From contig NZ_OZ034918.1 of assembly GCF_964030745.1 (NCBI RefSeq), forward strand, positions 270,001-302,000: a stretch of 32,000 nucleotides of DNA, read 5' to 3'. A program made the position numbers and the translations under genes. Under the pieces are notes generated by a model, which was not told the origin of the DNA, made no database searches, and was given only the letters and a program-made list of their open reading frames with translations. Of the stretch, positions 1 through 32,000 are shown in pieces. Within the stretch, counting starts at the first letter, position 1; each line of letters begins with the position of its first letter. The stretch is from Candidatus Saccharimonadota bacterium (GTDB lineage Bacteria > Bacteroidota > Bacteroidia > Cytophagales > Amoebophilaceae).

Positions 1-2282
1 CCTACAGCACCTTGTGTGCTTTTTTGAGGCCTACCAATTAATCCTTTCATACCACCCAACTGACGCACCTGTTCGCGGGATCCCCTTGCACCAGAAATCA
101 TCATCATGTAAACGGAATTAAAGGCGTCTTGATCTTGCTCCAACTGTTCCATGAGTTGGTTGGTAATACGTGTATTGGTTCTGGTCCAAACGTCGATAAC
201 TTGGTTGTATCTTTCATTATCGGTTATCAACCCCAACATATAATTGCCCCAAATGGACTCTACCTCTGTGGTAGCTTGGGCAATGAGTTCATGTTTATTA
301 TCAGGTATCTTTACATCATCTAGCCCAATGGTCATCCCTGCCTTGAATGCAGTATTGAACCCTAAAGCTTTAATATTATCTAAAAACTCGACGGTAACAA
401 CTGTACCAAATTTACTGTACATATCTGTTACAATGCGCTGCATATTCCGCACATTAAGGGTTTCGTTCACAAAGGCCATTCCAGTTGGACAATATTCATT
501 GAACAATACTCTACCAACTGTCGTTTCTATAAACGCATGCTCGACCCTACCATCTGCATGCGTAGTAGGAAGTCGAAGTTTGATGTAAGCATGTTTAGAA
601 ACCTTTTCATGTGCCAATGCAATCAATACTTCCTCAGGCGCATAAAAAGACATCCCCTCCCCTAATACAAAATGATCGGGCGTACTACGCCTGCCTTTGG
701 TGAGGTAATGCAATCCTAAAATCATATCACGAGATGGAATGGTAATAGGAATGCCATTGGAGGGATTCAATACATTGTAGGATGCCAACATCAGTAATGA
801 GGCTTCGGCAATGGCCTCCTGCCCAAGCGGAACGTGAACAGCCATTTGATCCCCATCAAAATCGGCATTGAAAGCAGTACAAACCAAAGGGTGTAGTTGA
901 ATGGCTTTACCTTCAATCAACTTAGGTTGAAAGGCTTGTATACCTAATCGGTGTAGGGTTGGTGCACGGTTGAGCAATACGGGATGGCCTTTGAGTACAT
1001 TCTCCAATACATCCCAAATAACCGGATCTTTTTCTTCTATTAACCTTTTAGCAACTTTTACAGTTTCTGCTACACCACGCTCTATAAGCCTACGTATGAT
1101 AAAGGGCATAAATAACTCAACGGCCATCTCTTTAGGCAACCCGCACTCGTGTAACCGCAACTCAGGCCCCACCACAATAACAGATCTACCGGAATAATCC
1201 ACACGTTTACCGAGCAAATTCTGCCTAAAACGGCCTTGCTTACCTTTCAACATATCGGAAAGGGATTTTAATGGCCGAATACCCTCCGAAGCAACAGAAT
1301 TTACCTTACGGGAATTATCAAATAAAGAATCGACAGCTTCCTGCAACATACGCATTTCATTACGTATGATGATCTGAGGAGCCTTGATATCTAACAATCT
1401 TTTGAGTCTATTGTTTCTAATAATAACCCTTCTATAAAGGTCATTTAAGTCAGAAGTAGCGAACTTACCACCGCCCAATGAGAAAAGAGGACGCAGTTCA
1501 GGAGGAATAACAGGCAATATACGCATCACCATCCATTCTGGACGATTTTCTACTTTCTTATGGACATCTCTAAATCCTTCTACAATTTTTAACCTTTTAA
1601 CAATTTCTAGTCGACGTTGTTGAGAAGCATCGGTGAGTAGTTGTTCTCTTAATTCAACTGAAAGCTTTTCTAAGTCCAGCCCCTTTAATGCACGTTCAAT
1701 AGCTTCTGAGCCAATGAGTGCAATAAATTTATTTGGATCTGAATTGCTGAGTAATTGATTGTCTTCGGGTAACTGATCTAGAATATCCAAGTACTCATCC
1801 TCGGAGAGAAGATCCATGGCAGCTATACCATCTTCTTTTTTAATACCAGGTTGAATCACTACATAACGCTCATAGTATACAATCTGCTCCACTTTTTTAG
1901 TAGGTATACCGAGCAAATAACTAATCTTGCTAGGGAGCACTCTAAAGTACCAAATATGCGTGACTGGTACTACCAATTCAATGTGGCCCACCCGTTGCCT
2001 ACGCTGTTTCTTTTCTGTAATTTCAACACCACACCTATCGCATACAATGCCTTTATAGCGAATGCCTTTGTATTTACCACAATGGCACTCCCAGTCTTTT
2101 ACAGGGCCAAATATACGCTCACAAAACAACCCTTTGGTTTCAGGCTTATGGGTTCTATAATTAATGGTTTCTGGAAGGGTCACTTCCCCCGATGAACGAG
2201 ATAAAATAACCTCTGGGGAGGAAAGACTGGCAATAATACCAGAAAATTGAGTGGATTGTGCCCTGTTTCTTTTAAACTTCAT
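1..2282 (-). CDS. rpoC: DNA-directed RNA polymerase subunit beta' (N-terminal ~760 aa; continues beyond window start)
   Basis: Hand translation of the minus strand from ATG at 2280-2282 gives [113 protein letters not shown]. The in-frame [10 protein letters not shown] catalytic motif is at ~843-870. The frame stays open to position 1 (..[36 protein letters not shown]). It is absent from the ORF track only because it runs off the edge. It starts 35 nt downstream of rpoB. Confidence 0.96.
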
Positions 2283-2317
2283 ATGGTTAAAAGCAATGTT
2301 AAATATGTCAAACTGTA

Positions 2318-5300
2318 CTATACAAGTGTAATTTCAAGACCTAGTCCCCTTAGTTCATGAATCAATACATTAAATGATTCGGATAAATTTGGCTTTGGAA
2401 TATTATTACCTTTCACAATTGCTTCATAGGCTTTAGATCTGCCCACTACATCATCTGATTTGGTATTGAGCATTTCTTGTAAAGTATAAGCAGCACCATA
2501 TGCTTCAAGCGCCCATACTTCCATTTCACCAAATCTTTGTCCACCAAATTGGGCTTTACCGCCTAATGGCTGCTGCGTAATCAAGGAATAAGGTCCTGTA
2601 GAACGGGCATGCATCTTATCGTCTACTAAATGGGCAAGTTTAAGGAGATACACCACACCAACGGTAACTTTTTGGCTAAATGGCATCCCTGTTCCTCCAT
2701 CATAAACGGTTGTTTTACCAAAAGCAGGTAAACCAGCTTGCTCCAGCTCACCAGAAATCTGATCTAAGGTCATACCCTCAAAAATAGGATTGGTATACCG
2801 TTTGCCCAACTGCTCACCAGCCCAACCCAAAACGGTTTCATATAACTGACCTAAGTTCATACGAGAAGGCAACCCTAGTGGACTCAAGACAACATCTACT
2901 GGTGTACCATCTGCTAAAAATGGCATATCCTCTTGGGGAACGATCTTGCAAACAATACCTTTATTACCATGCCGTCCAGACATCTTATCACCAACCTTGA
3001 GCTTTCTTTTTTCTGCAATATAGACCTTAGCTACTTTGACAACCCCTTTGGGTAGCCCATCACCCGCTTCTAGCGTAAACCTTTCACGTTTAAAACGTAC
3101 AATAGATTCCGTACACTTTTTAATGTAACCAGCTACAGTACGCTGCACTAGATCATTTTTGGATGCATCAGCTGTCCAATTGCTCAGTACAAGATCTCCA
3201 AGTAAATTGGCTTCTGCTGGAACATTGTAAAGGGACTCATCACGGTAAATATTTTTAGCAGGAAAGAGCTTTTCAGCAATTAACAGCGCTGTCAGTTTGG
3301 TCCCTTCCGCAATAATTTCATCACCAAATTGGTGATAGATACCATTAGTGGCCACTCCATCTAAAACAACTGATAATTTTTTAATCGCTATATCACGCAA
3401 CTTTAGTAAATTCTTTGTATGCGCTTTCTTTAATAGTTCTAGTTCTTTTTTGACTTTTTCCTTGCTTTCCTTATTTCTTTCAGGGCTAGAGAAAATTTTA
3501 GTATCAATCACAATGCCTTCCATGCCAGATGGAACTCTCAAGGAAGTATTCTTTACATCACCTGCTTTATCGCCAAAAATAGCCTTCAAAAGTCTTGCTT
3601 CTGGGGTAACATCTATCTCTCCTTTTGGTGTAATTTTACCAATTAAAATATCTCCTTCTTTAACCTCTGTACCCACCTTAACGATTCCATCAAGGTCTAA
3701 CTTGGCAATCGCTTCTTCACTAACATTTGGAATTTCATTGGTCAACTCCTCTGCACCAAATTTGGTATCCTTAACCTCTAGAATAAATTCTTTAATATGA
3801 ATAGAGGTAAAAACATCATCCCGCACAATACGTTCAGAGATCACAATACCATCTTCAAAAGTATACCCTTTCCAAGATAGGAAAGCCACTTTTAGATTTT
3901 TACCCAGTGCCAACTCAGCATTTTTAGTAGCATAACCTTCACAAAGCACCTGACCTTTTTCTACGCGATTTCCTTTAGAAACGATGGGTGAGAGATTAAT
4001 ACAAGTACTGCGATTGGTACCCCTAAATTTATCCATGGAGTAGGTTACCGAAGCATCATCAAATGCAACGAGCGCTTCTTCTGCAGAGCGATCATACTGG
4101 ACCACAATTTTTCTACTATCTACATAGGTCACCAGACCACTACCCTCTGCAATAGGCAACCCCCTAAACTCTTTGGCTACCCTCTTTTCTACACCGGTGC
4201 AAACGATAGGCACATCTGGTCGAATCAACGGAACGGCCTGACGTTGCATGTTAGAACCCATCAACGCACGGCTGGCATCATTGTGCTCCAAAAATGGAAT
4301 CAAAGAAGCAGCAACCGAAGCGATCTGACTACTGGCCACATCCATATAGTTAACCTGCTCTGGTTTTACCAGAGGATATTCATCCCCGTTACGGACTTTA
4401 ACACGACTATCTAAGATCACGCCATTTGCATCTAAGCCCACATTAGCCGGGGCGAAATTAGCATGCTCTTCTTCTGCAGCACTTAGGTAACAGATAGCAC
4501 CACTCAGATCAACTTTTCCATTTTCTACACGTCTATAAGGGGTCTCAATAAAGCCCATATTGTTTACACGGGCATACATACAAAGCGAAGAAATCAAGCC
4601 AATGTTCATACCCTCTGGTGTTTCAATGGTACACAACCTTCCATAATGGGAATAGTGTACGTCACGAACCTCAAAGCCAGCACGATCTCTAGAAAGCCCA
4701 CCAGGCCCTAACGCAGATACACGCCGCTTATGGGTAATCTCTGCCAGTGGGTTCACTTGATCAATCAACTGAGAAAGTGGATTAATACCAAAAAAAGAAT
4801 TGATAACAGAGGAAAGTGTACGTGCATTAATCAGATCTGCAGGCTTAAACAGCTCATTATCCCTAATGTTAATGCGCTCCCTAATGGTTCTAGCCAAGCG
4901 GGAAAGCCCTACACCAAATTGGGCAAAAAGCTGCTCGCCAACAGAACGAACACGGCGATTGCTTAAGTGATCAATATCATCTACTTCTGCCTTACCATTG
5001 ACTACTTTGATGAGATAATGAATAATCTGTATGATATCTTCTTGGGTCAATACAGAAGTTTTTACCGGAATGTCTAAATTTAATTTTTTATTGATCCTGT
5101 AACGCCCCACTTCACCCAAGGTGTAGCGCTTACTGCTAAAAAAAAGGCTTTCTACCGTTTCACGAGCCGTCTGCTCATCAGGAGCCTCTGCATTACGCAA
5201 CTGACGGTAAATTTGTTCTATTGCCTCTTTGGTATCATTGGTGTTATCCTTTCCAAAAGAATTATAGACAAGATGATAATCCGTATAAGTTGCTTCTGAT

Positions 5301-6157
5301 TTATGCAAGATAATAGAAGCGACCTCATAGGATAGAATCAGCTCTATAATTGCTTCATCCAATACAGTATTGCGCTCTACAAGGACTTCATGCGTGATAC
5401 GCACATATTCTTCACCAGTCTCTTCATCTACATAACGTTCCTCACAGCTTTGTAAAACACGGGCAGCTAATTTACGGCCCATATGTTTTTCCAACGCTTC
5501 TCTACTGACTGCCACCTCCTCTGCAAGACCAAAAATATCTAAGATATCCTTATCACTACTATACCCAATAGCACGTAGCATAGTAGTAATCGGTATTTTC
5601 TTTTTCCTGTCTAGGTAAATATACATTACCGAATTGATATCAACTGAAAATTCAATCCAAACACCTTTGGCAGGAACTACTTTAGCAGCGTACACATTTG
5701 AGCCACTAATATGTTTATTCTGAAAAAAGAAAATACCAGAAGACTTATGCACTTGAGAAACAACTACACGCTCCACACCACTCAAAATAAAGGAGCCTTG
5801 ATCGGTCATATAGGGCACATTACCCAAAAAAACCTCTTGCTCCACTCCTTCATATTTTCCAGTATGCTCGTCATTTTGCAACAAGCGCAACTTTGCTTTC
5901 AAGGGAACATCATAGGTCAACCCACGCTCAATACACTCCCGAGGAGTATATTGGGGAAGCTCTAGATTGTAATCAATAAACTCCAGAATATAATTTCGCT
6001 TAGAATCTTCAATAGGAAAATGGTCCATAAAAACTTTATAGAGCCCCTCACTAGTTCTATTTTCTGGACTAACACCCAGTTGAAAAAAGTCCCTAAAAGA
6101 CTTTAACTGGATTTCAAGCAAATCAGTATAGTTTGCAGCGGCATCAGCAGAAGGCAT
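2318..6157 (-). CDS. rpoB: DNA-directed RNA polymerase subunit beta
   Basis: 1279-aa ORF with full-length RpoB hallmarks (..[33 protein letters not shown].., ..[14 protein letters not shown].., ..[26 protein letters not shown]..). Canonical position between rplL and rpoC. Confidence 0.98.
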
Positions 6158-6209
6158 ATGGCAATTTTATTTTACTAGATTGTTTTTTCTTCACAAAGGT
6201 GCTACAAGC

Positions 6210-6587
6210 TTACTTCAACTCAACCTCTGCACCAGCCTCTTCTAATTTTCTTTTAATCGTCTCTGCTTCTTCCTTAGGAAGGTTTTCTTTCATCGTAGCT
6301 GGTACCCCATCTACAAACTCCTTGGCCTCTTTTAAATTCAATCCTGTTATTTCTTTTACCAGTTTTACCACTGCCAACTTAGAGGCACCTCCTGATTTAA
6401 CCACTACATCAAAAGTTGTTTTTTCTGGGGCGGCGTCAGCTGCAGCAGCAGGACCAGCTGCCACCATCATAGGCGCTGCAGCAGCGGGTTCAATACCATA
6501 ATCATTTTTCAAAATATCAGATAGCTCATTTGCCTGCTTAACCGTTAAATTAACAAGTTGTTCGGCTAACACTTTTAACTCGGCCAT
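6210..6587 (-). CDS. rplL: 50S ribosomal protein L7/L12
   Basis: 125-aa ORF with an Ala-rich hinge ([24 protein letters not shown]) and the C-terminal [28 protein letters not shown] signature. Confidence 0.97.
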
Positions 6588-6631
6588 AATTTATAAAGGT
6601 TTATAAGATTTAGATAGATACAAAAATATAG

Positions 6632-6780
6632 AGAAACTTCCCTTAAGCTGCTTTTGAGCTACTACTGGTAATTTGCACATCCATCTGGTGGTTAAATCCT
6701 CCCCTACATCTAGTAGGCTCTGGCCTTGCACACCCCTGTCTTCTACAAATCGCTCAGCATAAACAAGCCTCGAAAGCAGT
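6632..6780. repeat. Palindromic ~150-bp element filling the rplJ-rplL spacer (same family as 27798-27952)
   Basis: Long-range inverted arms: GCTGCTTTTGAG (6647-6658) pairs with CTCGAAAGCAG (6769-6779); CTACTGGTAATTTGCA pairs with TCTACAAATCGCTCAG; near-palindromic centre CTACATCTAGTAG. It shares sequence blocks with the rpmB-rpmG spacer element. Confidence 0.6.
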
Positions 6781-6786
6781 CTTTTG

Positions 6787-7326
6787 TTAAGTGGATGCTT
6801 TTGACAAAGTTTCTACTACTCCCATTAAACGTTTTTCTCCAGACTGAATCGCAGCCACAACATTTAAAATAGGAGCTTTCAAAAGCGCCATAATATCGCC
6901 CAAAACCTCCTCTTTTGATTTTAGGTTACTCAAGGCATCTAGGTGTTCTACACCAATAAATAGTTCACCATGAATAGAAGCACCCTTCAACACAGGTAGG
7001 CTTAATTTTTCAGCTTCCAAAAAAGCTTTTAACATTTTTCCGGGAGCACGCCCGCTGTCGCGGCTAAACAAAATACCAGAAAAACCCTTTAATATACTGG
7101 AAAAAGAAGGAGCATAAGCAGCGCACTTTTCAGATCGCTCCAGTGCCTTCTGTATCAAAGTATTCTTAGCTACTTGATAGACTATATTTTGTTCTGCACA
7201 ACTTTTTCTAAACTTGTTTACCTGTTCCACGGTAAGACCCATAGCGTCCACCACATAAAAACAGTCGAAAGTAGAAAATCTTTCCACTAGATTTTCTATA
7301 ACCTGTAATTTTTCTTCTCGTTTCAT
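6787..7326 (-). CDS. rplJ: 50S ribosomal protein L10
   Basis: ORF track 6787-7347. Start chosen at the internal ATG 7324-7326 (MKREEKLQVIENLVERF, a typical L10 N-terminus). This leaves a 4-nt gap to the rplA stop instead of a 17-nt overlap. Confidence 0.93.
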   Translation of the reverse strand: MKREEKLQVIENLVERFSTFDCFYVVDAMGLTVEQVNKFRKSCAEQNIVYQVAKNTLIQKALERSEKCAAYAPSFSSILKGFSGILFSRDSGRAPGKMLKAFLEAEKLSLPVLKGASIHGELFIGVEHLDALSNLKSKEEVLGDIMALLKAPILNVVAAIQSGEKRLMGVVETLSKAST

Positions 7327-7330
7327 TTTT

Positions 7331-8023
7331 CTAAAGCCCAACGGCAATGCTCCTATCTACGAAAACGCCTCTACTCATCGTGCTAGAAAGACTAATACTA
7401 TTTACATAAAGCCCTTTTGAGGAGGCAGGCTTTAACTTAACAATCGCTCGCAACAACTCCGTCACATTCTCTACGATCTTTTCCTGAGGGAAAGAGACGC
7501 GGCCCACACTACTATGTACAATGCCATACTTATCGACCTTAAAGCTTACCTTTCCGCTCTTTACCTCTCTAACCATTTTGGCAACATCCATGGTTACCGT
7601 ACCAACCTTAGGATTGGGCATTAGCCCACGAGGCCCTAAGATCTTACCAAGCTTGCCCAGTTTCACCATAACGGTTGGCATGGTGATAATCACATCTACA
7701 TCTGTCCATCCGGCTGCTATCTTGTCTATATAGTCATCTAATCCCACATAGTCAGCTCCAGCTTGCTTGGCTTCTTGTTCTTTATCGGCTGTACAGAGCA
7801 CTAAAATTCTGCAAGACTTACCTGTTCCATGTGGCAGGGATACGGTGCCCCTCACCATCTGGTCAGATTTTTTAGGATCCACACCCAAACGAACTGCAAC
7901 ATCCATGGAAGCATCAAACTTTGTAAAAGTATTTTTTTGCACCAGCTGAACAGCCTCACTTAAATGGTATACCTCTTTTGAAGCAACCGTCGTGCTATGT
8001 TTATTCCTTTTTTGAATGGCCAT
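7331..8023 (-). CDS. rplA: 50S ribosomal protein L1
   Basis: 230-aa ORF with an L1 signature (..[26 protein letters not shown].., ..[16 protein letters not shown]..). Confidence 0.97.
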
Positions 8024-8034
8024 TTTCCTATCTT

Positions 8035-8478
8035 TTATTTAACCCAAGGGGCAGTACCTTGTACTGTAACACCCATACTTCTTGCTGTTCCAGCTATCAT
8101 ACGCATGGCTGCATGTACATTTAAGGTATTTAAATCTGGAAGCTTATCCGTTGCAATTTGTCCAATCTGATCCCAGGTAATTGTAGCCACCTTACGCCTA
8201 TTGGACTCAGGGGAGCCTTTGGTAATCTGAGCAAGCTTCATAATAGAAACTACCGCAGGGGATGTTTTAATGATAAAGTCAAAAGACTTATCTTGATAAA
8301 CAGTAATGATTACAGGTACAATTTCTCCTTGTTGATCCTTAGTTCTGGCATTAAATTGCTTACAGAACTCCATGATATTGATACCCTTACTACCCAAGGC
8401 TGGACCTACTGGTGGAGATGGATTGGCTGATCCACCTTTAACCCGCAACTTTACATAACCTAAAATTGGCTTAGACAT
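8035..8478 (-). CDS. rplK: 50S ribosomal protein L11
   Basis: 147-aa ORF with ..[30 protein letters not shown].. and ..[14 protein letters not shown].. motifs. Confidence 0.97.
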
Positions 8479-8505
8479 ACTATATGAATTTTATAAAACC
8501 CTTTA

Positions 8506-8528
8506 GATTTTTTCGGTCGAAAAAAATC
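8506..8528 (-). terminator. A/T-rich hairpin between nusG and rplK (possible attenuator/terminator or leader structure)
   Basis: GATTTTTTCG-GT-CGAAAAAAATC inverted repeat, preceded in the minus sense by a small GCGC-loop-GCGC hairpin (8534-8545). No clear U-tract follows; function not established. Confidence 0.25.
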
Positions 8529-8553
8529 CAAAGGCGCAAATGCGCTACTTTGA

Positions 8554-9108
8554 TTAAAAAACCTTTTTAACCTGCGTATAACTTAACTCTACAGGAGTAC
8601 TCCGTTCATCAAAGATTTTAACCACCACATTTAGTGTTTTCTTCTCTTCAAAAATCTCCTGTACATTTCCAGAAAAGCCTGCAAAAGGCCCATCTATAAT
8701 TTCCACTACTTCCCCTAACGCAAAAATAGTATGCAACTTGAGATGACTAGGCTCAAGACTACCAGTTTTACCAATAATCCGGTCTATTTCTACTTGACTC
8801 AATGGAACAGGCGTACCACGCCATCCCCTCACCCCTAAAAATCCTAAAGCACCTGTTATACTTTTTAGTAACTGCACAAGAAAATCATTTGATAAGTCTG
8901 CCTGCAAGAATATATAGCCAGGAAATAAATGCCTATTTTTTACATATTTTTTTCCAGCACGAACCTCATAAACCTTTTCGTAAGGTATTAATAGGTCACC
9001 AACAATATGTTGTAAATTATTTCTTGCAAGTTCTACCTGCAGATTAGCCTTTATTTTTTCTTCTTGCTTAGCGACTACTTTAAGCACATACCATTGTAAC
9101 GCATTCAT
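8554..9108 (-). CDS. nusG: Transcription termination/antitermination factor NusG
   Basis: 184-aa ORF. N-terminal WYVLKV..KQEEKIK (NGN domain) and C-terminal KOW-like GEVVEIIDGPFAGFSGNVQEI. Canonical secE-nusG-rplK context. Confidence 0.95.
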   Translation of the reverse strand: MNALQWYVLKVVAKQEEKIKANLQVELARNNLQHIVGDLLIPYEKVYEVRAGKKYVKNRHLFPGYIFLQADLSNDFLVQLLKSITGALGFLGVRGWRGTPVPLSQVEIDRIIGKTGSLEPSHLKLHTIFALGEVVEIIDGPFAGFSGNVQEIFEEKKTLNVVVKIFDERSTPVELSYTQVKKVF

Positions 9109-9124
9109 TCAACCCATCCACTGT

Positions 9125-9316
9125 TTAAAAAGCATTATAAAACCAGACAAAAGCTTTTTTTAAAGACCAATCCATGAGCCCAATAAGAAGCGCAAATACA
9201 AAGGAGGCCACAAGCACAAGCAGCGCACTATTTTGCAACTTATGGTAGGGAGGCCAAGTAATCTTATGCCTTACTTCCTGTATCAGATTCTGTATAAATA
9301 TCTTTACTTTTGACAT
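9125..9316 (-). CDS. secE: Preprotein translocase subunit SecE
   Basis: 63-aa ORF with a single C-terminal TM helix (ALLVLVASFVFALLIGLMDW) and the E.R.KITWP motif. Position between tRNA-Trp and nusG. Confidence 0.85.
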   Translation of the reverse strand: MSKVKIFIQNLIQEVRHKITWPPYHKLQNSALLVLVASFVFALLIGLMDWSLKKAFVWFYNAF

Positions 9317-9327
9317 ATTATTTGACG

Positions 9328-9400
9328 CACGGGTGGAGAGACTCGAACTCCCAGCCTATGGTTTTGGAGACCACCACTCTACCAGTTGAGCTACACCCGT
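9328..9400 (-). tRNA. tRNA-Trp (anticodon CCA)
   Basis: Minus-sense ACGGGTGTAGCTCAACTGGTAGAGTGGTGGTCTCCAAAACCATAGGCTGGGAGTTCGAGTCTCTCCACCCGTG. It has a 7-bp acceptor stem, a CT-CCA-AA anticodon loop and a GTTCGAGTC T-arm. No encoded CCA. Confidence 0.95.
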
Positions 9401-9470
9401 ATTGTTTATACCATAACTAGAAATAGAAACAGTGATTTTTTATTCAGAAAAAAAATGGTCAAAAAACAGG

Positions 9471-10658
9471 CTATTCAATAATATCAGTAACCCTTCCAGC
9501 ACCAACCGTTCTACCTCCTTCACGAATCGCAAAACGCAATCCTACTTCCATAGCAATACTGTGAATTAGGGTAATTTCCAAATTAACATTATCACCTGGC
9601 ATAACCATTTCAGTCCCCTCAGGCAACCTTACCTCACCTGTAACATCTGTTGTTCTAAAATAGCACTGCGGCCTATACTTGTTAAAGAATGGTGTATGGC
9701 GCCCTCCCTCTTGTTTCGTTAATACATAAACCTCAGCTTTAAACTTGCTATGCGGCTTAACACTTCCTGGCTTACAAACCACCATGCCGCGCTGAATAGA
9801 AGCCTTATCTACACCACGAAGCAGTAGCCCTACATTATCACCAGCCTCTCCTCTATCCAAGTTTTTTCGAAACATTTCCACACCTGTAACAGTAGAAGTC
9901 AACTTATCAGCTCCCATACCAATAATCTCAACAGGGCTACCAGTAGTAATCACCCCCTTTTCAATTCTACCAGTTACAACCGTTCCACGACCGGTAATGG
10001 TACATACCCCTTCTACCGGCATTAAGAAATCTTGATCTACCAATCGTACAGGAAGGGGAATATAACTATCTACCGCATCCATCAATTCCTCAACTTTTGC
10101 TTCCCACTGCTGCTCTCCATTTAAAGCACCCAGCGCAGAACCACGAATAATAGGAGTATTATCACCATCAAACTTATAAGCATTTAACAACTCTCTAATT
10201 TCAAGCTCCACCAACTCAATCATTTCAGGATCATCTACCAGATCTACCTTATTTAAAAATACCACGATACGTGGCACACCAATCTGGCTAGCCAAAAGAA
10301 TATGCTCCCTGGTTTGAGGCATCGCGCCATCTGTAGCGGCAACCAAAAGAATCGCCCCATCCATCTGAGCAGCACCTGTAATCATGTTTTTAACATAATC
10401 CTTATGACCTGGACAATCAACATGGGCATAGTGCCTGTTTTTGGTTTGATATTCTACATGAGCAGTATTAATGGTAATACCCCGCTCCTTTTCCTCTGGA
10501 GCTGCATCAATGGCTGAAAACTCTTTCTTTTCCGCCAACCCTTGCTTAGCCAAAACAGTAGTAATAGCAGCCGTCAGTGTTGTTTTTCCATGGTCAACGT
10601 GGCCAATGGTACCAATGTTTACATGGGGCTTTAACCGATTAAATGTCTCCTTTGCCAT
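9471..10658 (-). CDS. tuf: Elongation factor Tu
   Basis: 395-aa ORF with [15 protein letters not shown] and NKVD GTPase motifs over the full length. Confidence 0.99.
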
Positions 10659-10749
10659 AGTTTAATAATTCTTTATACTTTCAATACAATAAATAATTCA
10701 TCCAATACATTTTTGGGGGCTACCCAAAACTAACTTCTCCATTCCAAAA

Positions 10750-10824
10750 TGGAGCCAATGACGGGACTTGAACCCGTGACCTCTTCCTTACCAAGGAAGC
10801 ACTCTACCACTGAGCTACACCGGC
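10750..10824 (-). tRNA. tRNA-Thr (anticodon GGT)
   Basis: Minus-sense GCCGGTGTAGCTCAGTGGTAGAGTGCTTCCTTGGTAAGGAAGAGGTCACGGGTTCAAGTCCCGTCATTGGCTCCA. Anticodon stem CTTCC/GGAAG with loop TTGGTAA. This is the only tRNA in the window with a genomically encoded CCA. Confidence 0.94.
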
Positions 10825-10840
10825 CCTATAGCAATCAAAG

Positions 10841-10913
10841 AGCGGGAGACGAGGATCGAACTCGCGACCTGAAGCTTGGAAGGCTGCCGCTCTACCAACT
10901 GAGCTACTCCCGC
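10841..10913 (-). tRNA. tRNA-Gly (anticodon TCC)
   Basis: Minus-sense GCGGGAGTAGCTCAGTTGGTAGAGCGGCAGCCTTCCAAGCTTCAGGTCGCGAGTTCGATCCTCGTCTCCCGCT, with anticodon loop CTTCCAA. Confidence 0.94.
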
Positions 10914-10949
10914 CTAGATACCACTACAACTATTACCACTACCACCTAG

Positions 10950-11030
10950 TGGGGAGAGAAGGATTCGAACCTTCGAAGCTTACGCAACGGATTTACAGTC
11001 CGCCCCAATTGGCCGCTCTGGCATCTCCCC
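10950..11030 (-). tRNA. tRNA-Tyr (anticodon GTA), long variable arm
   Basis: Minus-sense GGGGAGATGCCAGAGCGGCCAATTGGGGCGGACTGTAAATCCGTTGCGTAAGCTTCGAAGGTTCGAATCCTTCTCTCCCCA. Loop CTGTAAA and a class II variable arm. Confidence 0.94.
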
Positions 11031-11200
11031 AGGTATAACTAAAAAAAAAGACAAGCGCAATATAAATATAGCATGCCCACTACTTGAATGGGTCAAGCAA
11101 ATCTACGAAAAATATTTATCTTCTACAAGAAACCTAAAATGAATGAAAAGACAAAACCTCTTTTAACAACACAACCAACCACATCCCTATTAGTAAAAAC

Positions 11201-12022
11201 CTATATAAGATCTATATACAAACCAATAGAGAAAGGCCTAAGCGCATCAGAGTGACTAGGACCCTGACCTGCTTCAAAAAGGGGTGTCAAGTGAAAACCA
11301 CCTATTAAACCAAAACGACTATAGCCGACTCCAGCCTGAATACCCAAAGCATATCGCCTAAGGTTAAAATGACCATTATCAACCGACGAAGCACCCGAAT
11401 CATTATAGGCCCTGTAATTAATAATCATAGAAGGACGTCGACGAAAACCAAACTTAACACCCAACCAAGTATGAAAGCCTGCCTTAGGATCCTCTAACAC
11501 ACTATTAAATCGAAACCTAAGTAAGCAATCAATAAAGGGAATCTTAAGAGCAGAACCTAACACTGCCCTCCCCTGCTTATGCTTGATATCCTCACACTCT
11601 GTACGGGACTCTGACGCTCTTTTAAGCTTTGGATAAATCCTTCCATGATCGCTACCTGAATCTTCTCTACCTGAAAACGCATAGTATAAAGTACTCCAAC
11701 CAATTCCTGGACAAAAGGCAAAACGGGATTGATTAAGTCGAATCGCATATAGAATAGCCCCATTTCCGCGAAACAAACCAGACCAGTCAAACTTTTTCAT
11801 GTTATGAAACTTTACAGATAGCTTCGGATCTAGATTGTATAAGTAATCCATTCCTAGAAACTCAACCGTAAAGCTCGGATAGTTTTGCACAAGCGGTATA
11901 TAAGTATCGGATTGATTTTCTTGCTCCTCTACAACAGGAGCACCTACACTATCGGTAGCAGCTGCAGAGAAAATATGGCAAGTAGTAAAAAAAAACAACA
12001 AAGGCAGAATCTTGCTTTTCAT
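11201..12022 (-). CDS. Hypothetical secreted protein, probable outer-membrane beta-barrel
   Basis: ORF track 11201-12160. Start moved to ATG 12020-12022, giving a signal peptide MKSKILPLLFFFTTCHIFSAAATD. A TTTG-N19-TAnnTTTG promoter lies 40 nt upstream of this start. The rest shows alternating hydrophobic/aromatic beta-strand patterning (..GIQAGVGYSRFGLIGGFHLTP..). No family recognised. Confidence 0.5.
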   Translation of the reverse strand: MKSKILPLLFFFTTCHIFSAAATDSVGAPVVEEQENQSDTYIPLVQNYPSFTVEFLGMDYLYNLDPKLSVKFHNMKKFDWSGLFRGNGAILYAIRLNQSRFAFCPGIGWSTLYYAFSGREDSGSDHGRIYPKLKRASESRTECEDIKHKQGRAVLGSALKIPFIDCLLRFRFNSVLEDPKAGFHTWLGVKFGFRRRPSMIINYRAYNDSGASSVDNGHFNLRRYALGIQAGVGYSRFGLIGGFHLTPLFEAGQGPSHSDALRPFSIGLYIDLI

Positions 12023-12061
12023 GTGGGTTAATAATATTGTAGTGTATAAAATGTTACCTAA

Positions 12062-12092
12062 CAAAGGTACTTTTTTTTTTAAATATGTCAAA
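12062..12092 (-). promoter_or_regulatory. Bacteroidota-type sigma-A promoter (-33 TTTG / -7 TAnnTTTG) with an A10 tract in the spacer
   Basis: The minus-sense sequence reads TTTG-ACATATTTAAAAAAAAAAG-TACCTTTG. This is an exact TTTG-N19-TAnnTTTG match; the -7 box ends 40 nt upstream of ATG 12022. Confidence 0.5.
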
Positions 12093-12146
12093 ACATTAGT
12101 TTGAAATAAATTTTTGTTTATTAAATTTGCATACCAGCTTAAAGAA

Positions 12147-12291
12147 TAGACCGCTTGCATAGCCTATTTGTGATGAGCAATTTTTAGAGGAAGTGCAGTC
12201 GAGCACCGCAGCATGCTAAATGTATTTGAGGAGCATAGACCAACTTCGATAAGCAAATTACCATTAGAAATAGGTTATAAAGGAGGTTAAT
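12147..12291 (+). repeat. Degraded copy of the 'core-A' repeat element, abutting the 5' end of tRNA-Arg
   Basis: 12167-12276 aligns colinearly with 31726-31835 (TTTGTGATGAGCAATTTTTAG..GTCGAGCACCGCAG..TATTTGAGGAGCATAGAC..CCATTAGAAATAGGTT). Its flanks still resemble the inner arms of the 31670-31884 element. Confidence 0.8.
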
Positions 12292-12365
12292 GGACTTGTA
12301 GCTCAACTGGATAGAGCACTGCACTACGGATGCAGCGGTTAGGGGTTCGAATCCCTTCAAGTCCA
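12292..12365 (+). tRNA. tRNA-Arg (anticodon ACG)
   Basis: GGACTTGTAGCTCAACTGGATAGAGCACTGCACTACGGATGCAGCGGTTAGGGGTTCGAATCCCTTCAAGTCCA. Anticodon stem CTGCA/TGCAG with loop CTACGGA. Confidence 0.95.
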
Positions 12366-12402
12366 CGCAAGGCATTGTATCTATTCACGCCTGTGGTTGG
12401 GG

Positions 12403-12594
12403 CCCCTTATCTCCTTCGATAAAAAGTCTGGCCCGATAGTAAATAGCTGAATCGATATATTTTTCAGCGGGAAAGTCGTAAACTCAGCCCGCAAGCGGGC
12501 TTCAAACAGACGATTTTCTAATCCACTGAAAAATATATCGCTCAGCTGTTAGTGTTTTACTAGAGCGCCATTTTTTATCGAAGGAGACGCGGGG
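12403..12594. repeat. ~192-bp near-perfect palindrome ('P-arm' family)
   Basis: Outer arms: CCCCTTATCTCCTTCGATAAAAA (12403-12425) pairs with TTTTTATCGAAGGAGACGCGGGG (12572-12594). Inner arms: AGCTGAATCGATATATTTTTCAGCGG pairs with CCACTGAAAAATATATCGCTCAGCT. The central hairpin GCCC-GCAA-GGGC (12487-12500) has a GNRA-type loop. Confidence 0.85.
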
Positions 12595-12616
12595 CTGGTA
12601 ATGATAAGAAAAGCTA

Positions 12617-12803
12617 TTGTGGCCACCGATAAAGGAATGCGGCGCTTCAGTAAAGCGGAAGTCTTTAAACAATCTATTGTTCAGCGGATTAGAAAAACAG
12701 CCTGTTTGCAGCCCACGAAGTGAGCAAGTTCTGTTTTTCCCGCTGAACAATAGATTGTTTCATTGCCTTTACTGTTCGCCAAATCTTTTATCAGTGGCCA
12801 TAA
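12617..12803. repeat. Second ~185-bp palindrome
   Basis: AAACAATCTATTGTTCAGCGG (12667-12687) is a perfect 21-bp inverted match to CCGCTGAACAATAGATTGTTT (12740-12760). Outer arms: TGGCCACCGATAAAGG pairs with CTTTTATCAGTGGCCA. Inner pair: AAAAACAG with CTGTTTTT. Confidence 0.85.
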
Positions 12804-12878
12804 GTACTGCGTATACCAATACTCCATGTAAAAGTGGAATAAAATTCATTATTAACCAGTGACGTGAATAGATACTCA

Positions 12879-12907
12879 GAAATAGGTCTTGAAAGGGGGC
12901 TATTGGG
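12879..12907. repeat. Possible degenerate arm fragment overlapping the dnaG stop codon
   Basis: AAATAGGTCTTGAAAGGGGGCTATTGGG resembles AAATAGGTTGCGAAAGCGGTCTAATAGCC (14270-14298) at roughly 21 of 29 positions. Weak. Confidence 0.3.
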
Positions 12908-14969
12908 CAACTACTGTACCAAGTTGTTTGGCAATGCTGCGTTCAGAATCCTTAAGCACTTGGTGCACTTTGAGTAACTGTTCTTCCTCTTCTTCAGTCA
13001 GTTCTTGTTTCAGTGCTGCTCGATTTTCTTCAATAAGTTCTTGTACCAAACGAATTTTTAGTCTCAGAATTACTTCTAAACTCATTTTTTGTACGTGTTG
13101 CGCTTCTTCTATAGTATAAATACCATATTTTTTCACCCAAGCTTGGCTAATATCATGAGGAAAAGCGGTTAAGTTGATGGCCAATTTTCTAATGCGCTCT
13201 GCTGTGCTATCTAAGCAACATTGAATATCCACTACACTACCCTTCTGGAATGCCTCTTTACAATACTCAAAAACCAAGCTGCAATCAGTAGATCTAAAGG
13301 CCACATCAGCCAATTCTAAGAGAATATATTCATACAATGGTCTACCCTCATCTAATTTTGTAGCACCATAAGTGAGTAGAATACGCATAATTTCTCGTTC
13401 ATAAGCTTCAATGCTCGCTGCAAGCTTACCAGTCAAAGGAAGGTTTTTAGGGTCTACATATGGGTTACTTTTTTGCCTACTATGCTGCTTAGTAAATGTT
13501 TTTTTTTGCTGCCATACTGGAGCGGTTTGATGGCGCAATGCATGATAGGTAGTAAAAAGCACCTCTTCTTCTATAGCAAAAAGTTTGCTACATTTTTTCA
13601 GCAATAAGGTTCTTTCTATTTCGTCTGGAATGGCTACAATGCTTTGTACAATTTCTCGTATAGCCTTTGCTTGTTCGGCTGGACTCTGCTGAGTAGACTG
13701 ATAAAAACCAGCCTTAAAGGTAATAAAGTCTTGCGCCACACAACTGATATAATGATTAAAAGCATCTGCACCTACCTTACCCAGGTAGCTATCTGGATCT
13801 TCTCCTACAGGCAATGATATAACCTTTACCTCAAGCCCCTTTGCCAACAATTTATCTATACCACGAAGAGCAGCCCCAATACCCGCTTGGTCTCCATCAA
13901 AAACCAATGTAACCTTAGTAGCAAAACGGCGCAACAGGTCTATCTGATTTTCAGTAAGTGCTGTACCAGCAGAGGCAACTACCGCTTCTACACCTGCTCT
14001 ATGAAAGGCCAATACATCGGTATATCCTTCTACCAGATAACAATTATTTGCCTGTTTGATCGCTTGCTTAGCAAAAGAAAGGCCATATAATAAACTGCCT
14101 TTTTGGTAGACAAGGGTTTCAGATGAATTGACATACTTAGGGCTATCTCCAGCAGTAGGCTTCTTGGGCAACCCAATTGCCACATGGTAATTTTGTGGTC
14201 TATGCTCCTCACATACAACTGAGTATGTGTCGGTGCTCGACTGCACTTTTCCTAAAAATTGCTCATCACAAATAGGTTGCGAAAGCGGTCTAATAGCCAT
14301 ATGGCGTGCGCCAAAGGCAACGACTTGCCCACTACTATTGTGAATAGGAAACATCAACCTTCCTCGAAAACGGTCATAAATCTTAGCTCCATTTTGAACC
14401 ACCAACCCTGCTGCGATCAATTGTTCTAATACTACCCCTTTTGCTATGGCAAAACTATAGAACCCATCCCATTTATCCAGACTATAGCCCAGCTCAAACT
14501 TTTTTGCTATTGCAGATGGAATAGCCCGTTGCGCCAAATAGGGCAATGCTACCTTAGCTGCTTCTGGGTGGTGCCAGAGTAAATCTATATAATAGTTTTT
14601 AGCTAAATTCAATAGAATATAGAGGCTTTCTTTTGCTCGATAATCTTGCAAATCGGGGCTACCATCTGATGCTGAGGTTACCGGTATGCCATATCTTTGC
14701 GCAAGGTAGGTAATAGCCTCTACAAAAGTAGACCCTTCTATTTGCTGTACAAAGTTTATAACATCTCCAGAAGCATCGCAACCAAAACATTTATAAAACC
14801 CTTTCGTGGGCGATACGGAAAAGGAAGGGGTATGCTCGTGATGAAAAGGACAACAGGCCCAAAAATTTTGTCCCTTTTTTTTAAGGGGGACAAAATCAGC
14901 AACTACCTCCTCAATGCAAGCAACACGTTGAACAGCTTGAACGGTTTCTTGACTAACAATCATAGACAT
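12900..14969 (-). CDS. dnaG: DNA primase
   Basis: 689-aa ORF with an N-terminal CHC2 zinc finger (CCPFHHEHTPSFSVSPTKGFYKCFGCDASG), RNA-polymerase/TOPRIM motifs (PKYVNSSET, EGYTDV, VFDGDQAG) and an internal ~50-aa insertion derived from a repeat element. Confidence 0.95.
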   Translation of the reverse strand: MSMIVSQETVQAVQRVACIEEVVADFVPLKKKGQNFWACCPFHHEHTPSFSVSPTKGFYKCFGCDASGDVINFVQQIEGSTFVEAITYLAQRYGIPVTSASDGSPDLQDYRAKESLYILLNLAKNYYIDLLWHHPEAAKVALPYLAQRAIPSAIAKKFELGYSLDKWDGFYSFAIAKGVVLEQLIAAGLVVQNGAKIYDRFRGRLMFPIHNSSGQVVAFGARHMAIRPLSQPICDEQFLGKVQSSTDTYSVVCEEHRPQNYHVAIGLPKKPTAGDSPKYVNSSETLVYQKGSLLYGLSFAKQAIKQANNCYLVEGYTDVLAFHRAGVEAVVASAGTALTENQIDLLRRFATKVTLVFDGDQAGIGAALRGIDKLLAKGLEVKVISLPVGEDPDSYLGKVGADAFNHYISCVAQDFITFKAGFYQSTQQSPAEQAKAIREIVQSIVAIPDEIERTLLLKKCSKLFAIEEEVLFTTYHALRHQTAPVWQQKKTFTKQHSRQKSNPYVDPKNLPLTGKLAASIEAYEREIMRILLTYGATKLDEGRPLYEYILLELADVAFRSTDCSLVFEYCKEAFQKGSVVDIQCCLDSTAERIRKLAINLTAFPHDISQAWVKKYGIYTIEEAQHVQKMSLEVILRLKIRLVQELIEENRAALKQELTEEEEEQLLKVHQVLKDSERSIAKQLGTVVAQ
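14153..14300 (-). mobile_element. In-frame copy of the core-A repeat element inside dnaG
   Basis: 14231-14272 (CGGTGCTCGACTGCACTTTTCCTAAAAATTGCTCATCACAAA) matches the reverse complement of 12167-12208 at 39/42 positions and of 31726-31767 at 40/42. The flanking inner-arm sequences are also present. Confidence 0.85.
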
Positions 14970-15015
14970 TTTTACAATAGATATAAATGACTTTGTATCT
15001 AACAGCCCACACGCA

Positions 15016-18000
15016 TTAACTGTCTTGTTCTTTATCCTTGCTCCTGCCTTTATCTTTATCCTTGCAAAGCTTTAGCGCTTTTTTAGCTGCTGCTTCTAAT
15101 GCCGCTCCTATCTCTGGATCCAAGTACCTATTGGCTAGCTTAACATCTATGGCAAGGGTTTCTTGCGCCATATGGATTACTTCTTGTACGTAGATATAGC
15201 CTGAAGCATGACGTAAATCATAGAGTCGCTCAGCCAGTTTTATAAAGAGTACAGAAAGCTGTACATGATCTTCCTTGACTGCTTTTTGTAACCGGTTTTC
15301 CAAATATAGCAAAGAAGGATGATCCAACGATTCACGTTGATCGATGCCCAATACATTCAGTACAAAGGCATAAACACCTAGATTATAGTGGTCCCTAACA
15401 TAAGAAAGGGGTAAACAGGTGTGACGGACCAACTCATAGAGTAAAGAGGCATAAATTACTTTAGGGGAGTGAAAAACCCATTCTACCACTAGTTTGGAAA
15501 TGCCTACTGCACGTACATAAAATAGTTGGCCCGAAGCATGTCGCTTAAAGCCAAAATGTTGCCGCAGTAACAACAGCAGACCGGAAATCGTTCCCACATC
15601 AATAGGATCCATGTCATGAGAAAATTGAGCAACATGGTCATGGAACTGCATTAATTCGACCATAGAATCTGCGTGTTCCTTAGGCGTAACAGGGGCATCT
15701 AAGGTTAAACAATCTATAGGTAGTTTTGTAGTCATTTTACCGAGAATATCAGCAACATCATTAGGAAGCACTAGTAATATACTAGCTTGCTGTTCTCCAC
15801 CAGTCGTTTCGCAATAGCCATAATGGGCCTCCACAATACTAGATATGGTTTCCTGTTGGAGGTCTATAGACGGTGGTGCTGCCTGCTGCCCTTTCAGCCC
15901 CACAGCACTTACCATATCATCATAGATAGGCTGTACTTTAGGCAACACTTCAGGAACAGTAGTAACCTGGCTTATTACCAAAGCAGTAGCTTGAAAAAGC
16001 ATATATACAGGATAAGGGCCATCAATAGGATCGGCTTGCTTGAATTGCAAAGCAGTAGGTTGGAGTTTTACGCGCACAACCGGTGGAACGGAACCCTCTA
16101 CCTTACCAACTCGTAAAATGGACTGAACCAATAAATAGACTACTTGATGGATATCGCATATAATATAAGGCAACAACCATTCACTAGGTTCTTTTATGTG
16201 CTCTACGAACAACTTAGGTGGATGCGCCACCTCTTGTGATAAAGTAAACTCTACCTTACGTATCAACTTGTCTAAAGTAATTTTAGTAGGTTGGAGTAGT
16301 GCATGATCTTTGACCTTTGCCCTTCTATTGAAATAAGCCACCCAATCATAGAGTTTATTGATAATACTCTGGAAGTCTTGCTTATAAAGGGGCATATTGC
16401 CATCTAAAAAGGAGACAGATTGCTCAATTTTGCCTATTACTTGTTCCAAAACAGCGCCATGGCCTTTAGCAGGATTAAGGGCAGCAGATGGCACCATAGC
16501 CAAATCATAGAGCGATTCTTTTAGCTTTTGAGATGCCCTAATCTTATCTTGACTTCTCAAGTAGAGGTTTTGCGCCATATAATGGCCTGCTTTTACTTTA
16601 AAACAAATAATAACAGCCACCACGAGTAGGGTTACCATAAACAAGGGAAATAGGGAGGATAAAACAGGAAGAGACAACCCAACAAAGATAGGATAAATGA
16701 CTACTAATAATACAGCCACCACTACGCTTATGCCCAGATAGAGCGGTAACACCCATAAGATTACCGTATAATGGGCCAAAGATAACGATGCATTAAAGAT
16801 CGGATCAACTAGATGCCACCAGTACCAAAGTAAATTTAAAGGAAGGTAAAAAGCACATCCTATTAACCAGCATAAACCAATCAACCAATTTGGACTGGCT
16901 TGACTAAAGAAGGCTTTATAGCGTGTAAATATACCATAGGATGTAAAAAGCGTACCCAAAAGGCCTTGGCATATAGCCCAATAGAGAAGATCTGGCTTAA
17001 TAAACCAATAACCTAGAATAGCAGTAACAATCATATAGAGCCCCGTTAAGCGTAGGGTACCATCGCTAGGTCTTAGCTCAGCCAAGGTAACTTTTCTATT
17101 GGCCCAAGCATTTTTAATGGCTTCTTGACGTTCTGCGCGCTTGCGCGCTTGCGCTTGTTGCATTTGTTTAAAAGCATTATCGGGTTCGACCCACCCTACA
17201 CCTTTAGGCTGTTTAAGTAGGTAATGGACAGCCATCATAGCCAGACCATTGGCTATCATAGCAAGGAAAGAGCCATCGATACCTGTTAAGGGATATATCC
17301 ATTTTGTCCAAGCCCACATCACTAGCACACCTGTAGCCATTCCAACCAAAGCAGTACGGGCAGTGCCTCGAAAGCCAAATATAGCTAATATAAAAGGAGC
17401 GGTGACAATAGGCACACAAGCGGCAAGCCCCAAATAGAGCAACTGCAATAGGTCATTACAGTAAAAAGCCAACATCATAGCCAATAGGCCTACCAGTAAC
17501 GTGGTCCATCTTGCTATTTTAAGTTGAAAGGCATCGGTCACCTTTTTTTCATTGCATAGCCCCTTGACCATATCATGGCCAACCATAATCGCACAAGCAT
17601 TTAAAGAAGAGTCAGCTGTAGACATGGCCATACCGAGCAAACTAATGGCAAGCAGCCCCTTAAAAAGGGGTGACATATTACCCATGCTATGGTTCCAAAT
17701 AGTGTCTTTTGATAAAGCAGGTGCCTCTACAAAAGCAAATAGACCAATCAAAATGATAAAAATAGATATAGCGATACTGAAGAGCGTAGCATACGAAAAA
17801 ACTTCTTGAGCTTGTAGGGGACCAGAAGACATATATACCCGCTGCATCAGTTGAGGCAGTATAGAGGAAGCAATCAAAGATAACAGTAACAGCAACATAC
17901 CAACTAGTTGGACATCAAAACGGAATACATGACTAAATTGAAATTTAGCATGGCTTTGCAAGATGGGAAAGATTTCTGAAATGGGTTTACCTATTTTTAG

Positions 18001-18597
18001 AAACATAAACCAAGCCAAAAGCGGAATAATAATGGCAAAGGTTATAAATTGCAGCACATCTGTGAAGGTAACAGCACGAATGCCACCAAATGTCGAATAA
18101 AAGGTAAGGAGCAAGGTCGCCAAGATAGGCATTACATCTGGGTTCACTACTTTCACACATATGCCAATGGCCTGGACTATGACATTGATTTGCATAGTAA
18201 CAATGACAATAGCGCCACAGATACCCACTAAGGAGGCTATAATTCTTGGATATCTACCATAGATCGTGCCTATCGTCTCTGCTATAGAAAGATGGTACAT
18301 AAATGGCCCCATACGCAAAGCCAATTTGCCAACAACCCACAAGCCAAAGGAAGATAACAACATCATCACGACCCACCATAGGCCCATGCTATGAATACAC
18401 TCTATGCTACGCACTAGCCCCCCCCCTCCATATGCCGTAGCCAAAACGGTAAAAACCAGAGTGGCAGTAGAAAACTGTTTATTCCCCACTGCATATTCTC
18501 GAAATGTAGTTTGCTTGCTACTAAAATAAATACCTACCCATAAGGTTAATACCAAAAAAGCAGCCACTATAAATAGTGGTATATTCAAGCAGATCAT
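15016..18597 (-). CDS. Sodium:solute symporter (SSS) family transporter fused to extra TM helices, a degenerate histidine-kinase-like ATPase domain and a degenerate RelA/SpoT-type HD domain
   Basis: 1193-aa ORF. Residues 1-465 are polytopic with SSS-like patterning. Residues ~515-668 add TM helices. Residues ~690-945 end in IVEAHYGYCETTGGEQQASILLVLP, resembling an HATPase_c C-terminus. Residues ~1000-1160 show SpoT-like blocks: ASLLYELVRHT (canonical ALLHDV.EDT), IKLAERLYDLRH (canonical KLADRLHNMRT) and AQETLAIDVKLANRYL (canonical ETLEIYAPLANRLG). Confidence 0.75.
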   Translation of the reverse strand: MICLNIPLFIVAAFLVLTLWVGIYFSSKQTTFREYAVGNKQFSTATLVFTVLATAYGGGGLVRSIECIHSMGLWWVVMMLLSSFGLWVVGKLALRMGPFMYHLSIAETIGTIYGRYPRIIASLVGICGAIVIVTMQINVIVQAIGICVKVVNPDVMPILATLLLTFYSTFGGIRAVTFTDVLQFITFAIIIPLLAWFMFLKIGKPISEIFPILQSHAKFQFSHVFRFDVQLVGMLLLLLSLIASSILPQLMQRVYMSSGPLQAQEVFSYATLFSIAISIFIILIGLFAFVEAPALSKDTIWNHSMGNMSPLFKGLLAISLLGMAMSTADSSLNACAIMVGHDMVKGLCNEKKVTDAFQLKIARWTTLLVGLLAMMLAFYCNDLLQLLYLGLAACVPIVTAPFILAIFGFRGTARTALVGMATGVLVMWAWTKWIYPLTGIDGSFLAMIANGLAMMAVHYLLKQPKGVGWVEPDNAFKQMQQAQARKRAERQEAIKNAWANRKVTLAELRPSDGTLRLTGLYMIVTAILGYWFIKPDLLYWAICQGLLGTLFTSYGIFTRYKAFFSQASPNWLIGLCWLIGCAFYLPLNLLWYWWHLVDPIFNASLSLAHYTVILWVLPLYLGISVVVAVLLVVIYPIFVGLSLPVLSSLFPLFMVTLLVVAVIICFKVKAGHYMAQNLYLRSQDKIRASQKLKESLYDLAMVPSAALNPAKGHGAVLEQVIGKIEQSVSFLDGNMPLYKQDFQSIINKLYDWVAYFNRRAKVKDHALLQPTKITLDKLIRKVEFTLSQEVAHPPKLFVEHIKEPSEWLLPYIICDIHQVVYLLVQSILRVGKVEGSVPPVVRVKLQPTALQFKQADPIDGPYPVYMLFQATALVISQVTTVPEVLPKVQPIYDDMVSAVGLKGQQAAPPSIDLQQETISSIVEAHYGYCETTGGEQQASILLVLPNDVADILGKMTTKLPIDCLTLDAPVTPKEHADSMVELMQFHDHVAQFSHDMDPIDVGTISGLLLLLRQHFGFKRHASGQLFYVRAVGISKLVVEWVFHSPKVIYASLLYELVRHTCLPLSYVRDHYNLGVYAFVLNVLGIDQRESLDHPSLLYLENRLQKAVKEDHVQLSVLFIKLAERLYDLRHASGYIYVQEVIHMAQETLAIDVKLANRYLDPEIGAALEAAAKKALKLCKDKDKGRSKDKEQDS

Positions 18598-18751
18598 AAA
18601 GCAAGCCGTTAAAAAAGTTGAAGAAATATTTTATTCTACTAGCGGTAACTTTCATGATAAGAATTTTTTCTATAAAAAAAAATAAAGGAAGGTATTTGTG
18701 TTTTACTTTTTTCTGGACCAAGAAGTAGGCAAAAAAAATCACTATCTGCTG

Positions 18752-18781
18752 TTCACGTCACTGGTTAATAATGAATTTTAT
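18752..18781. repeat. Solo terminal fragment of the 12377-12875 element family
   Basis: TTCACGTCACTGGTTAATAATGAATTTTAT is an exact 30-bp match to the reverse complement of 12838-12867. Weaker similarity extends over 18742-18788. Confidence 0.85.
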
Positions 18782-18895
18782 CCACTTATATCTCGACAAA
18801 AAAGTGAATAAAAAATCAAGCGCTCAGACAATTACAATTTTTTACAATGGGCGTTTTTTGAACATGGACAGGTGGCCTCAACCAACAAGCGATGG

Positions 18896-19654
18896 CTATA
18901 CAAAACGTTGTCGAAATACTTCGTAGAGCATGATACCAGCCGCCACAGAAACATTAAAAGAAGCAATAGGACCTTGCATAGGAATGCAAATATGATGGGT
19001 CGCTAACCTTAGATGCTTTGCAGCTATACCAGCCCCTTCTCCACCCAAAACAAGTGCAATAGGAAGCTTTAGGTCTACCTGGTATAGCAATTGTTCAGCT
19101 TGTACATGGCAAGCCAATACAGTCAACCCACTTTCTTGTAAATAGCGCAACGCCTTACTTAAATCAGCTACGCGGCAAATGGGCAATGTAGCTAATGCAC
19201 CTGCTGAAGTTTTCATAGCTGCACCAGCTAATGCAGCACTGCCTTGTGTAGGCAGTACCAATGCATCTACCCCCATACAAAGGGCAGTCCGGGCAATGGC
19301 CCCTATATTATGCACATCTGTTACGCCATCCAGTACCACTATTAAAGGAGCTTTCCCTTTTTCAAAGGCAGCTTGCACAACAAGATCTAAAGGTGTAAAA
19401 ACAATAGGTGATAAGACCGCTACGACACCTTGGTGACTACCACGCACCATGCGATCCAGCTTTGCAGCTGGCACATAACTAAAAGGAATTTGATGTTTGC
19501 GTACAAGATCATACAATCCGCCAACTATTTTAACTGTTTTTTGAAAAAAAACCTTTTCCACCGTTCGGCCGGCGCGTATGGTCTCTACAACTGCCCTATA
19601 CCCAAAGATATAGCTTAACGAAACAGTAGATACTTTTTGAGCAGAGGAAGCCAT
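18896..19654 (-). CDS. rlmB: SpoU/TrmH-family RNA 2'-O-methyltransferase (RlmB-like, 23S rRNA Gm2251)
   Basis: 252-aa ORF with an N-terminal substrate-binding-like region (IFGYRAVVETIRAG), SpoU motifs (LDGVTDVHNIGAIARTA, ALVLGGEGAGI, IPMQGPIASFNVSVAAGIMLYE) and a C-terminal knot. Confidence 0.85.
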   Translation of the reverse strand: MASSAQKVSTVSLSYIFGYRAVVETIRAGRTVEKVFFQKTVKIVGGLYDLVRKHQIPFSYVPAAKLDRMVRGSHQGVVAVLSPIVFTPLDLVVQAAFEKGKAPLIVVLDGVTDVHNIGAIARTALCMGVDALVLPTQGSAALAGAAMKTSAGALATLPICRVADLSKALRYLQESGLTVLACHVQAEQLLYQVDLKLPIALVLGGEGAGIAAKHLRLATHHICIPMQGPIASFNVSVAAGIMLYEVFRQRFV

Positions 19655-19694
19655 GCGGACAATAACTTTATGTAGAAAAGTAAAGAAGGGAAAG

Positions 19695-19767
<73 letters not shown>

Positions 19768-19866
19768 GTAAAGCCTTAACCATCAAATGGCCCATTCTTT
19801 ATATGACCACTTGAATTATTACAAATTTATATGTTTTTTTGTAACATTGCAAATATCTTAACACTT

Positions 19867-20772
19867 ATGCATGAACCTCAAAACGATTATAGGTCTGGTT
19901 TTGTAGCCATTATTGGCAAACCCAATGCTGGAAAATCTACTTTAATGAACCTATTGGTAGGTGAACAGCTGGCTATTACCCATTCAAAAGCGCAAACAAC
20001 ACGCCATAAACTCCATGGCATTGTATCTGGAAAAAACTTTCAAATCATTTATATAGATACACCGGGCATTATTACACCTGCTTATCCCTTACAAAGCGCT
20101 ATGATGGAAGCTGTAAAAGTTGCGCATGCAGATGCCGACCTCATCATCTGGCTCATAGATGTAAAAGACTTAGAGCAGCTTCCATCGTCTTATGCAAACC
20201 TCAGTAAAAAGCCAACCATACTGGTATTGAATAAAGTTGATTTAATCACAGCTAACCAGCTTAATGAAGTAGTGGCCTATTGGCTACATCATCACCCCGA
20301 TGCAACCGTTCTACCAATCTCAGCTCTAAAAAATGAAAACATCGATCAACTCATACAACAAATTATTCAACAGCTGCCCAAACATCCTGCTTACTACCCA
20401 GAAGCAACCCTAACAGACAAATCAGAACGTTTTTTTGTGCAGGAAATCATACGTGAAAAAATCTTAGGCCAATACCATCAAGAAATACCCTATAGTGTAG
20501 AAGTAGTCATAGACTACTTTAAGGAAACGGAACATCTGATTAAAATTGGGTCCATTATACATGTAGAACGCGCAACGCAAAAAGGGATTATAATCGGCCA
20601 AAGAGGCGATGCGCTAAAAAAACTAGGAATAGATGCCAGGGAAGCATTAGAAAAGTTTTTTCGAAAAAAAATCTTTCTTGCACAACATGTCAAAGTCACC
20701 CCAAACTGGCGTAAAAATGGCTTATTACTAACAAGATTTGGCTATCCAGCCATGCCTAAAAAGCAGCATTAG
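19867..20772 (+). CDS. era: GTPase Era
   Basis: ORF track 19831-20772; start moved to ATG 19867 (MHEPQNDYRSGFVAIIGKPNAGKSTL). G1-G4 motifs present (GKPNAGKS, DTPG, NKVD), with a C-terminal KH domain (..IIIGQRGDALKKLG..). Confidence 0.94.
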   Translation: MHEPQNDYRSGFVAIIGKPNAGKSTLMNLLVGEQLAITHSKAQTTRHKLHGIVSGKNFQIIYIDTPGIITPAYPLQSAMMEAVKVAHADADLIIWLIDVKDLEQLPSSYANLSKKPTILVLNKVDLITANQLNEVVAYWLHHHPDATVLPISALKNENIDQLIQQIIQQLPKHPAYYPEATLTDKSERFFVQEIIREKILGQYHQEIPYSVEVVIDYFKETEHLIKIGSIIHVERATQKGIIIGQRGDALKKLGIDAREALEKFFRKKIFLAQHVKVTPNWRKNGLLLTRFGYPAMPKKQH

Positions 20773-20828
20773 TATGTTCACGTCACTGGTTAATGGAGAT
20801 ATGGGGACCAACCACAGACCTGTAAGAT
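20771..20828. repeat. Miniature (~58 bp) copy consisting of little more than the two termini of the 12377-12875 element family
   Basis: AGTATGTTCACGTCACTGGTTAAT (exact 18-mer TTCACGTCACTGGTTAAT at 20777-20794) is followed by ATGGGGACCAACCACAGACCTGTAAGATAGGCTACT, a degenerate version of GGGGACCAGCCAGAGGCGTGAATAGATACT (31881-31910). It starts at the era stop codon. Confidence 0.6.
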
Positions 20829-20835
20829 AGGCTAC

Positions 20836-21090
20836 TCAAATCAATGGATCATACCCACTCCCGCCCCATGGATGGCAACGGAGCAGCCTGCGTAAGGTAC
20901 GCAAGCTACCTTTGCAAATGCCATATTTGGCAAAAGCAGCTTTTGCATAGCAAGAACAGCTGGGTTGAAAACGGCACATAGGAACCAATAAAGGCGCTAC
21001 GCAATGCTGATAAACCCCAATAAAAAAGCAACACAGTTGTCTAAGCAACTGGGGAAATAGTACCAACCATTTGTTGAAAAGTTGTTGCAT
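20836..21090 (-). CDS. yidD: Membrane protein insertion efficiency factor YidD
   Basis: 84-aa ORF with the YidD signature CRFQPSCSCYAKAAFAKYG..KG..L...RLLRCHPWGGSGYDP. Confidence 0.85.
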   Translation of the reverse strand: MQQLFNKWLVLFPQLLRQLCCFFIGVYQHCVAPLLVPMCRFQPSCSCYAKAAFAKYGICKGSLRTLRRLLRCHPWGGSGYDPLI

Positions 21091-21116
21091 AACGACAGAT
21101 TCAGATGTAGGCCAAG

Positions 21117-21146
21117 CAATAGGTTGCGAAAGAGGTCTAATTATCC
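21117..21146. repeat. Arm fragment of the core-A/P-arm element family
   Basis: CAATAGGTTGCGAAAGAGGTCTAATTATCC matches AAATAGGTTGCGAAAGCGGTCTAATAGCC (14270-14298) at ~27 of 30 positions. It contains the stop codon (21141-21143) of the upstream gene. Confidence 0.6.
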
Positions 21147-21809
21147 AGCAGTATGAATAAAGGTAAAGACCTTTTTCCCCTCTTTAACATAGCTGTTATG
21201 CGCCCTTACAGCTTCTCCAGATCTGAGGATTGTATAATCTTGAACTGCCCCCTTTTCTTTTTTATCCCTTAAAGCTTTTTTAAGAGATTCACTAACACCT
21301 AGGTTACCCTCTATTCCTGTAGCAATAATCAAGATTGCATCTTTACAATCGATAGGATCTACCGCCAACCACTCTTCTAAAAAAGATAAGGGTATGCCCC
21401 CTTTTTTATCATCAAAATTCCTATATTTCATGCCATCCCTCATGGTTTTCGGAAACACTTCCTCTGTCACGCTGCCATAAAAATTAGGTGTTAATACCAG
21501 GTAAGCTACCCCTGGCTTCATCTGTACAATATTATTTTTTTCACCTTTTAAATCAAAATCATCTGGATTAAAACATTTTTGCTGATCTGTAACATGAAAA
21601 CGTAAAACCCCTAAACCACATTTTGTAATGAGACACTTATCTTTATCCAAGTTCTCCTCCGAATCATTAAGCACATGCCAGCCTGGATGAAAAGTACTGG
21701 GTTGTTCTTTTGCAGATTCAGAAGGGCAAGATCCCCCCAACAAGCACAATGGAAAAACAGCCATTAAAGCCTTCACCAAGGATGATAATAAGGATGTAGA
21801 ATAGCGCAT
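21141..21809 (-). CDS. Hypothetical lipoprotein with C-terminal Mth938/AAMDC-like domain
   Basis: ORF track 21141-21899; probable start at ATG 21807-21809, giving MRYSTSLLSSLVKALMAVFPLCLLGGSC (lipobox-like). The C-terminus ILIIATGIEGNLGVSESLKKALRDKKEKGAVQDYTILRSGEAVRAHNSYVKEGKKVFTFIHTAG resembles the Mth938-domain pattern (LVIG.G....L.V.......L...G..V.VL.T..A...YN.L...G..V...FH) as I recall it. Confidence 0.4.
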   Translation of the reverse strand: MRYSTSLLSSLVKALMAVFPLCLLGGSCPSESAKEQPSTFHPGWHVLNDSEENLDKDKCLITKCGLGVLRFHVTDQQKCFNPDDFDLKGEKNNIVQMKPGVAYLVLTPNFYGSVTEEVFPKTMRDGMKYRNFDDKKGGIPLSFLEEWLAVDPIDCKDAILIIATGIEGNLGVSESLKKALRDKKEKGAVQDYTILRSGEAVRAHNSYVKEGKKVFTFIHTAG

Positions 21810-22014
21810 AAACAAAATTGCAATAGATAACGGTAAAAAAAAATGCAGTGCTAATCTAAAAAAAATAAGTCGAATAGAAAAATGATTGGTCACAATCATT
21901 TAAGTCCAAAAATAAAACAAAAGCCCCTGGTTTTTTAGAAAAAAAGACGTAGTATTGTGGAGTACCATTCACCTTATCGTTAGAATTGTCTTGTAGCGGT
22001 AGGTTTCCTAAAAA

Positions 22015-22088
22015 GGGCCCATAGCTCAGTCGGTTAGAGCATCTGACTCATAATCAGCAGGTCCCAGGTTCAAGTCCTGGTGGGCCCA
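22015..22088 (+). tRNA. tRNA with CAT anticodon, probably tRNA-Ile2 (lysidine) rather than elongator tRNA-Met
   Basis: GGGCCCATAGCTCAGTCGGTTAGAGCATCTGACTCATAATCAGCAGGTCCCAGGTTCAAGTCCTGGTGGGCCCA. The C4:G69 and C5:G68 acceptor pairs and the loop CTCATAA resemble E. coli ileX (TilS determinants). The assignment is inference. Confidence 0.88.
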
Positions 22089-22133
22089 CATCAGTTTATC
22101 TTAATAGCCATCTTCTCTTTTTTTGGTCCCCAT

Positions 22134-22973
22134 ATGTACAAACATGCTCCGATTGCCATTTATGACAGTGGTATAGGTGGCTTGGCCATTACTAAGGTCA
22201 TTAAAGCACTTTTACCAGAAGAGACAGTTCACTATATTGGAGATACCAAACATTTGCCTTATGGTGAAAAAAACGAAATGGAATTATCTGGTTATGTGAC
22301 CAAAGTAGCAAATTTTTGCTTAAGTAAAGGGTATAAACTACTGGTGATCGCCTGTAACACTGCCACTGCTGCTGCAGCTCATTTTTTACCATCCTATCTT
22401 AAGGCCATGGGCACAGAAATTGGGATCATCAATGTGATTGATCCAGTAATCGCACATATCCATGCAGCCAACTGTTATAAGCAGATCGCCTTGATCGGCA
22501 CAAACTATACAGTAGCCTCTGGCATCTATACAGAACGATTGCGCACAACAGGCATCACACTTACGACACTAGCCACTCCTCTGCTGGTTCCTATGGTAGA
22601 AGCTTGTTTCAATGGCAGCAAAATAAATCGTTCTTTACTAGACCATTATTTAAATCAAATCGCTGTCCCCCATTTAGATGCACTCATCCCAGCTTGCACA
22701 CATTATCTATTTTTAAAAATAGCGTTAAAAAATTTTTTAAAGAAACGCTATGCAAAAGAGATTAAGGTGATAGACGCAGCAAAACTCACCGCACTAGCGG
22801 TCAAACAATGGCTCACCACACACAATCTTTTAAACCAGAAAGCAAGCAAGCCACGCGATTGTTTTATGGCAACTGCATTAACACCATCTTTTATCAATGC
22901 CTGTAAACAATTATTTGGGAAAACGCCTATAGCCATTAACCTAAATGGAGTAGATCTGTCATTAAGCATATAA
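22134..22973 (+). CDS. murI: Glutamate racemase
   Basis: ORF track 22080-22973, but its first 9 nt overlap the tRNA. Start moved to ATG 22134 (MYKHAPIAIYDSGIGGL..). Catalytic-Cys motifs are present: VIACNTA and IPACTHY. Confidence 0.93.
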   Translation: MYKHAPIAIYDSGIGGLAITKVIKALLPEETVHYIGDTKHLPYGEKNEMELSGYVTKVANFCLSKGYKLLVIACNTATAAAAHFLPSYLKAMGTEIGIINVIDPVIAHIHAANCYKQIALIGTNYTVASGIYTERLRTTGITLTTLATPLLVPMVEACFNGSKINRSLLDHYLNQIAVPHLDALIPACTHYLFLKIALKNFLKKRYAKEIKVIDAAKLTALAVKQWLTTHNLLNQKASKPRDCFMATALTPSFINACKQLFGKTPIAINLNGVDLSLSI

Positions 22974-23114
22974 TTTCCTTATAATTGGAAAATATTTTGT
23001 GTTTATTTTACCGAAGTGGTAAAGATATAAATAGTATTTGGATGTGTTGGTGGAATCTAAGCGCAGCACAATCCAGCAGTATAACCAGCTGTAACAATTT
23101 TATAATACAATCAA

Positions 23115-24356
23115 ATGTTTCAATCTAATATTACACTCTACATAACTATTTTTTTTTTCTCTATTATTGGTTGTAAGCGTGGTTGTCAAAGGCTCAGCGA
23201 AGCCCCTAAGCATGCTTCAGTTGCCAAGCAAGCTAGCATGGAACCAGCCGTATTTGTCTTATTCCATGGGCTAGGGTCAGAAGCCTCCTGTTTTAAGCAC
23301 CTGGCAGCACAACTTAAGCAAGCTTTCCCTGATGCTTCTGTAGTTGCTTTGAAAAGTGTAGAAAGAGAGCAGACTGCCCTGCTCAGCATAACAGAGCAGG
23401 CCAACGAGAGCTGGAAGGAACTTATAACAAGCGTATCTGATCTAGAGAGCAGGCCGATTATACTAATCGGCCATAGCCAAGGTGGCCTGCGTGCTTATAA
23501 AATGTTTGAGAGATATAAAGAGGAATATGGAGATACATTACCAAACCCAATAGGGATTGTTACAATAGCTACGCCATGGGAAGGAGCAGATGTTCTTAAC
23601 AAAGTTCAAGAATTAGCTCCACCATTTTTCGAAGCACCTGTTTTAGATGATATGCGCAAATTTTCGACTAGCCTTGGTCAGGATTCTGATTGGGCTGAAA
23701 AATATTTTGAATCTACCCTGGAGAAATACCAAGTTGCGGCGTTCAGTGATGGATGTAAAGATTTAACCCCAGGGAGTGATTTTTTAGGCTGGGTTAAAAA
23801 TACCCTTCCTAATGCAAAAATTCCCATACTAGCTATAGGAGGAGAACAAAGTGATTTTAGAATTTTTCTACCTCAAAAAAGCAAAGATAATTTTAAAGCA
23901 TTACGTAAAGCATGGACTGAGTTGATAACGGGAAAAACGCATCATAGCAACAAAAAAGAAAAAAAACATGATATGGTCGTTCGCCTTAGTAGTCAACTGG
24001 CATGGAATATCCCTCTTGACAGGAATAGCAACTTCACAGAAGTTTCTATTCCAGATGCGCTCCATGATGAAATTTTACCATTACCCCCTATATCACAGTC
24101 TAAAAATATACTCGTGCATCCGGTTATGATCCAAGAGGTTATAGCATTCTCTAACCAAGTATTATACGGAACGTCTAACCAAGCAACGAATAAACGAAAA
24201 AGAGCGGAAGAGATAGGTGACAAGCCACTAAAACAAAAAGATAGCGCAGGGTGCATGATTATGCACCCTGATTGGGAACCAACCAGCTATATCCCTATAG
24301 TGCAGCCCAAGCCTGGCGTACGCATTGTACCAGAGAGCGAATATGTGCTCTACTAA
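23115..24356 (+). CDS. Secreted/lipoprotein alpha/beta-hydrolase, family-I-lipase-like (GHSQGG nucleophile elbow) with basic C-terminal extension
   Basis: 413-aa ORF. The signal MFQSNITLYITIFFFSIIGC has a lipobox-like IIGC. IILIGHSQGGLRAY...IVTIATPWEGADV resembles Pseudomonas/Burkholderia lipase (GHSQGGL..RY....V.TIGTPH.GS..AD). The putative triad is S121, D286 (KHDMVVRLSS) and H317 (ALHDEI). The tail has NKRKRAEE. Confidence 0.7.
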   Translation: MFQSNITLYITIFFFSIIGCKRGCQRLSEAPKHASVAKQASMEPAVFVLFHGLGSEASCFKHLAAQLKQAFPDASVVALKSVEREQTALLSITEQANESWKELITSVSDLESRPIILIGHSQGGLRAYKMFERYKEEYGDTLPNPIGIVTIATPWEGADVLNKVQELAPPFFEAPVLDDMRKFSTSLGQDSDWAEKYFESTLEKYQVAAFSDGCKDLTPGSDFLGWVKNTLPNAKIPILAIGGEQSDFRIFLPQKSKDNFKALRKAWTELITGKTHHSNKKEKKHDMVVRLSSQLAWNIPLDRNSNFTEVSIPDALHDEILPLPPISQSKNILVHPVMIQEVIAFSNQVLYGTSNQATNKRKRAEEIGDKPLKQKDSAGCMIMHPDWEPTSYIPIVQPKPGVRIVPESEYVLY

Positions 24357-26001
24357 AATCAAAAGCAACACCAGCAGTTTGGTAAACCTTACGCATAGAA
24401 GCTGTATGCCCTAGCTTTAATGCATTTAAGTAGTCCTGCAATGCTTGTTTAGGATTTTCCAACGCATTTTTCCACACGCCAATGGCGCCAAGCTGCGCAA
24501 TAGCATATTCGATATAGTAGAAAGGCACTTCAAAAAGATGGAGTTGTTTTTGCCATAAATGGTTTTTAACCAATTCATAATCAGTCCAATCGGTTATGCT
24601 GTCTGAAAAACTGCTAAAGATACGGTTCCAGTTTGCTGCCCGCTCTTCTAAGGTATGATCAGGATTTTCATAAACCCAATGCTGAAAGGCATCAATAGTA
24701 GCCATCCATGGCAAACAACTGATCACATGAATCAAATGATCTTTTTTGGCACGATTGAGCTCCTCTTGATTGGCAAAGAAAAGATCCCAATGGGGCATCG
24801 TAAGCAACTCCATAGACATAGAAGCCAGTTCTGCAATCTCTGATGGACAATGTTTAAAAGCATTTAGGCGCAAGCCATGCACTAAAAAAGAATGAACGGC
24901 ATGGCCTCCTTCATGCAGCATGGTCAGTAGATCACCTAACGTAGCAGCGGCATTCATAAAAATGAAAGGAACCCCTGTCTCATCCAAAGGATAATTATAC
25001 CCACCAGGTGCTTTTCCCTTACGGGAGGCCAAATCCAAATGGCCCATCTGTTCCATGGTACGCAAACAATCTGCCAAAAAAGGATCCAACCGATCAAATA
25101 CCTTAATGGTTTTAGCAATCAACTCTGTTGGATCTCTAAAGGGTCGCAATGGCTTTCTGCCCTGTAGATCTACTGCGTGATCAAATGGTTGCAATCTAAC
25201 CAATCCCAGTTGCTTTTTACGATCTGCTGCCAACTCATTGAGGAGCGGTACAATTTCTTCTCGAATGGCTGTATGAAAGGTAAAACAATCCGCCGGAGTA
25301 TAATCAAACCGATTCATAGAGACAAAAGCATAGTCTCTAAAATTCTTAAAGCCAGCATTCAATGCCAATTGATGACGTTGCTGAATCAGGCTGGAGTAGA
25401 GTCCATTTAGTGCATCTTTATCTTGCAACCTGCGTTGCTGTACCTTATCATACACCTCTTTGCGAAAAACCCTATCGGTAGATTCTAAATGGGCTGCAGC
25501 TTGTTGCAAGGTACATTCTTTTCCACCTATCTCTACCACCATTGCAGCTGAAATTACACCAAATTTACTCGTATTCAACTGAATTTCAGTTTGAATAGGT
25601 ATATTTTCTGTCCTGTAACAACGCAATTGATTTTCAATCTTGCGAAAAAAGATATCATATTGCGCTTCCTTACGCAAGGTATGGACCTCTTTTGCGGCTA
25701 AAACTTTTTGATGCAATTGATCTGTAACTGCTGCTACATGAGGCGCTATGTCGGTAATATAGTACTCATAACGATTTTTAGCCGCTACATCAACAGTATC
25801 ACAAGAAGTGTGAATATAACGCCATCCAGCATCTTCTTCTAATACCCCCTCTAGTTCACTCCAGTCGGCTAAAAACCGTATTAAATCCTCCAATGAGGCA
25901 AGATCTCTATCCAGTAGATTGCTATAAAAAGGTTGAATGGAAGCCCAGTCTGTTACAGTATAATCTACTGGCAAAAAAGTACGCATATATTTTTGAATCA
26001 T
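24295..26001 (-). CDS. pepF: Oligoendopeptidase F-like M3 family metallopeptidase
   Basis: 568-aa ORF with an HEGGH zinc motif (TMLHEGGHAVH) followed downstream by a Glu (IAELASMSME). Size and layout are typical of M3B peptidases. Confidence 0.88.
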   Translation of the reverse strand: MIQKYMRTFLPVDYTVTDWASIQPFYSNLLDRDLASLEDLIRFLADWSELEGVLEEDAGWRYIHTSCDTVDVAAKNRYEYYITDIAPHVAAVTDQLHQKVLAAKEVHTLRKEAQYDIFFRKIENQLRCYRTENIPIQTEIQLNTSKFGVISAAMVVEIGGKECTLQQAAAHLESTDRVFRKEVYDKVQQRRLQDKDALNGLYSSLIQQRHQLALNAGFKNFRDYAFVSMNRFDYTPADCFTFHTAIREEIVPLLNELAADRKKQLGLVRLQPFDHAVDLQGRKPLRPFRDPTELIAKTIKVFDRLDPFLADCLRTMEQMGHLDLASRKGKAPGGYNYPLDETGVPFIFMNAAATLGDLLTMLHEGGHAVHSFLVHGLRLNAFKHCPSEIAELASMSMELLTMPHWDLFFANQEELNRAKKDHLIHVISCLPWMATIDAFQHWVYENPDHTLEERAANWNRIFSSFSDSITDWTDYELVKNHLWQKQLHLFEVPFYYIEYAIAQLGAIGVWKNALENPKQALQDYLNALKLGHTASMRKVYQTAGVAFDFSRAHIRSLVQCVRQAWAAL

Positions 26002-26146
26002 GTTAATATATTTTGCATCTAGAATATTTTAGGATAATAAACACCCCATTTGACTTGCTTATTATTTAATACCATACTATTTTATAGGTAGGTTATACTA
26101 AAATAGTAAAAGTAATTACACGAACCCATATAGTTACATATAATTC

Positions 26147-27478
26147 ATGGACACAGTCTCCTACCTAACTAACAATAATAAATGCTGTCATATGCTGTAT
26201 AGCATACTGCTAACTTTTATCTTTTCATGTAACCAGCCAAGTTTCGTATATCGTATGCTTCCTAAGATGGAAACCACCTCTAAATCTACACAAAAACAAA
26301 TTAATTCTATAAGAAGGTTCGCAAAACCTATAGGAGAAACATATTCATTACATACAGCAGTATGTAAAACTGCAGTGAAGTGGGTTTTGGCAATACTAGC
26401 ACAAGACAACCTGGCGCATGAAGGCAAAAAAGATGACCCTGACATGCAAGTTAACCGACGAGATAAACACGGTTATCTGCCCATTCATTGGGCGGTGAGC
26501 AAAAATTTCTCATCCACAACTGACAAAAAAGTCAAGGATAATATAAGCATATTGAAATTACTGTTACAGTATCCTAATAGCAACCAAGCATGTAGAGATG
26601 GTAAGACTGTCCTGCATTGGGCAGTATGGAGTAGGCACCTAAAAGCTGCAAGTATAATATTAAAATATTTTAAAAATTATAGAAAAAAATTCCTATACTT
26701 TCTCCAACAAAAAGATAACGATAGTTTTACAGCGCTGCATTATGCAGTGGATAGGGATGAAAAAGGGAACTATACTGAAACAGATCTTAAAATATTGCAG
26801 ACACTATTGGAGTATAGTGGTGTACATATCGACACACAAGACAATAACGGCATGACTATTCTGCATTGGGCAGTAGCCAATAATAATCTAGAGGCTGTAA
26901 AAGCAATATTGAAGCATGCTAAAGCAACAATGCCATATGAAGATTATAAGGAGTTTGTACAAAAAAAAACTTTTATCAACCAACAACCCAAGGAAGGAAG
27001 TTGCCCTGCCATATATTGGGCCATAAGTACAGGATATGAAGAAGAAGAAGAAGAAGAAGATATACAAGTTTTTCGTACAACGAGTTTAAAAATATTCAAT
27101 TTACTACTGCATACAGTGCCAATACATGATGCATACGGCATTAACTACCAAGATCACCAGGGGTATACCATGGCACACTGGGCAGTTGTGCAAGGTCGTG
27201 ATGATATATTGCAGGTACTCATTAAACATAACGCTGATCTCAGTTTAAAGGATAACAAAGGGTATACAATTTCGAAGACACTGACGCAAGCAATAGCTGC
27301 AGCCTATAACCAAAAAAAATGGCGTCTCATAGAGCATCTTACTAAGAGGGATGATAGTATACTCAATCAGTTATCAAGTTTAGCATCATCAAAGAAAGGG
27401 GAGCAAAGTAATAAAAGACCTAGTTCAGAAAAAGAACGTCCTTTTAAGAAAAGGTTACATCTAGAACAATTTGAATAA
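26147..27478 (+). CDS. Ankyrin-repeat protein (eukaryote-like, candidate host-interaction factor)
   Basis: 443-aa ORF. The alternative start at 26192 gives [13 protein letters not shown], a lipobox-like N-terminus. At least 6 ANK-like units are visible (G.LPIHWAV.., [90 protein letters not shown]). There is an E7 tract and a basic C-terminal tail. Confidence 0.85.
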
Positions 27479-27500
27479 TCCTTTCGTTACCCTATATTTG
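27470..27500 (+). promoter_or_regulatory. Bacteroidota-type sigma-A promoter for rpmB-rpmG-(DUF4295-ftsY)
   Basis: TTTG-AATAATCCTTTCGTTACCC-TATATTTG is an exact TTTG-N19-TAnnTTTG match ending 26 nt upstream of the rpmB ATG. Confidence 0.5.
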
Positions 27501-27525
27501 TAAGTATTTTAAACCGTATAGAAGA

Positions 27526-27783
27526 ATGGCAAGAATTTGTGATATAACGGGCAAAAAGCCCATTGTAGGGAACAATGTATCCCATGCAAATAACAAAACC
27601 AAAAGATGGTTTTATCCAAATTTGCAAAAGAAACGTTTTTATATTCCAGAAGAGGATATTTGGATTCCATTGAAGGTTTGTACTTCTATTATTCGAACGA
27701 TCAATAAGAAAGGGATTCATTCGGTGTTAAAAGAGGCCAAACAAAAAGGAACATTGTCCAAGAAATATCAATGGTTGGTCTAA
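27526..27783 (+). CDS. rpmB: 50S ribosomal protein L28
   Basis: 85-aa ORF beginning [34 protein letters not shown], a canonical L28 N-terminus. Confidence 0.95.
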
Positions 27784-27797
27784 ATGGTAATCACTAG

Positions 27798-32000: not shown

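Follow-up and report, generated by a model that had tools for sequence, protein, structure and literature searches.

Palindromic elements in endosymbiont genomes

Selfish DNA carried in frame within proteins has been seen as something specific to Rickettsia and, in later work, to Wolbachia. The Rickettsia palindromic element RPE-1 was reportedly described by Ogata and colleagues (2000, Science 290:347). It spans about 100-150 bp, is palindromic, carries terminal inverted repeats and occurs in many dispersed copies; one of its frames codes for a conserved peptide of about 48 aa, and copies lie in frame in conserved housekeeping genes, which remain unbroken, and decay by deletion. We know of no reported RPE insertion in dnaG. 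For Rickettsia gmk, the protein has reportedly been compared biochemically in forms with and without its insert (Abergel, 2006). Protein-coding palindromes have also been described in Wolbachia, an arthropod endosymbiont outside Rickettsia that belongs to the Rickettsiales (Ogata, Suhre and Claverie, 2005, Trends Microbiol 13:253, according to the citing passage in PMC3767692). Other small palindromic repeats with open frames fused in frame to host genes include ERIC, BOX and other MITEs (Delihas, 2007/2008, PMC2229807; reviewed in PMC10969869); these are different sequence families from free-living hosts, and such fusions are far rarer per family than those of RPEs. In Cardinium, a MITE of about 240 bp, MITECca01, derives from the IS982-family element ISCca4; it is mostly intergenic or gene-disrupting, and has been reported in strain cOegib only (Halter et al., 2022; PMC9769881).

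The Cardinium element described here shares with RPE-1 all of the properties listed above, and with the Wolbachia repeats a protein-coding capacity and an arthropod endosymbiont host. Unlike both, it resides in a Bacteroidota symbiont, outside the Rickettsiales. It further differs from RPE-1 in forming two subfamilies, of which the one present in dnaG (subfamily A) is diverged. The phenomenon is already known; the bacterial phylum is a different one.

The dnaG gene and its insert

The window, as we call the whole 32,000-nt stretch of DNA that was analysed, is part of the 1.09-Mb chromosome of the Cardinium endosymbiont of Philonthus spinipes (phylum Bacteroidota). The product of its dnaG gene is 100% identical to the NCBI entry 'DNA primase [Cardinium endosymbiont of Philonthus spinipes]'. 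The Pfam domains Zn_ribbon_DnaG, DNAG_N, Toprim and DnaB_bind were identified, and the NCBIfam dnaG model matched with 420 bits in two separate stretches. The features of the gene are:

12900-14969, minus strand: dnaG (DNA primase), ORF of 689 aa, intact outside the insert (ORF list)
14148-14297, minus strand: in-frame insert, very probably RPE1-derived, codons 225-274, AIRPLSQPICDEQFLGKVQSSTDTYSVVCEEHRPQNYHVAIGLPKKPTAG (alignments with and without the insert, leave-out nhmmer, peptide alignment to the family, pLDDT)
14273-14292, minus strand: terminal inverted repeat, upstream arm in the dnaG copy; in gene orientation, TAGACCGCTTTCGCAACCTA (sequence and alignment with other copies)
14156-14175, minus strand: terminal inverted repeat, downstream arm in the dnaG copy; in gene orientation, TGGGTTGCCCAAGAAGCCTA (alignment; predicted to fold back and pair with the upstream arm)

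The first-pass annotation had read 14153-14300 as a reverse-oriented copy of a repeat that also occurs between genes, inserted in frame in dnaG, and this observation is confirmed. An nhmmer model built from nine copies from other Cardinium genomes, with the dnaG copy and the window copies excluded, recovered 14148-14294 on the minus strand (E=9.7e-32). A repeat search paired 12147-12217 with 14222-14292 (71 nt, 85% complementary) and 14222-14272 with 31726-31776 (51 nt, 88%). The similarity to the intergenic copies persisted in rigorous alignment, where blastn aligned 100 nt at 86% and 101 nt at 85% (E=5e-24). As claimed, the 42-nt block at 14231-14272 agreed with 12167-12208 at 39 of 42 positions and with 31726-31767 at 40 of 42, and both arms were present in inverted orientation. 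The copy is open in the frame of the gene, where it reads AIRPL...PTAG (residues 225-274) between the FGAR and PKYxNS motifs of the primase. Its contribution, previously put at about 50 residues, was a net 46 codons (138 nt) compared with empty alleles.

Stops in the dnaG-equivalent frame of both intergenic copies were found where they had been reported. It had been proposed from this that the coding copy was kept, or selected to be, translatable. Such special selection is unneeded, since the canonical frame of the family has no stops and an insertion into an essential gene survives only if it preserves the frame; the peptide itself evolves neutrally (dN/dS about 0.9). Most intergenic Cardinium copies are not open because one nucleotide is missing at the apex of the hairpin.

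Copies of the element in Cardinium

The palindromic repeat is 137-165 nt long, with terminal inverted arms visible in alignments. It is dispersed and multi-copy, in intergenic and in coding DNA, and was found in at least five strains among the Cardinium loci examined. Five copies, one of them genic, were counted in the 32-kb window, eight in the 22 kb of locus L003, five in L006, and one each in L005 and L002. The one 22-kb locus of cBtQ1 in the set (L008) contained none. A candidate in L001 was rejected as a chance match of 23 nt. The window copies outside dnaG are listed below; their assignment to RPE1 is argued from the peptide profile in a later section.

12143-12294, plus strand: intergenic RPE1 copy, subfamily A, immediately 5' of tRNA-Arg(acg) at 12292-12366 (nhmmer E=1e-38 to 1e-50)
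31701-31859, plus strand: intergenic RPE1 copy, subfamily A, nested at the centre of another palindromic repeat (nhmmer E=5e-46)
27785-27949, minus strand: intergenic RPE1 copy, subfamily B, nearest to the canonical RPE1 peptide (nhmmer E=9e-32)
6625-6794, minus strand: degenerate RPE1 copy, subfamily B, in the rplJ-rplL spacer (nhmmer E=8e-18 to 3e-30)

The last two are further, more diverged copies beyond those noticed in the first pass. The copy next to the tRNA gene has an ortholog at 13011-13177 of L003. The nested copy is enclosed by outer arms of 58 nt (31670-31727 and 31827-31884). The rplJ-rplL spacer is also occupied in L003 (18718-18885) and L006 (18004-18153), and measures just 57 nt in L004. 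In the loci examined, we saw no insertion sequence whose terminal repeats would mark it as the parent of the element. Translations of the other repeat families of the window gave no match to an RPE model in NCBIfam, YidD alone being recognised. A search of the whole window against Rfam at gathering thresholds returned tRNAs only, with no structured RNA, intron or ribozyme match.

Distribution of the insert among DnaG proteins

The spacer between R222 and P277 was compared in 115 DnaG proteins. It was 52-55 aa long in four Cardinium sequences; in P0007 it measured 13 aa, and the other 110 had the normal length of 7-10 aa. For E. coli DnaG, the first-pass annotation had given about seven residues between FG(G/A)R and PKY. 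The insert had been expected to be lineage-specific. It is restricted to a few lineages, although not to this genome: four Cardinium lineages share it. The empty site reads CATATGG and then CTACTGCTGTAGAT; at the filled site, the element (TAGACC...GCCTA) stands between CATATGGCTAT and CTGCTGGAGAT. The strain from Nabis retains a 15-nt stump, equal to the first 15 or so nt of the upstream arm, with the junction GCTATTAGCCCCCTTTCGAAT. The dnaG junction is identical across all carrying lineages. For a target-site duplication, TA, CTA and AATA agree equally well with the junctions seen in the two genes, dnaG and the glycosyltransferase gene.

Carriers and stump fall in one DnaG clade with 79% bootstrap. 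Internal bootstraps in the neighbour-joining trees, built from DnaG alone and from DnaG, SpoU and Era together, were 45-79%; with a strain tree so poorly resolved, it is uncertain how many insertions and losses took place, and the empty alleles of L004 and L007 may be either ancestral or precise losses.

Based on these data, we consider it very probable that the insert is a decaying palindromic element of the RPE1 family, which entered dnaG in phase in the ancestor of a subset of Cardinium and has been carried since as a near-neutral passenger. An unlikely alternative is that RPE1 inserted several times independently at one preferred site, or that gene conversion from other genomic copies occurred there. 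The window and L003 inserts have a 'short' structure with a 10-nt deletion, a structure that intergenic L003 copies also show, and the inserts of L006 and P0005 are 'long'; some intergenic copies differ between genomes much less than synonymous sites do. Both the synonymous and the overall divergence of the insert are lower than the synonymous divergence of the flanking gene (about 0.8), which also speaks for repeated events and would not be expected under strict neutrality if the element had inserted once, long ago. Against repeated events stand the common junction and the single clade. Moreover, the dnaG copies of L003 and L006 have unique substitutions and a 6-nt deletion in common, and all three dnaG copies carry tgtatGtg and an extra nucleotide at the apex. 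A point against the reading that we favour is that the three copies disagree in their subfamily-type indels.

Selection, hairpin and predicted structure

Low constraint on the insert peptide was observed: dN/dS was 0.83-0.94, compared with 0.11-0.14 in the rest of dnaG, and short compensated frameshifts and several indels were found within it. The hairpin of the dnaG copy (-39.5 kcal/mol, z=-2.9) is eroded relative to the intergenic copies, whose folds reach -53 to -55 kcal/mol (z=-8.4; -53.4 kcal/mol for the copy at 31701-31859). For the copy at 12143-12294 the values were -40.8 kcal/mol and z=-4.1, and for the glycosyltransferase copy z=-0.96. In the AlphaFold model, pLDDT was below 50 for residues 229-272 and 93-94 in the flanks, and the insert appears as an unstructured excursion from a confidently predicted core; no secondary structure was predicted in it.

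It is very unlikely that the loop was exapted, that is, that it gives the Cardinium primase a new function, such as a partner-binding surface, and is kept by selection. The insert has indeed been kept in four lineages across a flanking synonymous divergence of about 0.8, and all four inserts have the same residue at a few positions (D, Q, L, Q-S, Y, V-C, R, A, K). These, however, are the positions conserved in the element family generally, and the dN/dS values, the compensated frameshifts and indels and the lack of predicted secondary structure all argue against a selected function. So do the near-total deletion in the Nabis strain and the absence of the insert from close relatives with an intact dnaG. 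The dnaG insert is best read as a tolerated passenger, and its loop of about 46 residues is apparently functionless.

Relationship to RPE1

The RPE1 domain is represented in NCBIfam by TIGR01045, a model of 48 positions with a cutoff of 30 bits. Eleven of 21 family peptides matched this model and no other family. ORFs or peptides of the family scored 43.9, 36.2 and 35.3 bits, the latter two being natural Cardinium ORFs, and copies of subfamily B reached 67.0, 57.9 and 48.7 bits, spanning nearly the full model; the lowest of these is the frame-corrected peptide of the window copy at 27785-27949. The frame-corrected peptides of the subfamily-A copies scored 21.6 bits (12143-12294) and 29.9 bits (31701-31859, E=4e-7). 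The dnaG insert peptide itself gave no match to TIGR01045 at E<=10, and the membership of this copy rests on DNA and profile links to other copies of the family. A profile of the four DnaG inserts matched 21 proteins, including P0121 (7e-14), P0123 (1.6e-10) and in-frame Wolbachia copies (the ankyrin protein P0141 of wCori, P0135 of wFol, and P0132); one of the 21 is named 'palindromic element RPE1 domain-containing protein' at NCBI. A tblastn search of the consensus peptide against plasmids returned chance matches only. The comparison with Rickettsia palindromic elements made in the first-pass annotation fits well, although 'analogous' understates it: with family copies above the TIGR01045 cutoff, the peptide profile indicates that the Cardinium element is homologous to RPE1, beyond mere likeness. 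Our literature search found no paper on RPEs in Cardinium, and automated NCBI annotation alone hints at them.

It has to be considered whether the resemblance is convergent or spurious and the repeat an unrelated local MITE, IS-derived like MITECca01. The dnaG insert and one degenerate copy lack a match to TIGR01045, both intergenic subfamily-A window copies fall below its cutoff, and the link to Rickettsia is made through a peptide profile. Nevertheless, subfamily B scores 49-67 bits over almost the whole length of the 48-position model, several natural ORFs lie above the curated cutoff, and matches to other families are absent, which makes an unrelated origin highly improbable. Like the present element, MITECca01 is a small, non-autonomous inverted-repeat element that is abundant in a Cardinium genome. 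Its published description sets it apart (PMC9769881), and identity with it was rejected on size, origin and distribution: the present element is shorter, occurs in at least five strains and lacks a known parent among insertion sequences, in contrast to the IS982 origin and one-strain range of MITECca01. An assembly chimera or annotation artefact, with the insert absent from the true dnaG, is practically out of the question, as four genomes assembled independently from different hosts and projects carry the same in-frame insert in an uninterrupted ORF and a fifth retains a stump at the same site.

Origin and spread of the element

The history that we favour, a single in-phase entry followed by decay, would have begun when the non-autonomous palindromic element entered the stretch coding for the loop between FGAR and PKYxNS, in the ancestor of some arthropod Cardinium. 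The essential gene stayed open because the element has one stop-free frame and the length of the insert is a multiple of three. The additional residues are predicted to bulge from the catalytic core as an unstructured loop, and a surface location of this loop may account for its tolerance. After insertion, the peptide has undergone almost neutral drift, the DNA/RNA hairpin has decayed, and the element is being lost through in-frame deletions, with no more than the 15-nt stump left in the Nabis strain.

The occurrence of one family in Cardinium and Rickettsiales suggests horizontal transfer between co-resident symbionts. We lean slightly towards the view that RPE1 crossed the phylum boundary between Rickettsiales (Rickettsia, Wolbachia) and Cardinium in shared arthropod hosts, and then multiplied in Cardinium, where it entered at least two housekeeping genes in frame. 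If so, the RPE mobiliser works in, or is common to, Rickettsia, Wolbachia and Cardinium, and their comparison could identify it. The data extend in-frame palindromic elements beyond one bacterial order, into the Bacteroidota, and point to the transfer of even tiny non-autonomous elements among co-infecting symbionts. Cardinium gene calls are inflated and split by these elements, and masking or annotating them is advisable.

A second gene with the element

The gene for polyprenol monophosphomannose synthase contains the same element in frame, at full length in the Oedothorax strain (cOegib). Non-disrupting, in-frame insertion in conserved genes was thus observed in dnaG, in four strains, and in this second housekeeping gene. 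Across strains, copies in the essential replication enzyme and in the synthase are found at several stages of decay. The natural series of full, eroded, stump and empty alleles offers a way to test how random insertions are at first tolerated by proteins and later lost. In the synthase, which shows the same history of staged decay, decayed remnants of the element were found in four other orthologs, including that of the window genome.

An element of RPE1 type within dnaG

The DnaG encoded in the window is 100% identical to NCBI 'DNA primase [Cardinium endosymbiont of Philonthus spinipes]' and has zinc ribbon, catalytic N-, Toprim and DnaB-binding domains. It is interrupted in frame by a repeat element:

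12900-14969, minus strand: dnaG, 689-aa ORF
14148-14297, minus strand: element in dnaG, codons 225-274

The element spans 14156-14292 from terminal inverted repeat to terminal inverted repeat. The empty site in orthologue DNA (L004 and L007, loci of related genomes) reads CATATGG|CTACTGCTGTAGAT and the filled site reads CATATGGCTAT[TAGACC...GCCTA]CTGCTGGAGAT; the filled allele is 138 nt longer on balance, in agreement with the in-frame insertion of ~50 residues claimed in the first-pass annotation. The junction sequence leaves the reading of a target-site duplication ambiguous. Solved primases align on both sides of the element, with 2-3 residues between the flanks.

The repeat itself was confirmed by blastn (85-86% identity over ~100 nt, E=5e-24). 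A repeat search of the window paired 12147-12217 with 14222-14292 (71 nt, 85% complementary) and 14222-14272 with 31726-31776 (51 nt, 88% complementary), and the identities initially given for the 42-nt block 14231-14272 to the two intergenic copies (39/42 and 40/42) were exact. The similarity held in a leave-out test: an nhmmer model of nine copies from other Cardinium genomes, with window and dnaG copies excluded, recovered the dnaG copy (14148-14294, minus strand) at E=9.7e-32. Two further, diverged copies were found by the same searches (27785-27949 and 6625-6794); Rfam detected only tRNAs in the window. Like RPEs, the intergenic copies fold into a single extended hairpin (-53 to -55 kcal/mol, z=-8.4).

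A search of 1.84 billion representative proteins with a profile made from the four DnaG inserts gave 21 matches. The majority were short ORFs of Cardinium genomes, one was named 'palindromic element RPE1 domain-containing protein' by NCBI, and three belong to Wolbachia, one of them an ankyrin protein that carries the peptide in frame. The NCBIfam family TIGR01045 (RPE1 domain, curated cutoff 30 bits), presumably built from Rickettsia RPE-1 translations, and no other family was matched by 11 of 21 family peptides. Wolbachia P0141 scored 43.9 bits against it, and the Cardinium ORFs P0121 and P0123 scored 36.2 and 35.3. Frame-corrected translations of subfamily B (window 27785-27949 and relatives) scored 48.7-67.0 bits, and the window intergenic copies of subfamily A 29.9 and 21.6. 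The decayed dnaG insert had no score against TIGR01045, so its membership is assigned via DNA and profile links. With family matches above the cutoff, the original reading of an RPE-like repeat in dnaG of a Bacteroidota symbiont is supported, and the Cardinium element is a bona fide RPE1 relative. This places the RPE1 family in a new phylum, and the cross-phylum sharing is the most interesting aspect.

In-frame RPEs in Rickettsia genes have long been known (Ogata 2000, as summarised in PMC2229807, PMC10969869 and PMC4316617), and protein-coding palindromes were later found in Wolbachia (Ogata 2005, as cited in PMC3767692). Literature searches on palindromic elements or RPE in Cardinium or Amoebophilus, together with the genome papers for cSfur and O. 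gibbosus, turned up no description of RPEs in Cardinium. MITECca01 is the one small repeat on record for this symbiont (PMC9769881); identity with it was ruled out, as it is ~240 bp, IS982-derived and strain-specific according to that description.

Distribution and reading frame

In 110 of 115 DnaG proteins compared, the spacer from R222 to P277 was 7-10 residues. It was 52-55 residues in four Cardinium proteins, that of the window genome and:

P0002: GCA_025268635.1 / CP101107.1, linked to Dermatophagoides farinae Cardinium
P0005: Sogatella furcifera strain
P0006: GCA_036541165.1, contig JAZHET01 (a Tyrophagus accession prefix per PMC12039267)

The insert is not peculiar to the window genome; four Cardinium lineages share it. 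The spacer of the Nabis limbatus strain was 13 residues; its dnaG DNA retains GCTATTAGCCCCCTTTCG, which agrees at 16/18 positions with the opening 18 nt of the filled site in the window and is therefore a deletion stump. Carriers and stump formed one DnaG clade (79% bootstrap), with poorly supported branching inside it, and two empty alleles (P0003, P0004) fell within this clade. No element copy was present at L004, L007 or the cBtQ1 locus, which favours these lineages never having had the element over loss.

In its canonical frame the family has no stop codon. In several genomes, intergenic copies of both subfamilies are one nucleotide short at the hairpin apex (TACTAAATGTA); a central TAA or TAG arises and the frame shifts, splitting the RPE1 peptide across two frames:

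12203-12226: shorter apex, intergenic
31762-31785: shorter apex, intergenic
L003, L005 and L006 (related loci): shorter apex, intergenic copies

Genic copies have the longer apex with the extra nucleotide. In an essential gene an insertion survives only if it preserves the frame, which explains this pattern without selection on the peptide; the stops noted earlier in intergenic copies hold, and the suggestion that the coding copy was selected to be translatable is dispensable.

Evolution of the insert

Among three strains with DNA, dN/dS was 0.83-0.94 within the insert versus 0.11-0.14 in the rest of dnaG. Several indels and a short, compensated frameshift also distinguish the inserts from one another. 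In the dnaG copy the hairpin is weakened (z=-2.9); the glycosyltransferase copy has lost it (z=-0.96). AlphaFold2, run with the 115-sequence alignment, gave a confident primase model (mean pLDDT 84.5; insert flanks 93-94), in which residues 229-272 had pLDDT <50. This stretch, which lies between one strand (216-223) and the PKY strand (279-281), formed no secondary structure there or in a run with a shallower alignment. Together, these data indicate that the insert is an unstructured passenger, tolerated by a gene that is itself under strong purifying selection.

Despite dN/dS of ~0.9, divergence within the insert (pS 0.30-0.40) was lower than that of synonymous sites elsewhere in dnaG (0.48-0.52; window versus L003 and L006). 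The inserts of the window and L003 have the 'short' subfamily structure, as in intergenic L003 copies, and those of L006 and P0005 the 'long' one; the L003 and L006 dnaG copies have unique substitutions in common. Any one of three processes could be behind both the structural conflict and the low divergence: gene conversion among copies, recombination across strains or repeated insertion at a single site.

Other genes and spacers

A full in-frame copy was found in polyprenol monophosphomannose synthase of the Oedothorax gibbosus strain (L002 7339-7482), with graded remnants at the same site among orthologues. P0147 of the window genome (255 aa, outside the window) retains the in-frame remnant HRPL...STPKLPLAIASQKRS, and shorter remnants occur in the Sogatella strain, a Cardinium MAG (P0148) and P0156. 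No remnant was found at this site in the D. farinae, Nabis, C. hertigii, Tipula unca and Culicoides strains, the free-living relative Winogradskyella or the close orthologue P0145. This staged decay mirrors the proliferation and deterioration that Amiri et al. 2002 reportedly described for RPEs. On an ENA metagenome contig (L009 2494-3978), a 494-aa ORF has an RPE1 peptide (residues 285-333) between an ArnT/PMT_2-like N-terminus, which is truncated, and a NusB domain; here the element appears to join two genes in one reading frame.

A subfamily-B copy lies in the rplJ-rplL spacer, inside a highly expressed ribosomal-protein operon, in three Cardinium genomes (window 6625-6794, L003 18718-18885, L006 18004-18153); the L004 spacer is 57 nt, without a copy. 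In two genomes an RPE1 copy adjoins tRNA-Arg(acg) at its 5' end (window 12143-12294, tRNA 12292-12366; L003 13011-13177), and subfamily-type indels between these two orthologous copies hint at gene conversion among copies. Two solo 25-nt pieces resemble an RPE1 terminal repeat (12878-12902 and 21115-21139): one overlaps the dnaG stop codon, and the other is just upstream of yidD and in frame with it, probably untranslated.

The 31.7-kb copy is nested in the centre of a second palindromic family, which is unclassified because its translations match no NCBIfam family:

31670-31727 / 31827-31884: 58-nt arms, 98% complementary
12400-12425, 12551-12603, 29392-29442, 31910-31963: other window sites

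At least seven units of 132 nt, with 68-85% identity to the reference one, are repeated in tandem over 29507-30598 within a 598-aa ORF (29495-31291, minus strand); because Pfam gave no meaningful domain, its predicted product is a protein of 44-aa repeats. At 15016-18597 (minus strand) an intact 1193-aa ORF has a sodium:solute symporter domain and a C-terminal HD_4 domain; the region is broken into several short genes in L003 and L006, which suggests pseudogenisation in those strains.
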